IMG/VR virus record: IMGVR_UViG_3300038312_000193
Direction: 5' to 3' (one strand)
From: a virus
DNA length: 64,000 nt
Below are positions 1-64,000 of the stretch, piece by piece; position 1 is the first letter of the stretch; the number at the start of each line of letters is the position of its first letter. Both the position numbers and the translations under genes were made by a program. The notes under the pieces are model-generated. The model did not search any database and was not told the DNA's origin. It saw nothing but the letters and a program-made list of their open reading frames with translations.

Positions 1-2
1 AT

Positions 3-269
3 AAATTATTTAATACTAATGGTAATGAACAGATGATTATGGCTTTAAAAAAAGAATTGTTTGTCCCAGAAATTAACCTAACTAAGTTTTTTGTTCCTAA
101 TATGCAAGATTTAATTTCTTCAATAACTCCACAAATATCATTAGCAGGTGGAGGTACAAATAATGTTTATAATCTTAATTTTCAAGTGGATCGGTTAGAA
201 AACAGTGATAAAGGTGCAGACTATATTTTCAAGAAAATTAATCAGGGACTTTTTAAGATTGGTAAATAA
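3..269 (+). CDS. C-terminal end of probable tail tape measure protein (partial)
   Basis: Frame is open from the window edge, ends before a terminator and lies upstream of the distal tail gene; call is mainly positional. Confidence 0.55.
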   Translation, partial: KLFNTNGNEQMIMALKKELFVPEINLTKFFVPNMQDLISSITPQISLAGGGTNNVYNLNFQVDRLENSDKGADYIFKKINQGLFKIGK

Positions 270-294
270 AAGAAGGGTAAATTACCCTTCTTTT
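270..294 (+). terminator. Intrinsic terminator
   Basis: AAGAAGGGTAA-A-TTACCCTTCTTTT hairpin plus T-run. Confidence 0.75.
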
Positions 295-407
295 ATTTTT
301 TAGTGGGTAAATTAGAATGTGTACAATTCTAATTATGGATAATGTATCCTGAACATTATCTCCCACTTTTTATATTAATTCAGGGAAACTTTCAGGGAGG
401 TTTTATA

Positions 408-1250
408 ATGATAATTTTACCACAAAAATGTACTATAAAATGGAGTTATAACAATAGAAAATATTATGAATCTAAAGGATATGTTTTTACAAAATATAAT
501 GATTATTTCGATGTGGATGTTTTAGATTTATCTAAATGTAGTTCAGCATATATAAAAATTAAATGTGATTATTGTGGAGAAGAATATAGTATAAAACATC
601 ATAGATATAATAGTACAAATAAAAAAATTGTAAATAAAGATTGTTGTAAAAAATGTTCAGATTTGAAACGTAAAGAATCCACCATAAAATTATATGGGGT
701 TGAAAATGTATTTCAACTTAAAGAAATGCAAGATAAAATGAAAATAATTAATATTGAAAAATATGGAGTTGAAAATGTATTTTATCTTAAAGAATTTCAA
801 GATAAAGCTAAGCAAACTTGTTTAGAAAAATATGGTGTTGAATACTATAACCAAACTGAAAAATCTATTGAACAAAGAGTTAAATCCTTTTATAAAAATG
901 GTAGTTGTCGCACATCTTCTCAACAATTAGAAATATTTAATATATTAAAAGATAATAATTATAATGTTGAATTAAACTTACCTGTTTCCAGATGTAATCT
1001 TGATATTGCTCTACATATAAATAATATAAATATTGACATAGAATATGATGGATGGCATTGGCATGATTCACAAAGAGATCGTAAACGAGATGAATTTTTA
1101 AAATCTCAAGGTTGGAAAGTATTTAGAATAAAAAGTGGACATAAAATCCCCTCTTTGAAACAAATTCAAGAGGGGATTTTTAAATTGATAAATACTGATA
1201 GAACTTATACTCAAATTGTTTTAGATGATTGGAAAGAAGAAATCGTTTAA
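408..1250 (+). CDS. Free-standing putative homing endonuclease, Zn-finger plus DUF559/Vsr-like PD-(D/E)XK domain
   Basis: CxxC pairs, repeated KYGVENVF, C-terminal IEYDGWHWH..RDRKRDEFL..GWKVFRI; GGGAGG RBS favours ATG 408 over 342. Confidence 0.75.
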   Translation: MIILPQKCTIKWSYNNRKYYESKGYVFTKYNDYFDVDVLDLSKCSSAYIKIKCDYCGEEYSIKHHRYNSTNKKIVNKDCCKKCSDLKRKESTIKLYGVENVFQLKEMQDKMKIINIEKYGVENVFYLKEFQDKAKQTCLEKYGVEYYNQTEKSIEQRVKSFYKNGSCRTSSQQLEIFNILKDNNYNVELNLPVSRCNLDIALHINNINIDIEYDGWHWHDSQRDRKRDEFLKSQGWKVFRIKSGHKIPSLKQIQEGIFKLINTDRTYTQIVLDDWKEEIV

Positions 1251-1251
1251 T

Positions 1252-1274
1252 AAGAGGGGTTAATCCCCTCTTTT
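1252..1274 (+). terminator. Intrinsic terminator
   Basis: AAGAGGGG-TTAAT-CCCCTCTTTT. Confidence 0.7.
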
Positions 1275-1298
1275 ACTTTTAGGTGGTGATTAAAATAC

Positions 1299-2075
1299 AT
1301 GATTAAAGATTCTTTATGGTTTGAGTTTAATAACGAATTAAGTTCTGATTATGGTATTATCAACTGCAATTTATCTTCTGGTATGTTAGAAGAACCATTA
1401 ATGGCTGAATCAGAGATAGTAGAAACTGAAATTCGTGGTAGAGATGAACCTTATCTTCAAGAAATTAAATATAAACCTTTAGAATTTGATGTAAATTTTG
1501 CATTTTTAGATTCTTGGACAGAAGAATCTTTACAAAAAGTTAAAAGATGGTTAAGAAAACCTTATTATTGTAAATTAAGATTTTCTGAGAATCCAAATAG
1601 ATTATATTACGGACTTTTTACTGGAGAACCAAAAATAAATCATAATGGTATAAATCAAGGTTATTTTACTTGGCATTTTAGATGTAATAGTCCTTATGCC
1701 TACTCCCCTATCTATATAGATACTTATGATTTCTCTGCTAGTGATATTAATTATTTTGAGTTTAATAATTTAGGTGATATAGATTGTTTACCTATTGTTG
1801 AAATTACAAAAGTTGATGCACTTGGTAATATATCAATATTTAATCTATCAAATGGAAATAAAGAGTTTGGTTTTTCTGAATTAGCACTTAATGAGATTGT
1901 TGAAGTAGATTGCTTGAGAAGGAATATAAAATCTTCGCTAGAAGCATCTGCACCTAGTATTTACAGGTATGATAAACTGGTTGGCGATTATCTGAATTTA
2001 CTATACGGTAAAAATCAGTTACAAGTTCAAGGTAAATGTTTATTGACGATAAAATATGAATTCAAATTCCATTAA
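1299..2075 (+). CDS. Distal tail protein (Dit; SPbeta YomH-like)
   Basis: Siphovirus Dit pattern (EIRGRD, F.CNSPYAYS, N.GD....P, L..G.N); position between tape measure and Tal. Confidence 0.8.
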   Translation: MIKDSLWFEFNNELSSDYGIINCNLSSGMLEEPLMAESEIVETEIRGRDEPYLQEIKYKPLEFDVNFAFLDSWTEESLQKVKRWLRKPYYCKLRFSENPNRLYYGLFTGEPKINHNGINQGYFTWHFRCNSPYAYSPIYIDTYDFSASDINYFEFNNLGDIDCLPIVEITKVDALGNISIFNLSNGNKEFGFSELALNEIVEVDCLRRNIKSSLEASAPSIYRYDKLVGDYLNLLYGKNQLQVQGKCLLTIKYEFKFH

Positions 2076-2091
2076 GAAAGGAGGATAATAT

Positions 2092-4797
2092 TTGATAGAA
2101 CTTTCAAAACCCCGTTTATTTCTCGCAAAACCAGATCGAACTATAATTGCTGAATTATCAGAAGCATACGATATAAATTGCATTATAAAACTAGGTTCAA
2201 TTTCAGATTTGAATTTTAAACTCCCTACGCTTGTTGAAATTGATCACAAATTAGTTGATAACGAGCATATAAATAAAGTCTTATTTAAATACTTAATCAA
2301 ATACGAGATAGATAATTATGTAGAGTGGTTTGTAGTCAATGCTCCTACTCCTACAATGGATGAAGATATTGACATTTTGCAAGTTGAATGCTTTTCTTTA
2401 CCCTATGAATTAAATAATCAGGATTTGAAGGGTTATAGTGTTACATCAAAAACATTAACACAGATTATGACAGATATATTAAGTGAAAATAATTGGTCTT
2501 TGGGCTACGTTAATTCAGTGTTCGATTTAAAATACAGATCGTTTGAAGCGAATTGTAAAGTATTAGAAGCGGTATTAAACTGTGCTACTACATTCGGAGC
2601 AATTATTCAATGGGATACTGTAAATAAACAGATAAATTTTTATTTACCTGAACAAATAGGTACATACAAAGGTCTGAATTTTGATTATGGAAAATATCTG
2701 AAATCAATGAATCAATCTCTTGATGTTTCTGACTTCTGCACTCGTCTCAAGATATATGGTCAAGACAATTTAACAATCAACGAATACAACATAACAGGAA
2801 GTAACTACCTTGATGATTTCTCATTCTTTCTCTACCCGTATGCCGAAACAAGCGAGGGCATAGTAATTCAAAGTAGCAATTACATGTCTGATAGTCTATG
2901 CCATGCAATACTAACTTACAATGCACTTCTTTTACAAAAAGATGGAGAATATACTAGTTATTTAAATACTCTTGAAGGATATGAAACTGAATTAACAACC
3001 TTAAATAATTCATTAACTACACTAAATGAAGAATTAGCAGTAATACTTGATAGTTTAGATATAGCACAATCTAGTGGAACAGATACAACATTATTATTAC
3101 AACAAAAATCTGCTAAAGAAATTGAAATTACAAATAAGACAATTGAAATTACAAATAAAACAACACAAATTAACGGTGTTAAAACAAGCGTATCTACCCT
3201 TGGTAATGATTTAAGTATGGAAAGTAATTTTACTGCGGAACAACTGTTAGAATTAGCGGATTATATTATCGTAAAAGAAATAAATAATGAATATATTACT
3301 GATGCTAAAGAATTAATAAAATGGGGTAAGGAAGAATTCTTGAAATTAAGCTCTCCCCAAATATTAATTGATCTTGATATTGTTGATTTTAATCAATATT
3401 TAGATGAAGATTGTCAAATTGATAAAGGTAAATTGATACTTGGAGATATTGTCAATGTAAAATATTCTAAGTTTGGGATTAATATAAACGCTAAGATAAC
3501 TGAAATTGACTATGATTATGAAAATGGCGATTGTAAAATAACCATCAGCAATATTGAAACCGTTAATAAAGACTATGATAAATTTGTACAGAAAATTAAT
3601 CAAGCAATGACTACTTCAATGCAAGTAGATATGAACAAATATAAATGGAACAACACAGTTGATAAAACCAATGAAGTTGAAACAATTTTAAATGAAACAT
3701 GGAATGCGGCTTTACGTCAAATAAAAGCTGGTGGAAGTAATGAAAATATAGTTATTGATTCCCGTGGTATTACTGCTACTGATCCTAACGACCCTTTAAA
3801 AGCACTTCGTATTATGCATAGCACAATTGGCATGACACAGGACGGATTCAATACTCTTGGTTTAGCTTGCGACAGTTCGGGTCTATATGCTGACAAATTA
3901 ATCGGTAGAATAATCGCAGGAGAAAAATTAACTATATCCTCAAGTGATGGTTCGTTTGAAGTTTATGAGGATATCAATGGTAAAATAAAAGTTGATATAA
4001 TAAATGGTGCATTAACTATTATTGACGGTAAAATTCATTCGTCGAAAATTTTCGGTACTGATATTCGGTCAGGAGCAGAAGGTGCAACAAGTTATATAAA
4101 ACTCGGTTCTACATTTGAACCTCTTGAGGTAGTAGAAGACGGCAAAACTGCACTAAACATTTGGTCCTCTGGCGGCGGTATGTTGCAGTTCTATGATACC
4201 AATCTGAATGATATGGCAGGGCAGATAACGCCCGTAAATGATGCTGGTGGACAGGGCTTAGAAATAAAGGCAAGAAGCACCTCAGGGACAACAAATAAAG
4301 ATTTAAGGTTACAGGGCCGCTTTGTGCGGATTCATGGCTATCCCCCCTACTCCGACCAGTGGTCGATTTATCTGGATGGGTATACCTTTGTTACTGGAAA
4401 CCTATTCGTGCAAGGCAGTATCCAAAAAACAGACGGACTCAATTATGTTGAGCCAACGAAAAACTATGGCACTCGTTTATTAAATGCGGTGGAAGCTCCG
4501 GAGTTTAAATATTACGACAGCGGCAGGGCAACTCTAATAAACGGTGAGGCAATTGTTTATCTTGACCCGATATATTTAGAGGTTATTGAACCAGACACAG
4601 ATTTGACCCCTTGGCTATTTAAAACGGAAGTATATGGCGAAGGTGAGGATATCAGGGTTATCGAATGGGGGGATGACTATTTCAAGGTTAAGGAATGCAA
4701 CGGAGGGACTAGCAACAGAAAATTTGGCTGGTGGTTTGAGGCTACACGCATAAATTATGCAGGAATAAGATTAATGGAGGTGATAAATCATGGCTGA
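2092..4797 (+). CDS. Tail tip/baseplate hub protein (Tal; prophage endopeptidase tail domain, coiled coil, variable C-terminus)
   Basis: N-terminal prophage-tail motifs (GKYLKSM, TRLKIYG, LGDIVNV), long coiled coil, follows Dit. Confidence 0.8.
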   Translation: MIELSKPRLFLAKPDRTIIAELSEAYDINCIIKLGSISDLNFKLPTLVEIDHKLVDNEHINKVLFKYLIKYEIDNYVEWFVVNAPTPTMDEDIDILQVECFSLPYELNNQDLKGYSVTSKTLTQIMTDILSENNWSLGYVNSVFDLKYRSFEANCKVLEAVLNCATTFGAIIQWDTVNKQINFYLPEQIGTYKGLNFDYGKYLKSMNQSLDVSDFCTRLKIYGQDNLTINEYNITGSNYLDDFSFFLYPYAETSEGIVIQSSNYMSDSLCHAILTYNALLLQKDGEYTSYLNTLEGYETELTTLNNSLTTLNEELAVILDSLDIAQSSGTDTTLLLQQKSAKEIEITNKTIEITNKTTQINGVKTSVSTLGNDLSMESNFTAEQLLELADYIIVKEINNEYITDAKELIKWGKEEFLKLSSPQILIDLDIVDFNQYLDEDCQIDKGKLILGDIVNVKYSKFGININAKITEIDYDYENGDCKITISNIETVNKDYDKFVQKINQAMTTSMQVDMNKYKWNNTVDKTNEVETILNETWNAALRQIKAGGSNENIVIDSRGITATDPNDPLKALRIMHSTIGMTQDGFNTLGLACDSSGLYADKLIGRIIAGEKLTISSSDGSFEVYEDINGKIKVDIINGALTIIDGKIHSSKIFGTDIRSGAEGATSYIKLGSTFEPLEVVEDGKTALNIWSSGGGMLQFYDTNLNDMAGQITPVNDAGGQGLEIKARSTSGTTNKDLRLQGRFVRIHGYPPYSDQWSIYLDGYTFVTGNLFVQGSIQKTDGLNYVEPTKNYGTRLLNAVEAPEFKYYDSGRATLINGEAIVYLDPIYLEVIEPDTDLTPWLFKTEVYGEGEDIRVIEWGDDYFKVKECNGGTSNRKFGWWFEATRINYAGIRLMEVINHG

Positions 4798-4990
4798 TTT
4801 AGGTAGAGAGGAAATTTTAAGGCGTATTGCTATCGAAGATGCACGAATAGCGAATACAGACCGGAATATAACTGGCTTAATTACTCAAAAAAACAAGAGC
4901 CTGGATGAACAAGCCAGGCTCTTTGCTTTGCTCGATGCATTGCCGGAGGTGGCACCCGTGGAAGAAGAAACAGGGGATTTACTCCCCTAG
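4790..4990 (+). CDS. Small coiled-coil tail-associated protein
   Basis: GGAGGTG RBS; overlaps Tal stop. Confidence 0.55.
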   Translation: MADLGREEILRRIAIEDARIANTDRNITGLITQKNKSLDEQARLFALLDALPEVAPVEEETGDLLP

Positions 4991-5977
4991 TTTCTCTTCT
5001 ATTGGCATTTTAATAATTGCTTGTTTTTGAGTATCATCCCATTCAACGGTGGCCCCTAATGCCTCCGCCACCCAACGGGCAGGTAAAAAGGTGCGGTCAC
5101 TGGTTATTTCCGGTGCAACATCCATAGCGACAGATTCTTGATTGACCAGCATCACCGGATTGTTAATGGTGAGGGTGACACTGGTATCTCCCTTGTTAAT
5201 GCCTACTTTTTGGGTATCATTGTCCCATGTAACCCCGTCCTGTGGGACTCCTAAAGAGTAGGCGAGGTAGCGAACTGGTACGTATGTGCGGCTATCCTTG
5301 ATGTATGGGGCAACATCCATGCTTTTGATATCTGGTTGGACTGTTTCGGTCTCTGTGCTATTTGTAATGCTGGCAACAGAGTAGGTATTAGCATCTAATG
5401 TAAAAGTAGTTGTGAGGTATTTTTCTGCCCAAGAATCAGGGTCCGGAGTTTCAGTTTTTGTAGAAGAGCCGCCACCGCCGCCACTCGGGTTGTCATATAC
5501 TCTTTGTCTTTCAAGGCATTCCGGGATACCTGCGACAAATGCATTTAGCGTTTGGGTTTTAGTAGTGCCATAAACATAACCAAGGACTGTGTTTTCCGGG
5601 GCACTTCCCCATTGCGCTAAAAAGTTTTCTTCATCATTATTATCCAGGTAAAAAAAGAATCTAACAAGTTTATCGTGCGCACCATTGTTTCCCTGTATAG
5701 GCTGAATTTTAATATTGTTAAAGTTTGACACCGCCACAGTTTCATAGGCGGTACTGTAGACAGTAGCAGATACATTTCCTGATGAAATCTGGTTCAAATC
5801 GACCCAAACGCTGTAAACTTCATCGTTGCTCATTTTATCTGTGGCATGTAGGATGTCTATTTGATCTGATAAGTAGGTTCTTATTTGCATTATTTCTTCA
5901 GGTGTTCTAGCCATCACCGGCGCAACGGCCGCAAACAGCAGCACAGCAGTTATCGACAAGCAAATCAGTTTTTTCAT
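4979..5977 (-). CDS. Secreted protein with C-terminal copper amine oxidase N-terminal (stalk-like) domain; antisense moron
   Basis: Signal peptide MKKLICLSITAVLLFAAVAPVMA; RTYVPVRYLAYSLG and RTFLPARWVAEALGATVEWD motifs; AGGAGG RBS. Confidence 0.85.
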   Translation of the reverse strand: MKKLICLSITAVLLFAAVAPVMARTPEEIMQIRTYLSDQIDILHATDKMSNDEVYSVWVDLNQISSGNVSATVYSTAYETVAVSNFNNIKIQPIQGNNGAHDKLVRFFFYLDNNDEENFLAQWGSAPENTVLGYVYGTTKTQTLNAFVAGIPECLERQRVYDNPSGGGGGSSTKTETPDPDSWAEKYLTTTFTLDANTYSVASITNSTETETVQPDIKSMDVAPYIKDSRTYVPVRYLAYSLGVPQDGVTWDNDTQKVGINKGDTSVTLTINNPVMLVNQESVAMDVAPEITSDRTFLPARWVAEALGATVEWDDTQKQAIIKMPIEEKLGE

Positions 5978-6059
5978 GGCAAGACCTCCTTAAATTATTG
6001 TTAATTTCAATACATTATTTATTACCTATATTCATTTACTACAAACAAATTATAAATAT

Positions 6060-6088
6060 AATATAAATTATTTTTTATAATAAGTCAA
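6060..6088 (-). promoter_or_regulatory. Putative sigmaA promoter of the moron
   Basis: TTGACT-17 bp-TATATT on the minus strand. Confidence 0.5.
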
Positions 6089-6176
6089 GTAAATTTTCCC
6101 AATTTAAATAACAAAAATTATAAATCTAATTAAATAATTAAATTATTCTTTACAAAGAAAAGAAGGTGATATTAAA

Positions 6177-8075
6177 TTGACTATAAATTGGTCTAATAAT
6201 CAAATACTTTCAAAAAAACGCAAAGGCACAACCGAAGATCCTTTTTTATTAATAGAAGAATCTTTACCTTGTGTTAATTGTAAAATAGTATTAACAGAAG
6301 TTCCAAATAAACAACAAAAGGTTACTTTAAATTATTCTGAAGAATATTCATCTACTAAAAATTATATAGTAGGTGATTTAGTTTATTATGAGATAGATAA
6401 TATAAAAACTACTTATGAGTGTATAGTTGATTGTATAAATATTCTTCCAACTGATACATCTAAATGGAAAATAATTGATTTTATTGAAGTTTCTAATATT
6501 AAAGTCTTAGAAAAATATGAGTATTATGTTAATTATTTAGATTCTATTATTAGTTTGAATTCATATTTTTCTAATAAAAATATCATTTGTAAATACTATG
6601 GTGAGGGTTTAGATTTTTATCCTTCAACACGAATATGGACAAAAGCAGATGGCACAGAAGTCACAGAAACTTTACAAGATATTATTTCTTCTGGACAAGA
6701 TGCTATAGATGCCGCACTTGTATTAAAAGAATTTGAAGTTATTGAACCTTATGATAATGATAAAACATATAAAGTTTTAAATAAAGTTACTTATGAAGGT
6801 TCTACATATCAATGTATTTTACAATCTCAAGGTAATTTACCAACAAATTCTACTTATTGGATTCTTATTGCACAAAAAGGTGATCAAGGAATTCAGGGTT
6901 TGCAAGGAGATATTGGCTTAAAAGGTGATAAAGGTGATAAAGCAGTAAATTGGAAAAATACATATAATCCATCTACAACATATATTATAGATGATGCTGT
7001 ATCATATAACGGATCATCATATATTTGTATTTTAGCATCTACAGGCAATGCACCAACAAACACCACCTATTGGGATGTATTAGCAGAAAAAGGTGCTGAC
7101 GGTTCGGGTTCAGGTAGTGTAACTAACGTATCATCTGCAAATGAAGATATATCTATTGCCAATCCAACTACTACTCCTACTCTTACTCTTAATTCAGGTG
7201 CAGGAGCAAATCAAATTGTAAAACGTGATTTTAATGGTGATATACCTGGAGATATTACAGGTAATGCAGCAACGGTTACACAAGATTCTACACATAGAAT
7301 GGTAACTGATACAGAAAAATCTACATGGAATGGAAAACAAGATGCTTTAACCTTTACTCCTGAAAACACAGAAAATAAAGGACAAAATAATGGTTATGCT
7401 TCATTAGATTCGACTGGTAAAGTTCCTACTACACAATTACCCGAAGACATTGGGGGTGGTGAAACACCATTCAAGATAAAATCTGCATTTTATACGAGTG
7501 GTACAGATACATTAAGTATAGTTATTGCTAGTGGGACAGGAGAAACTTTTAATAATACAACTATAAATACTATAACAAAAACAACTGATACTACTTTGAA
7601 TATTCCTTCACCATTAGCAAGTACAACCTATACAATTTATCTTAAAAATGATGGTAATTTTGATAAATCAATAGATGGGACTACTTCAACTGGAAGTATA
7701 ACCATTGGGACAGTTAGTACAAATGCGGATAAATCTGTAAATACAATTATTGATAAAAGACCTTTGGTAAGTGGTGTTGGGAAAGAGTTTATTGCGCATA
7801 AGGCCGAAACTGCGACAGATGCCCATATTATTTCAAATATAACTGGGCTCCAAACTGCTTTAAGTGATAAATCACCTACAAATCACAATCATAGTGGGAC
7901 TTATGAGCCTGTGGATGCTGATATTATGCGTAAAGATGTACCACAAACCATGTCTGCTATACTAACTGCGCAAAATAATACTTCTTATACAACTAAACAG
8001 GTTCGTAACATTACTCTTTCTACAGCAGATGCATCAGGTGGTAGTAATGGCGATATATGGTTTAAATATGTATAA
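6177..8075 (+). CDS. Tail fibre/adhesin with three small carbohydrate-binding (CBM5/12-like) repeats and a collagen-like stretch
   Basis: Y..GD.V.Y.GS.Y.C......P.....W repeats; GDQGIQGLQGDIGLKGDKGDK; NGYASLDSTGKVP fibre motif. Confidence 0.8.
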   Translation: MTINWSNNQILSKKRKGTTEDPFLLIEESLPCVNCKIVLTEVPNKQQKVTLNYSEEYSSTKNYIVGDLVYYEIDNIKTTYECIVDCINILPTDTSKWKIIDFIEVSNIKVLEKYEYYVNYLDSIISLNSYFSNKNIICKYYGEGLDFYPSTRIWTKADGTEVTETLQDIISSGQDAIDAALVLKEFEVIEPYDNDKTYKVLNKVTYEGSTYQCILQSQGNLPTNSTYWILIAQKGDQGIQGLQGDIGLKGDKGDKAVNWKNTYNPSTTYIIDDAVSYNGSSYICILASTGNAPTNTTYWDVLAEKGADGSGSGSVTNVSSANEDISIANPTTTPTLTLNSGAGANQIVKRDFNGDIPGDITGNAATVTQDSTHRMVTDTEKSTWNGKQDALTFTPENTENKGQNNGYASLDSTGKVPTTQLPEDIGGGETPFKIKSAFYTSGTDTLSIVIASGTGETFNNTTINTITKTTDTTLNIPSPLASTTYTIYLKNDGNFDKSIDGTTSTGSITIGTVSTNADKSVNTIIDKRPLVSGVGKEFIAHKAETATDAHIISNITGLQTALSDKSPTNHNHSGTYEPVDADIMRKDVPQTMSAILTAQNNTSYTTKQVRNITLSTADASGGSNGDIWFKYV

Positions 8076-8087
8076 GAAGGTGATGAT

Positions 8088-9173
8088 GTGAGTCTAGGTG
8101 TTGACATAGGAGGTACATGGAGGGATATTCCTTCTGTTGCAGGCAACATTAAAACTAATATAGATGGGACATGGAGAACTGTAAAAAGAATCAGTGCAAA
8201 TATCGGTGGTGTTTGGAAAAAAGTTTGGGGATACAATGAATTATCAAAATATGGAACAGTTGCACTAACAGGTAAAGGTGGTGCTAGTGTTTCAGCAGGA
8301 AACTATGCTTTAATTCAAGCAGGGGATGGGCAAATGAATGCTTTTAACACATCTTTAGTAAGGACAATCGCAGGTGCATTGCCCTTTACAAATGGTGTTG
8401 GAGGTGAGACTCCTGTAGGTAGTTATGGTATTTTTGTAGAGTATAATACTAGTGCTTTGTGTGCATATGATGCTTCGTTAGTTAAAAGTACCCCATCAGC
8501 TTTAAGCACTATAAGGAATACTTATGCAGGGGGTACAATAAAGGGTAAATATGCCTTATTTGCAGGTGGATATGTATCATCCAATTATTCTAATGTAATA
8601 GATGCTTATAATGTCTCGTTAGTACAGGCTACCCCCTTTACTCAAAGTGGTGCTTCCTATACTTCCACATCGGCATCTATTACTGATACTTATGTTTTAT
8701 TTGCAGGACATCAGTATAATACATCCTATAATACAGCAGTAGATGCAATTAATTCCTCATTGGTTAGAAGTAATCCTTCAGCACTAAGTAGTCCTGCTTG
8801 GGATGCTGGTGGTGCTTCTGTAGGTAATTATGGTGTAATTGCAGGAGGGAGAGATGGTGATGATAGTTATACTACAGTAAGTGCATATAATACTTCTTTG
8901 GTAAAAAGCACCCCTTCAGCATTAGCCAACGCTAGACACGATTTAGGTGGTTCTACAATAGGAAATGGTGCTTATGCAATTTTTGCAGGGGGTTTAAGCA
9001 TTTCTGAATTTACGGCTGATGTAGAAGCTTATGATACTTCATTAGTTAAAACTACTCTTACTCCATTAAGTGGTGCAAAAGACTGTATGCACGAAGTCAC
9101 AGTTGGAGATTATGTTCTGTTTTCAAGTCATAGAGCCGGTAATACTAGTGCAGATGTTTACCAATATAATTAA
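8088..9173 (+). CDS. Kelch-like beta-propeller repeat protein, probable receptor-binding tip
   Basis: About 6 repeats of YALFAGG...V.AY.xSLVKSTP..LS. Confidence 0.7.
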   Translation: MSLGVDIGGTWRDIPSVAGNIKTNIDGTWRTVKRISANIGGVWKKVWGYNELSKYGTVALTGKGGASVSAGNYALIQAGDGQMNAFNTSLVRTIAGALPFTNGVGGETPVGSYGIFVEYNTSALCAYDASLVKSTPSALSTIRNTYAGGTIKGKYALFAGGYVSSNYSNVIDAYNVSLVQATPFTQSGASYTSTSASITDTYVLFAGHQYNTSYNTAVDAINSSLVRSNPSALSSPAWDAGGASVGNYGVIAGGRDGDDSYTTVSAYNTSLVKSTPSALANARHDLGGSTIGNGAYAIFAGGLSISEFTADVEAYDTSLVKTTLTPLSGAKDCMHEVTVGDYVLFSSHRAGNTSADVYQYN

Positions 9174-9187
9174 GAGGAGGAATTTTA

Positions 9188-9511
9188 ATGTCTTTAAAAT
9201 TGGAGAAGTTTGATGGTACAAAAACTTATATGTTCCCTAATGGAGCAGTAGCAACACCAGATGTAATTCGTTCACAATTCCCAGCAGTAGATGCTTTTCC
9301 TCATGTATTAGAAGTCAATGGTGATGTATGTCAGGCAGTAATGAGTTTAAATGCATTACGTCAGATACATGGCATTGATGATGTTTTGACAGAAACAGAA
9401 GCGATTACTGCAATTGAAACTATCATGAATACCCCGCCTCCCGAACCAGAACCGACACCTGAAGAGCGTATGGCAGCAGCTATGGAATTCCAGAATCTTT
9501 TAGCTTTATAA
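9188..9511 (+). CDS. XkdW-like tail fibre assembly protein
   Basis: C-terminal PEPTPEERMAAAME pattern; directly upstream of an XkdX-like gene. Confidence 0.55.
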   Translation: MSLKLEKFDGTKTYMFPNGAVATPDVIRSQFPAVDAFPHVLEVNGDVCQAVMSLNALRQIHGIDDVLTETEAITAIETIMNTPPPEPEPTPEERMAAAMEFQNLLAL

Positions 9512-9524
9512 GGAGGACAGGATT

Positions 9525-9659
9525 ATGACTTTTAAAATGATTAAAAAGAATTATGACAGAGGACTATGGAATAAACAAATGGTTAAGGTCACGGTAGTAA
9601 AAGGTGTAATAACAGCAGACCAATATCAAGAGATTACAGGAGAAGTGTATACTGCATAG
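9525..9659 (+). CDS. XkdX family small protein (44 aa, not in ORF track)
   Basis: MTFKMIKKNYDRGLWNKQMV...GVITADQYQEITGEVY; AGGAGG RBS. Confidence 0.85.
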   Translation: MTFKMIKKNYDRGLWNKQMVKVTVVKGVITADQYQEITGEVYTA

Positions 9660-9722
9660 TAGACCTTTACTATTCATTAACAAGTAAAAATATTAATATT
9701 ATATTTTTTGACATTATTATTT

Positions 9723-9749
9723 AGAGACTGAATAATTCAGTCTCTTTTT
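9723..9749 (+). terminator. Terminator after tail fibre operon
   Basis: AGAGACTGAAT-A-ATTCAGTCTCTTTTT. Confidence 0.75.
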
Positions 9750-9774
9750 ATATGCAATATTAGAGGTGATAATT

Positions 9775-10503
9775 ATAGAACAATATTATGGAATTATTTA
9801 CTCAGCAACAAACATTATTAATAATAAAAAATATATCGGACAAACAAAATATACATTACATAAAAGAAAATTAGAGCATTTATCATCTTATAAAAGAAAG
9901 CAGAAAACTGTTTTTCAGAAAGCACTTAAAAAATATGGTGAAGAAAATTTTATTTGGGAAATTATTGATTATGCAAAAACTCCAGAAGAAATAGATTTAA
10001 AAGAACGATATTGGATTAATTATTATAATACTTTTAAATAAGATGGTTATAATATGAATCCAGGTGGGCAAGCATTTAAATTTACAGATGATGAATGGTT
10101 ACATATTTCTCTTCTTCATGATCATAGAAAAGTGATGGTGTTTAATAAAAAAGGTAATTACATAGAAACTGTGGCATCTAAGAAAATATTTTCTATTCAA
10201 TATGATTGTAGATTACAGGATACTATAATTGTATTAAATGATATAAAGAGTTCAGTAAAAGATTATATATTAATATATGAAGATGAATATTCAGAAGAAC
10301 TATTGATAAGTAAAATAAAAAGAACTAGAAATAATCGTGAATTTACTGTGAAAGATACAGAAGATAACCTAATTGGCACATGGGATAATCAAACTTATTG
10401 TGCGAATGAATTAAATATACATCGTGGTAATGTGAGTAAATGTTTATCGGGTAAATTGTCTAAATGCAATGGTTACATATTTCAATATGTAGATAATTTA
10501 TAA
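9775..10503 (+). pseudogene. GIY-YIG/NUMOD1 homing endonuclease interrupted by in-frame TAA (10039-10041)
   Basis: GIIY..YIGQT motif; reads YYNTFK*DGYNMNPGG in one frame; C-terminal NUMOD1-like CANELNI..GNVSKCL..K...GYIF. Confidence 0.85.
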
Positions 10504-10522
10504 TATTAAAAATATAATATAA

Positions 10523-10588
10523 ATATATTACATTATCTCCTTTTATATGATAAAATAAAATAAAAATATAAAAGGAGATATAATATAT
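10523..10588 (+). promoter_or_regulatory. Hairpin covering RBS and start of the tyrosine recombinase
   Basis: TATCTCCTTTTATAT (10534-48) is the exact reverse complement of ATATAAAAGGAGATA (10566-80). Confidence 0.65.
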
Positions 10589-11567
10589 GGAATCTTTATT
10601 GAATGAATTACTACAAAAAGTTTTAGAAGTAAATTCTATAAGTTCTAATATTAATTTAATAGAACTTAAAACACATTTTTCTTCTATATTGTATAAGTAT
10701 AATATAAATTATAAAACTGATAATATAGAAGATATTGATTTATCAAATTACATAAATATGTTTTTATCAATTAAAAAATTGGAAGGATTAAGTGATATTA
10801 CTTTAGATACTTATAAACTAGAACTTAATATATTTAACAAAAATATAAACAAATCATTACCTGCAATTACAAGTAATGATATTAGATTGTATTTATCTAA
10901 ATTTCCAAAATTGAAACAAAGTTCTATTGGAAAGAAAATATATGTTCTTAAATCATTCTTTAAAATTATGGTTAGAGAAGAGGTAATAATAAAAAATCCT
11001 ATGAACAAAATTAACGCTCCCAAAAAAGAAAAAAGATTACCAAAAGCATTATCTGAAGAACAAGTAGAAACACTTAGAGAGAATTGTACAACGTTACGTG
11101 AAAAAGCCATATTCGAGCTTTTTATTGCAACGGGTTGCCGTTTAAATGAGTTGTCTCAATTAAATATTAATGATATAAATTGGAAATATCAATCAATAAA
11201 AGTAATAGGAAAAGGTAATTCTGAAAGAATAGTTTATTTTAATTTTAAAGCAACTCATTATTTAAAAAAATACCTAAATAATAGGAATGATAATTGTGAA
11301 GCTTTATTTGTCACTGAAAGAAAAGAATATAGAAGATTATCCAATAGAGGGATACAAAGAATTTTTAATAATCTTGGAGATAAGGCAAATATAAAATTGC
11401 ACGTTCACAAGTGCCGCCACACATTTGCTTCTAATTTATTAAATTCAGGTGCAGACTTAGCATTAGTTCAAGCAATGTTAGGACATAGTTCTCCTGATAC
11501 CACTCAGGTATATTGTCAATTATCTGAGCAAAGTAAATATGATGGATATAGGCGATATGCTTCATAG
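10587..11567 (+). CDS. XerC/D-like tyrosine recombinase, catalytic residues intact
   Basis: SAM-like N-terminal domain; TGCRLNE (R), GKG (K), HKCRH (HxxR), LGH, TTQVY (Y). Confidence 0.95.
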   Translation: MESLLNELLQKVLEVNSISSNINLIELKTHFSSILYKYNINYKTDNIEDIDLSNYINMFLSIKKLEGLSDITLDTYKLELNIFNKNINKSLPAITSNDIRLYLSKFPKLKQSSIGKKIYVLKSFFKIMVREEVIIKNPMNKINAPKKEKRLPKALSEEQVETLRENCTTLREKAIFELFIATGCRLNELSQLNINDINWKYQSIKVIGKGNSERIVYFNFKATHYLKKYLNNRNDNCEALFVTERKEYRRLSNRGIQRIFNNLGDKANIKLHVHKCRHTFASNLLNSGADLALVQAMLGHSSPDTTQVYCQLSEQSKYDGYRRYAS

Positions 11568-11613
11568 CATTAAAATATTAATATAAATATATAGATTAAT
11601 TTTGATTTATAAT

Positions 11614-11677
11614 ATCGTGATAAAACTTTAATTTGGTGTTGATTTTACCCCTTAGAAACGCCGAAATCTAGGCGTTT
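11614..11677. repeat. 12-6-12 palindromic site plus companion 7-8-7 palindrome next to the recombinase
   Basis: ATCGTGATAAAA-CTTTAA-TTTGGTGTTGAT, 12 bp, AAACGCC-GAAATCTA-GGCGTTT. Confidence 0.75.
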
Positions 11678-11740
11678 ATATTTTTGCAAAAATATACAAT
11701 AATTTGGAAATTTATAAAATTAGAAAGAAAGGGATGATAA

Positions 11741-11884
11741 ATGCTATTTCAAAAATTAACAGAATGGATTGAACAAAAATTGTTGGAACTTATCGATCGT
11801 TATAATGAATTTACTTATGAATGGAGTACAGGATATAAAAAATGTTTAAATGATATTTTAAAGTTTATTAAAACATTAAAATAA
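11741..11884 (+). CDS. Hypothetical 47-aa protein
   Basis: AAAGGGA RBS, open frame MLFQKLTEWIEQK.. Confidence 0.5.
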   Translation: MLFQKLTEWIEQKLLELIDRYNEFTYEWSTGYKKCLNDILKFIKTLK

Positions 11885-11995
11885 ATAGGGTAGAGAACAC
11901 TCCTTCCCCCTACCCTATTGTGTAGATAATCTAAAGGAACAATTTAGACTATCCTTATTAGATTATATCATGCAAGGAGATGATTTGCAAAGGAA

Positions 11996-12448
11996 GTGTT
12001 GTTGTTGGTAAAATCTAATGATTGTGAGCAAATAAAAATATGTGAAAAAGAATTTGATATGTTAGATGAAAAAATCAAGGTCGCGAACCACAGGCTAAAT
12101 GATCTTGAAGGGAAAGTAGATAATTTAAGTTCTATAAATGTAACTTTAGCAGAATTAAAAACTATATCTAAACAACAATTAGAAAGTAATAAGGATCGTG
12201 ATGAATTATTAAAACAACATAGTGATACATTGACTCAAATGAACACTTCTTTAATTAATATGAATCATAAATTTGAAGAGTCAGAAAAAAGTGTTTCTGA
12301 TTTAAAAGGAGAGATAAAAGAAGTTAAGAATGATGTTAAAAATATAAATAAAGATAATACTATTAAAATACCAGATATTATAAAAAATTTAATTATGATG
12401 GGGTTATCTATGGGTTTTGGAGTGTGGATTAGTTCAATATTAAAGTAA
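11996..12448 (+). CDS. Lysis-module coiled-coil protein with C-terminal TM (XhlA/holin-like)
   Basis: Long coiled coil, single C-terminal hydrophobic helix, position. Confidence 0.55.
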   Translation: MLLLVKSNDCEQIKICEKEFDMLDEKIKVANHRLNDLEGKVDNLSSINVTLAELKTISKQQLESNKDRDELLKQHSDTLTQMNTSLINMNHKFEESEKSVSDLKGEIKEVKNDVKNINKDNTIKIPDIIKNLIMMGLSMGFGVWISSILK

Positions 12449-12449
12449 G

Positions 12450-12767
12450 GTGATTTATTTGGGTAAAATAAAACAAAAGGTTTCAAATTGGTGGAACGAT
12501 GGAGTGTCATTTAAAGAGACAATTGCAATGATTCTTATTTTAATTTTTGGTTATTCAGTTTTTATTGCTTGTAAAAAAATGATGATAAAAAGTTTGGATT
12601 ATTTTGATATAGAATTTTATAAAATACTTAGTGCACAAGTAATAATAATCTTGTGTTTTTATTTTGGAGGAAGTTCTGCTGAAAATATTATTAATTGTAT
12701 TTTTAATAAAAGTAAAAAAATAAATTTAAGTAAAAATGTAATTAATGATGAAAATAGTAATATATAA
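12450..12767 (+). CDS. Two-TM holin-like protein
   Basis: Two hydrophobic helices ending in FYFGGSS; basic tail. Confidence 0.55.
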   Translation: MIYLGKIKQKVSNWWNDGVSFKETIAMILILIFGYSVFIACKKMMIKSLDYFDIEFYKILSAQVIIILCFYFGGSSAENIINCIFNKSKKINLSKNVINDENSNI

Positions 12768-12899
12768 GTAATTTTATATTATAAATTATTTTTAAAGAGT
12801 ATTTAAGGAGTAATTAACTTTAGATTAGAATGTTATCTCCCAACATTCTTTACCCTTTATTTTTTATGTTTATTTTTAGGGAGAGAAGGGAGGAATAAA

Positions 12900-13823
12900 A
12901 TGGTTAGGAAAAAGAAATATACTTATGAAGAAGTGAAATATTTTATTGAAATAGAATCTAATAGTGGATGTAAATTAATTAGTGAAGAATATATAAACTC
13001 AAAAAATAAATTAGATATTAGATGTAAATGTGGAAATACATTTCCAAAATCATTTGAAAAATTTAAAATTGGTCAAAGACAATGTAATTTATGTAGTAAT
13101 AAATTAATAAATGAAAAGAAAAAATTGCCATTTATTGAGGTATTTAATTTTGTTAAAAATTGCGGATATGAATTAGTAAGTACTGAATATTATAATAATG
13201 CTACTTCAATAATTATAAAATCAAAAGAAGGGTATTTAATAAAAACTACTTTAATGAGATTGAAAGATCATAAAACTCCTAATATATTTCATAAATCAAA
13301 TCCTTATACAATACAGAATATAAAGTTATGGTGTAAATTGAATAATAAATCATTTGAATTAATTAGTAAAGAATATATTGATGCTCATAAAAAATTAAGA
13401 TGGTTATGTTTAGAAAGTAATTGTGGTAAAGAGTTTTTCGCATCTTGGGGAAAAATTTTTCAAAATCGTAATTGTCCATATTGTAATCAATCTAAAGGCG
13501 AAAAAATAATAGCAAATTATTTAATAAATAATAATATAAATTATACACCTCAAAAAGAATTTGAAAGTTTGGTAGGAATAAAAAATGGTAATCTTTCTTA
13601 TGATTTTTATTTACTAGATTATAATTTATTAATTGAATACCAAGGAGAATTTCATGATGGAAGTGCAGGAGTATATACTCGAAGAAATTTAAAACGTCAA
13701 AAAGAACATGATAGACGTAAAAAAGATTATGCGCAAAATCATAATATAAAACTATTTGAAATATGGTATTGGGATTTTGATAATATTGAAGAAATTCTAG
13801 ATGGTATTTTAATTAATAAGTAG
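12900..13823 (+). CDS. Free-standing Zn-finger PD-(D/E)XK putative homing endonuclease
   Basis: CxxC repeats; SKGE..I, YDFYL, LIEYQGEFH, IWYWDFDNIEEIL. Confidence 0.8.
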   Translation: MVRKKKYTYEEVKYFIEIESNSGCKLISEEYINSKNKLDIRCKCGNTFPKSFEKFKIGQRQCNLCSNKLINEKKKLPFIEVFNFVKNCGYELVSTEYYNNATSIIIKSKEGYLIKTTLMRLKDHKTPNIFHKSNPYTIQNIKLWCKLNNKSFELISKEYIDAHKKLRWLCLESNCGKEFFASWGKIFQNRNCPYCNQSKGEKIIANYLINNNINYTPQKEFESLVGIKNGNLSYDFYLLDYNLLIEYQGEFHDGSAGVYTRRNLKRQKEHDRRKKDYAQNHNIKLFEIWYWDFDNIEEILDGILINK

Positions 13824-13905
13824 GTGAATTATTTAGATGAAATAAAGAAATTCAATTAAAAATGTAATTGATAATGAAGATAATAATAAAGAAGGTGAAT
13901 TATTA

Positions 13906-14817
13906 GTGTATAAAGTTGATATAATTCCTGGGCATGGCGGCGGTGATCCTGGTGCTTGTGGAAGTAAAGGCATTAGAGAATGTGATGGTACTCTAGCGGT
14001 TGCTTTAAAATTAGCATATTTATTAAATATAAATGGAATAAAATCAAATTTAAGTAGAAATACAAATATTGCTTGTGGTGGGGCAAAAAATACCAAGCAA
14101 GATGTTAATAACCAAATTGCATTTAGCAATAATTCTAATGCGGATATTGCTATATCAATTCATTTTAATTCCGCTGTAAATAAAACTGCTCATGGAGTTG
14201 AAAGTTTATATTCGCAATATAATGGATTGCTAAATAATAATATAAAATTAGCAGAATTATTAGTAAATGAAGTAGTAAATGCTACAGGATTAACTAATAG
14301 GGGTAGTAAAAATGTTGGTAAATCTATTGGAGTAGTTAGAGCAATTAAGAAACCTGTATCTTTAATTGAATGTGCTTTTATATCTAATCCTGATGAAGAA
14401 ATATGGGTTTATGATGATGCACATCAATTAGTTTTAGCAAAAGCAATTTGTAAAGCTATATGTAAATATTTTGGTGTTGAATATAAAGAACATGGAGGAG
14501 ATGAAGAAGATTTGATAGAAGCAAAAGTAAAAATTGCTGATAAACAATTAAATGCTTATTTAATTAATGACAAAACATATGTTGAACTTCGTAGTCTTTG
14601 TGATTTTATTAATAGATCAATTGAGTGGGATAATAAAACTTCAACCGCGACAGTAAGTAAAGAAAATTTTCCTAAAGTAAATATTGAAGTTGAAAATACA
14701 AAAATAAATGGAATTCTTATTGAAGATAAAACATTTGGTAGTTTAAGAGAAATTGCGGAAGCACTTGGGAAAAAAGTTGAGTGGGTGAACGAAACTAAAA
14801 CTGCAATTGTAAAGTAG
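13906..14817 (+). CDS. Endolysin, N-acetylmuramoyl-L-alanine amidase (Amidase_3) with stalk-like C-terminal repeats
   Basis: PGHGGGDPGA, E, SIHFNS, LIECAFISN motifs. Confidence 0.92.
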   Translation: MYKVDIIPGHGGGDPGACGSKGIRECDGTLAVALKLAYLLNINGIKSNLSRNTNIACGGAKNTKQDVNNQIAFSNNSNADIAISIHFNSAVNKTAHGVESLYSQYNGLLNNNIKLAELLVNEVVNATGLTNRGSKNVGKSIGVVRAIKKPVSLIECAFISNPDEEIWVYDDAHQLVLAKAICKAICKYFGVEYKEHGGDEEDLIEAKVKIADKQLNAYLINDKTYVELRSLCDFINRSIEWDNKTSTATVSKENFPKVNIEVENTKINGILIEDKTFGSLREIAEALGKKVEWVNETKTAIVK

Positions 14818-14933
14818 GTGATATTATGTTGGAACGATGGAAGTTGTTTTCGGGTTAGTAATATGGTTATTAGGGATAATTATATTTTGTTTGAGTAATA
14901 GATTATAAATATAATATAAAAAGGAGGTACTAT

Positions 14934-15287
14934 ATGTATCAAGATTTAATTATAAAAATTATTAGTGACATTGTTTATGTTCTTGCGTTAGTTTTTATTA
15001 GTTATGGGATTGCTTTAATTAAGAAAAAGATTGGGACTGAAAAAATAACTAAGATTGAGCAAGAATTAAGATTAAAACAAGGTTTAGCATATGATGCTGT
15101 AAAATTTGTTGAACAGGCATATGTTGATTTACATGGGAAAGATAAATTAGAACAAGCTGTAAATTGGGTTTGTGATAGATTGCATGAAAAAGGTATTGAA
15201 ATAAATGAAGATGAGATTGAAGGATTAGTTGAGAGTGCTTTGAGGGGTATTAAAGATGCCTATGGTGAGAATTGGGTTGCGAAATAA
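14934..15287 (+). CDS. Phage holin, LL-H family
   Basis: N-terminal TM; AVKFVEQ...G..KLEQA...IEGLVESA. Confidence 0.8.
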   Translation: MYQDLIIKIISDIVYVLALVFISYGIALIKKKIGTEKITKIEQELRLKQGLAYDAVKFVEQAYVDLHGKDKLEQAVNWVCDRLHEKGIEINEDEIEGLVESALRGIKDAYGENWVAK

Positions 15288-15289
15288 GA

Positions 15290-15319
15290 AATTAGTATAA
15301 ACAAGTAATTTGTCATGAT
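15290..15319. repeat. 12-6-12 site at end of lysis module
   Basis: AATTAGTATAAA-CAAGTA-ATTTGTCATGAT. Confidence 0.5.
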
Positions 15320-15571
15320 TTTTGGTTTGAAAAACAGAGTAAATGGAAGCAAATCGAAGAAAAACGGAGTTTGTAAAAAGTTAATTTTAGTATTTTATAA
15401 TAAATGGTTTATTAATAATAAATTTATAGGAGTGGTTAATTTCATTCCTTTTTATTTTTATTGAAAGTTAAATAAGTTATCAACTTTATAGGGGTATTCA
15501 GAGAGGTAATTGGCTCTGAATTGAAATGCTTATTTCCCTTTAAGTATTTCTTTATTCTCTACTTAAAATTA

Positions 15572-15637
15572 ATAAGGATTCCATATTGGGATTTTGATAA
15601 TATTGAAGATATTTTAAAAAATGAATTATTAATATAA
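15572..15637 (+). pseudogene. C-terminal remnant of a PD-(D/E)XK homing endonuclease
   Basis: Translates IRIPYWDFDNIEDILKNELLI*, matching the C-termini of ORFs 12900 and 33173. Confidence 0.75.
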
Positions 15638-15647
15638 AAATAATTTA

Positions 15648-15685
15648 AGGTAGTAGTATTTTTTATATACTACTACCTATTTTTT
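15648..15685. terminator. Terminator at the strand switch (probably bidirectional)
   Basis: AGGTAGTAGTAT...ATACTACTACCT hairpin followed by a T-run. Confidence 0.7.
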
Positions 15686-15687
15686 CA

Positions 15688-15774
15688 TGGTGCAGGGCGA
15701 GGGACTTGAACCCTCACTCTCAAATGAGAACTACCCCCTCAAAGTAGCGTGTCTGCCTGTTCCACCAGCCCTGC
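15688..15774 (-). tRNA. tRNA-Leu(GAG)
   Basis: GCAGGGC/GCCCTGC acceptor with encoded ACCA, GGTTCAAGTCC T-arm, anticodon loop TT-GAG-GG, long variable arm. Confidence 0.93.
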
Positions 15775-15779
15775 GAGTA

Positions 15780-17504
15780 TTATGCTATCATTATAGCATA
15801 TTTATTGAATTTTAATAGCCATGAGATAACGTCATCACAAGATGGTGTTATCTCATGGCAATAATTAAAAGGTTTTTCCCATTCAATTTCTAACCATAAT
15901 TTTTCAGGATTTTCTTTATCTCTATTAACAATAATTTTATTTATAAGAAGTGACACATCTATATTAGTTAATTCTCCTGTTTCAATTATATTTTCTAAAA
16001 TTTCTATGGTTTTTAATATCCCTTTTTTTGATTTATTATTAATTTCTTGAAGATTATCTATTTCATTTAATTGTTCTTCAAGTCTTAATTGAGTGGTTTT
16101 TGTGTCTTTAACTAAATCTTTAAAAATATCTTCATCAATTAAACCTTTAGCAAGTTGTTGAGAATAACTTTTAAGTTCATCTTTACATTCCGCTAATTGG
16201 ATATTAATTTTATTTTTTAAAGAATCATAATTATGTTTTTTATCAAGGTTTTCTTTAATTTTTTCATCAACCATTTTTAAAGTTTCTTTAGCAGTTTCTT
16301 TTAATTTATCAACTTGATCTAATATAGTTTTGTCAATATCTGTTTCCAAAATTTGATGTGTTTCACATTCGTTTTTACCATATCTAAAATAGGTTGAACA
16401 AATATAACATATAGGATTATCAGGATTATGACCAATATTCCTTTTAATAAATCCTTTTCCACAATTCCCACATTTCAAAATACCTGCATATTTATAAATC
16501 TTTCCATTCCCTGCTCTCACACTATTACTATTCCTTTTATTTAAAATAGTTTGTGCTAAATTAAAAGTATCTTTATCTATAATTGGTGGGAAAAAATTTT
16601 CATGAATACAATATTCAGATGGATCAGTATTTCTTCTTCCACCTTTTATCATAGTTCTTTGTGTAGTTCCGCATACTAATGTGCCTATATAACATTTGTT
16701 GGTGATTATTCTTTTTATCCCAATTTCACTCCATAAATGTTCATATTGAACATCAGTTTTAGCATTAATTCTATTAAATTTTTGTTTCTTATATAAAGAT
16801 GGAGTAATAACATTTTTTTCATTTAAATGATTTGCTATCTTTCTAAAACCATATCCATTGATATATAAATCAAATATTAGTTTAATTATCCATTCTACTT
16901 CTTCATCAATTATCCACTTATATTTGTCGTTTTCATTAGGATTTTTTATATATCCGAAAGATGGCACAATTACTAAACCGTCCTTTCTTTGTTTGGTTTT
17001 TATAGCACTTCTAATTTTTTTGCTTATATCCTTTATATAAAGTTCATTATACCATGTCTTAATTCCTATAATAGATTCATTTTGATCGTTTTTAGTATCT
17101 ACTGAATCATTGATTGCTATTAATCTTTTTTCATGAGATATAATCCATTCCAAAAATAATAAAGTTAAAGCATTATGTCTTCCAATTCTTGATAAGTCTT
17201 TTGCTATAATACCATATGCTTCGCTGTTTTCTAGTTTATCTTTAATAAGATTAAATCCAGGTCTATCAAACTTATAACCAGTAAAATTATCATCGATAAA
17301 TATACCTTTTAATTCTACTTGATTTATAACTGCCCAATCTTGAATTAAATCAATTTGAGTATTAATAGAATCTTTTTTAACATTGTCTTCATCTCTTGAA
17401 AGTCTAACATAACCATAAAAGACGCCAAGATATTTATTATTGGGTGTAGAAGGTTTAATATTACATTCAATATAATTTGAATTGATTTGCTCTTTTGTTG
17501 CCAT
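15780..17504 (-). CDS. Large serine recombinase (phage integrase)
   Basis: YVRLS catalytic motif, DRPGF, DLSRIGR, recombinase domain, Zn ribbon CGNC..YIC..C, coiled coil; AGAGGAG RBS favours ATG 17504. Confidence 0.95.
   Translation of the reverse strand: MATKEQINSNYIECNIKPSTPNNKYLGVFYGYVRLSRDEDNVKKDSINTQIDLIQDWAVINQVELKGIFIDDNFTGYKFDRPGFNLIKDKLENSEAYGIIAKDLSRIGRHNALTLLFLEWIISHEKRLIAINDSVDTKNDQNESIIGIKTWYNELYIKDISKKIRSAIKTKQRKDGLVIVPSFGYIKNPNENDKYKWIIDEEVEWIIKLIFDLYINGYGFRKIANHLNEKNVITPSLYKKQKFNRINAKTDVQYEHLWSEIGIKRIITNKCYIGTLVCGTTQRTMIKGGRRNTDPSEYCIHENFFPPIIDKDTFNLAQTILNKRNSNSVRAGNGKIYKYAGILKCGNCGKGFIKRNIGHNPDNPICYICSTYFRYGKNECETHQILETDIDKTILDQVDKLKETAKETLKMVDEKIKENLDKKHNYDSLKNKINIQLAECKDELKSYSQQLAKGLIDEDIFKDLVKDTKTTQLRLEEQLNEIDNLQEINNKSKKGILKTIEILENIIETGELTNIDVSLLINKIIVNRDKENPEKLWLEIEWEKPFNYCHEITPSCDDVISWLLKFNKYAIMIA
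15818..15859. repeat. 42-bp inverted repeat, candidate attP inside the integrase 3' end
   Basis: GCCATGAGATAAC-GTCATCACAAGATGGT-GTTATCTCATGGC. Confidence 0.6.
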
Positions 17505-17528
17505 ACATTCAACTCCTCTAATAGATAA

Positions 17529-17561
17529 ATGAGATAACACATAATTTATGTTATCTCATGG
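17529..17561. repeat. Second copy of the integrase inverted repeat upstream of its RBS
   Basis: ATGAGATAAC-ACATAATTTAT-GTTATCTCAT. Confidence 0.65.
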
Positions 17562-17568
17562 TATGCTT

Positions 17569-17751
17569 TTAGTCAATATATTTATTTGTTTTTAAATAAT
17601 TATGGCATAAACCATATAAAACATTTTCTATTTTTACATCGTTATTATATTTATGAATCACTTTTGAAATATTTGAACCTTCATAATACGTTGTACGTGT
17701 TTGATTTTCTTTATCTTCTATAGTTTGAATTTCTTTAAGTTTACTTATCAT
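17569..17751 (-). CDS. Small protein upstream of integrase (possible directionality factor)
   Basis: AGGAG RBS; function inferred from position only. Confidence 0.4.
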   Translation of the reverse strand: MISKLKEIQTIEDKENQTRTTYYEGSNISKVIHKYNNDVKIENVLYGLCHNYLKTNKYID

Positions 17752-17780
17752 ATGTATTCTCCTATAAATTTATATTATCA

Positions 17781-18206
17781 TTATGATACATGTTTCCAAC
17801 TCTTACCTGTTTTGATATCTGAGATAGTAGAGTGACTCATATCATATAATCTTGCTATTGTCCTTACACCCATTCCTTTTTCTAAATAATCTTTTATTAT
17901 CTCTACATCCTTTTCGGTTAATTTAGATGTCTTAACTTGACTTCCTCTTAATTTTGGCGCATCTTTTAATTTTTGTTTTGTTTCTTCTGATATTTTTCCT
18001 TTTCTTTCAATACCATGTTCTCTTGAGTGTTCACTTCGTGATTTCAATTCTAGATTTTCTATTCTATTGTCATATGTATCACCGTTTATATGATGGACTA
18101 CTTCATTAAACTCTAGTTTTCTTCCAAGATATTGCTCCATTATGTAACGATGTTCATCTATTGTTTCATCACTTGATAATCTTATTCTCTTATATTTACT
18201 TGCTAT
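17781..18206 (-). CDS. HNH endonuclease with C-terminal HTH (probable ATA start)
   Basis: EHRYIME..LGR.L...EVVHHINGD..DNRIENLE; frame open to ATA 18206 after GAAAGGA. Confidence 0.85.
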   Translation of the reverse strand: MASKYKRIRLSSDETIDEHRYIMEQYLGRKLEFNEVVHHINGDTYDNRIENLELKSRSEHSREHGIERKGKISEETKQKLKDAPKLRGSQVKTSKLTEKDVEIIKDYLEKGMGVRTIARLYDMSHSTISDIKTGKSWKHVS

Positions 18207-18238
18207 AATATATCTTTCCTTTCTATATATTTATATTA

Positions 18239-18802
18239 CTATTTTAATAACCCTCCCCTTATCTCACTCCATGTTTCATAATATTCCCCTGTCCACTCTC
18301 TGTTCCAATCAAATTTCTTACCGTACAGTATCTTTCGTTCAGCATTTGAACTATCAAGATTACTTTTTACATCATCGATAAAAACCGATCCTTTATACCC
18401 CATCTGGACAATGCCCTTATCCATTTTAATTCCTTGATTAGTTAGTAAAATAGCATCTTTAATATAAGGCATATTATTTTTTATCCATTGTGATTTTAAA
18501 GATATATTATTAAAACATCCAATAGAACATATAATAATTTGATATTTATTAGTTAATTCTTTAATTACTTCTTCTGCATTTGGCATAAATTTAAGATTTT
18601 TAAAAAATAATGGATGACTAAATATGTATAAAGGACTTTCTACAAGAGGACATTGAGTCTTAAAATCCCATTCTTGATTTTTAGTATGGTCAGCAGGTAT
18701 AAAATCTGGAGTAAATCTATTAATTTCATTGTAGGTTTCGCAATATGCTAAAACTGAATCAGTAATAACACTATCAAAATCCAAAAATAGTTTTGATTTC
18801 AT
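18239..18802 (-). CDS. HAD-family 5'(3')-deoxyribonucleotidase
   Basis: LFLDFDSVI motif I, FIDD motif. Confidence 0.8.
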   Translation of the reverse strand: MKSKLFLDFDSVITDSVLAYCETYNEINRFTPDFIPADHTKNQEWDFKTQCPLVESPLYIFSHPLFFKNLKFMPNAEEVIKELTNKYQIIICSIGCFNNISLKSQWIKNNMPYIKDAILLTNQGIKMDKGIVQMGYKGSVFIDDVKSNLDSSNAERKILYGKKFDWNREWTGEYYETWSEIRGGLLK

Positions 18803-19333
18803 TTATACCTCCAACCATGCAACAAATTTATCAATTTCTAATTTAAGTTCGTTTATTCCAAAATCATTATGTATATAATAATCAAATTCATAATTATCTA
18901 AAGCAGTTTCAGAAGGATGATTTAATTGCTCTGAAGTTAAACTACTTATAAAATTATCTCTTATTACTTTTACTGTAATATTAGACCAATTATCAATTTT
19001 CCATATTCTACATTCATTAGGAAATCTACAGTCTGGTATTAAGACATAATTCCATTCATCTTGGAACATAGTTAAAAATTCTTTAACAAAATTAACCCAA
19101 TAATCAGGATTTTTTGCTCTTATTACATCAGTACCTATATATTGAAGTATCTGTCTACCTTTCTCATCTTTTAATCCATTCCAATTAAAAAACTGTTTAG
19201 CTTCATATTTTAATAAATCTGCATAATGAGTTAATAATACTTTTTTATTTTTTGATTCTAATTTTTCTTTTAAAATTAATGCCGTTGTATCTTTACCATG
19301 TTGTGCTTTACCTGATATATTAATTATTTTCAT
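18803..19333 (-). CDS. Deoxynucleoside monophosphate kinase
   Basis: ISGKAQHGKDT P-loop, RQILQYIGTD, DCRFPNE, HPSE. Confidence 0.8.
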   Translation of the reverse strand: MKIINISGKAQHGKDTTALILKEKLESKNKKVLLTHYADLLKYEAKQFFNWNGLKDEKGRQILQYIGTDVIRAKNPDYWVNFVKEFLTMFQDEWNYVLIPDCRFPNECRIWKIDNWSNITVKVIRDNFISSLTSEQLNHPSETALDNYEFDYYIHNDFGINELKLEIDKFVAWLEV

Positions 19334-19335
19334 AT

Positions 19336-19920
19336 TTAGTTATCTTTTACCTCCCAATCATTTATATTTATGCGATATTTATTTAATTGTTCTTTAAATT
19401 GATTTGTTTTGTGAAAACCACATGATTTATATTCATAACACCAACCCCTGTATATACAATCAGGTACGCAAACACTATATAATTCAGGTTCTTTATATCT
19501 TAAACTTTTTAAAAATAGTTTCCATGCTTCTCTAGTTTCAGGCATTGCTTGATTACATAATCTTTTTCTACTAATATTAATAACTGCTTGTGGATTTGCT
19601 TCACATTCATGATCAATTAATGTTCCTTGTGGTGCATTATCTCTATTATCTCTATTTCCCGTTCTGTCAGGTCTTTGACTTTTAACCCAATGTTCAATTC
19701 CAAATTTATGACGTACAAAATGTACACTTATCCATGACTTTAAATTAATCCATTTCCAATTAATATGTATTTTTCTTATTGGAGAATGTTCACATAAAAG
19801 CATTTTCCTTTTCCAATTAGAAGAAGGTTCGTTTGTTCCTGCCTCCATCCCAATTGTAGTCCTAGCTGCATCTGCTACATCTCTCCAGGTGCCTTTTACT
19901 TTTATTAATTTAACGTCCAT
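19336..19920 (-). CDS. thyX: FAD-dependent thymidylate synthase
   Basis: EHSP, VHFVRH, SQR, RLC..A..ETR motifs. Confidence 0.8.
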   Translation of the reverse strand: MDVKLIKVKGTWRDVADAARTTIGMEAGTNEPSSNWKRKMLLCEHSPIRKIHINWKWINLKSWISVHFVRHKFGIEHWVKSQRPDRTGNRDNRDNAPQGTLIDHECEANPQAVINISRKRLCNQAMPETREAWKLFLKSLRYKEPELYSVCVPDCIYRGWCYEYKSCGFHKTNQFKEQLNKYRININDWEVKDN

Positions 19921-20073
19921 TAATTAATCCTTTCTATTATATAATTATATATTTCCTTTCTTTAATTTGAAAACAATCTAAATACAATTAAATACCATAC
20001 ATAAACACATAATCCTATCCCAAAGGCAAGTATTAGATTTGCTAGTTTATTTGACAATACATTATCACCTCGT

Positions 20074-21331
20074 TTACTTAAAAAATATATATTCAAAACT
20101 TGGCATATAATTATATTGCAAATCTTTATTGATATAAACTAATACTAAATCTTTAATAATACTATTGCGTTCATATTTATTTTCACAATTTTCATTTACT
20201 ACTTTAAAATGACAATCCATATTACATATGTAACCACGCATAAATTCGGGTATATCTTCAGCACATTGTAAAATTACTTTATCTTCGTTTTCTTTGAATT
20301 TTTGGACAGTTGTAATATTAAATAAATATTTATTGTTTTGCGATATTTTAATTATTGGTACTCCTTTAATAAAATTCATATATTTAAATCTCCTTTCCCT
20401 TTTATCATTTCTTTATACATTTCAAACGCTTTTCTATAATTCTTATCTAATTCTTTTAATACCTTAATAAAATCATCACTTAATTCTTGAATATAATTAC
20501 AATCTAAACATTTTAATATAACCTTATCATTTTCTTCTACTGGCACTAAATTTTGATGATTTGAATTATTACCACAAGTTAAAGGATGAACAAATTGATT
20601 ATCTTGATATGAAGTTAGTATTTTAATTTTTTGTTTATTAGTCATTTTGTTTATTCCTCATATTATCTTTAACTCTACTAATAAACATTTGTTTTAATTT
20701 CCCAATTTCACCTTCTTTAAAATTTAATTCTCTACACATAGTTTGACAGGCCTTAAGTAGTGCAGTATCTAAAATGAAATTTTCTAATTGTAGTCTTTGA
20801 TTTTCAAGTTGAAGTTGAATTATGTAGTTTTCACTTCTCATATTAATTCTCACTTTCTTTTGCTATTATAAATGATCCATTGTAGCACATCCAATACATA
20901 TTTAAACTCCCGTCTTCTCCTTTAATAAAATAATCTTCTTCACCAAAACCATCTTCATGTTTTATTAATTCATATACTTTATTAGGTTCAATATAATCCT
21001 TTACGGGACTTTTATTATCCGTGTGGGCAAGCCAATGGGTAGCCTCGTCAATATTATTTGTGATTGTATAATCCAATAACTATGTACCTCCTATGTTTAT
21101 TTATTATGTATTTTCTATATATTTATTTTACTATTTTAATTAGAAGTTTTCAAGAATAATTTTCCATTTATCTTTGTTTTGTTGAAATGTTTGATGATCC
21201 TGACAGTTTTGGATTTCTTCTATATTTTTATAAGTGATTTCAATACCTTTTAAAGTACAAGTAGATTTTTTAAGGTTATTTGGTTTTTCTAATTCACAAT
21301 AATGGATACATACGGGTAAAGTACATTTCAA
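20074..21331 (-). other. Five small hypothetical CDS (20074-20379, 20376-20645, 20638-20853, 20843-21076, 21140-21331)
   Basis: Co-oriented, mostly overlapping ORFs with RBSs; no recognisable motifs. Confidence 0.6.
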
Positions 21332-21398
21332 TATGATTAACCTCCTTTTAATATTGATTTAAAAGAAAGCAGGAGAATGAACCCCCTGCTATTTCTAT

Positions 21399-21923
21399 TT
21401 ACTTACCTGAATCACCCAAATAACTTAATCCTCTTATAGATTTCATTTCGAGAAGTTCTTTATAATCAATTTCTTTTACTTCAACTTTTGGAACGGGGAG
21501 CAATACTACTTGACATATTGCTTTTTCATAAGAATAAAATATAAAATTGTTTAAACTACCACGAGTTGTTCCAAATAATTCTTCTACCACTTTTGATTTA
21601 GATACATTTTCTTTAATTATAATTAAATGTCTATCATTATGATTAGTAATGGGTACAAACCATTCATTTCTATATCCAGAATCTATAACTCCACATCTTT
21701 GACCAATTCCTTTTGTTCCCGTACTCCCTCTCTCAAAGAGTTGAAAATAGTAATCTGAAGAACATGCACTTGCTATACCAGTAGGTATCATTTCTGTGCT
21801 ATGTGGTTTAATCCATATAAAATCTTCTTCAAAATTAGCGTACACATCATATCCTGCATTCTCTTCTATTTTTGATGGAATTATTGCATCTGGATTTACT
21901 TTTGAAAAATAAATTTTATCCAT
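21399..21923 (-). CDS. dut: Trimeric dUTPase
   Basis: AGYDVY, ERGSTG, GVIDSGYR, RG...LGDSG. Confidence 0.92.
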   Translation of the reverse strand: MDKIYFSKVNPDAIIPSKIEENAGYDVYANFEEDFIWIKPHSTEMIPTGIASACSSDYYFQLFERGSTGTKGIGQRCGVIDSGYRNEWFVPITNHNDRHLIIIKENVSKSKVVEELFGTTRGSLNNFIFYSYEKAICQVVLLPVPKVEVKEIDYKELLEMKSIRGLSYLGDSGK

Positions 21924-21924
21924 A

Positions 21925-22146
21925 TTAATTCTCCTTTTTATTTATATTTTTATTGTTTATAATACCAATAAGTAAAAATATTAATCCCAAACATAATATA
22001 TTTGAAAAAATATCATTTGGATTTGGTTGATAATAATCTAATTTATAAAGAATTGCACCTACGATATTTATTAATCCTGCTAACATAAGTATTAAATTTA
22101 TAATTTTTAGAAATTTATTTTCTTTGTTTTTAATCCAATTAATCAT
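21925..22146 (-). CDS. Two-TM hypothetical membrane protein
   Basis: Two hydrophobic helices; GAAAGGAG RBS. Confidence 0.6.
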   Translation of the reverse strand: MINWIKNKENKFLKIINLILMLAGLINIVGAILYKLDYYQPNPNDIFSNILCLGLIFLLIGIINNKNINKKEN

Positions 22147-22167
22147 AACTTTCTCCTTTCAAAAAAA

Positions 22168-22197
22168 ATCAACACCAAATGTCTCTTTGGAACACAG
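22168..22197. repeat. 12-6-12 site abutting the TnpB right end
   Basis: ATCAACACCAAA-TGTCTC-TTTGGAACACAG. Confidence 0.75.
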
Positions 22198-22320
22198 TTG
22201 AAAAACTTTTCCTATTAAACCCAATAGGCTACCAGTCATTAACTAGGTTGTGTCCCGCAACATCTACTACTTCAACTACTTAAACTTATGCTATCCGTAG
22301 ATACTTTAAATTATTATATT
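22177..22320 (-). ncRNA. Putative TnpB omegaRNA (scaffold ending ..TTTTTCAAC, then guide)
   Basis: Non-coding 3' of tnpB with CCTATTGGGTTTAATAGG hairpin and IS200/605-type TCAA(C) end; 5' boundary uncertain. Confidence 0.6.
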
Positions 22321-23485
22321 TAGTAACTTTATATTGTGAGTTGTCGTTAAGAATATTAATTGCTCCATTAACATCTCTATGCATTATATAACCACAATTA
22401 CATTGATAATTTCTACCTTTTGGTGAATTTAAATTTCCACAACAAGGACACCTCTTGGAAGTCCAATATTCTTTAACTTTGATTAATTTAATATTACTTC
22501 TAATTAATTTATTTTCTAATTGTAACATTATCAATCCATAACACCATTGACTTAATTTTTGTCGAGTTTTTCTACTACCCCTCCCTTCTATTTTAGTATT
22601 TCTAGTACAATCATCTAAATCTCCGTAATAAACAATAGAAATATTATTTTGTAAACAATAATCTAAATAAAGCTTAGTGGTTTTATGTACTGCATCTAAG
22701 ATTTTATTATCAGTATCATATTTTAAATTTTGCATTGCTTTACTATATTTTTTATACTGTTTACTTCCTTTAATGCATTTGCTTTGTCTACTTCTTAATT
22801 TAGCTAACTCTTTATTTCTAAGTCTTTTTATACTTCTAATCTTTCTACCAGTAATTATAATTACATTCCCATTATTATCAATTGAAGTTATACTATGTAT
22901 TTCACCTAAATCTATAGCTGATTCATTATTGGATTGAATTAAATGTTGTTTATTTTCTTCTTTATATTTAATAGCTAGTTTTAAACCATTACGATAAACC
23001 AATTCAATCTCTACAATATTATTAGGAATGTTTTTTAGATGGCATTTAATAGGTTTTTGTCTTCTTTGTTCCTTTTGTTTATTTAATATCATTGGTTTTG
23101 CTAGAGTTAAATATTTTTCATCTTTATATATTTTAATATTTTGATATGTCCAACCAGTATTAAAAAATTTCTTTTCTTTATATGGTAGTTTAACTTTATT
23201 ACTATTTTCGTGTTTTGCCATTATTGATTTCCACATTGCATCCCTAGCAGTAACATATTTTATAATTACAAAATTAATACTATTTGCTAATAATATTGGA
23301 ACAGATTTTTTCATCATAAACTGCAATTCAGATTGAGTAAGAGATTTATTAAATTTCTTACGATTTTTTTGATCTGCTTTAACACAAGCATTCCATACTT
23401 TTGCTGAATATTTGTTACATTTCATAAGATAATCATAATCTTTTTTATTACAATTTACTGGCACTATTAATGTTTTATAAAGTAT
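22286..23485 (-). CDS. tnpB: Solo TnpB RNA-guided endonuclease (IS200/IS605 family, IS1341-like, no tnpA)
   Basis: AIDLG (RuvC-I), EYWTSKRCPCCG/CNCG Zn finger, HRDVNGAINI (RuvC-III); probable ATA start at 23485 after GGAGG. Confidence 0.92.
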   Translation of the reverse strand: MLYKTLIVPVNCNKKDYDYLMKCNKYSAKVWNACVKADQKNRKKFNKSLTQSELQFMMKKSVPILLANSINFVIIKYVTARDAMWKSIMAKHENSNKVKLPYKEKKFFNTGWTYQNIKIYKDEKYLTLAKPMILNKQKEQRRQKPIKCHLKNIPNNIVEIELVYRNGLKLAIKYKEENKQHLIQSNNESAIDLGEIHSITSIDNNGNVIIITGRKIRSIKRLRNKELAKLRSRQSKCIKGSKQYKKYSKAMQNLKYDTDNKILDAVHKTTKLYLDYCLQNNISIVYYGDLDDCTRNTKIEGRGSRKTRQKLSQWCYGLIMLQLENKLIRSNIKLIKVKEYWTSKRCPCCGNLNSPKGRNYQCNCGYIMHRDVNGAINILNDNSQYKVTKYNNLKYLRIA

Positions 23486-23517
23486 AATTAACCTCCTTCC
23501 TTATTGTTTTAAATAAT

Positions 23518-23581
23518 ATCAACACCAAACAAACCTTCTGTCATGATTTCATGTTTCACAAACGCCTATTTCTAGGCATTC
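23518..23581. repeat. 12-6-12 site plus companion upstream of tnpB
   Basis: ATCAACACCAAA-CAAACC-TTCTGTCATGAT, 12 bp, AAACGCC-TATTTCTA-GGCATTC. Confidence 0.75.
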
Positions 23582-23588
23582 GCAAAAA

Positions 23589-23970
23589 CTACTTTTTGAG
23601 TTTTTCTTGTCTTTGATGCTCTTTTTTAGCTTTTTCGTAATTTGGACTAAATTTACACAAGACATATTCTTTAAAATTACATTTATCACATTGATTTTTA
23701 TTGAAGAGGTCAATTCTGTAGCAGGTTCCAAAAGACGGACGGAAACGTAATTCCCTATCTTCACTCATTTCCATTAGTACCTCCAATAATTTCTTCTAAT
23801 TTTCTTAAATTATCTCCATCTCTAACTTTAATTAACATTTTATAATTTTCAGATTCATTACATATTAAGAACTCATCATATAATTGATCTTCATCGGGGA
23901 ATGTACGCAACCTATAACATTCATTTGCTTTTAGACAAGTAAATTTTTTACACATTACTATATTGGTCAA
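23589..23970 (-). other. Two small Cys-rich hypothetical CDS (23589-23786, 23761-23970)
   Basis: Co-oriented ORFs with RBSs. Confidence 0.55.
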
Positions 23971-23985
23971 GATTTAGTTCTCCTT

Positions 23986-24441
23986 TTATATTTCTATTTT
24001 ATATATCTTTTGATTACTTGTTGCTAATTTAATTCCATTTTGAATATTATCATTTACCTCTAATTCAGGAATATATTTACCTGTTTTAATATAGTTACAA
24101 TATCCAATTATTTCATCTGGTATTTCTTCAATTTCATATCTAGTGAACAACCAAATATTTTTATTAAATTTCTTTAAATCTGATAATAATTTAATTAACT
24201 CATCATAATCCTGGTCTAATGGTTCTCCTCCCATAATCATAATATTGTCAATTAATAAATCAAATTCTTCTATTCTACGTTTAATATAAGATATATATTT
24301 ATTATTATATTCTGCTCCTTGATCAAAATCCCAAGATTCAGGATTATGGCAATCCTTACAGTGTGGATTACCATTACATCCTGCTACATAAATATCTAAT
24401 GATTTATTTTTTAAAGTAAAATCAATATATAGTATATTCAT
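23986..24441 (-). CDS. nrdG: Anaerobic RNR activating enzyme (radical SAM)
   Basis: GC.....CKDCHNPESW, GGEPL, SNQ motifs; adjacent to nrdD. Confidence 0.9.
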   Translation of the reverse strand: MNILYIDFTLKNKSLDIYVAGCNGNPHCKDCHNPESWDFDQGAEYNNKYISYIKRRIEEFDLLIDNIMIMGGEPLDQDYDELIKLLSDLKKFNKNIWLFTRYEIEEIPDEIIGYCNYIKTGKYIPELEVNDNIQNGIKLATSNQKIYKIEI

Positions 24442-24443
24442 TA

Positions 24444-26348
24444 TTATATATCTGACCCCTTATACCATTGTCTATTAGGGAAATCCTTTTCCCTTCTTAC
24501 TTCATGCCAATTTTTAATTGATGTTAAAAACCCAACTACTCTAGTAAACTTATTAATAATATTACCACCACAAATTGTACATTTATCACTAGTTGTAACA
24601 CATATATGACCTTTTTCACATTCAGCAATAACATAATTTATTGCAAAATAAACTACTCCCATTTTTGCACAAGTCTCAATTAAGTTTTCAATTTGAGTTA
24701 AATCTTCTATAGGAGTATCAATATTTATATGGGCAATTGCCCCTCCACTAAAGTGCTTATCAAAAACACCTTGTAATTTAATTCTATCTAATACATTTGC
24801 TTTAGTAGTAAGTGGTATAAATTGATTACTATAAATATTATATGTATCTTGATATTTTAAAACTTTATCTTTATTGGCAAGTTTAATTGATACATTTTCT
24901 GCTGGAATTTGCTCACAATTATGTGGTGTTTTATACTGTTTTGCACATTTATCGTTTTCAATATTTATAGTTTCAATAATACTTAATCCTAAGTCAATTC
25001 CATTTTGCTCTAAAATATTTTCTCCTAAAATGTCTATACACTCATTAAATCCATTAATACCAACGGTACTATATTGAGTATTGATATTAATAAAACCTAA
25101 TGTATATAAAGGATGATTGCCATTATTAATCCTCTTTTGAATTAATTTTCTTTTGGCATGATTTATTTTAGAACACAACTGGACTAAATGCGCTAATTCC
25201 ATATAAAATGTTTCTTTATTATTTTTATGCTTTATTGCCAATCTAGGGAGATTGATTGTAACTACCCCAAGACTACCAATTTTACTTGAACCTGAACCAA
25301 AACTATTAAAATATTCATTATTTTTGTCTGATCTCAACCGACAACATGAACTTAACGTAGAACTATCACCACAATAAATATTAATAAATCCATACTTCTG
25401 ATTATGTTTTGCTATAAATTTAATGAATTCCCTGTCTTTTATATTATTGTTTTCATCTATAGAAAAACAAGCAGTAGTAATTGGGAATGTAATAGGAGTT
25501 CTTTGCATTTCAGTATTCATAATAGTTAAGAACATATCTTGTAATTGTTTGATTATATTTATATCTAATCCACTACCATCTGGGAAAATATAATCATCTT
25601 TCATTGCTTCTAAAAATATATCATCATAAATGGATATATTAGTAAAACAACTTTGGTTTCCTCTCATTGGTTGATTAATAGTGTAAATAAAACTAATTAA
25701 ATTTTCCTTTATATACTTCCATGCATCTTCTTTAGTTGAAAACTTAAATTTAGCATCTGACAATGTACTAAGAATATTCTTAACATAATAACTCATTACA
25801 ATTAATAAATCAGCTAATCCAGTTGCTCCTAAAGTTGAGTTTGCTGCAATAATAGTAAATTGTTCAAGTTGTGATTTAAAGGAATAAAGATATTTTGGTG
25901 GAAAAGATTTAATTTTTTTGACCATCGGTAAACCTTTAGTCATAATATCGTATGTAGAATAATTATAGCAGTATGGGAGTCCTGCACCAATACCATGAAA
26001 ATCATTTATATAAATATCACCAATGAGGTTTCTTTCTACAGTTTCATTAGCAATCTCTAAATTAAATAATCTTCTTAATTCTTTCCAAACCATATAATAA
26101 CTATTTAACCGAAGGAAAGGTTTTGGTAATTCAGTACTATAGGCAATAACACTTATATCGTCAACATTAGCATTTGCATCAATACTAGCATCTGCCGTAG
26201 TTGATACTGAGAAAAACTTCTTACTGAATTTACTCATATCCGTTTGCTCACCAATTCCATCTAAATCAAATATTTTTGACGGATATTTTGACCGTAGATA
26301 CATCATTAAATCATCGAACTCTTGATCGTAACTAACTTTTATATACAT
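24444..26348 (-). CDS. nrdD: Class III anaerobic ribonucleotide reductase, no ATP cone
   Basis: SSCCRL, GSLGVVTINLPR, EQIPAE, C..GH..C..CG, TRVVGF glycyl radical motif. Confidence 0.93.
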   Translation of the reverse strand: MYIKVSYDQEFDDLMMYLRSKYPSKIFDLDGIGEQTDMSKFSKKFFSVSTTADASIDANANVDDISVIAYSTELPKPFLRLNSYYMVWKELRRLFNLEIANETVERNLIGDIYINDFHGIGAGLPYCYNYSTYDIMTKGLPMVKKIKSFPPKYLYSFKSQLEQFTIIAANSTLGATGLADLLIVMSYYVKNILSTLSDAKFKFSTKEDAWKYIKENLISFIYTINQPMRGNQSCFTNISIYDDIFLEAMKDDYIFPDGSGLDINIIKQLQDMFLTIMNTEMQRTPITFPITTACFSIDENNNIKDREFIKFIAKHNQKYGFINIYCGDSSTLSSCCRLRSDKNNEYFNSFGSGSSKIGSLGVVTINLPRLAIKHKNNKETFYMELAHLVQLCSKINHAKRKLIQKRINNGNHPLYTLGFININTQYSTVGINGFNECIDILGENILEQNGIDLGLSIIETINIENDKCAKQYKTPHNCEQIPAENVSIKLANKDKVLKYQDTYNIYSNQFIPLTTKANVLDRIKLQGVFDKHFSGGAIAHINIDTPIEDLTQIENLIETCAKMGVVYFAINYVIAECEKGHICVTTSDKCTICGGNIINKFTRVVGFLTSIKNWHEVRREKDFPNRQWYKGSDI

Positions 26349-26567
26349 TTATTTCACTATCTCCTGTAACGTAATTATTTCATCATCTTTTATTATCATC
26401 GGGAAGTTCATTAATCCTGCAATTCTTGCCTGTTTTATATATCTAGTTAAATTAAACTCTGGTATTTCATCACTGAGTTTATATGTATATTCTATACCTT
26501 TATTATCTAGTATAGATTTTGTCATATTACAGCGTGAACAATTTGGTATTCCAATTACTAATATCAT
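26349..26567 (-). CDS. Glutaredoxin/NrdH-like redoxin
   Basis: CSRC motif and cis-Pro FP; abuts nrdD. Confidence 0.8.
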   Translation of the reverse strand: MILVIGIPNCSRCNMTKSILDNKGIEYTYKLSDEIPEFNLTRYIKQARIAGLMNFPMIIKDDEIITLQEIVK

Positions 26568-26585
26568 CTACTACCTCCTTTACAA

Positions 26586-28530
26586 TTAATAAACAGCACC
26601 ACAACATTGACAATAAACTTCCGTTACATCTTCATATGCAGGAAACCCCATATACTCATTTCTATAATCTTTAAAAGTTTTGAAATTCAGTTGACTTAAA
26701 CATCTGGGGCATATATTATGTTCAATGGCATAATCCTCAATATCTTGTCTATCAATGGTATTTAAGATTTCAATAATTTCTACTGGTAAGTATTTTTCTT
26801 CTAATATTTGTATTAAATCATCCATATGTATATTATTACTTTCTCCTGTTTTTATTTTATAGTTTTAATTGATTACTTAATAAGTATTTGGGTATTACAT
26901 TTTTTACAATAGATATTGTTGTTTTCATCTCTGTAAATATCAGTTTCTAAATTAATATGTTCCTGGCAGTTCGGATTTGGGCATATTATTATTTCTGCCA
27001 TATAATTTTACTCCTTTCTTAAACTTAACCAATTATTTCATCTCCATTATCCATAATTTTCACCTTCTTTCTTTATTAATATAATTATATTATACTTTTA
27101 ATTTAATGTCAATATCCATTTCATTTACTTCTTCTAAATCATCTTTGTGGAACCAATCTCCATCTAACGGTCTACCCTGTTTATCAGTATCGGTTATTAT
27201 ACATCTAAAATCACAGAACATATTATCGTCTGAAATAAAATGTCCAATCATATAACCTGTTTGACATAAGTATTTTTTATGGTATTCTTCGTTAAATTCT
27301 CCATATCTTTCTAATTCAACCTTTTTGGTATTTTGCAAAGATATGATTTTATAATATTTCAATTATTTTCTCCTTTCTTAATATATTACTTATTTAATAG
27401 TGACTTTAATATCAATACTTTGCCATATAACATATCACTTATATCTTCAATTTCGGATTCACTTTTATCATCGTAACATTCCCAATTTGCCCAATCATAT
27501 AGATAAAGTTCAATATCATCAATTAATTCTTGTGCAAGTTCTCTAAAATCTTTACTAATCAAATGTACGGTTAATTTATCTTTATGAACTATAATATAAC
27601 TACAATAATGCGAAGATACTAGATGAAAATCCCAACCTTCAGCATCAAAGAAAATTGTAACTGGTCTATTATTTTTTAATCCATAAATAAAAGCATCTAA
27701 ACAATTATTGGGCACGTTAGTTAGGTAACTTGCTCTTAATGAAAGATTACTAAGTTCTAGATTAACCCATCCATTTTTAGGTTTTGTAAACATATTATCT
27801 CCTTTCTTAAATCATTACCAAATTATTGATTTGTAATGATTTTTCTTCTTACCTTTTCATCTTTATAATTCATACACTTAACCCACAAATCTTCATTATC
27901 ATGAAAACAATTAACGCATTGCTTAAACATTGCACTTGGATCACCAAATGCTTTACATAATTTTTTTGCTAATTCTAGTGTCATTAAATCCCTCCATTTG
28001 TATTTATTATTATATTATAGTTTTATTGTAAAGGGGAGGAAGTACTAAACTTCCTCAATACTAATCTCAATTTTATACTCACATTCACCTAACAACGAAT
28101 TAGCAATTCCCTGGAACCTTTTAATTGCTTCTTCACCAGACATAGTTTTATTAAGAGTAATACCAAAAGCATTTGATTTAGGTTTAGGTGTCTCAGTAAT
28201 TGGTGGAACATTTGTTGTAGTATCTTTTGATTCAGTTTCTTTCTTTGCTTCATTATTTTCTTGAGTCTGTTGCTTTTGAAGTTCTAATTGCTTTTGTTGC
28301 TCTCTTTCTAATTTCTTCTGTGCTTTTTCCTCTTCGGTCATTTTCTTTCTGCCAACGGTTTTACCTTCAAGATATTTTCCTACCATATTACTTACTGCAA
28401 TGTGAGCTACATTCCAATGTTCTGCTAACATTTTGTTTTCAGGATAGATTGTTTTTAGTTCTTTTAATGCTATGATCTTTTGGTCATCTGGTAGAGATTT
28501 AACTTGTTCGTAAGTATAGGATTCGTACAT
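26586..28530 (-). other. Hypothetical CDS (26586-26825, 27090-27362, 27386-27793, 28045-28530 and smaller ORFs)
   Basis: Co-oriented ORFs with RBSs. Confidence 0.6.
27809..27842. repeat. Most symmetric copy of the 12-6-12 site
   Basis: AAATCATTACCAAA-TTATTG-ATTTGTAATGATTT. Confidence 0.8.
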
Positions 28531-28860
28531 GCTAATACCTCATTTCAATTTGTTTAGTTTAATTTTATTATAAGTATTAACATGTTATGTTGTAAATAAA
28601 CAAATTAATAATTAGGTTTATTTCACTCTATATAAAGTAAAAATTTTATTTTAATCATAATCTGGCACACATAATTCATTATCTCTAGTTAATTTTTTAT
28701 TTAACCATTTTTGATAATAATCTACTGGACATTTATATTTATCATCAAGACAAGGACAATCAGGATGATTATTTTTATATACAAAAGGACAACTATTTCT
28801 ACAAAAATCACTTATTAAACTCATTTTTAACCTCCAATCAATATTTTAACAAAACAGATA

Positions 28861-29121
28861 TTAGGTCACGATCTTCTTTATAAATTCAAATAATTCCATC
28901 TTAAAATCATCTATATTCTTATATCCACCAGCATCAAATATTGGTATATTATAATGTTTTGCAATTCTTAATGCTTGACCAGTTCCACCACTACCCTTAC
29001 CGTTTTTAGTCCAACATATAATAAAATTAGATGGTGTATTTAAATCTTTTCCTAGTACTTGATGGCTATTTCTTGCTTGAAGTTTCTTAGCACCTTGTTT
29101 TAAATTGTGCCAATTTGGTGA
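28861..29121 (-). pseudogene. 5'-truncated SLOG/DprA-like phage protein
   Basis: PNW..L....KLQARNSHQVLG.DL..PS.FIICWT..G...GGTGQALRIA....IPIF with no start and an upstream in-frame TAG. Confidence 0.7.
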
Positions 29122-29243
29122 CTAAACAAAATATATAAGTTCCTTGATATGTATCTTTGTTATGTGGTTTTCGTGTATAATATTTTTTATTAATTTTTAA
29201 TGTCATTTTATTTTTCCTTTTCTATTATAATCAAACCAAGATT

Positions 29244-29708
29244 CTATATTATGTCTAATTCACTTATATTTATAAGATTTGAAGTACCATTTTTATTCTT
29301 ATAAAAAGCGTTACCTAACGCACATGTATTAGGTTTATCAGAACACCAAAAAAATTCTATTTCTTCACCATCTTTAAAATCACCATTAAAATATATTCTA
29401 TTATTAATTCTTTTATATTTTGCTTTTAATGGCATATCAAAACCATAATGTTTATATATATTTATCATTTCTTGTTGGTTTAACATATCTATCTCCTTTC
29501 CTTAAATTAAATTGAATATTGGCAGTTCATTTGCCCATATTAAACTAATAATTTCTTCAAGGGATAAATTTAACCCAAGACTTTGTACTTTATTTACTGT
29601 ATCTAAAATATGATTATCTGTATATGGAGTATGCCTTATAATATCATAAATCATATCTATTACTTTTTGATTACCACCACACCAATTAAACCATTCTTCA
29701 TTAGTCAT
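29244..29708 (-). other. Two hypothetical CDS (29244-29486, 29502-29708) between sites 29224 and 29735
   Basis: ORF track, RBSs. Confidence 0.6.
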
Positions 29709-29832
29709 TATTGAACCCCCTCCACTCTCTAAATATCATCATAAAATTCCAATTTGGTATTGTTTTTAGGGTTTAAGAATCCCATAATATTGGGATTCTT
29801 AAAATTGTAATTTTAGAATATTTAAACGTAAA

Positions 29833-29919
29833 AGAGAGCAAACTCCCATGTTTATCCCACGGTTAGGGATTCCGTTTTTATTGGGCATGGAACTGATTTA
29901 TTCAACCCCTTCGCTCTCT
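29833..29919 (-). ncRNA. Candidate ~87-nt sRNA or structured leader
   Basis: Ends pair (AGAGAGCGAA/TTTGCTCTCT) followed by a T-run; starts at the predicted TSS. Confidence 0.55.
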
Positions 29920-29925
29920 AGTAAT

Positions 29926-29954
29926 AGTATATATTTAGTTGTCAGTATTGTCAA
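29926..29954 (-). promoter_or_regulatory. sigmaA promoter
   Basis: TTGACA-17 bp-TATACT. Confidence 0.8.
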
Positions 29955-29977
29955 GTATTTTTATTTTATAGTTTTAA

Positions 29978-30898
29978 TTAATCAGTAATTTCAACTTTAT
30001 AATTATACAATGCATTATAAAGTTTCTCAGGAATATCTTTTTTAAATTTATTTGCAACATTCTTTATGTATTCTTCTTTAAATGCTTTATATGCGTAATA
30101 AGCATCTTCAGGATTATCATAACCACCAAGCCACTTATTTTTACGTTCTCCATAATCTGTAATATAAGAACATTGCGCTCTATATTCTTGATCTCTATCA
30201 TGCCAATATACCCCTATTGGTAAATCACCTCTAGATTTATCCGCTTTTAATAATAAAACGTTTATAATATCTGGTACAAATACACAAGTATTGGGAGAAT
30301 ATATTTTATTTCCTTTTATTAAAATGTCTTTATCTAATTCCATTTTATAATTATTTATTTCATAATAATTCTCTTCAGCCCATTTTGCAAAACATTGATA
30401 ATTATACCATTCTTCACATATTGTTACATCAGCATATGTACGATGAAAATTATCATTTTTTATATGTACTCTTTCTATCATTGCTCTCCAATAATCGTAC
30501 CAAATATCATCACAAACATATTTACCTTCTCCTAAAAAACCTATCCCTCTAAAAGTTTTACAATATGGTGATTTTATATTACCTTTATTAAAATGACTCC
30601 ATAATGTTTTTGTAATATAACCATTATCAAATTGAACATATACATTACTAGAATTTATATAATCTATTACAGTTATCTTACTTCCGAAACTATTAAATCT
30701 GGTTTCTCCTATTCTTTTTGAATAATCGTTATGATCAATTGCACCTCTTTTAAAATCAGTATAAGCTAAATTTTTTCTAATAAAACCATTTTCAAATTCA
30801 ACATCAATATCAAAAACACCATTATATTTAATTATTTTCATTTTACATCCTTGATTATTTAGTTTTTCTTCTCCTAATCTATATGATTTTATACTTAT
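29978..30898 (-). CDS. HNH-variant homing endonuclease (probable ATA start overlapping recD2 stop)
   Basis: Repeated RLGE/RIGE..N..G.K..II units, ELDKDIL, LPIGV AP2-like tail. Confidence 0.75.
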   Translation of the reverse strand: MSIKSYRLGEEKLNNQGCKMKIIKYNGVFDIDVEFENGFIRKNLAYTDFKRGAIDHNDYSKRIGETRFNSFGSKITVIDYINSSNVYVQFDNGYITKTLWSHFNKGNIKSPYCKTFRGIGFLGEGKYVCDDIWYDYWRAMIERVHIKNDNFHRTYADVTICEEWYNYQCFAKWAEENYYEINNYKMELDKDILIKGNKIYSPNTCVFVPDIINVLLLKADKSRGDLPIGVYWHDRDQEYRAQCSYITDYGERKNKWLGGYDNPEDAYYAYKAFKEEYIKNVANKFKKDIPEKLYNALYNYKVEITD

Positions 30899-33180
30899 AA
30901 TATATTACTCCTTTTTAATAAATCTAATAAATGCGTATTTCTATTTAAATTTGCTCTCTTTTTTAATGCTCGATTAATTACTTCTGGTTCACCTAAATGA
31001 TAACACCGTTCCTCTGCTCTGGTCTGACCTACATAAATCAAATTTGCATTTAGCATATATGTATGTGCTTTAGGGGTAATTAAAATAATGTTTTTAGCCG
31101 AACCTCCTTGTGCCTTATATAAGGATATGCTATATGCTAATTTTAGATTCAAACCTGTTTCTCTATCATAAACAATTCTTTCATTATCAAATTGCACCAC
31201 CATAAATTGCCGATCTATTAAAATTACTTTCCCAATATCACCATTGCTTATAAATGTTTGAAACGTATCATCTTCAAAAGGATTAAAACTTTCAGGATTA
31301 TAAACTATAGCTTTATAATTATTTTTTGTTTGAATTACAATATCATCTAAATAATAAGTCGTATCTCCACATTTAAATTTTAAATCACTATCATAATTTT
31401 TATTTGCTATCTTTTGAATCATTTCATTTATTTTTTCAGTACCATAATCACCAATATTATATGAAGATAAGATTAAAATATCTTCTGGAGATACCCCACT
31501 ATTCATTAATTTAAGATATAGATTTTTAACAGTTGAAATGATTTTTTCTTGTGACATAGGCATATAAATATATGCTTTATCTTCACCAAATATATTAATA
31601 TTAGTTTTATCTTTTATCCAGGACTCTCCGTATCTTGTTTTTGTTGATATAGTTGATATTCCACCTATTCCGAATCTAAATACTTTGGTTAATGAAGTAA
31701 TTGGTATTACACCTGAATTAATTAAATCATATAGTACATTTCCTGCTCCAACTGAAGGAATTTGGAAATCATCACCGATAAATAATAATTTGGTTCTTGA
31801 AAAATCTATTGCTTCAAGAAGTCTTTTTAATAAAAATATATCAGTCATTGAAGTTTCATCTACTATTACTACATCAAAAGGTAATTTATTATTTTCATTG
31901 TAACCCCATTGTGGATCGACAGATGGATTAAATGCTAAACCTCTATGTATTGTATAAGTATCTTCTTTAGTATATCCTGCAAGAACCTTACTTGCTCTAC
32001 CAGTAGGACAAAGTAAATGAAAGGTTTTGCCTAATCTTTTAATCAAAGATAAAATTGCTTGAGTGGTGAATGATTTGCCTACACCTCCTCCACCATTTAA
32101 AATACTTATATTATTTTCATAAAACATTTTAATTGCATTAAATTGTTCATCAGTTAATTCATCATCACCAATTTTTTTAAACTCATTAATACTTATTTCG
32201 TCCCATTTATTTTTACTTTTTAATCCTTCAATAAGTCTTTCTGCTACATATAATTCGGTATTATAAGTTTCCAAAATTGATATACTTTTACTTTCTTTAT
32301 CAATATGAAAATCTTCTGTATTTTTAATAGCTTCTATAAATTTATCACTACATTCAGGTGTTAGTTTATCAAATAACTTTCTAAATTCTACAATTGATAT
32401 TCTAGTATGACCATCATTTTCATTTTGCTCTAATAAATATTCAATTGCAGACACGGCACGTTGAATAGATGTTTTTATATCAAAATCAAAATATACTAAA
32501 GGTATTTTACCTTGTTTCTTTTGTAATTTTGATTCTTTATCTAATTCAAGAATAATACTATCTGCGGTTTTAAAAGAAATTTTAGATAGAGAACATAAGC
32601 AATGATAAGGTTCATTTTGTATTTCTTGTTTAATCCTTAATGTAGAAGGATATCTATCGTATAACTTTCTAACGGTATTCATATCAAGTAATCCTTGGAA
32701 CATCTCAATTAATTCAGCAAATACAAAATTTTCTTCTATTTTTTGCCTGATAATATTAAATCGGAATTGACCAATATTATATAATTTCTTTAAATCAATA
32801 TCTTCAAGTCTATTATTTATAACCCTATCCACAATATCAGGATAACTTTCCATAATGGTTTTAACTTGATCTGGTGTTAATAATTCAGATAAAAACATAC
32901 GAGTGGTATTTTCATTTGTAGGTCTATCCCGTTGGATATGGATAACTTTATATTGATACCCATATCCATTCTTAGATTTTTGTTCTTCAGCTTTAATATG
33001 ATACTCGATTCCTAATCCCAGATTATGTATATTGCCAAGAATAGTATAATTACCATATTTATTTTGCTTTATATTTGGGAATTTTTCTTTATCAATATCT
33101 ACTGCATATATCTTATATTTATCTGTATCATAAGAGCATATAAATGGTATGCAAGTAAATTCTTTAATTATTTTATCCAT
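30895..33180 (-). CDS. recD2: RecD2-like SF1B helicase
   Basis: GGGGVGKS, VDETSM, GDDFQIPSVGAG, AYSISLYKAQG, YVGQTRA. Confidence 0.9.
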   Translation of the reverse strand: MDKIIKEFTCIPFICSYDTDKYKIYAVDIDKEKFPNIKQNKYGNYTILGNIHNLGLGIEYHIKAEEQKSKNGYGYQYKVIHIQRDRPTNENTTRMFLSELLTPDQVKTIMESYPDIVDRVINNRLEDIDLKKLYNIGQFRFNIIRQKIEENFVFAELIEMFQGLLDMNTVRKLYDRYPSTLRIKQEIQNEPYHCLCSLSKISFKTADSIILELDKESKLQKKQGKIPLVYFDFDIKTSIQRAVSAIEYLLEQNENDGHTRISIVEFRKLFDKLTPECSDKFIEAIKNTEDFHIDKESKSISILETYNTELYVAERLIEGLKSKNKWDEISINEFKKIGDDELTDEQFNAIKMFYENNISILNGGGGVGKSFTTQAILSLIKRLGKTFHLLCPTGRASKVLAGYTKEDTYTIHRGLAFNPSVDPQWGYNENNKLPFDVVIVDETSMTDIFLLKRLLEAIDFSRTKLLFIGDDFQIPSVGAGNVLYDLINSGVIPITSLTKVFRFGIGGISTISTKTRYGESWIKDKTNINIFGEDKAYIYMPMSQEKIISTVKNLYLKLMNSGVSPEDILILSSYNIGDYGTEKINEMIQKIANKNYDSDLKFKCGDTTYYLDDIVIQTKNNYKAIVYNPESFNPFEDDTFQTFISNGDIGKVILIDRQFMVVQFDNERIVYDRETGLNLKLAYSISLYKAQGGSAKNIILITPKAHTYMLNANLIYVGQTRAEERCYHLGEPEVINRALKKRANLNRNTHLLDLLKRSNIL

Positions 33181-34465
33181 TAATTACCTTTCTCTTTAAT
33201 AATAATTTTTCTTTTAATATATCTTCAATATTATCATAATCCCAATACCATATTTCTAAAAGATTTATATTATTATTCTCAGCATATTCTCTTTTTCTAC
33301 GATCATGTTCTAATTGTTTTTTTAAATTCTTCTTTATGTAATAGTTTCCATTGCCATCATGAAATTCCCCTTGATATTCTATAAGTAAATTATAATTAGG
33401 TAAATAGAAATCATAGGATAATAAACCTCCACCTAAACCTATAAGACTTTGAAATTCTTTTTGAAAATCATATTTTATATTATTTTTTATTAACCATTCT
33501 TCAATTTGTTTTTCGCCCTTAGATTGATTACATTGTGGGCAACGAAAATTATAAATATTTGAATTACTTATATTTCTTTTATAATCTTTATGTATTCCTT
33601 CAAAACATTTCCAATAAACATCTTTATTACTCATGGGTGCATATTCATAAGGAGAAGTTTTGTTTTTATCAGACCATATATTTAATACTTCTGGATACAA
33701 TGTTCCTAAACTGTCTAATGGATGTATTTTTCTATTAGCACAATATGAACATCTATTATTTTGAATAGTAAAATTAGATGGAAAAGTTTTATAACTTCCA
33801 TGATAGTTTTTAATTTGACATTTAATATATATTATTGTTTTATCAGAACCATAACTAATTTCCCAAGGATCAACTGTATTCTTTTCATAATCCCAATACT
33901 TCACAAGGAAATCTTCATCTAAATTATCTATTCCCCATTGTGCAAAGGAGTTACATGCTTTACAATCCATACCATGTAATTTATTTGTAAAATTATTTAA
34001 ATTTTTTAGTTCACTTTTATGTAATCCTCTTGGGCATTTAAAATAATACTTTTTCTTATTAACACTATAAGCAATTTCATTTGGTTTGCAATCATTTAAT
34101 TCATAATCCCACCTGTCAAGAATATCTTTATAATTATTTTCAATGCACCATTGTTCAAAAGATTTAGATTTTTTTAATTTAGTTTTTCTACATTTTTCTT
34201 TTCCAAATAAATTCGCAGAACATTTTTTACAATAATATCTACCATCATTTTTAACATGTTTTAAATAATTTTTCCAAGGTATATTTTTTAATTCTTTTCC
34301 ACAACCATCACATTCTATATCTATTTGAATATGGCTCCCTTTACTTATATCTTTAATATCAACTCTAAATTCATCACCTATATTAGTAAAAGAATAACCT
34401 TTAGCAATATAATAATTTTTATTCCTTGCTCTCCAATTCATTATTACGTATTTTGTTTTTATCAA
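33173..34465 (-). CDS. Zn-ribbon repeat PD-(D/E)XK putative homing endonuclease
   Basis: WDYE.N...P repeats, SKGE, YDFYLP, IEYQGEFH, IWYWD. Confidence 0.8.
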   Translation of the reverse strand: MIKTKYVIMNWRARNKNYYIAKGYSFTNIGDEFRVDIKDISKGSHIQIDIECDGCGKELKNIPWKNYLKHVKNDGRYYCKKCSANLFGKEKCRKTKLKKSKSFEQWCIENNYKDILDRWDYELNDCKPNEIAYSVNKKKYYFKCPRGLHKSELKNLNNFTNKLHGMDCKACNSFAQWGIDNLDEDFLVKYWDYEKNTVDPWEISYGSDKTIIYIKCQIKNYHGSYKTFPSNFTIQNNRCSYCANRKIHPLDSLGTLYPEVLNIWSDKNKTSPYEYAPMSNKDVYWKCFEGIHKDYKRNISNSNIYNFRCPQCNQSKGEKQIEEWLIKNNIKYDFQKEFQSLIGLGGGLLSYDFYLPNYNLLIEYQGEFHDGNGNYYIKKNLKKQLEHDRRKREYAENNNINLLEIWYWDYDNIEDILKEKLLLKRKVING

Positions 34466-34482
34466 ATAAAAATAACCACCTT

Positions 34483-37400
34483 TTAATATACTTCATAATC
34501 ATATAATATTTCTTCATCTTCATTTGTTTTTTGCCATTTACCATTTATATTTTTAGTTTTCTTTTGTATTTTAAATTTATTAACTTTTAAAACATCAAAT
34601 AATTTAAAGGATGATTCAATAAATATTTTTTCATTTGTTATTTTTGTTTTTAAATCATCACCTGTTTTTAAATTTCTTAAAGTTACATATGGTTTACATT
34701 TATTTTTATAAACCTTATATTCAACAACTATGTACAAACTTTTATCTGCTTTAGGATATATAACAGTTGTATATTCTAAAAATTCCATTTCAAATTTTAC
34801 CTGTTCTTTCACTGATAAAGGTTTATCTTCTATTAATTCTGAAATTTCCTTAATATAGGAGATAGTATCAATATCTTTATATAATTTATTTGTTTCTTTT
34901 TCAGTGTATTTAAGTAAAATATCTATATTCAACTCTAATTTTACTGCTTTGTCTTTATTAATCTGCTTAATATCCGCAATAGATTCATATAAATTAAGTA
35001 TTTCTAGAAGTTTTTTATTTTTCCCAAATTCACTAAAGAAATTTAATCCTGTAAGTATACGCAACTGACGAGAGTTAGTTGATGTTTTTTCTTTGATATC
35101 TTTGATTAAATCAATAAAGTTTGTATATTCACTTTCTTGCGATAGTTGATAAAGTTCTTGTGCTACTTGAGAATTAAGGAATTTAATTGAAGATACAGAT
35201 TTATAAATTATATTAGTTTCTTTATCAAATGAATAAATATTCGTAGATTTACCAAATTTAATATCAGAAAGTTTTATATTAAAATAAGGTAATTCTAATT
35301 GTATTTTACGAGTTCTTTCAGAATCCGATTCATACTCATTAAGTATTACAGTATAATATTCAAGCGGATAATTTGCTTTTAAATATGCACCATAAATACT
35401 ATCCCATGCAACACTAAGACTATGAGATGCATTAAAACTGTATCGTGAAGCATCTTCTACTACTTGCCATACTTCTTCAAATTTTTCATCATTACCTACA
35501 TTATTAACAAATCCATTACGCAATTCTTCTTTTAACTCAATTAATTCTTCTTCTTTAAATTTTTTCTTGGCAATCTTTTTTATAATATCGTAAGTATGAT
35601 CTTCTTTTAATCCACACCAAACAAGAAATGCCATTATTGATTCTTGATATAACATGAAATGATATGAAGGTTCTAATATATTATCAATTTCTTCTACTCC
35701 TGTTGAATATTTTTGCCTACTTAAAAAAGTATTTAAGAGACTTGCAAACCCTGGACGAATTGCAGCTACAAAACCACTAATTTCTGCTACATTAGATGGT
35801 TTATATTGTTTTACAAATGTTGTACTTAAATCTGTATCTACTTGATTAAGAGTTGCGGTTAACCCATTTTTGTATAAATCCCATACTTTATTATCAAGTA
35901 ATTCTTTTAATTCTCTAATTGTTGGTATTGGTTTATTTAATAATTTAAAAGTATCAGATATTATTTTCCAAACCCTAACTGTAAGGAAATCATTTTTAAG
36001 ATATTTCCAAACATCTGAAGTATATCCATCTATGCAAGCACATATTTCATCACCTACTTTAACTAATCCTAATTCCTTAGATATAGGTTTGTTTAACATT
36101 ACAAAACTACAAGGACTTGGTGATATACTTTCTATAACTCCTTGAAACATTTTAGATTCTTCAATTAAGTCTTTCCATTGTGGGTCTTTTCTATATTTAT
36201 CTAAATCTTTTCCTACTTCATTATATTGATCCATAGGCAAATCATATGCTCTACATAGATTTCTAAAAGCAGATGACTCTTTCATAAATCCAATAGCATA
36301 CATATAATAAACATTATCTTCTCCAAGGATATCTTTTGATGCTTTAATTGGTGCATCTACATTTGCCCAATTAAAATCTATATCTGGTAAGGATTTTGAA
36401 TCCAATATTCTTGCTACACTCATAAATCTTGTTGGATATAACGGCACTTCTGCTTCAAATCTATCTATTTCAGTGAATCCTAATAATTTATTAATATAGA
36501 AAGATACTGCCGATCCCCTACCTGTACGAGTAAGAACCCCATTATATTCATTTACTGCTTTATTTATAATCTTTTCATTGAGAAGAAAATAATCTGCCAT
36601 ATTGGTATTTTTGATGATATCATATTCAAATGCGATACCTTCCATATATTCTTTATATCTATTTGGATTTATATTCTTTCCTTCTTCTTTCCATTTTTGA
36701 ACTATTATAGATTTTAATTTTTTATTTGAATCTTCATTTGGATATATAGTAGGCATTTTAATTTCTTTATCAAAATATAACTCTTCACAATCATCAAAAA
36801 TAAGAGTATTTTTTATTGCTTCTTTTGCTTGTAATTCAGATAAAACACCTTGCTGTTTATATCTAGTTAAAATAGTTTCATAATCAGGATAATCTAATAT
36901 AAATCCATCTTCTTCATCGTATTTCAACCCTTTGCCTTTAAGAAACATATCTCTTTTATAACTATCTTCAGGATATATATAATGAGAATCATTTGCGTGA
37001 ATTATATCAATATTATATTGTTTATTTAATTCTAATATTTTTTGATTATATTTGACTTGATATTCATGCACATGTGCCTGTATTTCTAAATAAAAATTAT
37101 TTCCGAAATGTTTTAGTATTGGTTCTAAAAATATATTTCTACTCTCTTCATTTTTTAATATTCCAGCAACACAAGCAGATGTGATAATAAAATTATTAGG
37201 ATTAAGAGATAATAATAATTTTAAATCAATTCTTGGTTTATAATAAAAACCTGTTTTATTGGATTCAGACATAATTTCATTTAATTGATAGAAAGCATCC
37301 TGGTTTTTGCCAACTATAATAATATGGTTATTACTATTATCTTTTTCAAATCTATCTTTTACTATATATAGTTCTGCTCCATATATCATTTTCAAATTGT

Positions 37401-37578
37401 TTTTTTTACATAAATCATACATTTCTAAAAAGTTACCTGTCCAACCATGTTGTGTGGTAAACATTGTTGTATGATTTAGTTCCAATGTTCTATCAATATA
37501 ATCTTGTGGTTTCACAACACAATCTAGTGTTCTAATATTTGAATAATGACAATGTTTATGATAATTATTATATCTCAT
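34483..37578 (-). CDS. dnaE: DNA polymerase III alpha subunit (PHP plus polymerase)
   Basis: HKHCHYS PHP, GRGSA, PDIDF, YQESIM, YSFNASH, YLKANYPLEYY. Confidence 0.95.
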   Translation of the reverse strand: MRYNNYHKHCHYSNIRTLDCVVKPQDYIDRTLELNHTTMFTTQHGWTGNFLEMYDLCKKNNLKMIYGAELYIVKDRFEKDNSNNHIIIVGKNQDAFYQLNEIMSESNKTGFYYKPRIDLKLLLSLNPNNFIITSACVAGILKNEESRNIFLEPILKHFGNNFYLEIQAHVHEYQVKYNQKILELNKQYNIDIIHANDSHYIYPEDSYKRDMFLKGKGLKYDEEDGFILDYPDYETILTRYKQQGVLSELQAKEAIKNTLIFDDCEELYFDKEIKMPTIYPNEDSNKKLKSIIVQKWKEEGKNINPNRYKEYMEGIAFEYDIIKNTNMADYFLLNEKIINKAVNEYNGVLTRTGRGSAVSFYINKLLGFTEIDRFEAEVPLYPTRFMSVARILDSKSLPDIDFNWANVDAPIKASKDILGEDNVYYMYAIGFMKESSAFRNLCRAYDLPMDQYNEVGKDLDKYRKDPQWKDLIEESKMFQGVIESISPSPCSFVMLNKPISKELGLVKVGDEICACIDGYTSDVWKYLKNDFLTVRVWKIISDTFKLLNKPIPTIRELKELLDNKVWDLYKNGLTATLNQVDTDLSTTFVKQYKPSNVAEISGFVAAIRPGFASLLNTFLSRQKYSTGVEEIDNILEPSYHFMLYQESIMAFLVWCGLKEDHTYDIIKKIAKKKFKEEELIELKEELRNGFVNNVGNDEKFEEVWQVVEDASRYSFNASHSLSVAWDSIYGAYLKANYPLEYYTVILNEYESDSERTRKIQLELPYFNIKLSDIKFGKSTNIYSFDKETNIIYKSVSSIKFLNSQVAQELYQLSQESEYTNFIDLIKDIKEKTSTNSRQLRILTGLNFFSEFGKNKKLLEILNLYESIADIKQINKDKAVKLELNIDILLKYTEKETNKLYKDIDTISYIKEISELIEDKPLSVKEQVKFEMEFLEYTTVIYPKADKSLYIVVEYKVYKNKCKPYVTLRNLKTGDDLKTKITNEKIFIESSFKLFDVLKVNKFKIQKKTKNINGKWQKTNEDEEILYDYEVY

Positions 37579-38338
37579 CTATATCCTCCGTATCGGCATA
37601 TTTAAATATAAAACCTCCTGCTGTTTTCCTATTGCCTTTACAAACATTACATATATCGCCTTTTTGAATATTAAGATAATCACTTGCTTCTTTAATGGAA
37701 TTATGTATTTTTATTATATTATTATTTTTATCAAGTTGTATTATTTTTTGTTTTCTCTTTTCTCCTTTTTCTTTTACAATAACATTTGGCTCAATATAAG
37801 TACCATCTTCATTTAAATATCGAAAAATTCTTCCGTTAACATTTAATCTTTTGCCTTTACAAACTTCAATTATATGAGAAGCATTAATTAAGTTCATTTC
37901 CATTTTTACTTCATATAATGATTTATATTTTTTAATAATATCTCCTTTAATATTTATTTCTGCTATAGGTTTTAATTCTCTGCCTTGTTTATGTCTGCCT
38001 CTTTCAACCATATCTTGTGAATTATCTTTAATACTTCCAACTTCTAAATGATCTGGATTTATACAGCATGGATTATCACATTTATGTCTAGTGATTTCTT
38101 TTGGAAATTCCAATAATTTTCTTCCTAATTTTTCTTCCAAAACAAGTCGATGAATACCATTGTTTACCATATTCAATTTTATTTGTGCATATCCTTGTTT
38201 ATTTAAAAAATGACTTACGCATTCCCAACATCCTGTTTTTTCATTAACAATGTACTCTATTGGTTTTCGATTATTTACTTTTTGATTATATTTATCTAAT
38301 ATTTTTAAATTTAGTATATTCTTATTAATATAATTCAC
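37568..38338 (-). CDS. HNH endonuclease with NUMOD1 repeats
   Basis: TGCWE, RHKCDNPCCINPDHL..G...DN..DM; I..VCKG.RKTAGGF. Confidence 0.85.
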   Translation of the reverse strand: MNYINKNILNLKILDKYNQKVNNRKPIEYIVNEKTGCWECVSHFLNKQGYAQIKLNMVNNGIHRLVLEEKLGRKLLEFPKEITRHKCDNPCCINPDHLEVGSIKDNSQDMVERGRHKQGRELKPIAEINIKGDIIKKYKSLYEVKMEMNLINASHIIEVCKGKRLNVNGRIFRYLNEDGTYIEPNVIVKEKGEKRKQKIIQLDKNNNIIKIHNSIKEASDYLNIQKGDICNVCKGNRKTAGGFIFKYADTEDIDEI

Positions 38339-38341
38339 CCC

Positions 38342-39493
38342 TTATAATATGTCATCCAACCAACCAAAATCTTCTGCTATAGATTTATCTTCAATTGTTT
38401 TTATACCATTTTGTAAATCTAATTCTTCTAAGTATTTCTTATATGGTAAATGCAATAAACTACTATAACCGCTTAAATTAGCATGATAATAACTACTTTC
38501 TCTAGTAACATCTTGCCAAAATATATTTTTGTCTTTTGTTTTTTCAAATTCATTTTCTTTTTTAATTATTTCGGTTATTATATTTATAATTTTATTTTTA
38601 TGTTCATTTATAATTTCTTCATTAAGTTCAACTTCCACATAGCAATCATTTATTTCAAATTTTTCTTTAACTTCATCTGGTAAACAATCTATCCCATTTA
38701 TATTAATCATTTGCTTTAAAAATATATCTATCTGGTTTTCATCATAATCAAAATACTTTAACCACATTTTAGCATTAGATTGTAAATTTTCTCCTATAAC
38801 ATTTCTTTCAATTTGCCTTATTTTTATATCACCTTTTTTTTGAGTATATGAAACATTAACGTATTTCATAAAGTTAAATCTAATAATTATATCTTCATAC
38901 GGTATATTGTTTTTTTGATGTATACCTTCACCATAAAGTAAAAGCTGACCTGAATTATCTATTAACTTTTGACCTTTGTAAATAGAACTAGTTTTCCAAT
39001 CTGTAAGAATTACTTTTTTTCTGCCATCTCTTACTTCAACATTAAGAAAATCAATATAACCCTGGAAATATTGATTACCAATTTTGATTAAAATAAATGG
39101 TTCTATAATTGGTTTATCGGTAATTCGTTTATGATTTAAAAAGAAATGTCTCATGCAATCTTCATATTTTTTTGCTATCTTTTCATTCTTATCTTTATCG
39201 GTTCTATCATATAATAATCCCATAGTATTAAATTCAAATAATTTATCTTCATATAATTCAAGCATTTCTTGATGATTTAATTTGCCTCTATAAAATTCTT
39301 CCATACTTTCATGAGAAATTGTACCTGATACATTGTAAATTGAATCATTTCTATCTTCTGGTACTTTTAATATATATTTGAGTAGATATTCATAAGGATC
39401 AGTCATATATGTATTAAGTCTACTCCATGACCATAATCTACTAATATTAAGTTCTTTTTTTATTTGCTCTAATTCTTCACTTGTTTTTCGCAT
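38342..39493 (-). CDS. PD-(D/E)XK (RecB/Cas4-like) exonuclease
   Basis: SWSRL, GTISH, GYIDF, DWKTS, QLLLY. Confidence 0.8.
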   Translation of the reverse strand: MRKTSEELEQIKKELNISRLWSWSRLNTYMTDPYEYLLKYILKVPEDRNDSIYNVSGTISHESMEEFYRGKLNHQEMLELYEDKLFEFNTMGLLYDRTDKDKNEKIAKKYEDCMRHFFLNHKRITDKPIIEPFILIKIGNQYFQGYIDFLNVEVRDGRKKVILTDWKTSSIYKGQKLIDNSGQLLLYGEGIHQKNNIPYEDIIIRFNFMKYVNVSYTQKKGDIKIRQIERNVIGENLQSNAKMWLKYFDYDENQIDIFLKQMININGIDCLPDEVKEKFEINDCYVEVELNEEIINEHKNKIINIITEIIKKENEFEKTKDKNIFWQDVTRESSYYHANLSGYSSLLHLPYKKYLEELDLQNGIKTIEDKSIAEDFGWLDDIL

Positions 39494-40565
39494 TATCTAT
39501 CTCCTTTAAATGTTCTTTATGCTCTTTTTCATCATATTTTATTTTATGTTTTAATAAAAATTTATATAATTTATCAGGTAAATCAGATGGACTATCTTTT
39601 TCTCCTAGTAAATCATATTTATCCCATGTATAGAATATATTGCGGATTCCATAAAATCGCTCACATTCAGAACGAATATGTTTAAGTGAAACATCTTTAT
39701 CATATTGTATTATGATGTCTACATTAAGACCGATTAAAATTTTAACTTGTTCATCACTAAGATTATGTGAACCTATTGCAACACAAGTTTCATCTAATCT
39801 ACTATGGCGTTTTAATACCGCTTTCTCACTTTCAAATACCGATATTTCACCTACTTCTTGAATACTTTTATAATTCTCTTGAAGACCATATAAATTAATC
39901 CCTTTAGAATAAGATTTAAGAGGATAATATTTTGCTATATCAAATAAATCAAAATTTTTTATCGTAGTTCTACCAATAATTCCTATGTAATCATCTTCTT
40001 CTCCTGCCCAATACCTAACAGGTATAACAATTCTTTTATGTTTATAACTGTAACCAATATTAAATCTTTTACGAGTAAATTCCATTATCCCATCTTCTTT
40101 AACCCAATCTATATACAAGCATGGTTCATATTCTTCTATTATCGTGTTGTCATATATTTCAATATCATTAATATTAACGGTATTTCTTTTACGTTTTATT
40201 TTTTTGAAGATTTCTAATGGATCAATTTTATCTTCTTCTTGTTTATTTTTATTTTTTAATTTTTTATATTGATATTTTAATCCGAATAAATTATGTAAGT
40301 ACTTATTTGCTTCTACAAATGATATATTTTTTATATGCATTACAAGAGTAATTATATTCCCTCTTAAAATTCCACCTTCTGATTGGAATATTTTTGTTTT
40401 TAAAGTATCTTTTTTAATTGCCACACTTGTTTTATTTTTATGTCCTGGTAATCCGCAACGATATTCGGTTGTATATGGTTTCAAATCATGACAACCTAAA
40501 TCATCAAGAATTACTTTTAAAGAATCATTTTTTATAATATATTCAATTAATTCTGTTGCTGTCAC
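39477..40565 (-). CDS. DNA primase (Zn-binding plus TOPRIM)
   Basis: IVIP, GRT, LYGL, FESEK, YDKD; adjacent to helicase. Confidence 0.85.
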   Translation of the reverse strand: MTATELIEYIIKNDSLKVILDDLGCHDLKPYTTEYRCGLPGHKNKTSVAIKKDTLKTKIFQSEGGILRGNIITLVMHIKNISFVEANKYLHNLFGLKYQYKKLKNKNKQEEDKIDPLEIFKKIKRKRNTVNINDIEIYDNTIIEEYEPCLYIDWVKEDGIMEFTRKRFNIGYSYKHKRIVIPVRYWAGEEDDYIGIIGRTTIKNFDLFDIAKYYPLKSYSKGINLYGLQENYKSIQEVGEISVFESEKAVLKRHSRLDETCVAIGSHNLSDEQVKILIGLNVDIIIQYDKDVSLKHIRSECERFYGIRNIFYTWDKYDLLGEKDSPSDLPDKLYKFLLKHKIKYDEKEHKEHLKEIDNAKNK

Positions 40566-40582
40566 AATTTATATTTCACCAC

Positions 40583-42082
40583 CTACCAATCAATTGCTAC
40601 ATGAGTGATACCTACTTCTTTCATAATATTACGTGACATATCATGTTCTATGACTACTTGATAAGCATTGGCACTACCTTCTCTATTTTTTATAATAAAG
40701 ACAATTTGATACCTCTTATCAGCATCTAATTTTACTGGAATTTTAGTTTTACCATTTTTACCTTCAAGTCTATATACTTTTAATTCATGTTTACCATCAG
40801 GAAATTCATCGTCTAAAACGTCTCTAATCATAATACAAGTACTTGCTGGATCAACAATATTTTTTGAAACACCTATATTATCTTGCGTGTAATACCGTTG
40901 TTTAGCACTACCTTTAACTAATTGAAATGTACAAGTTATATGTAGATTTTTTGCTTCTGGTTTTACAACATCATTAATATCAACCATAGCTTGTTGCATT
41001 TCTAACCATGAATTATTTGTTACTTTTCCAGCATCCATTTTAAAAGTATCAAGAACAAAATATTTAACACCCATACTGGCATATTTTTTAATTACTTTAA
41101 TAGCTTTAGAAGTTTCATATTTTTCAAAAGGTATAAGTGTAATAGTATGATTATTAGCTTGTTGTTTTAACCATTCGGCACTCTCTCTTAATATTTGAAT
41201 TACTTCATCACTATATTTTCCATCTCTAACTATGTATTTTTGTAAATCCTTCTTGAATATATTATTGGCAATCCATACTAACATTTCTCTTTGCCATTTC
41301 TTTTTTCCATCTTCGTTTAATATTATTACAACCTTTTCTTTTTCTTTAATAATACTAGGTATAGTAACCGATCTTGCGAATGTACTTTTACCTACATTTG
41401 ATAACCCACCAATTAAAGTAATGTTGCCTATTAACATACCACCTGTTTCTTTATTTATAAGTGGTAGATTATAAAAAGGCAGACCTATCGCAATACCTTC
41501 ATTCAATTCTTCAATTAAATCATCAATGCCATCAGTAATACAATAACTTTGCACATCTCCTTCTACGTTAACAAATACATGATTTAGTTGAGTTTCAAAC
41601 ATATCATAAATTTCTTCTGCATTCATATCTACAAATTGTTTAATCTTATCATGAATAGGAAATCTTCTTGCTAATAATTGCAATACGGCATTCCACTTAT
41701 TTAACTCATTAATATAACCACCGATATTTTCAACAATAACATATTCTTTAGATTTATCAATGGTATCATAACCACCATATTCATCATACTTTTGTTTAAG
41801 TTTAGGATGTTTTTCAAGATATAATCCAACAGTAATATCATCTAAAGACTTTTTGCTTTCTTTAACAATAATGTCATAACCAATTTGCCAATAAACACGC
41901 CAGATGTTATTACTAAAACTTTTAAGGTTCAATTTATCATATGTAAAATATAAATCAGGATTTTTATACAGAATAGCAACTATATTTGCTTCACACGCAA
42001 GTTTATATTCTTGAACTTGTTTACTACTTTTAATCAATTCAATTTCTAATGGGGTTAATTCTTTGTCTTTTTTATCTGCCAT
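40583..42082 (-). CDS. Replicative DnaB-like helicase
   Basis: GGLSNVGKS Walker A, LDTFK, QL, KNREG. Confidence 0.88.
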   Translation of the reverse strand: MADKKDKELTPLEIELIKSSKQVQEYKLACEANIVAILYKNPDLYFTYDKLNLKSFSNNIWRVYWQIGYDIIVKESKKSLDDITVGLYLEKHPKLKQKYDEYGGYDTIDKSKEYVIVENIGGYINELNKWNAVLQLLARRFPIHDKIKQFVDMNAEEIYDMFETQLNHVFVNVEGDVQSYCITDGIDDLIEELNEGIAIGLPFYNLPLINKETGGMLIGNITLIGGLSNVGKSTFARSVTIPSIIKEKEKVVIILNEDGKKKWQREMLVWIANNIFKKDLQKYIVRDGKYSDEVIQILRESAEWLKQQANNHTITLIPFEKYETSKAIKVIKKYASMGVKYFVLDTFKMDAGKVTNNSWLEMQQAMVDINDVVKPEAKNLHITCTFQLVKGSAKQRYYTQDNIGVSKNIVDPASTCIMIRDVLDDEFPDGKHELKVYRLEGKNGKTKIPVKLDADKRYQIVFIIKNREGSANAYQVVIEHDMSRNIMKEVGITHVAIDW

Positions 42083-42096
42083 TTATTCACCATCCA

Positions 42097-42564
42097 TTAC
42101 CACAATTCATCTAGTTCATTATTCACCTTTTTATCTTTAGATTTATTTTTATATTCAGCACCTTCATGAATCACATTCGTAAGATCAATTTTTTCTATTT
42201 TTTCTTCGGATTTAACTTTTTGCTTTAATCTATTAACAACATCATTAATATCTTTTTCAATTATTATCATTATTGTATTGAATTTATGTTGCTCATTTTG
42301 AAAACTAGATGATTTTACAATTTCTTTTATCTTTATTTTATTAAGTTTAAAAGTATATAATATATGTTTATATTCATATTTAGCCATAGGTTTGACATAT
42401 TTATTTGCCATAAATTTACCTTCGACTAAACCTTTTAATCGTAAAATCATATACTTAGGTAATGCTTGATTTGTATATTCAAATATTTCTGTTTTTATGT
42501 ATTGATATAATTCATCCCAATCATCTTTTTCTTGCTGTGTCATTTTTACCATTTTAAATTTCAC
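42097..42564 (-). CDS. Conserved replication-module protein (SPbeta YorH-like position)
   Basis: Synteny between ATPase and helicase. Confidence 0.5.
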   Translation of the reverse strand: MKFKMVKMTQQEKDDWDELYQYIKTEIFEYTNQALPKYMILRLKGLVEGKFMANKYVKPMAKYEYKHILYTFKLNKIKIKEIVKSSSFQNEQHKFNTIMIIIEKDINDVVNRLKQKVKSEEKIEKIDLTNVIHEGAEYKNKSKDKKVNNELDELW

Positions 42565-42610
42565 CTACTTTAAAGAATTAGAGGGGATATACCCCTCTAT
42601 TTAATTTAAA

Positions 42611-43777
42611 CTAAACTGTTTTAATAAATTTAACAAATTCTTGTAGTTTACTTATATCAGCAGAATCTAATTCTTTTGCCGATAATTCTAACTCTTTCAT
42701 TTTCTTAGTTATTTTAGATACTTTTTCTTTATCCTTTTCGCTAACTATTACTGCCATTAATTCTTTAAATTCACTTATTAAATTTTCTCTTAATTCTGTT
42801 TCATTTTTTTGTTGTATTTCTTCTTTTTTCTTAGTAGCAACTTCTTCTACAATTTTATTTTTTGCAATATCCTGCTCTTGTCTTGCTTCATCAATTGATT
42901 TTTTATCAGGTTGTTTTTCATGTTCAATTTTAATTGCATCTTCAACAGCTTTGATAAATTCATCTGAATCAAAAATTATTGAATCAATAATTCCGGAGAA
43001 TCTTGATTTAGAGTCAATATTAAAATTATCATCTCTAAATGTAATCTTTCTAATTTCATTACTTACTTTTCCTTGAATTTTTTCTTTACCAGAAAAATCT
43101 TTTTTACCAGTTTTCTCTTGAATTATTTCTCTATCAATACTAGCAACACCAAGTATATGCAATTTAGTTTTAAGTGCATTAAAATAATTATATTGCATAT
43201 TTGTTGTTAAGATATCATAATCCATTCCAGATACAGGATCATTCATAGTTCTCTTTTTCGTATGTCCAACCAAGAACATAGCAACCCCTACTTTTTTAAG
43301 TTCCCACATTCTTTCCATAATTAAATCTATAGTATATTTTTCACCTTCGCCATAACCACCCCATGCCTGTTTAATGGTTTTTGCTTCTCTTTTTTCCTTT
43401 TTACTAGGATTTTCTCTTATTTCTTTATTATAAAGTCTTATAGCTTCTGGTTCTGCTATTCTAATTAATTCATCGATTGTATCCCATATGATAACTTTTA
43501 AATCTTTGTAATCTGTAAGTTTATTTTCAATTATATCTTCGGTAAATTCATCAAATGTATCCCAATCAGGAATATCTTCATAAATAGCACCAGCAATTGC
43601 ATCTATTCCATCTTCACGACCAGTATTGGCTATTATGTATCCATTTTCACCAACTAAAGTTTCACATACTTCTTTTGCTAAAGTTGTTTTGCCTACTCCA
43701 GATTCTCCTATAAGTCCAATATTATAAGCCAAAGGGTCAATTTTAATCACATTTTTCTTTCCAAATTTTCTACTCAA
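42611..43777 (-). CDS. AAA ATPase (Sak4/AAA_24-like)
   Basis: GESGVGKTT, IWDTIDE, GGYGEG, GH. Confidence 0.8.
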   Translation of the reverse strand: MSRKFGKKNVIKIDPLAYNIGLIGESGVGKTTLAKEVCETLVGENGYIIANTGREDGIDAIAGAIYEDIPDWDTFDEFTEDIIENKLTDYKDLKVIIWDTIDELIRIAEPEAIRLYNKEIRENPSKKEKREAKTIKQAWGGYGEGEKYTIDLIMERMWELKKVGVAMFLVGHTKKRTMNDPVSGMDYDILTTNMQYNYFNALKTKLHILGVASIDREIIQEKTGKKDFSGKEKIQGKVSNEIRKITFRDDNFNIDSKSRFSGIIDSIIFDSDEFIKAVEDAIKIEHEKQPDKKSIDEARQEQDIAKNKIVEEVATKKKEEIQQKNETELRENLISEFKELMAVIVSEKDKEKVSKITKKMKELELSAKELDSADISKLQEFVKFIKTV

Positions 43778-43855
43778 ATATATACTCCTTTCATTCTTAA
43801 CAATTACATACTTAAAGGGTGAAAATAATCACCTTTTTATAATTATTTAATTTTA

Positions 43856-45079
43856 CTAAAAAGGTATTTCATCCAACATAGCATCTAAATCGTCTAAACT
43901 ATATTCTTCTTTATCATCATTGGTATCAGAAGATGTTGTTTTATTATTATCCTTTTTACTATCATTATTATCTTCATCTTCATTAACTAATTGACTCAAA
44001 AATACCAAATCATCAAATTTATATTTATCTTCTGTTCTCATAATAACAGGTGTTTTTTCATCACCTTCGCCAACCATTCTAATAACAGGTTTTTTAATAA
44101 CCATTTTCTTTTCTCTGGTATTTCCAACAGCACACTTTGCTAATGCTTCTTCTTCAGTATAAGCACCTAATTCAATTAGTTCCTTAATATCATCAGGAAT
44201 ATCATCAATAGTAATATTTACTTTTGCTTGACCTTCGATAATATTACCTTCAACCATAATTTCATTAACATTGTCTTTTTTGGCTTTAAACATCTTATTA
44301 AGAAGTTTTGTGCCTTTTTCAATTTCTGTTTCAGCAACTTCAAATTGGAACGTTTTAGGGAATACAACATTCTGTTTAATTTCCTGTTTCTTCTCACCAT
44401 ATTTGCCAACATAATCAATTACATATGCTGATATTGGGAATGCTCCAGTTTCTTTATCATATTTACCAATACTATCTTTATCAACAAGAATAGTTTGCTG
44501 GAAAGTTGCAGAATATTTAGAAGATTCATCTGCTTTTGAAAGAAATACCGATGTTACTTCTTTCTTAATCTGAGTATTACCTTGATATGGGGAATACTTT
44601 AAATTACCTTTAACATTAATAACCGTACCTTCAGTAAGATTTTCTTGAATATATGCGATTGCATCATAAGCAGATAGGAATCTCTTTATAAATGTTTTAT
44701 CTTTAGCATCTTTTTCAAGACCTATAGTAATAAAGCATTGTTTTCCAACCTGATCAATAATATCTTGGTCAAATCTATCATCCCAATCTATTGTAAATCT
44801 GTTTTCAAAATCATCTACTTCTTTACCATTATCATCTTCAATTTTACCATGAACATAGATTACAGAATCACTTGTACTACTATATCCACCCATCATGTCA
44901 CAATAGACAGTATTGCCATTGCCACAATCTACTCCAAGATTCATATTATTATAAACCCATCCTGAATTAGATTCCTCGTCAATCTTAAAAGTGTAGTCAT
45001 TAATCTTTGCCTCACCAATTAGTTGAAAAGTTGAAGCTCCTTTTTTAAGAACAGTTTTTTCTTCTTCTTTTTTCGCCAT
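43856..45079 (-). CDS. Probable single-stranded DNA-binding protein
   Basis: Beta-rich body, acidic tail ending DEIPF; first gene of the replication block. Confidence 0.65.
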   Translation of the reverse strand: MAKKEEEKTVLKKGASTFQLIGEAKINDYTFKIDEESNSGWVYNNMNLGVDCGNGNTVYCDMMGGYSSTSDSVIYVHGKIEDDNGKEVDDFENRFTIDWDDRFDQDIIDQVGKQCFITIGLEKDAKDKTFIKRFLSAYDAIAYIQENLTEGTVINVKGNLKYSPYQGNTQIKKEVTSVFLSKADESSKYSATFQQTILVDKDSIGKYDKETGAFPISAYVIDYVGKYGEKKQEIKQNVVFPKTFQFEVAETEIEKGTKLLNKMFKAKKDNVNEIMVEGNIIEGQAKVNITIDDIPDDIKELIELGAYTEEEALAKCAVGNTREKKMVIKKPVIRMVGEGDEKTPVIMRTEDKYKFDDLVFLSQLVNEDEDNNDSKKDNNKTTSSDTNDDKEEYSLDDLDAMLDEIPF

Positions 45080-45119
45080 ATGTAACAATATACCTCCCAA
45101 TTTTATTTTATATTTTTTA

Positions 45120-45818
45120 TTAAGTATTTATATACCTATACTCACCAAAGTATTCTATTTCTGCTTGCTTTCTAACTTCAACAGCTTCATCGAAAATATC
45201 AAAGTAACCTAAATGAATATGTTTATTATTTATAGTAATATATGCCCTCCATTTTTCTTTATCTTCTCGCCAAACAACTCCTTTAATACCAGATGTATTA
45301 TTACTTTGAGTCCTTCTATTCATTTGATTCTGACTTGGAGTAACTATTCTTAGAAATTCCTTTCGGCAATCAAATTTTTTATGAAAAATATGATCTACCT
45401 CCATATCGTCAGGACAGTTCATAATAATTCTGTGCATAAGTATCTTATTATACCCAGTTACAATATAACCATCTTTGTTAAAATGCCAACTATAATTTTT
45501 TATTTTATTATAGTCTTCTAAATCAAACCAAAATTTTTCTTTTTTAAAAGTCCATCCTACTCCATACTCACCTGATAAATCGTATGTATTATGATTTTTG
45601 TTTATTTGACTTATTTCTTTAATTTTTTCTCTTTGTAAGCAACCGCATGATTTAGTATGTCCACTTCTTAAACTTGATCCCTTTATCACTTTTAAACTAT
45701 TTTCACCTTCACAATTACATTGGCATAACCACTGAGGTTGACCCTGTTTGTCATTTTCTGCCCTTTCTAATACAGTCAATCTTCCAAATGTTTTATTTTT
45801 TAAATCTATAATAGCCAA
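45120..45818 (-). CDS. HNH-AP2 homing endonuclease
   Basis: FGRLTV, WLCQC.C, TKSCGC, VDHI, NTSGIKGV...KWRA.I...HLG.F. Confidence 0.85.
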   Translation of the reverse strand: MAIIDLKNKTFGRLTVLERAENDKQGQPQWLCQCNCEGENSLKVIKGSSLRSGHTKSCGCLQREKIKEISQINKNHNTYDLSGEYGVGWTFKKEKFWFDLEDYNKIKNYSWHFNKDGYIVTGYNKILMHRIIMNCPDDMEVDHIFHKKFDCRKEFLRIVTPSQNQMNRRTQSNNTSGIKGVVWREDKEKWRAYITINNKHIHLGYFDIFDEAVEVRKQAEIEYFGEYRYINT

Positions 45819-45840
45819 TATATCTCTTCCTTAACTATCT

Positions 45841-46113
45841 TTAATCCTCTTCTTCAGTTTCCTTAACTAACTTCAAACTACCTTCGCTAATCACAACAAT
45901 AGGCCAGATTTCTTCGTAATTTTGATTAATTGGAACTAACTGGATTTTCAACTTTTCATTTTTTCCGTTTAATTTAGTCACGAAACCTTGCTTAACTTCT
46001 CCTGTAGATTCAATAGTGAATTCAATTTTATTTCCTTCGCTAATTGTAAGCAATTCTCCCTCATCATCTACTATAACAATAGACTTATATGGGTTAGTAT
46101 CGATTTCTACCAT
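45841..46113 (-). CDS. Hypothetical protein
   Basis: GGAGG RBS; first ORF after promoter. Confidence 0.6.
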   Translation of the reverse strand: MVEIDTNPYKSIVIVDDEGELLTISEGNKIEFTIESTGEVKQGFVTKLNGKNEKLKIQLVPINQNYEEIWPIVVISEGSLKLVKETEEED

Positions 46114-46253
46114 ATATATTATTTCCTCCTTTCTTCTAAATTTTCAACATTTACTTATTTTAAAATAAATTCTTATATATGAATTTATATAAGACAAAAT
46201 TAACCAAATCATGATCCAATCCTTTGATCTATGTTGTTTGCTTTTATATTTAT

Positions 46254-46282
46254 ATTATACATTTAATATAATGATTTGGCAA
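46254..46282 (-). promoter_or_regulatory. sigmaA promoter of the replication operon
   Basis: TTGCCA-17 bp-TATAAT. Confidence 0.7.
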
Positions 46283-46290
46283 GTAAAATT

Positions 46291-48177
46291 TTACCTGCCT
46301 ATCATCTTCAGAAAATCATCTTCTTGCAAGATTTTAACCCCGTCTTTTCTAGCTTTATCTTCTTTTGAACTTCCTTTAATACTACCAACCACTAGATAAT
46401 CAAGTGACTTAGCATATCCACTTGTAAACTCAGCACTTAAACCTTCACAAATTGCTTTAAGTTCATCTTTCTTATATGAAGCAAATGTCCCGGTACAATA
46501 TAGTTTTTTACCTGCAAATGGATTATCTGTATTGGATACTTCTTTCTTTTCTATTTGTTTAACATTAAGATAACCCATTAATTCTTCAAGTAAATGAAAA
46601 TTACTAATGAAACTATCAATAATATTATCTCCAATACCAACAATACAACGTAACATATCCATAATTTCAACTTTAGGAGAAGTTTTTAAGTTATTCCATG
46701 TTCCAAATTCTTTAGCGATATCCTTACTTACTTTCCTACCAACTAATTCAATTCCACTTGCATAGATTGCCTTATCAAAATCACAATTCCTAGCACTCTG
46801 AATATTTTCATATATCTTCTTTGCCGATTTCTTTGCAAAACCATCTAATCTTAATATTTGTGCTTCTGATATATCAAAAATTTCCCAAAAATTTTTAACA
46901 ATATACCCTGCGTCAATAAATTTTTGAATCGTTTGTTCAGATAATCCCTCTATATTAAGTGCATCTCTTCCTACCATATGTTTAGTTCTGTAAAGTAATT
47001 TTGCTTGACAATTATTATTAGTGCAGAACAATTGATCATTAATCTGTTTTAAGGCACTTCCACATGAAGGGCATTTATCTATTATTTCAATAGGTTCACT
47101 ACTTTCAGTTTCTTTACATTCAATTACGGCAGGAATAACATCGTTTGATTTTACTACTAATACTTCATCACCTATTTGTAACCCTAATGCATTAATATAC
47201 CCTATATTATGCAACATAGCACGTTCTATAGTGCTTCCTAAGATATCTACAGGCTTCAATTCAGCTACAGGAGTCACCCTACCCGTTCTGCCTGTTTGCC
47301 AAGTTATAGAGTTTAAAACACTCCACTCACCTTGATTTGGAAATTTGAAAGCCACAGCAGAATTCGGGTGATGTTCAACTTCACCAAACACATCTAAAGC
47401 ATTCGCTTTATTAGATTTAATAACAAGACCATCAATCTCATAATCTAATTTTAAACGATCAAAATTTTCAATAAAACTAATTGCATCATCTATTTCACTA
47501 TAATTCCATATGGTATCTGCTTCAGGAATCTCAAAGTATTCTCTAAGTTCTAATAATTGCCGAATATGAGAATTTGCTGATCCTACAATTTCATAAGCAA
47601 TAAATCTTAAACCCTCTGGTACATTAGAATTATCTTTATTCCTTAAAATACCTGCTATTGCATTTCTAGGATTTTTAAATAATTCTTTACCTTCTAATTC
47701 TCTTTTTGCATTTATTTCTTTAAATAAAGAAATAGGCATTATTGCTTCACCACGAATAGGTAAATCAAATGGTAAATATTTAAAGGGATGATTTTTATTT
47801 ACGAATTTGCTTGCACAATAAGTAACATCTTCCCCTATTAACCCATTACCTCTTGTAACTATTTTCCCATCAGGATACAAAACTAAAGTCAACCCATCAT
47901 ATTTTGGTTCAATAACTACTGGAAAAAGTCTTTTAATTTCCGTTTTTGCTTGTTCAATAGTATTAATTTTACCTAATGATTTAACAGGAAATTGATGTGT
48001 ATATTTTTTAAATTGTGCTTCTCCAGGTATGTAGTTATATTCCTGTTGGTTAATTAAATTAAGATATTCAGATTTTAAAGCATCGTATTCTGCATCAGAT
48101 AATTCAGGATTATCTTTGTTATAGTACAAATCATCATGATAATCTAATTGTTGTTTAAGGTTTTGAATTTTATCCAT
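46291..48177 (-). CDS. ligA: NAD-dependent DNA ligase
   Basis: EPKYDG, TRGNG..GEDVT, NPRNA, DGLVIK, GRTGRVTP, Zn finger, HhH, BRCT. Confidence 0.95.
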   Translation of the reverse strand: MDKIQNLKQQLDYHDDLYYNKDNPELSDAEYDALKSEYLNLINQQEYNYIPGEAQFKKYTHQFPVKSLGKINTIEQAKTEIKRLFPVVIEPKYDGLTLVLYPDGKIVTRGNGLIGEDVTYCASKFVNKNHPFKYLPFDLPIRGEAIMPISLFKEINAKRELEGKELFKNPRNAIAGILRNKDNSNVPEGLRFIAYEIVGSANSHIRQLLELREYFEIPEADTIWNYSEIDDAISFIENFDRLKLDYEIDGLVIKSNKANALDVFGEVEHHPNSAVAFKFPNQGEWSVLNSITWQTGRTGRVTPVAELKPVDILGSTIERAMLHNIGYINALGLQIGDEVLVVKSNDVIPAVIECKETESSEPIEIIDKCPSCGSALKQINDQLFCTNNNCQAKLLYRTKHMVGRDALNIEGLSEQTIQKFIDAGYIVKNFWEIFDISEAQILRLDGFAKKSAKKIYENIQSARNCDFDKAIYASGIELVGRKVSKDIAKEFGTWNNLKTSPKVEIMDMLRCIVGIGDNIIDSFISNFHLLEELMGYLNVKQIEKKEVSNTDNPFAGKKLYCTGTFASYKKDELKAICEGLSAEFTSGYAKSLDYLVVGSIKGSSKEDKARKDGVKILQEDDFLKMIGR

Positions 48178-48203
48178 AACTTCCTCCTTTCGTTTGTATA
48201 TTT

Positions 48204-48232
48204 ATTTTATACTTTTAATAAAAATTTGTCAA
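48204..48232 (-). promoter_or_regulatory. sigmaA promoter of ligA
   Basis: TTGACA-17 bp-TAAAAT. Confidence 0.7.
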
Positions 48233-48270
48233 GCATTTAATTTCATGACCAAAAACTAGGTTGGTTTTAA

Positions 48271-48822
48271 CTATGATAAACCAGCAAACTTGCCATAATA
48301 TTTTTGTCTTGCTTCTTCTGCAATCCTTCCAGCTTCATTAACATCATCAAAATAACCTATTATTATTCGTTTATTATTTCGACACAATGACACTTGCCAT
48401 TTTTCTCTTTGAGAATTCCAAAATACATTTCTATAACCACTTTTATTATTAGAATTTTTGCTTTTACGATTCTGATTATTATTAGGATGTAATGTTACTC
48501 TTAAATTAGATTCTCTATTATTTAATCCATTGTGATCTTTATGGTCTACTCGTATATGTTTCTCAGTAGCATCTGTTAAAAATCTATGTATAGAGATTGT
48601 TTTTGGATGTTCTCCAGATGGATACACCATTGTACGAACATAATATGTTTGTGATCCCTTATCCCATTGAGCATTCCATCTATATCCTGCTTTAATAAGT
48701 TTATCTAATTTTTCTAAATCTACAAAACATTCAAGAATTTTATTCTTATGCTCAATAAATAATACAATATCTTCACCACGTATTTCATAATTATTAAATC
48801 CTTTAAAATATCCCTTTGCTAT
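48271..48822 (-). CDS. HNH-AP2 homing endonuclease (probable ATA start)
   Basis: IHRF, VDHKDHNGLNNRESNLR, NKSGYRNV..KWQV; frame open to ATA 48822 after GAAGGTG. Confidence 0.85.
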   Translation of the reverse strand: MAKGYFKGFNNYEIRGEDIVLFIEHKNKILECFVDLEKLDKLIKAGYRWNAQWDKGSQTYYVRTMVYPSGEHPKTISIHRFLTDATEKHIRVDHKDHNGLNNRESNLRVTLHPNNNQNRKSKNSNNKSGYRNVFWNSQREKWQVSLCRNNKRIIIGYFDDVNEAGRIAEEARQKYYGKFAGLS

Positions 48823-48878
48823 ATTATCACCTTCTTTATATTTTTATTTTAATAACATTACCAAAGACGCATTTGGAT

Positions 48879-49112
48879 TTATTTTATAACATTCATATTT
48901 TTATCAATATCATATTTTTTACTTTCTTCATAAGTAATTTCAAATTCAACCACTTCGGCATTTAAATATTTCTCACAATCTTCAAACATGTTTAAATGAC
49001 CATTAACATTACCAAAAGTTGACCATGCATGACCGTTTTTACTCCAACCACCATACATACCTTTATTAGCATATAAACCTGTTTCTTTATCTCTTATTTT
49101 ATAAACCTTCAA
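48879..49112 (-). CDS. Hypothetical protein
   Basis: GGAGGTG RBS; bounded by sites. Confidence 0.6.
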   Translation of the reverse strand: MKVYKIRDKETGLYANKGMYGGWSKNGHAWSTFGNVNGHLNMFEDCEKYLNAEVVEFEITYEESKKYDIDKNMNVIK

Positions 49113-49198
49113 TAAATTTCACCTCCTATAAATACCAATATAACGACTTTTCTGTTTTAACCAAATCAGACTTTTATAATGATTTTGTTCCTATTTGT

Positions 49199-49882
49199 TT
49201 ATATTATATTTTTGATTCTAGGTGTTATAATTTCATCTATGTATTTTGATTTAGTTTCGGTTGCCAGCCAATTACGATTATTTTTAATACAACTTTCAAT
49301 TTCACTACCTGAACCAGCAAAAGGAATATAAACTAAATCATTTTCATTTGAAGATTGAGTTATTAGGATATCAGCAATTTCTACACTTTTTTCAGATGGA
49401 TGTTTCCTTTTTTTACCTTTAGGGAATTTTACATCTATTAAATTAGATATGGAATTATTATTTACTTGTTTTGCCTTACCAATAGAATTTCTAAATAATA
49501 ATACAAATTCTATTTGTTTCATATACCAACCGAATATTACTTTATTACCTTTATTCAGAACTATTACATTCATCAACTTTAAACCACATTTATCTGCATT
49601 ATACAAAATATCTAATAAATTTTTATCATTACTATAAACATATAAATGAGCAGACGGTTTTAATATTCTTTTAAATTCACTCATATATTGATCAGCTTGA
49701 AGATAATCAAATAATTTTCTTTCTTCTTTATTTCTATAAAATATCCCACTTCTCATTTTCCCTGCTCCTCCACCAGCTTCTATTTTATATGGTGGGTCAG
49801 CGATTATTAAATCAATATATTCATTAGGCAATTGTTTCATAAATTCATTGCAATCTTCATTGTATATTTTATTAATTTCTAT
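49199..49882 (-). CDS. N6A/N4C DNA methyltransferase (beta class), probable ATA start
   Basis: IYNEDC, DPPY, HPSEK, PFAGSGS. Confidence 0.9.
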   Translation of the reverse strand: MEINKIYNEDCNEFMKQLPNEYIDLIIADPPYKIEAGGGAGKMRSGIFYRNKEERKLFDYLQADQYMSEFKRILKPSAHLYVYSNDKNLLDILYNADKCGLKLMNVIVLNKGNKVIFGWYMKQIEFVLLFRNSIGKAKQVNNNSISNLIDVKFPKGKKRKHPSEKSVEIADILITQSSNENDLVYIPFAGSGSEIESCIKNNRNWLATETKSKYIDEIITPRIKNII

Positions 49883-49974
49883 GTTTTTGACTCTCCTTTC
49901 TATAACTTTTAATCAAACAAAAATTTGGTGTTGTTTTTGTAATTTATAAATGCCATTATTTCGGACTTTGTATT

Positions 49975-50739
49975 TTATACTATTAATCTGTTTTTTGCAA
50001 TTTCACAATATTTTTCTTCCAATTCGATGCCAATACATTTTCTTTTTAAATTCCTTGATGCTAATAATGTTGTACCAGAACCGCAAGTGAAATCTAAAAT
50101 AAGTTCGTTTTCTTTTGTGTATGTATTAATTAAATATTCTATAAGAGGCACTGGTTTTTGTGTTGGATGTAAACCACTTTCAGAATTAAATTCTAAAATA
50201 TTATTCGGATAATTTGTATATTTTTGAGTATAATCATTTTGTCTGCTTGGACGTTCTTCAATTGTAGTCCCTTTTCTTGATTTGCCTTTATTGCTTTTTT
50301 GTTTATTAATTTCTATTAACCCTTGAGGATAATATTTCATCATGTTTTTACTGCCATTTGCTATGTTTCCAAAACTAAAACACATTACATCTTCATATTT
50401 TTTCATTGGACTATTTTTAGCATTTAGAAAATTACCTACTTTTGATTTAATCCATTTATAATCATATTTATAAAGTTTTTCATTGCTCAATCTTAAATGA
50501 CTACTAAATGGTTCTGTGCCAAATAAACAAATACATCCATCGTCTACTATTAAATTTTCAAGTCTATCCCATATTTCTTTATAATTAATTACACTATCCC
50601 ATTTACATGCTGTAGTCCCATAAGGTGGATCAGTGATTATTGCATCAAATTTTATACCCTTCTCAATAATCTTATCCATCACTTCTAAACAATCACCTTG
50701 AAATAGTCTTATGTATTCATCTTTATAGTATAATTGCAT
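49975..50739 (-). CDS. N6A/N4C DNA methyltransferase (beta class)
   Basis: GDCL, DPPYG, HPTQKP, DFTCGSGTT. Confidence 0.93.
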   Translation of the reverse strand: MQLYYKDEYIRLFQGDCLEVMDKIIEKGIKFDAIITDPPYGTTACKWDSVINYKEIWDRLENLIVDDGCICLFGTEPFSSHLRLSNEKLYKYDYKWIKSKVGNFLNAKNSPMKKYEDVMCFSFGNIANGSKNMMKYYPQGLIEINKQKSNKGKSRKGTTIEERPSRQNDYTQKYTNYPNNILEFNSESGLHPTQKPVPLIEYLINTYTKENELILDFTCGSGTTLLASRNLKRKCIGIELEEKYCEIAKNRLIV

Positions 50740-50767
50740 CTATAATTAATTCAACCCTCCTTTTATA

Positions 50768-51346
50768 TTATATTTTTACATCACTTTCAACTTCATTACC
50801 CCATACGTCCCAACCTACTCTTTTATTTCTAGCAAACAATTCAATGTAAGGTGCATAACTAACTTTCTCTATCATTTCATACATCTCTTTTGGTTTTTCA
50901 GAATGTTCCCCTCTAGGAGCAACAAATACCGTTTTACCTTGTTGCCTTTTACTATTTAAAGTCTTATATGGCAAAACACCTTTTACACCAAACAAACATA
51001 CTTCATCAAGTCCACGGAAATATTGTCCTAATCCTGCATTTTCAAATTTAAAAGTTTTACCTTCTGAATCAAGACATTCTCCTTTTACCCATGTGATTTT
51101 TGTTTTATATGTAAATCCCCATGCTTTCATAACTTGTAAACCATCTTTAAGAAAATTATTTGTAACCCATAAGTATAAGTGACAATTATCATCTGCTAAA
51201 TTATGTATTGGTAAATTTATAATATCCTTTGTTTTCATTAATGGATAATGTCTATCTGCTCCACGTTTAATCTTTCCTCCACCTGATTCCATCCAAGGAG
51301 GATCGGCATATATTGTTTTATATTTATTAATCTTTTTTACCTCCAT
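50768..51346 (-). CDS. MT-A70 family adenine methyltransferase
   Basis: ADPPW, LYLWVT, HSEKP, IELFAR...GWDVWGNE. Confidence 0.92.
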   Translation of the reverse strand: MEVKKINKYKTIYADPPWMESGGGKIKRGADRHYPLMKTKDIINLPIHNLADDNCHLYLWVTNNFLKDGLQVMKAWGFTYKTKITWVKGECLDSEGKTFKFENAGLGQYFRGLDEVCLFGVKGVLPYKTLNSKRQQGKTVFVAPRGEHSEKPKEMYEMIEKVSYAPYIELFARNKRVGWDVWGNEVESDVKI

Positions 51347-51438
51347 TTTTATATTATTGTTTTATTATGACTTGTGACAAAACCGAAGTTTTGTGTTGAT
51401 TTTTGGATTTATAAAGCCCAATATTACGGGATTCTTGT

Positions 51439-52182
51439 TTAAGCAATTTTGTGATTTTTGACTCTTTCTAAAGATAAATTATAATATTCTTCATCTGTTT
51501 CAAATCCTATGTAATTTCTTTTGGTATTTAAACAAGCTATCGCTGTTGTACCAGAACCCATACAATTATCTAAAACTAATTCATTTTCATTTGTGTATGT
51601 ATTAATTAAGTATTCAAATAATTCCACTGGTTTTTGAGTAGGATGAACTTTTTCTTTCTGATTTGCGTTACCGATTTCAATAATGCTTGTTGGATAGTAT
51701 TCATCATATATTTCTTTTTCTTTAGGTTGATTTATAGTGCCATAACAATCACTTAAAGAATAAAGTTTTCCACCTTTACTTCTCTGTTTTCCTTTTCTCA
51801 TAATTGGATTATATGTAGGCATTTTTTTATAAAAACATAATATTAATTCATGTCTTCTTAAAGGTTGTCTTTTGGCATTTAAAAAACCTGTTGATAATTT
51901 TTTATCCCATATTAAATCATATTTAAATAATTTATTATTACTATTAATTAATTTAGTTGCAAATGGTTGTGTAGCAGTAAAACACATCATCCCATTATCT
52001 TTTATAATTCTTTCATACTGCTCCCATAATGGTTCAAATGGAATTATCTCATCCCATTTATTTCTTGCCGTAACCCCATACGGCAAATCACATAAGATCA
52101 TATCAATACTTTTATCTGGTATTAAACACATACCATTTTCTTTAATACAATCTTCATTATAAATAGTATTCAATTCAATCAA
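51439..52182 (-). CDS. N6A/N4C DNA methyltransferase (beta class)
   Basis: CDLPYG, HPTQKP, DNCMGSGTT. Confidence 0.92.
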   Translation of the reverse strand: MIELNTIYNEDCIKENGMCLIPDKSIDMILCDLPYGVTARNKWDEIIPFEPLWEQYERIIKDNGMMCFTATQPFATKLINSNNKLFKYDLIWDKKLSTGFLNAKRQPLRRHELILCFYKKMPTYNPIMRKGKQRSKGGKLYSLSDCYGTINQPKEKEIYDEYYPTSIIEIGNANQKEKVHPTQKPVELFEYLINTYTNENELVLDNCMGSGTTAIACLNTKRNYIGFETDEEYYNLSLERVKNHKIA

Positions 52183-52491
52183 TTTATGTATTATTATCCT
52201 CCTTATTTTTATTTTATGCTTTTAATAGTTTTTTTTCAGAAAATCATGCCTCACAAACGCCCAAATTTCGGACTTCATTTCTGCACCAAATAGAGAATTT
52301 ATCAACACTCCTCTTTAAATGCCTCGTAACACCCTTTTGTATATTCAATTATTTCCATGTCTTCACAATCATTACAATTAAGACTACAAGAGTATTGCCC
52401 ATCTGTGATTTCTTCTACGTCAGCACACCAACTGCCGTATGTATTACACCATTTAGCCATATTTACCTCCAATCATTATGAAACATAGTTT

Positions 52492-52908
52492 TTATGCTGA
52501 TATTTCTTTTCTTACTCTCATAAGAATTTTGCCCAACATATTCTTACCTCTACCCCTGCACACTCCCCAATATATATCATTCCATGTGTTTCCTTCTATT
52601 AACTCCTCATTACCAGTATCAACAAGTCTTTGTCTTAAATCTTGGTTACGAGTAAACTTATCCTTAACACATTGATACATCACTTCGTCTTTAATATCTT
52701 CCCAATCATTTCTAAGTAAAACATTTCTACCTTTCTTCTTTGCTGTTGAAGGGTCAAGTTGGCAAAATTGTTTTCTACGTTCTATATCTTTTACTTTAGC
52801 AGATTGAAAAGCAGCTTCATTATTTTGGTAAAGTAAATCTTCAAATATTACTGGTGCAGAATAAAAATTACTAAGAAAATAATATTTGCCTTTAAATTCA
52901 TTAATCAT
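52492..52908 (-). CDS. NADAR (YbiA-like) family hydrolase
   Basis: FLSNFY, EAAFQSAK, KKKGR, KF..N..L...L..TG, D.YWG, G.N.LGKILM.VR. Confidence 0.92.
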   Translation of the reverse strand: MINEFKGKYYFLSNFYSAPVIFEDLLYQNNEAAFQSAKVKDIERRKQFCQLDPSTAKKKGRNVLLRNDWEDIKDEVMYQCVKDKFTRNQDLRQRLVDTGNEELIEGNTWNDIYWGVCRGRGKNMLGKILMRVRKEISA

Positions 52909-53033
52909 ATTTATAACCTTCCTTTTAAATCGTGATCAACCTCAAATTTTATTCAAATATTTATCTATATATTGTGCCATCAATTGTTTTATGTCAGAAT
53001 ATATAGTATACTAATCTTTTTATTTTGAGTAAT

Positions 53034-54761
53034 TTATATTATTTTTTGTAGTTTCTCCATATATCCCCTATTAACTATTATTATATTATTATCAAAATTT
53101 AGATGATAAAGTTTAAATCCATTGTAATCATAAATATTGGTTATAACTGCTTTAACATTATTATAATTAATTTCTTTTATGTAATCTCCAATAATGTGTT
53201 GTACTTTAATCTTATTTATAATGAATATATCTCCAATTTCATATTCTTCTCTATCCCATAGTAACTTTCTATCTTCAGGAGAAGCAAAATCTAAATATCC
53301 ATTAAAAGTTCTTCCGTATATTTTATTAATTTTTATTTTACGCCATTCACAATATAAATTATCATCAAAATTCATAAGATCACAATAAGTCTCTTTTAGA
53401 GAATCATTTTTATTACCAATAGCTAAAATATCTCTATTATTATAATTAACCGTATAATATTTTCCATCATCCATTTCTAAAAGATATCCCGCTTTAATAT
53501 CATCTATATTGTACATACCTTTCTCCTTTCTTAACCAATTCGATTTTTGGTTTTAATTTTATAGATTACCAATATTTTATTTCCCCATTTTTTCTTACCT
53601 ACTATTTTTATATTATTTTTTAGTTATAAGTTCTTTTTTTAATCTTTCTACTTCTTCTTCAACAATCATAATAATACATGGTTCACTATCTTCATCATTG
53701 TTAAACTTAACTAATTCCAATTCTTTACCGTTATATTCATTACCATAGATTTTATACATAACCAAATAATCTCCATCATCACAAAGAATTTTATGACTAT
53801 TAGAAAATCTCTTTTTACATTCTTCGTATGTCATATTAATATATCTCCTTTATTTAATTCTCCTGTACAATATTATTATAATCAGTTTCAACGACACATT
53901 TTTCATCAACTCTAATTTGTACTAAATTACATTCACTATCCGCACCTACCACCTTACCTTTAACCCCTTTTAGGATACCATTTAAAATTGTTGCTTCTTG
54001 ATTGACTTTTACAGCCATTATTAATCCTCCTTTACATAATTGTATTTTTTATTTTCTTCTCTTAACGGACACCAATCTGGACTAGATTTTTTATAAACAT
54101 TCATTGGAATAGTTAATGCATCTAAAAAATCATCATCAAAAGTATTACCGTAAGTATCATAATCTGGGACAACATATTCACATACATATAAATATCCGTT
54201 TAAACCGTAATCCTCACAGTTTTCACAGGTCTTGCATTTTGGTGTTTTCATAATATATCATCCTTATTTATTTCTTTATGCTCTTTTTTAAACATATAAT
54301 ATTCATGCTTATTTCCGTCAAATAAAACTCTTTTACAATTTTTACAAGTAAGTTTATAATAGCCTGATTCATAAAAATATTCATCAGGCTCGACACGAAA
54401 TTCTTCTTTCAAATTTTTACAACTACATTTTTTATTATTCTTCATCTTCTATTTCTCCATCTTCCCCTCTAACATTCTTTTTTACAGCTTCCCATAATAA
54501 ATCACATAATTCTATTTGATTATTAGTTAATCGTGCCTCACCCGTTTCAAATAATAATGCTATAGAACATCCATAATCTTCATCTAAAATGATCTGTATA
54601 GGAATATCTTGTGAATAATTATCTCTTAAATATTCTAACATTTCTCCAATAGTAAACAGTTTTCTTTTGGTAATATTAGAATTAGTATCCCATTGCTTTA
54701 AAAATACTTTTTCTTTATAATTCAATTCATCCCATTGTTCTTTTGTAATTTGTTGTTTCAT
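53034..54761 (-). other. Hypothetical CDS cluster (53034-53516, 53613-53834, 54021-54251, 54248-54445, 54435-54761)
   Basis: ORF track, RBSs. Confidence 0.6.
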
Positions 54762-54806
54762 ATTAATTCCTTTTTAATTCATTTTTCTAATAACTTTCAT
54801 ATGTAA

Positions 54807-55165
54807 TATAGAAAGTAATAGTTACCCGAAATACCTACTACTTTCTATAACCGTACCAACCAATACGGATTAGTCTTTTGACAGCAGGGACACGATATTG
54901 TGTTTACTGTTTTTGCTCGACCACAACTATCACTTTCGGGGAGTAATGGTTGAGTTTGATGTTTGATCCACCCTCAGTCTCCGTCAAGGAAACCTACTTC
55001 CCCCTCTTAGTTATAAGAGTCCCCAGATTTTTAGTTTTGTCTGCTTCCCACCCTTTATTCAGACCATGATTGAAATAACAGAGTTTTTTGAATCTCAATC
55101 ATCCCGTATATAATTCCACTACTTTTAATAGAATTTTTTAGCCACTCTGTCATTAGCTAAGTAGT
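54807..55165 (-). ncRNA. Candidate ~360-nt structured non-coding RNA
   Basis: ORF-free, GC-elevated, many hairpins, G-U pairs favour the minus strand, complementary loops CCCGAAA/TTTCGGG. Confidence 0.65.
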
Positions 55166-55271
55166 TTCATTATATACACTCACCAAATTAACTTATAATA
55201 AAATAAAATAAGTATATCAAACTTTATTATGTATTTTTATTATAATTTTTTATATTATAGTTTTAATATAT

Positions 55272-55418
55272 TTAACTAATCTTATTAATTCCATAAAATA
55301 TTACATTAATAATTGCAAAACCAATATTAAGTACCGTTCCACAAATATTTTCTTTTGCCGCAAAATAAGCTGCTAATAGTATACATGCGACTATTAATAT
55401 TAAACTTATAGTAGACAT
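55272..55418 (-). CDS. 48-aa hydrophobic two-helix peptide (not in ORF track)
   Basis: MSTISLILIVACILLAAYFAAKENICGTVLNIGFAIINVIFYG..; GGAGGGGG RBS. Confidence 0.65.
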   Translation of the reverse strand: MSTISLILIVACILLAAYFAAKENICGTVLNIGFAIINVIFYGINKIS

Positions 55419-55471
55419 ATTTTCCCCCCTCCCTGCTTTTAAATATTATTAAGATCAAGCTCTCCTCTATT

Positions 55472-55500
55472 AGTATAATATCATATGTATTATTTGTCAA
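55472..55500 (-). promoter_or_regulatory. sigmaA promoter
   Basis: TTGACA-17 bp-TATACT. Confidence 0.8.
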
Positions 55501-55599
55501 TATTTATTTTTTGCTTTTAATGAAAGTTTTTTATAAAATTCATAGTTCAAGAATCCCAATATTTAGGCATCCATTTCATGATAGAACTAGAATTTTATG

Positions 55600-58500
55600 T
55601 TAATCTTCATTTTCAATATTTATATTAATAAATATTTCATCCTTTACTATTTCTACTTCTTGACCAACATTATGATATTCTGATTCTCCCAACCATTTTA
55701 TTCCTATGTATGATACAGACTTATTATTTCTCATAAAATCAATATGAGTAATGTCACTATATTTATTAACTCTTTCATATTCTGGTTTATTCTTAATTAT
55801 TAATTTTGCTTGCGTTGCACTTTTGTCCAATTCAAAACCGTCATTTTTTCGATAACAAATATTATTTATAAATAATCTTTCTTTAATATCTCCTAACCAT
55901 ATAAATCTAACATCACTCATCGGAACTTGTATTACTTCACAATTTTCAAAAACTATATCAATTCTATCTATTTGTTTTCCCATTACTTCTCCTTTCTAAA
56001 ATCAACACCAAATTGATGATTTATTATATTATTTATTTTGGTAATATAGACATTAATACATTTCTTAAATCTATATTGTCTATTTCTTTTCCAGTTTCAA
56101 CTTCTCTAATAGATAAATTATCTTGTATATCTAAATTTCCTTGAAAAGTAACTATTTTACCTAATTCAGTTTCCCAAACTAATCCTAGAATTTTCTCATG
56201 GTCTACAATAACATACATTGGTTTACTTTCTCTCATATTAACTCCTTTCTTTAATCACTACCAAAGTGATATTCTATTTAATAAAGTGATCCATTTTTTA
56301 TTGATCTCCCAATAATATAACTTATTATTATAACAACTATAGGAACAACATATTTAGGGAATGTAACACAACCTATTATGACCCCTATTATTATACTGAT
56401 TATTAAACCTATTAGTATTAATCCTATTAAACCTAACAATACTGTCACAAGGATATCTAATAAAATATCTTTCAAAATAAAATAATTTCCTTTCTTTAAA
56501 GTTTGAATGAAACGTAGATTTGGTAACGAAATATTATCGTATTTCATAATGTACGCAATATGTAATTCCTTTAACACAACATTCATCTTCTTTATGTTCA
56601 TCAATATATTCACAATCAGAGCAATTCTTTTTCTTATAACATGAATTACATAAACATAATTTAACGCACATATCTTACCTCCAAATTATTATAGAATACA
56701 GTATTGAATTGATTTTATTATTTATATCTTTCATAGTCTTTATCTGTCATTAACTCATATGAAAAATCATTTAATTCACCATATCCTTTTTCTACACATT
56801 CATCTATATGTAAAACACAATCCTCTTCGGAATCAAATCTGTCAGACCATAATTCTCCATTTAATAAGACTTTCCACTCCACAACATCTTCATATTTATA
56901 TCTACTCATATTAATCCTTTCTTAAATATTGTTTTAAAACATTCATTTGGTTTTAACTTTCTACTTTTACCCAAAACCCATCTGCAAAATTTTCTTCAAC
57001 TTCCTTGATAGAATAATTTACATTTTCTTCTATCTCTCCATCTTCTACCCAAGTAATTATATATTTATTATCTTTCATTATTAAATTATATAGGTGATTT
57101 TCAGTAGGAAATTTTTCTATTAAATCTTGACTTAATCTAAATTTTACTTGCAAATTTAAACTCCTTTCTAATATTTAATCCAAAACTAGATTCTGATTAA
57201 ACTCTAATAAATCTATCAAGATATTTTTTCATGACTTCTTCAGTCTTATTAACTTTAATTACTTCATCTATATATTTGTTACAATCTTTACACATATATG
57301 GACTTACATGATTTTTGATATCAGATAATGCCCAAGCATAACCAAGCCTTAAAACACTTTCAAATTGCTTTGTAGGAAACATGTCATTAAATAAGTTTGT
57401 TACTTCTTGATTAATTGGATTTTCTTTACGTCTAAATTCCATAATTTCTTCAATTCTATTTAAGTAATCTTTATCATTAGTCATATGTATTTCCTTTCTT
57501 TATTTTAATAATTTTATAAAAGAGAAATTTGGTTGAAATTAATCTAAAACTTGTTTAATCGTATGTGTTAACCCAACGCCTAATAAAAATAAACAATAGG
57601 CTATTGTAATAATAACAAGGGTAGGTTTATCAAAAACGAACATCATGATAAAACCAATTGGAGCTAAAATGCACAAAGGAACCCCAATAATATAAGGCAA
57701 CAAAGATAAAAAACGATCCATAATTCTCCTTTCTATATTGAGTTAAAAGGGTTATTTGATTACGATTCTAATCCCAACCTTCAGTAACATCTAATACCTC
57801 ACCGCATTCACATTCAACTTTGACGACATCATCTAATCCAGTAGGAATAAACGTATAACTCAATCTTACACCCGTAACGTCACCACGTTTACTTGCATTG
57901 CATTTATGACCAGTTTCAGCATTATCCCATTGTTTAATTTTTTCTATTTGGGTATCACTTAATTCAAATACTCTCATAACTGCCTCCCTTCACTCGTTAT
58001 AAAATCGGGGTTTTAATCTATTAATTGTTTAATTATTTCTTCTTTATCTTTTTTAGATAACTTATCACTTTCTTTTAACAATCCTAAAGCATCTTCTTTA
58101 TGTTCTAGTAGATATTTTTTAATATATTTCGATTTCATTTGTTTGATATAATTAAATTCATTCCATACCTTTTTAATAAAAGGATAAATCTTATCTAAAA
58201 AATCATCGTTATCTATAAGATGTATATATTCCAGAATAAAATTACCAATACTATTATTTTTTAATCCTGTCAATTTGGCATAATCAATATTATCTAATAT
58301 AATTTTTACTTCATTTTCATTTAAATTTTGATATTTATAAATATTTGCAAAATTATTTCCATGCGTTTCAGTCATTTTTTGTCCCATTAATTTAAGATAC
58401 TTTTCTGTTTTTAATAATGGATTTCTCAATACATATTGCCAAGGTATTTCCGAATAATTTTTATTACATTGCTCTTTAACGGATTTCAAAGAACTACTAC

Positions 58501-60538
58501 TCCAAAAATGCAAATTATATTGAAAGAAATTCCCATTGCAATTATAATGATTTCTCATAGTATCAAAAAAGATATCTAATTCTTCTTCATTCCAATCTAT
58601 AGGCAATCTAAAATTATTAATATCTTTTGGTCTTTTTATATTAAGAATATTAAACATTTCAATAATTTCATTTTTGTGTGAATAATATTCTGTTAATACC
58701 CTTAACCATAATGGAGTTTCTTCTGTTGACCAAGATTCTTCATAATCTTTTTCATAAACAACCGCAAGGAATTTAGTGAAATTATCTTTATTAATATTGT
58801 TTGAGATTAAATCAATGAATAGAGAATTTTTACACTTTTCATTCGATAATTTAACTTCCTCTTTTAATTGCCTTGCTTCATTTCGTAATTTTTGATTTTC
58901 TTCTCTTAGTTGAATATTGTTGTTTTTAATATCATCAATTTCGCTTTGAACTGATGCTAAAAGGATAGTTTTACATTTCTCTCTATACTCTATAAACAAT
59001 TCATCTAAAGGCGTTGGCTCATAAATCTGCTCATCATAATATTCATTATATCCATACATTTTTTACTTCCTCCTATATTTATTTTTATAACATTATAAAA
59101 GCTGGATTTGGTATTAATCTTGCTCACCACAAAATCCTTTAACCAACCACTTAAAAGTAGCATACAATTCTTCTAATGATTCAAATTCACTATTAATATT
59201 TAATCCCCTGGTAAACACATCATATATATCTACTTGCTTATTAAGACTATATCCCTGGTTAATCATCCACCCTGTTAAATTATCAAATAAGTGTTTAATA
59301 TATGTCTTCTCTCCATCATGCCCATTTGTAAATTCATACACTGTTTCAATACTTATGGAATACATTTTACTTTCTTTATTATAAGTAATATCAATGTCAT
59401 TCATTGTATATAGATTTGCTTCACTATAAGACGGATCGTTTGCTGATTTGATTCCCCAAATAAATTTATATGTATCTTCGTATTTTTCATATTCTTTAGA
59501 ATATTGATGTTTATTCCATAGTGATTTTAATTTACGAAACATATTATTCTCCTTTATTATTATATTATACATTTAATGTAAAATCAAACATTTATAACGA
59601 TTTTATATACTAATTAGTGTAAGATTTACTTCCATATCATTTTGATAAATATCAATATTTCTTTGTAAAGATTCTTGTAACTGTTTTATTTCATTTTTTA
59701 TTCTTATATCTTTTTCTTTGAATGTTTTATCACCAATCTTTATATTTCCTAATTTTCTTAGTAGTTGAATAATTCATACTTCCTCCTTCTTAATTTGTAG
59801 CATCTGTATTTTTTGGTTTCCTACTTTTCTTTTTCTCTTTACTACTCTCATATACCGATTTCAATAATTGCCCTACATATGTATTAGTACCCTCATAAAA
59901 TATAATCACTTCGGCCTTTTCTTGTTTGTTTAAAGTTTCAAATTCTACAATAAGATGTTGTATTGCTTGCTCTACATTGTTACATATAAGTAGAATGTCA
60001 TCAGAATTCAAACCGATTATATTTGATTTACGTTTCAATATGTATACTCCTTTCTATATATTTATATTATAATTTTAATACAATGTTTGAATAAAATCAA
60101 TAGTTGGTCATATTATTTATTGCAGTTTTAATATTCCTGTTTGCATTTCTTCTAACATAATTATGTATTTATATTTTTCATCTATAATTTCACTTATATT
60201 GCATTCTTTATCTGAATCTTTATGAAAACTAATACCATCTAAATTGCAGGTTTTATAACTTTCTCGATAATCATGACTAATACAATATCCGCATTTGCTT
60301 TTAACACATTTCATTATCAACCCTCCTTTATTTTTACATATTGATTCTTTTATATTAATATTATTGACTCTTCTTTAGATATTGTTAATTTTCCATCTTT
60401 ATCAATATGAATATAACAATCTTCTTTAGGTTCAAGATATATATCACCATTTGCATAATGAATAATAGTAATATTTTCAGCTTCAATAGTTAATTTATTT
60501 TCATCTATTGTAAACATCGAATTATTAATCACAATCAA
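55600..60538 (-). other. Array of about 14 small hypothetical CDS, mostly one per pair of sites (includes 58013-59059, 348 aa)
   Basis: ORF track; most have an RBS and end at or in a palindromic site. Confidence 0.7.
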
Positions 60539-60550
60539 ACCTCCATTTCA

Positions 60551-60925
60551 TTAAGATGCTTTTATCAAACTTTTATGATAATCTTTTAAAAATTGTGGCG
60601 TTTGCATTGTTGTATATCCGACCATTTCTTTTATGATTTTTCTTTTAGATTTAAACGTCATAAGAATATTATTATGTTTTTTATGATACCCCTTACGACC
60701 TAGTATACAATTACATCTATAACAACAAGTTGCTAAATTATATTCGTTATTATTTCCTCCTTTACTTTTAGGAATTATATGATCTAATGTCGCAATATTA
60801 TTAGGCATAGGAGTATTTTTATTGGGATAATATACTATTACCTGTTCACCACAATACAAACAAGTAAAATTATCTCTCTCATATAATTTTATATGATTCA
60901 AATTATCACCTACTTTCATTAGCAA
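60551..60925 (-). CDS. HNH endonuclease
   Basis: RDNFTCLYCG, TLDHIIPKSKGG.N...NL..CC..CN. Confidence 0.88.
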   Translation of the reverse strand: MLMKVGDNLNHIKLYERDNFTCLYCGEQVIVYYPNKNTPMPNNIATLDHIIPKSKGGNNNEYNLATCCYRCNCILGRKGYHKKHNNILMTFKSKRKIIKEMVGYTTMQTPQFLKDYHKSLIKAS

Positions 60926-60944
60926 ATGATGTTTTGGTTATGAT

Positions 60945-62956
60945 TTATCTTCTATATTTAATTCTTATATAAGGCCAAAATAAATCAACTACCCAACCAT
61001 ATATTCTAAGATAAATCTTTTGCCACCATTTTAAATGAAAATTTTCAATATAAAAATATTTCATTTTTCCTCTTGTTGTATTGCTCGAATATATTGATTC
61101 AATTTTACTACCATTTTTAAATTCAATTTTCATAATGCCTCCAAATCTACATTTCATAAAAATCTGATAACATAATATATAAAATCAAAGCATTTCTTTT
61201 GCCAATCTTAGATTCACAATAAGAGATTTTTTCTTCTGGATTAATCCTAACATTAAATTCTACAATAATATTTCTGAATTGTTCCATAAAATTATTAATA
61301 ATTTCATTTCCATCTTCATCGCGACATAATCTACAAATCAATATCCTTAAATATGCACCTGCTTTATCTCCGTCTATTGGTATAACACTATTATAAGCAT
61401 TTTTCAAAAATGTATCATAGGCAATGTAAGATTCTATTGTAAGTTTAACATAATCCTCTATTGGTATTTGATAAACATTTGCTACAGAAGAAGACCTGTA
61501 AAATATTTTTAAAATATCTTCATATGAAATTATTCCTTTAAACCCTGGATATTTTTTAAATTCTTGTTCTACTACGTTGTATAAAACATTGACTGCTACA
61601 TCAAAGTTTTCAATATTTGTATCACATTCTTTCAAATACACTTAATCACCATCCTCCTTTCATTCATTATGAAATGTCTATTTGATTATTACTTTTCATT
61701 TTCTAATTGTGTTATAAAATTCATCATTGCCTTAATAGATAATAAAGCACCTTTCCGAGCCTCAATTGGTATAACATCATTCTTTTTCTTTTGTCCATCA
61801 ATTAATTTTTGTTTTTCTTTTTTAAGGTAATCCAAAACCGCTTTTCTACTTATTAAATCATTATCCATTTTTATACCTCCATTACTTTTAATAGAATACC
61901 GATATTATTCAAATTACTCAATATAAATTGTTAATGAATTATCAATAACTTCAAGTTTTTTAACTATCGCTTCAACATAACTATTCGCTAAATTATCTAA
62001 GGTTTCAAACTCGGCAAATGATCCATATTTCTCACTCTGGAGATAAATTCTAGCATTACTATCTGTACAATATACCTTTGAAATATCCTTTACTTTCATT
62101 TTTAAAATCCTCCTTTTAAAAATCATTATCAAATATAAGTTTCGTTTAATCTATTAACTTATATTTAAAAACAATCTCACGTTTTCCACCACACATATCA
62201 TCAAGTATTTGTTGCATTTTTTTAACTAATTGCTCTCCTGTCATAACTGGTTCATGCGGTAAAGTTTTAGCTATTTTAGGAACTTCGATATATACAACAT
62301 TACAATCAGTCCACTTTTTTATTTTAACGCCCATTTGCTCCCATGCCCCTAACATCCCTTTAACTATTAATTCATTCATAAAAATTACCTTCTTTCTTAG
62401 ATAAGTTAATCTATAGGGAGAAGCGGAATATTCTCGTCAGAATATTTTCACTACCACTTCTCCCACATGTCAAAAAGGTTGATGGACTCAGTAGTTAGCC
62501 CATCTAGCTAACATATAAAAATCAAATGCTAATTCTATATTAACATAAATTATCTATATCTTAATATCAATAATACCACACTCAGCATCATTGTCAACAT
62601 ATTTATTTTATATTTTTAATTAAAAATGAGGATAGAACTTCTTCTTATCCTCTATCTTTATGCCAATGGATTACAACTTCTCTACATTCATCAAAAGTAT
62701 TAAACATTAATCCATATTTTAATGAATTATAAGAAACGTATAAATCACAATTATCTTTTATACATTGCTCTAATCCACAACGTTTTTTAAAACAAGTAAT
62801 ATAAAAATGGTAATTACCATTTGGTATGTGAAAAATAAAACTTACCAACCCTGTTTCTCTATTTTTATGTTGCCAAGTTTCATATACTTTTCTTTTTTTA
62901 ATTTTTTGAAATTTCACTTTGTCATTCTCCACTCTTATTAAATATGTATTAGGCAT
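60945..62956 (-). other. Further small hypothetical CDS (60945-61157, 61147-61641, 61914-62132, 62146-62379, 62645-62956)
   Basis: ORF track. Confidence 0.6.
62570..62597 (-). promoter_or_regulatory. sigmaA promoter with extended -10, heading the accessory array
   Basis: TTGACA-16 bp-TATTAT with TG at the extended -10 position. Confidence 0.7.
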
Positions 62957-62992
62957 GTGGAATTACTGAATGACTATGTGAAATTTTAAATA

Positions 62993-63388
62993 TTATAAAT
63001 TATTACCAATCAATCCTTTTAATACGTCTATTACATCATAAGTTATTTCTTTACTTTCCTTATTCATTATAAAACCATTAAATTTTACTTCATTTTCTTC
63101 TAATTGCGTTTGAATTTGACCTAATAGCTTATATATGTCATTATCTTCCATGCCGCTATTAATGTCAAGGATATAATTATCATTATTGTCTTTTAATAGT
63201 TCATCAAGAGTAATTTGATTATATTGAGCAATAATAATCAATCTGGTGATATCTATAGTCTTTATAGTCTCTTTCTTTTTTAAATCCAAAAGCCAATCGC
63301 CGGGGAGTCCCATTGCTTTACCCCAATCGGCATAATTTTTATATCCAGACCGTTCAAATAGTTTATTAATTTTCTGTCCAATATTCAT
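62993..63388 (-). CDS. XRE-type HTH transcriptional regulator
   Basis: MNIGQKINKL...IAQYNQITLDELL N-terminal HTH pattern. Confidence 0.7.
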   Translation of the reverse strand: MNIGQKINKLFERSGYKNYADWGKAMGLPGDWLLDLKKKETIKTIDITRLIIIAQYNQITLDELLKDNNDNYILDINSGMEDNDIYKLLGQIQTQLEENEVKFNGFIMNKESKEITYDVIDVLKGLIGNNL

Positions 63389-63413
63389 TTATTCAACTCC
63401 TTTATTTATTAAG

Positions 63414-63803
63414 TTACTGCCATTTATTATTAATATACTTTTGCCCGTAATTATTTTGAGTAAAACATAATAATTCTCTCTCAGTAGAAAAAATTAATGA
63501 ATTTTTATTTATCCATTCATTATAATTATTTTCAATTTTACATAATCTCCATTGTTCGGGATATTTTAATATACTCACTAGATTTTCTTGTCCTTTTTCT
63601 ATTTGTTTAAGAAGGCGGTAATTTGTTTTTTCATATAATAAACGATTTAATGTATCGAAACTTGTTTCTTTTATTAATTTTTCTAATATCTCTATTTGTG
63701 AATTAAGATAAGAGATATGTTTGAAATTATATCCCTTATCTATTAATCCATCTTTAAGATATGTTATTATTTTATATCTTCTCCACATTGTTACTAGAAT
63801 CAT
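63414..63803 (-). CDS. Hypothetical protein
   Basis: ORF track; start uncertain. Confidence 0.45.
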   Translation of the reverse strand: MILVTMWRRYKIITYLKDGLIDKGYNFKHISYLNSQIEILEKLIKETSFDTLNRLLYEKTNYRLLKQIEKGQENLVSILKYPEQWRLCKIENNYNEWINKNSLIFSTERELLCFTQNNYGQKYINNKWQ

Positions 63804-64000
63804 ACACGCAACAACTCCTTATACTGATAAAACATATCTTTTATTACGTACCAGTAAGAAGATTCTTTATTGCTTGTATTTTCTTTAACACCATAGTTAT
63901 ATCGGACACAAACATCATCAAAATCTCTATCGGTTATTTCACCTTTTTCTTTATAAATATCAAAACACATTTGTAACATCCCCGAAAAATAGATGCTGGA

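Follow-up and report, generated by a model that had tools for sequence, protein, structure and literature searches.

Within a 64,000-nucleotide stretch of viral DNA (IMG/VR record IMGVR_UViG_3300038312_000193, here called the window) lies a segment without any long open reading frame (ORF), which a preliminary description made from the letters alone had read as an orphan, highly structured RNA of ~360 nt with a potential kissing loop. The locus raises the question of whether such an RNA is real, how it is built, and what it might do for the phage that carries it.

A conserved, non-coding RNA module on the minus strand

Homologues of the segment were collected by three routes. The 108-residue protein encoded downstream led to a contig in ENA (L002), in which the RNA lies upstream of a 95% identical gene; an invariant 23-nt pattern retrieved two loci from JGI metagenomes (L006 and L007); and exact look-ups of neighboring proteins yielded L098-L101, L103-L106, L107 and L108. 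L098-L101 proved to be identical copies of the window type and L103-L106 identical copies of the L007 type, while L107, which is full length, and L108 are two further new variants. This collection, run as a check on the preliminary description, gave six distinct sequence variants on about 14 metagenome contigs, with compensatory changes in most helices. The contigs come from fermentation, digester-type and other metagenomes, and in all of them the RNA is a discrete module. Similarity among the loci starts at UGGUGAG and ends after UUACAUAU(G/U)AAAGU (alignments A2 and A7), and these sharp limits define the module as positions 54793-55185 of the window on the minus strand, about 390 nt. A structured RNA is thus present at the place claimed, but it is longer than the ~360 nt first assigned to it, in which an outer helix (P1, below) had been missed.

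The two properties that had set the segment apart, an elevated G+C content and a lack of ORFs, were both borne out. G+C content is 0.395-0.405 in the RNA stretch and 0.18-0.28 on either side of it. The longest ORFs on the minus strand between 54790 and 55200 encode 32-39 amino acids, and none of these is conserved across the homologues. The only long frame, located in the 3' half, is open in the window and in L007, and it is shifted by a 1-nt insertion in L002 and by a different 1-nt insertion in L006. Since these indels disrupt the sole long frame, the coding reading was dropped and the element is considered non-coding. No conserved peptide was found in the element, and the open frame of the 3' domain, used as a query against a protein collection, returned no match.

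The minimum free energy calculated for a 411-nt stretch covering the RNA was -103.9 kcal/mol (z-score -3.4), and none of 100 shuffled sequences was equally stable. The plus strand gave the same z-score, so that folding energy cannot pick the strand. A G-U cell on one strand, however, is an A-C mismatch on the opposite strand, and a helix table made by hand for the variants contains 53 G-U or U-G cells versus 7 A-C cells, six of which represent one conserved mismatch. This imbalance places the RNA on the minus strand, in agreement with the preliminary description, which had relied on the same type of pair. Positions 54793-55185 therefore constitute a conserved, non-coding, structured RNA module.

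We then compared the module with known families. Rfam 15, whose models include ROOL, GOLLD, OLE, raiA, HEARO, pRNA, EAR, T-box, RNase P, 6S and SRP, gave no match anywhere in the window at gathering thresholds, and no family match for the window region or for L002, L006 and L007 at E<=5-10. The matches obtained under these permissive settings were chance-level hits to snoRNA, miRNA and CRISPR-repeat models, all far below gathering scores. ARAGORN called no tRNA or tmRNA at the RNA, its sole call over the window being a tRNA-Leu at 15688-15774. The earlier failure to match the segment to tRNA, tmRNA, RNase P or a group I or II intron was thereby upheld, and ROOL, GOLLD and raiA, the families proposed there for comparison, gave no match either. 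A full-text literature search for four conserved words of the RNA found no report. The RNA, which has good helix-level covariation and two conserved loop complementarities (described below), is a real and previously undescribed structured family.

Secondary structure and complementary loops

Thirteen helices are supported in the RNA, in a three-part layout consisting of a 5' domain (P1, P1a and P1b with P2), a middle domain (P3-P5) and a 3' domain (Ha-Hd). The three domain alignments together contain 17 pairs that are changed on both sides, with 97-100% of their cells paired; in the hand-made helix table, 454 of 465 cells are canonical and 18 of 95 columns are compensatory. All supported helices are local hairpins arranged in series, and support for a long-range closing helix was not found. 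The features are as follows.

55169-55178 / 55105-55114, minus strand: helix P1, 10 bp, one both-sided change (A-U to G-C)
55160-55165 / 55118-55123, minus strand: helix P1a, 6 bp, ACTACT/AGTAGT, enclosed by P1
55154-55158 / 55140-55144, minus strand: helix P1b, 5 bp, enclosed by P1
55144-55150, minus strand: loop motif ACAGAGU (5' partner of K1), complementary to 55078-55084
55092-55102 / 55066-55076, minus strand: hairpin P2, 11 bp, ATGATTGAGAT/ATTTCAATCAT, with a 15-nt loop
55078-55084, minus strand: ACUCUGU (3' partner of K1), within the P2 loop
55060-55064 / 55039-55043, minus strand: hairpin P3, GUCUG/CAGAC, with covariation
55045-55055, minus strand: conserved purine loop of P3, AAGGGUGGGAA
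55004-55019, minus strand: P4 (CTCTTA/TAAGAG), a 6-bp hairpin with a tetraloop
54968-54998, minus strand: block of AGUAGGU, P5 and GAGGG(U/G)GG, the last at 54968-54975
54988-54994 / 54976-54982, minus strand: hairpin P5, GGUUUCC/GGAGACU, two both-sided changes
54916-54954, minus strand: Ha, outer stem CUCAACC/GGUCGAG with a conserved A.C mismatch
54942-54947 / 54929-54934, minus strand: inner stem of Ha, loop CCCCGAA
54881-54910, minus strand: Hb, ACAGUA/UGCUGU around ACAC/GUGU, an RNAalifold prediction
54851-54868, minus strand: hairpin Hc, CCGUAU/GUACGG, loop UGGUUG, U-G to C-G in L002
54807-54849, minus strand: terminal hairpin Hd, 15 bp plus 2 bp, three both-sided pairs

In the 5' domain (alignment A9), 97.1% of cells are paired and five pairs are changed on both sides, versus 0-1 in slid controls. 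The variation is most pronounced in P1b, where four of the five pairs are changed on both sides in L002 and where the stem is deleted in L107 with its loop motif retained. P2 is paired in 95.5% of cells, and its changes are one-sided only (A-U to G-U).

The middle domain is variable and comprises three hairpins that display the conserved purine-rich motifs AAGGGUGGGAA, AGUAGGU and GAGGG. Alignment A12 of this domain is 97.7% paired with both-sided changes in 8 of 18 pairs, values that none of 500 shuffles reached; this alignment was fitted to a model and so leans towards pairing, but the hand-made table agrees with it. The entire P3 stem is swapped for CUAUAG/CUAUAG in L002 while the loop AAGGGUGGGAA is unchanged. 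P4 keeps its 6 bp even though three to four of the six pairs are changed on both sides, with UAAC, CAAC, GCAA or AUAA as the tetraloop, and the P5 stem ranges from 3 to 7 bp across the variants.

The 3' domain, by contrast, is about 95% identical among variants. All of its 275 cells are paired, with four both-sided pairs and none in the slid controls. The inner stem of Ha changes from C-G to U-A in two variants, whereas the sole variation in the outer stem is one-sided (U-A to U-G). Hb is invariant, so that covariation speaks neither for nor against it. No U-tract follows Hd.

Most of the helices listed in the preliminary description, namely ACTACT/AGTAGT, ATGATTGAGAT/ATTTCAATCAT, CTCTTA/TAAGAG, CTCAACC/GGTCGAG, CCGTA/TACGG and the hairpin at 54807-54849, are backed by covariation or conservation. 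Two others, CAGA/TCTG and GGAAG/TTTCC, fail in other variants, and covariation favors P3 and P5 in their place.

The potential kissing loop was found where it had been placed: CCCGAAA in the loop of Ha (54934-54940) is complementary over 6-7 nt to UUUCGGG in the loop of Hd (54825-54831), and both partners of this pair (K2) are unchanged in all six variants. Comparison of the loops added a second pair (K1), in which ACAGAGU in the P1b loop is complementary over 6-7 nt to ACUCUGU in the P2 loop; the 5' motif is invariant in the four sequences that cover it. When the nine hairpin loops were shuffled, at least two loop pairs with at least six contiguous Watson-Crick matches arose in 0.4% of cases. 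In L107, P1b is gone, ACAGAG lies in an enlarged P1a loop and one base of the Ha stem is lost; both loop pairs are nevertheless kept. The invariance of K1 and K2 fits loop-loop contacts, which covariation neither supports nor refutes. A third complementarity, legible in the sequence, connects CAACCA (54947-54952) with the Hc loop UGGUUG and competes with the outer stem of Ha, and some single-sequence folds contain UGGUC/GACUA in place of that stem. The 3' domain may possibly form a switch or a double pseudoknot.

On the opposite strand (54851-54868, plus), Hc and the ATTAGTCTTT that follows it are scored as a weak terminator-like site in every copy. This plus-strand signal probably arises incidentally from the hairpin of the RNA itself.

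Distribution and genomic setting

The window comes from an SPbeta-like phage that infects an anaerobic Firmicute, and its genes include those for a YOMG-type tail protein, a Pol III alpha-type polymerase, a serine recombinase, NrdD with its activase, and an NAD-dependent ligase. Its closest relative in the genome databases is a 149-kb contig within a Clostridium sp. metagenome-assembled genome (MAG), in which Pol III is 86-89% identical to that of the window. In this contig (NZ_JAJFUC010000015.1, 149,326 bp; L083/L086) the polymerase homologue is split over both contig ends. Rather than host DNA, it probably represents an entire phage genome in circularly permuted form.

The RNA has a very restricted distribution. 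Four exact-pattern scans of IMG/VR for different conserved parts returned 0 matches, as did an exact scan of the GTDB species genomes for the 3'-domain pattern. Neither BLAST nor a covariance model of the 3' domain (R1) found the RNA in 49 related IMG/VR records, a set that includes 15 with a completeness of at least 90%. A covariance model of the middle domain (R2) produced only false positives in 49-50 related SPbeta-like records, its best matches lying inside an ORF and being devoid of the conserved loops. BLAST against 392 host-family genomes gave short AT-rich chance matches only. The RNA is likewise absent from the Clostridium sp. MAG that contains the closest relative, where the lone R1 match is a host terminator-like hairpin. 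In GenBank phages, blastn with the RNA detected no similar DNA, and a 5.6-kb neighborhood matched them through the NADAR gene only. The RNA is thus a rare, sporadic accessory element, carried in the early region by a few SPbeta-like Clostridium phages and exchanged within a narrow group. The six variants are all fairly close, and some of their changes are common by descent.

The surroundings of the module change from locus to locus. Flanking genes differ in three of four contexts and the flanks are unrelated between loci, there being three unrelated kinds of gene 3' of the RNA and at least three kinds of upstream DNA. The neighboring features in the window, and an additional segment at two other loci, are listed here.

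55500-55472, minus strand: near-consensus sigma-A-type promoter TTGACA-17-TATACT, ~290 nt upstream of the core
55272-55418, minus strand: gene for a 48-aa hydrophobic peptide, between the promoter and the RNA
54435-54761, minus strand: first downstream gene, 108 aa, no assigned function, shared with L002 only
L007:5585-5782 (minus) and L105:553-749 (plus): extra segment of ~195 nt directly upstream of the core

The promoter and the 48-aa gene lie upstream as the preliminary description had placed them, but neither is a conserved partner. The L007 promoter has the same two hexamers with 17-nt spacing and is found ~190 nt upstream of the core. The peptide, which has two hydrophobic segments, is encoded in window-type copies only; none of L007, L105 and L107, which represent the two other variants with an available 5' flank, has its gene ahead of the core, and it is not part of the conserved module. 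A possible role for it is that of a small membrane effector, for example an exclusion factor or a peptide of the holin or toxin type. Downstream, L007 and L006/L107 have unrelated genes at the position of the 108-aa gene, and no conserved partner gene adjoins the RNA among the loci compared.

The extra segment in L007 and L105 is conserved, ORF-free and located between the upstream DNA and the core. It is absent from the window and from L107, which shares the upstream DNA of L105. It has modest predicted structure with one compensatory pair, gave no Rfam match, and may either extend the RNA at its 5' end or form a leader of its own.

The RNA is always sense-oriented within an early gene array. 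A scan of the minus strand called no intrinsic terminator between 44001 and 54800, and the ribosome-binding site of the next gene, which differs between loci, lies 15-40 nt past the conserved block. Based on this arrangement, the RNA is most likely made within an early polycistronic transcript. A possible promoter of its own (TTGATA-17-TATAAG) can be made out visually ahead of the core in the window, but none proximal to the RNA passes the promoter scan in L007 or L107. Since no proximal promoter was called at these two loci and no terminator follows the RNA, it may never be a separate molecule.

Genes 2-5 kb downstream of the RNA and in the same direction encode methyltransferases and NADAR. 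Specifically, four DNA methyltransferases (three N6_N4_Mtase and one MT-A70) and NADAR are arranged in tandem at 49199-52908 (minus). In L007 the RNA comes after a Dam-type methyltransferase, and these neighbors at the two loci suggest that the RNA travels with counter-defense cargo.

Elsewhere in the window, three free-standing genes resemble HNH or AP2-type homing endonucleases (37568-38338, 45120-45818 and 29978-30841, all minus). The first of them combines an HNH domain with a NUMOD domain of the I-HmuI type, and it overlaps the gene for Pol III alpha at the start of the latter. Longer polymerase matches in L054, L065 and L074 suggest that some relatives carry insertions in the polymerase gene. 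A tRNA-Leu(GAG) lies beside the gene of a large serine recombinase (15780-17540), and the region 15688-17540 (minus) may be the integration module and attachment region.

Possible roles and comparison with known RNAs

To our knowledge, few bacterial or phage non-coding RNAs of more than 300 nt have dense conserved tertiary-type contacts. Those that are known have proved to act as ribozymes, to form the cores of ribonucleoproteins or, in recent work, to build cages of RNA only. The present RNA is a compact candidate for this group. At ~390 nt, with clear domains, two designable loop-loop contacts and a near-invariant 3' domain of ~150 nt, and placed close to methyltransferase and NADAR counter-defense genes in the early accessory region of a phage of anaerobes, it is also experimentally tractable. 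Its general importance is limited by its rarity, with six variants from digester or fermenter metagenomes.

The reading we favor, tentatively, is that of an early-transcribed stable RNA which acts in trans through its folded surface and is of the same kind as ROOL and GOLLD. Under this proposal, the strong upstream promoter would drive early transcription of the RNA along with the neighboring genes, a loop-loop contact would lock each of the two end domains, and the long terminal hairpin would shield the 3' end after processing. The resulting stable RNA would then bind a host or phage macromolecule in trans during takeover or counter-defense. If it does act in trans, it would add an RNA to a phage takeover and anti-defense repertoire that is mostly protein-based.

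By kind, ROOL and GOLLD are the closest known RNAs, and the present RNA is not a member of either. Like them it is phage-borne, large for a bacterial non-coding RNA, rich in helices, with putative contacts through loops, and free of an associated protein gene. The combination of a conserved 3' region with a variable 5' region is also seen in GOLLD, which makes use of kissing loops comparable to the complementary loops found here (PMC12286853). However, ROOL is well over 500 nt, with a published structure numbered to at least 464, and many GOLLD RNAs exceed 800 nt (PMC12286853), whereas the present RNA has ~390 nt, no Rfam model match and a very narrow distribution. It also differs in having no adjoining tRNA gene, the only tRNA of the window being 39 kb away. 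A target in trans was sought through the 7-mers of the loops, and this idea was rejected: neither they nor their complements are enriched elsewhere in the window, with 1-3 occurrences seen versus 1-2.5 expected.

The main alternative, which we regard as doubtful but serious, is that the RNA acts in cis as an element of the early polycistronic mRNA, either in processive antitermination of the HK022 put or Bacillus EAR type or as a 5' stabilizer or processing module. In the stabilizer version, purine-rich Shine-Dalgarno-like motifs and hairpins would protect the downstream message, and several G-rich motifs of this type can indeed be read in the RNA. The invariable sense orientation in an early gene array, the near-consensus promoter 190-290 nt upstream in both contexts for which upstream DNA is available (the window and L007), and the lack of a terminator between the RNA and the next gene all favor a role in cis. 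Such a role would be independent of the genes that follow, which fits their variability. As with put and EAR, the RNA is structured, has no protein gene of its own and is situated near a promoter heading a long same-strand array. Of the features looked for in an antitermination element, the promoter-proximal position in a long operon was thus found, but terminators to be read through were not: no intrinsic terminators that would have to be overridden are predicted in the 10 kb downstream. Furthermore, close relatives with the same genome plan are without the RNA, which is therefore accessory and not needed for early transcription. With ~390 nt and 13 helices it is, from general knowledge of their sizes, several times larger than put or EAR, and permissive scans over every Rfam family found no match. 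If the RNA nonetheless has a cis function, few early-operon elements of Firmicute phages would be expected to be as elaborate.

Several further roles were rejected. There is no regulatory platform of the kind expected of a riboswitch or T-box cis-regulator, since Hd has no U-tract and the downstream ribosome-binding sites are outside the block, locus-specific and not conserved. The resemblance of GGGUGG to a T-box motif was discounted because no model matched and because the motif is in a hairpin loop and not in an antiterminator bulge. CsrA-type enrichment was not apparent, with ~7 GGA motifs versus ~7.6 expected by a hand estimate. A replication origin or R-loop primer was rejected since close relatives do not have the element.

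A bolder and unlikely reading would make the RNA a new class of phage machine that needs no dedicated protein, either a homo-oligomer formed via the two loop contacts, like the cages of ROOL and GOLLD, or a folded decoy or aptamer that sequesters a component of host defense or translation. If either were true, the RNA would be far smaller than the ornate RNAs known so far and more tractable than they are.

Self-assembly may also be considered by itself, with the loop pairs acting between molecules to form a homo-oligomer, whether a ring like that of phi29 pRNA or a cage of the ROOL and GOLLD type; we judge this quite unlikely. Its basis is the presence of two perfectly complementary, invariant loop pairs. 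In addition, L107 has no P1b and an unchanged P2, so that its ACAGAGU arm is shorter and a fixed intramolecular geometry is not obviously kept. Quaternary kissing loops are documented in the phage-borne ROOL and GOLLD (PMC12286853). Intramolecular contacts are equally compatible with the loop pairs, however; ROOL and GOLLD are both much larger RNAs; and no palindromic loop or other signature of intermolecular contact was found in it. The packaging RNA of phage phi29 is defined by the pairing of two hairpin loops, and the present RNA is likewise a phage RNA with two complementary hairpin loops. It is, however, more than twice the size of pRNA and has no Rfam match, and it is located in the early accessory region of a genome of roughly 150 kb, whereas pRNA lies at the genome end beside the packaging genes. 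Its absence from close relatives indicates that it is not an essential packaging part.

A selfish or catalytic RNA, that is, a degenerate ORF-less group II- or group I-like intron or a large ribozyme mobile between phages, is very improbable. It is suggested by the recurrence of the module, as a discrete unit, in three or more genomic contexts and by two apparent resemblances to group II introns, which serve as leads. The block starts with GUGAG or GUGUG, similar to group II GUGYG. In Hc (CCGUAU...GUACGGUU), the arms CCGUAU/GUACGGUU have the same sequence as the lower helix typical of domain V, and a long hairpin comes next. Hc, however, lacks the defining features of the 34-nt domain V hairpin: it has AUC at the position of the AGC/CGC catalytic triad, a 6-nt loop directly on a 6-bp stem, and neither the two-base bulge, the upper helix nor the GNRA tetraloop. 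The architecture of domains I-IV is missing as well, with no six-domain wheel and no long-range closing helix for domain I, and the group I and II models of Rfam were unmatched even at E<=10. A group I intron was also rejected for want of a match to the Rfam model of its conserved P3-P9 core and because the flanks, which are unrelated between loci, are not parts of one gene; nor are they exons of any conserved gene.

Finally, a type I toxin-antitoxin locus formed with the 48-aa membrane peptide is hardly credible: a small hydrophobic peptide gene does lie directly upstream behind a strong promoter, but it is missing upstream of the core in the loci noted above, the RNA is downstream of it on the same strand and not antisense, and a conserved plus-strand promoter was not found.

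An omega RNA of the TnpB/IscB type, which adjoins the 3' end (TnpB) or the 5' end (IscB) of its nuclease gene, was also rejected, as the only TnpB-like gene of the window (22286-23464) is 31 kb away. With the RNA as the BLAST query, the remainder of the window showed no similarity in the 3' flank of this gene, and no TnpB/IscB-type neighbor was present at the homologous loci. The gene itself (minus strand) is a 392-aa ORF with Cas12f1-like TNB and OrfB_IS605 domains in the nucleotide-metabolism region, and its 3' flank at 21924-22285 is ORF-free over ~360 nt. This flank probably carries the TnpB-like gene's own guide-RNA scaffold, unrelated to the RNA element described here.
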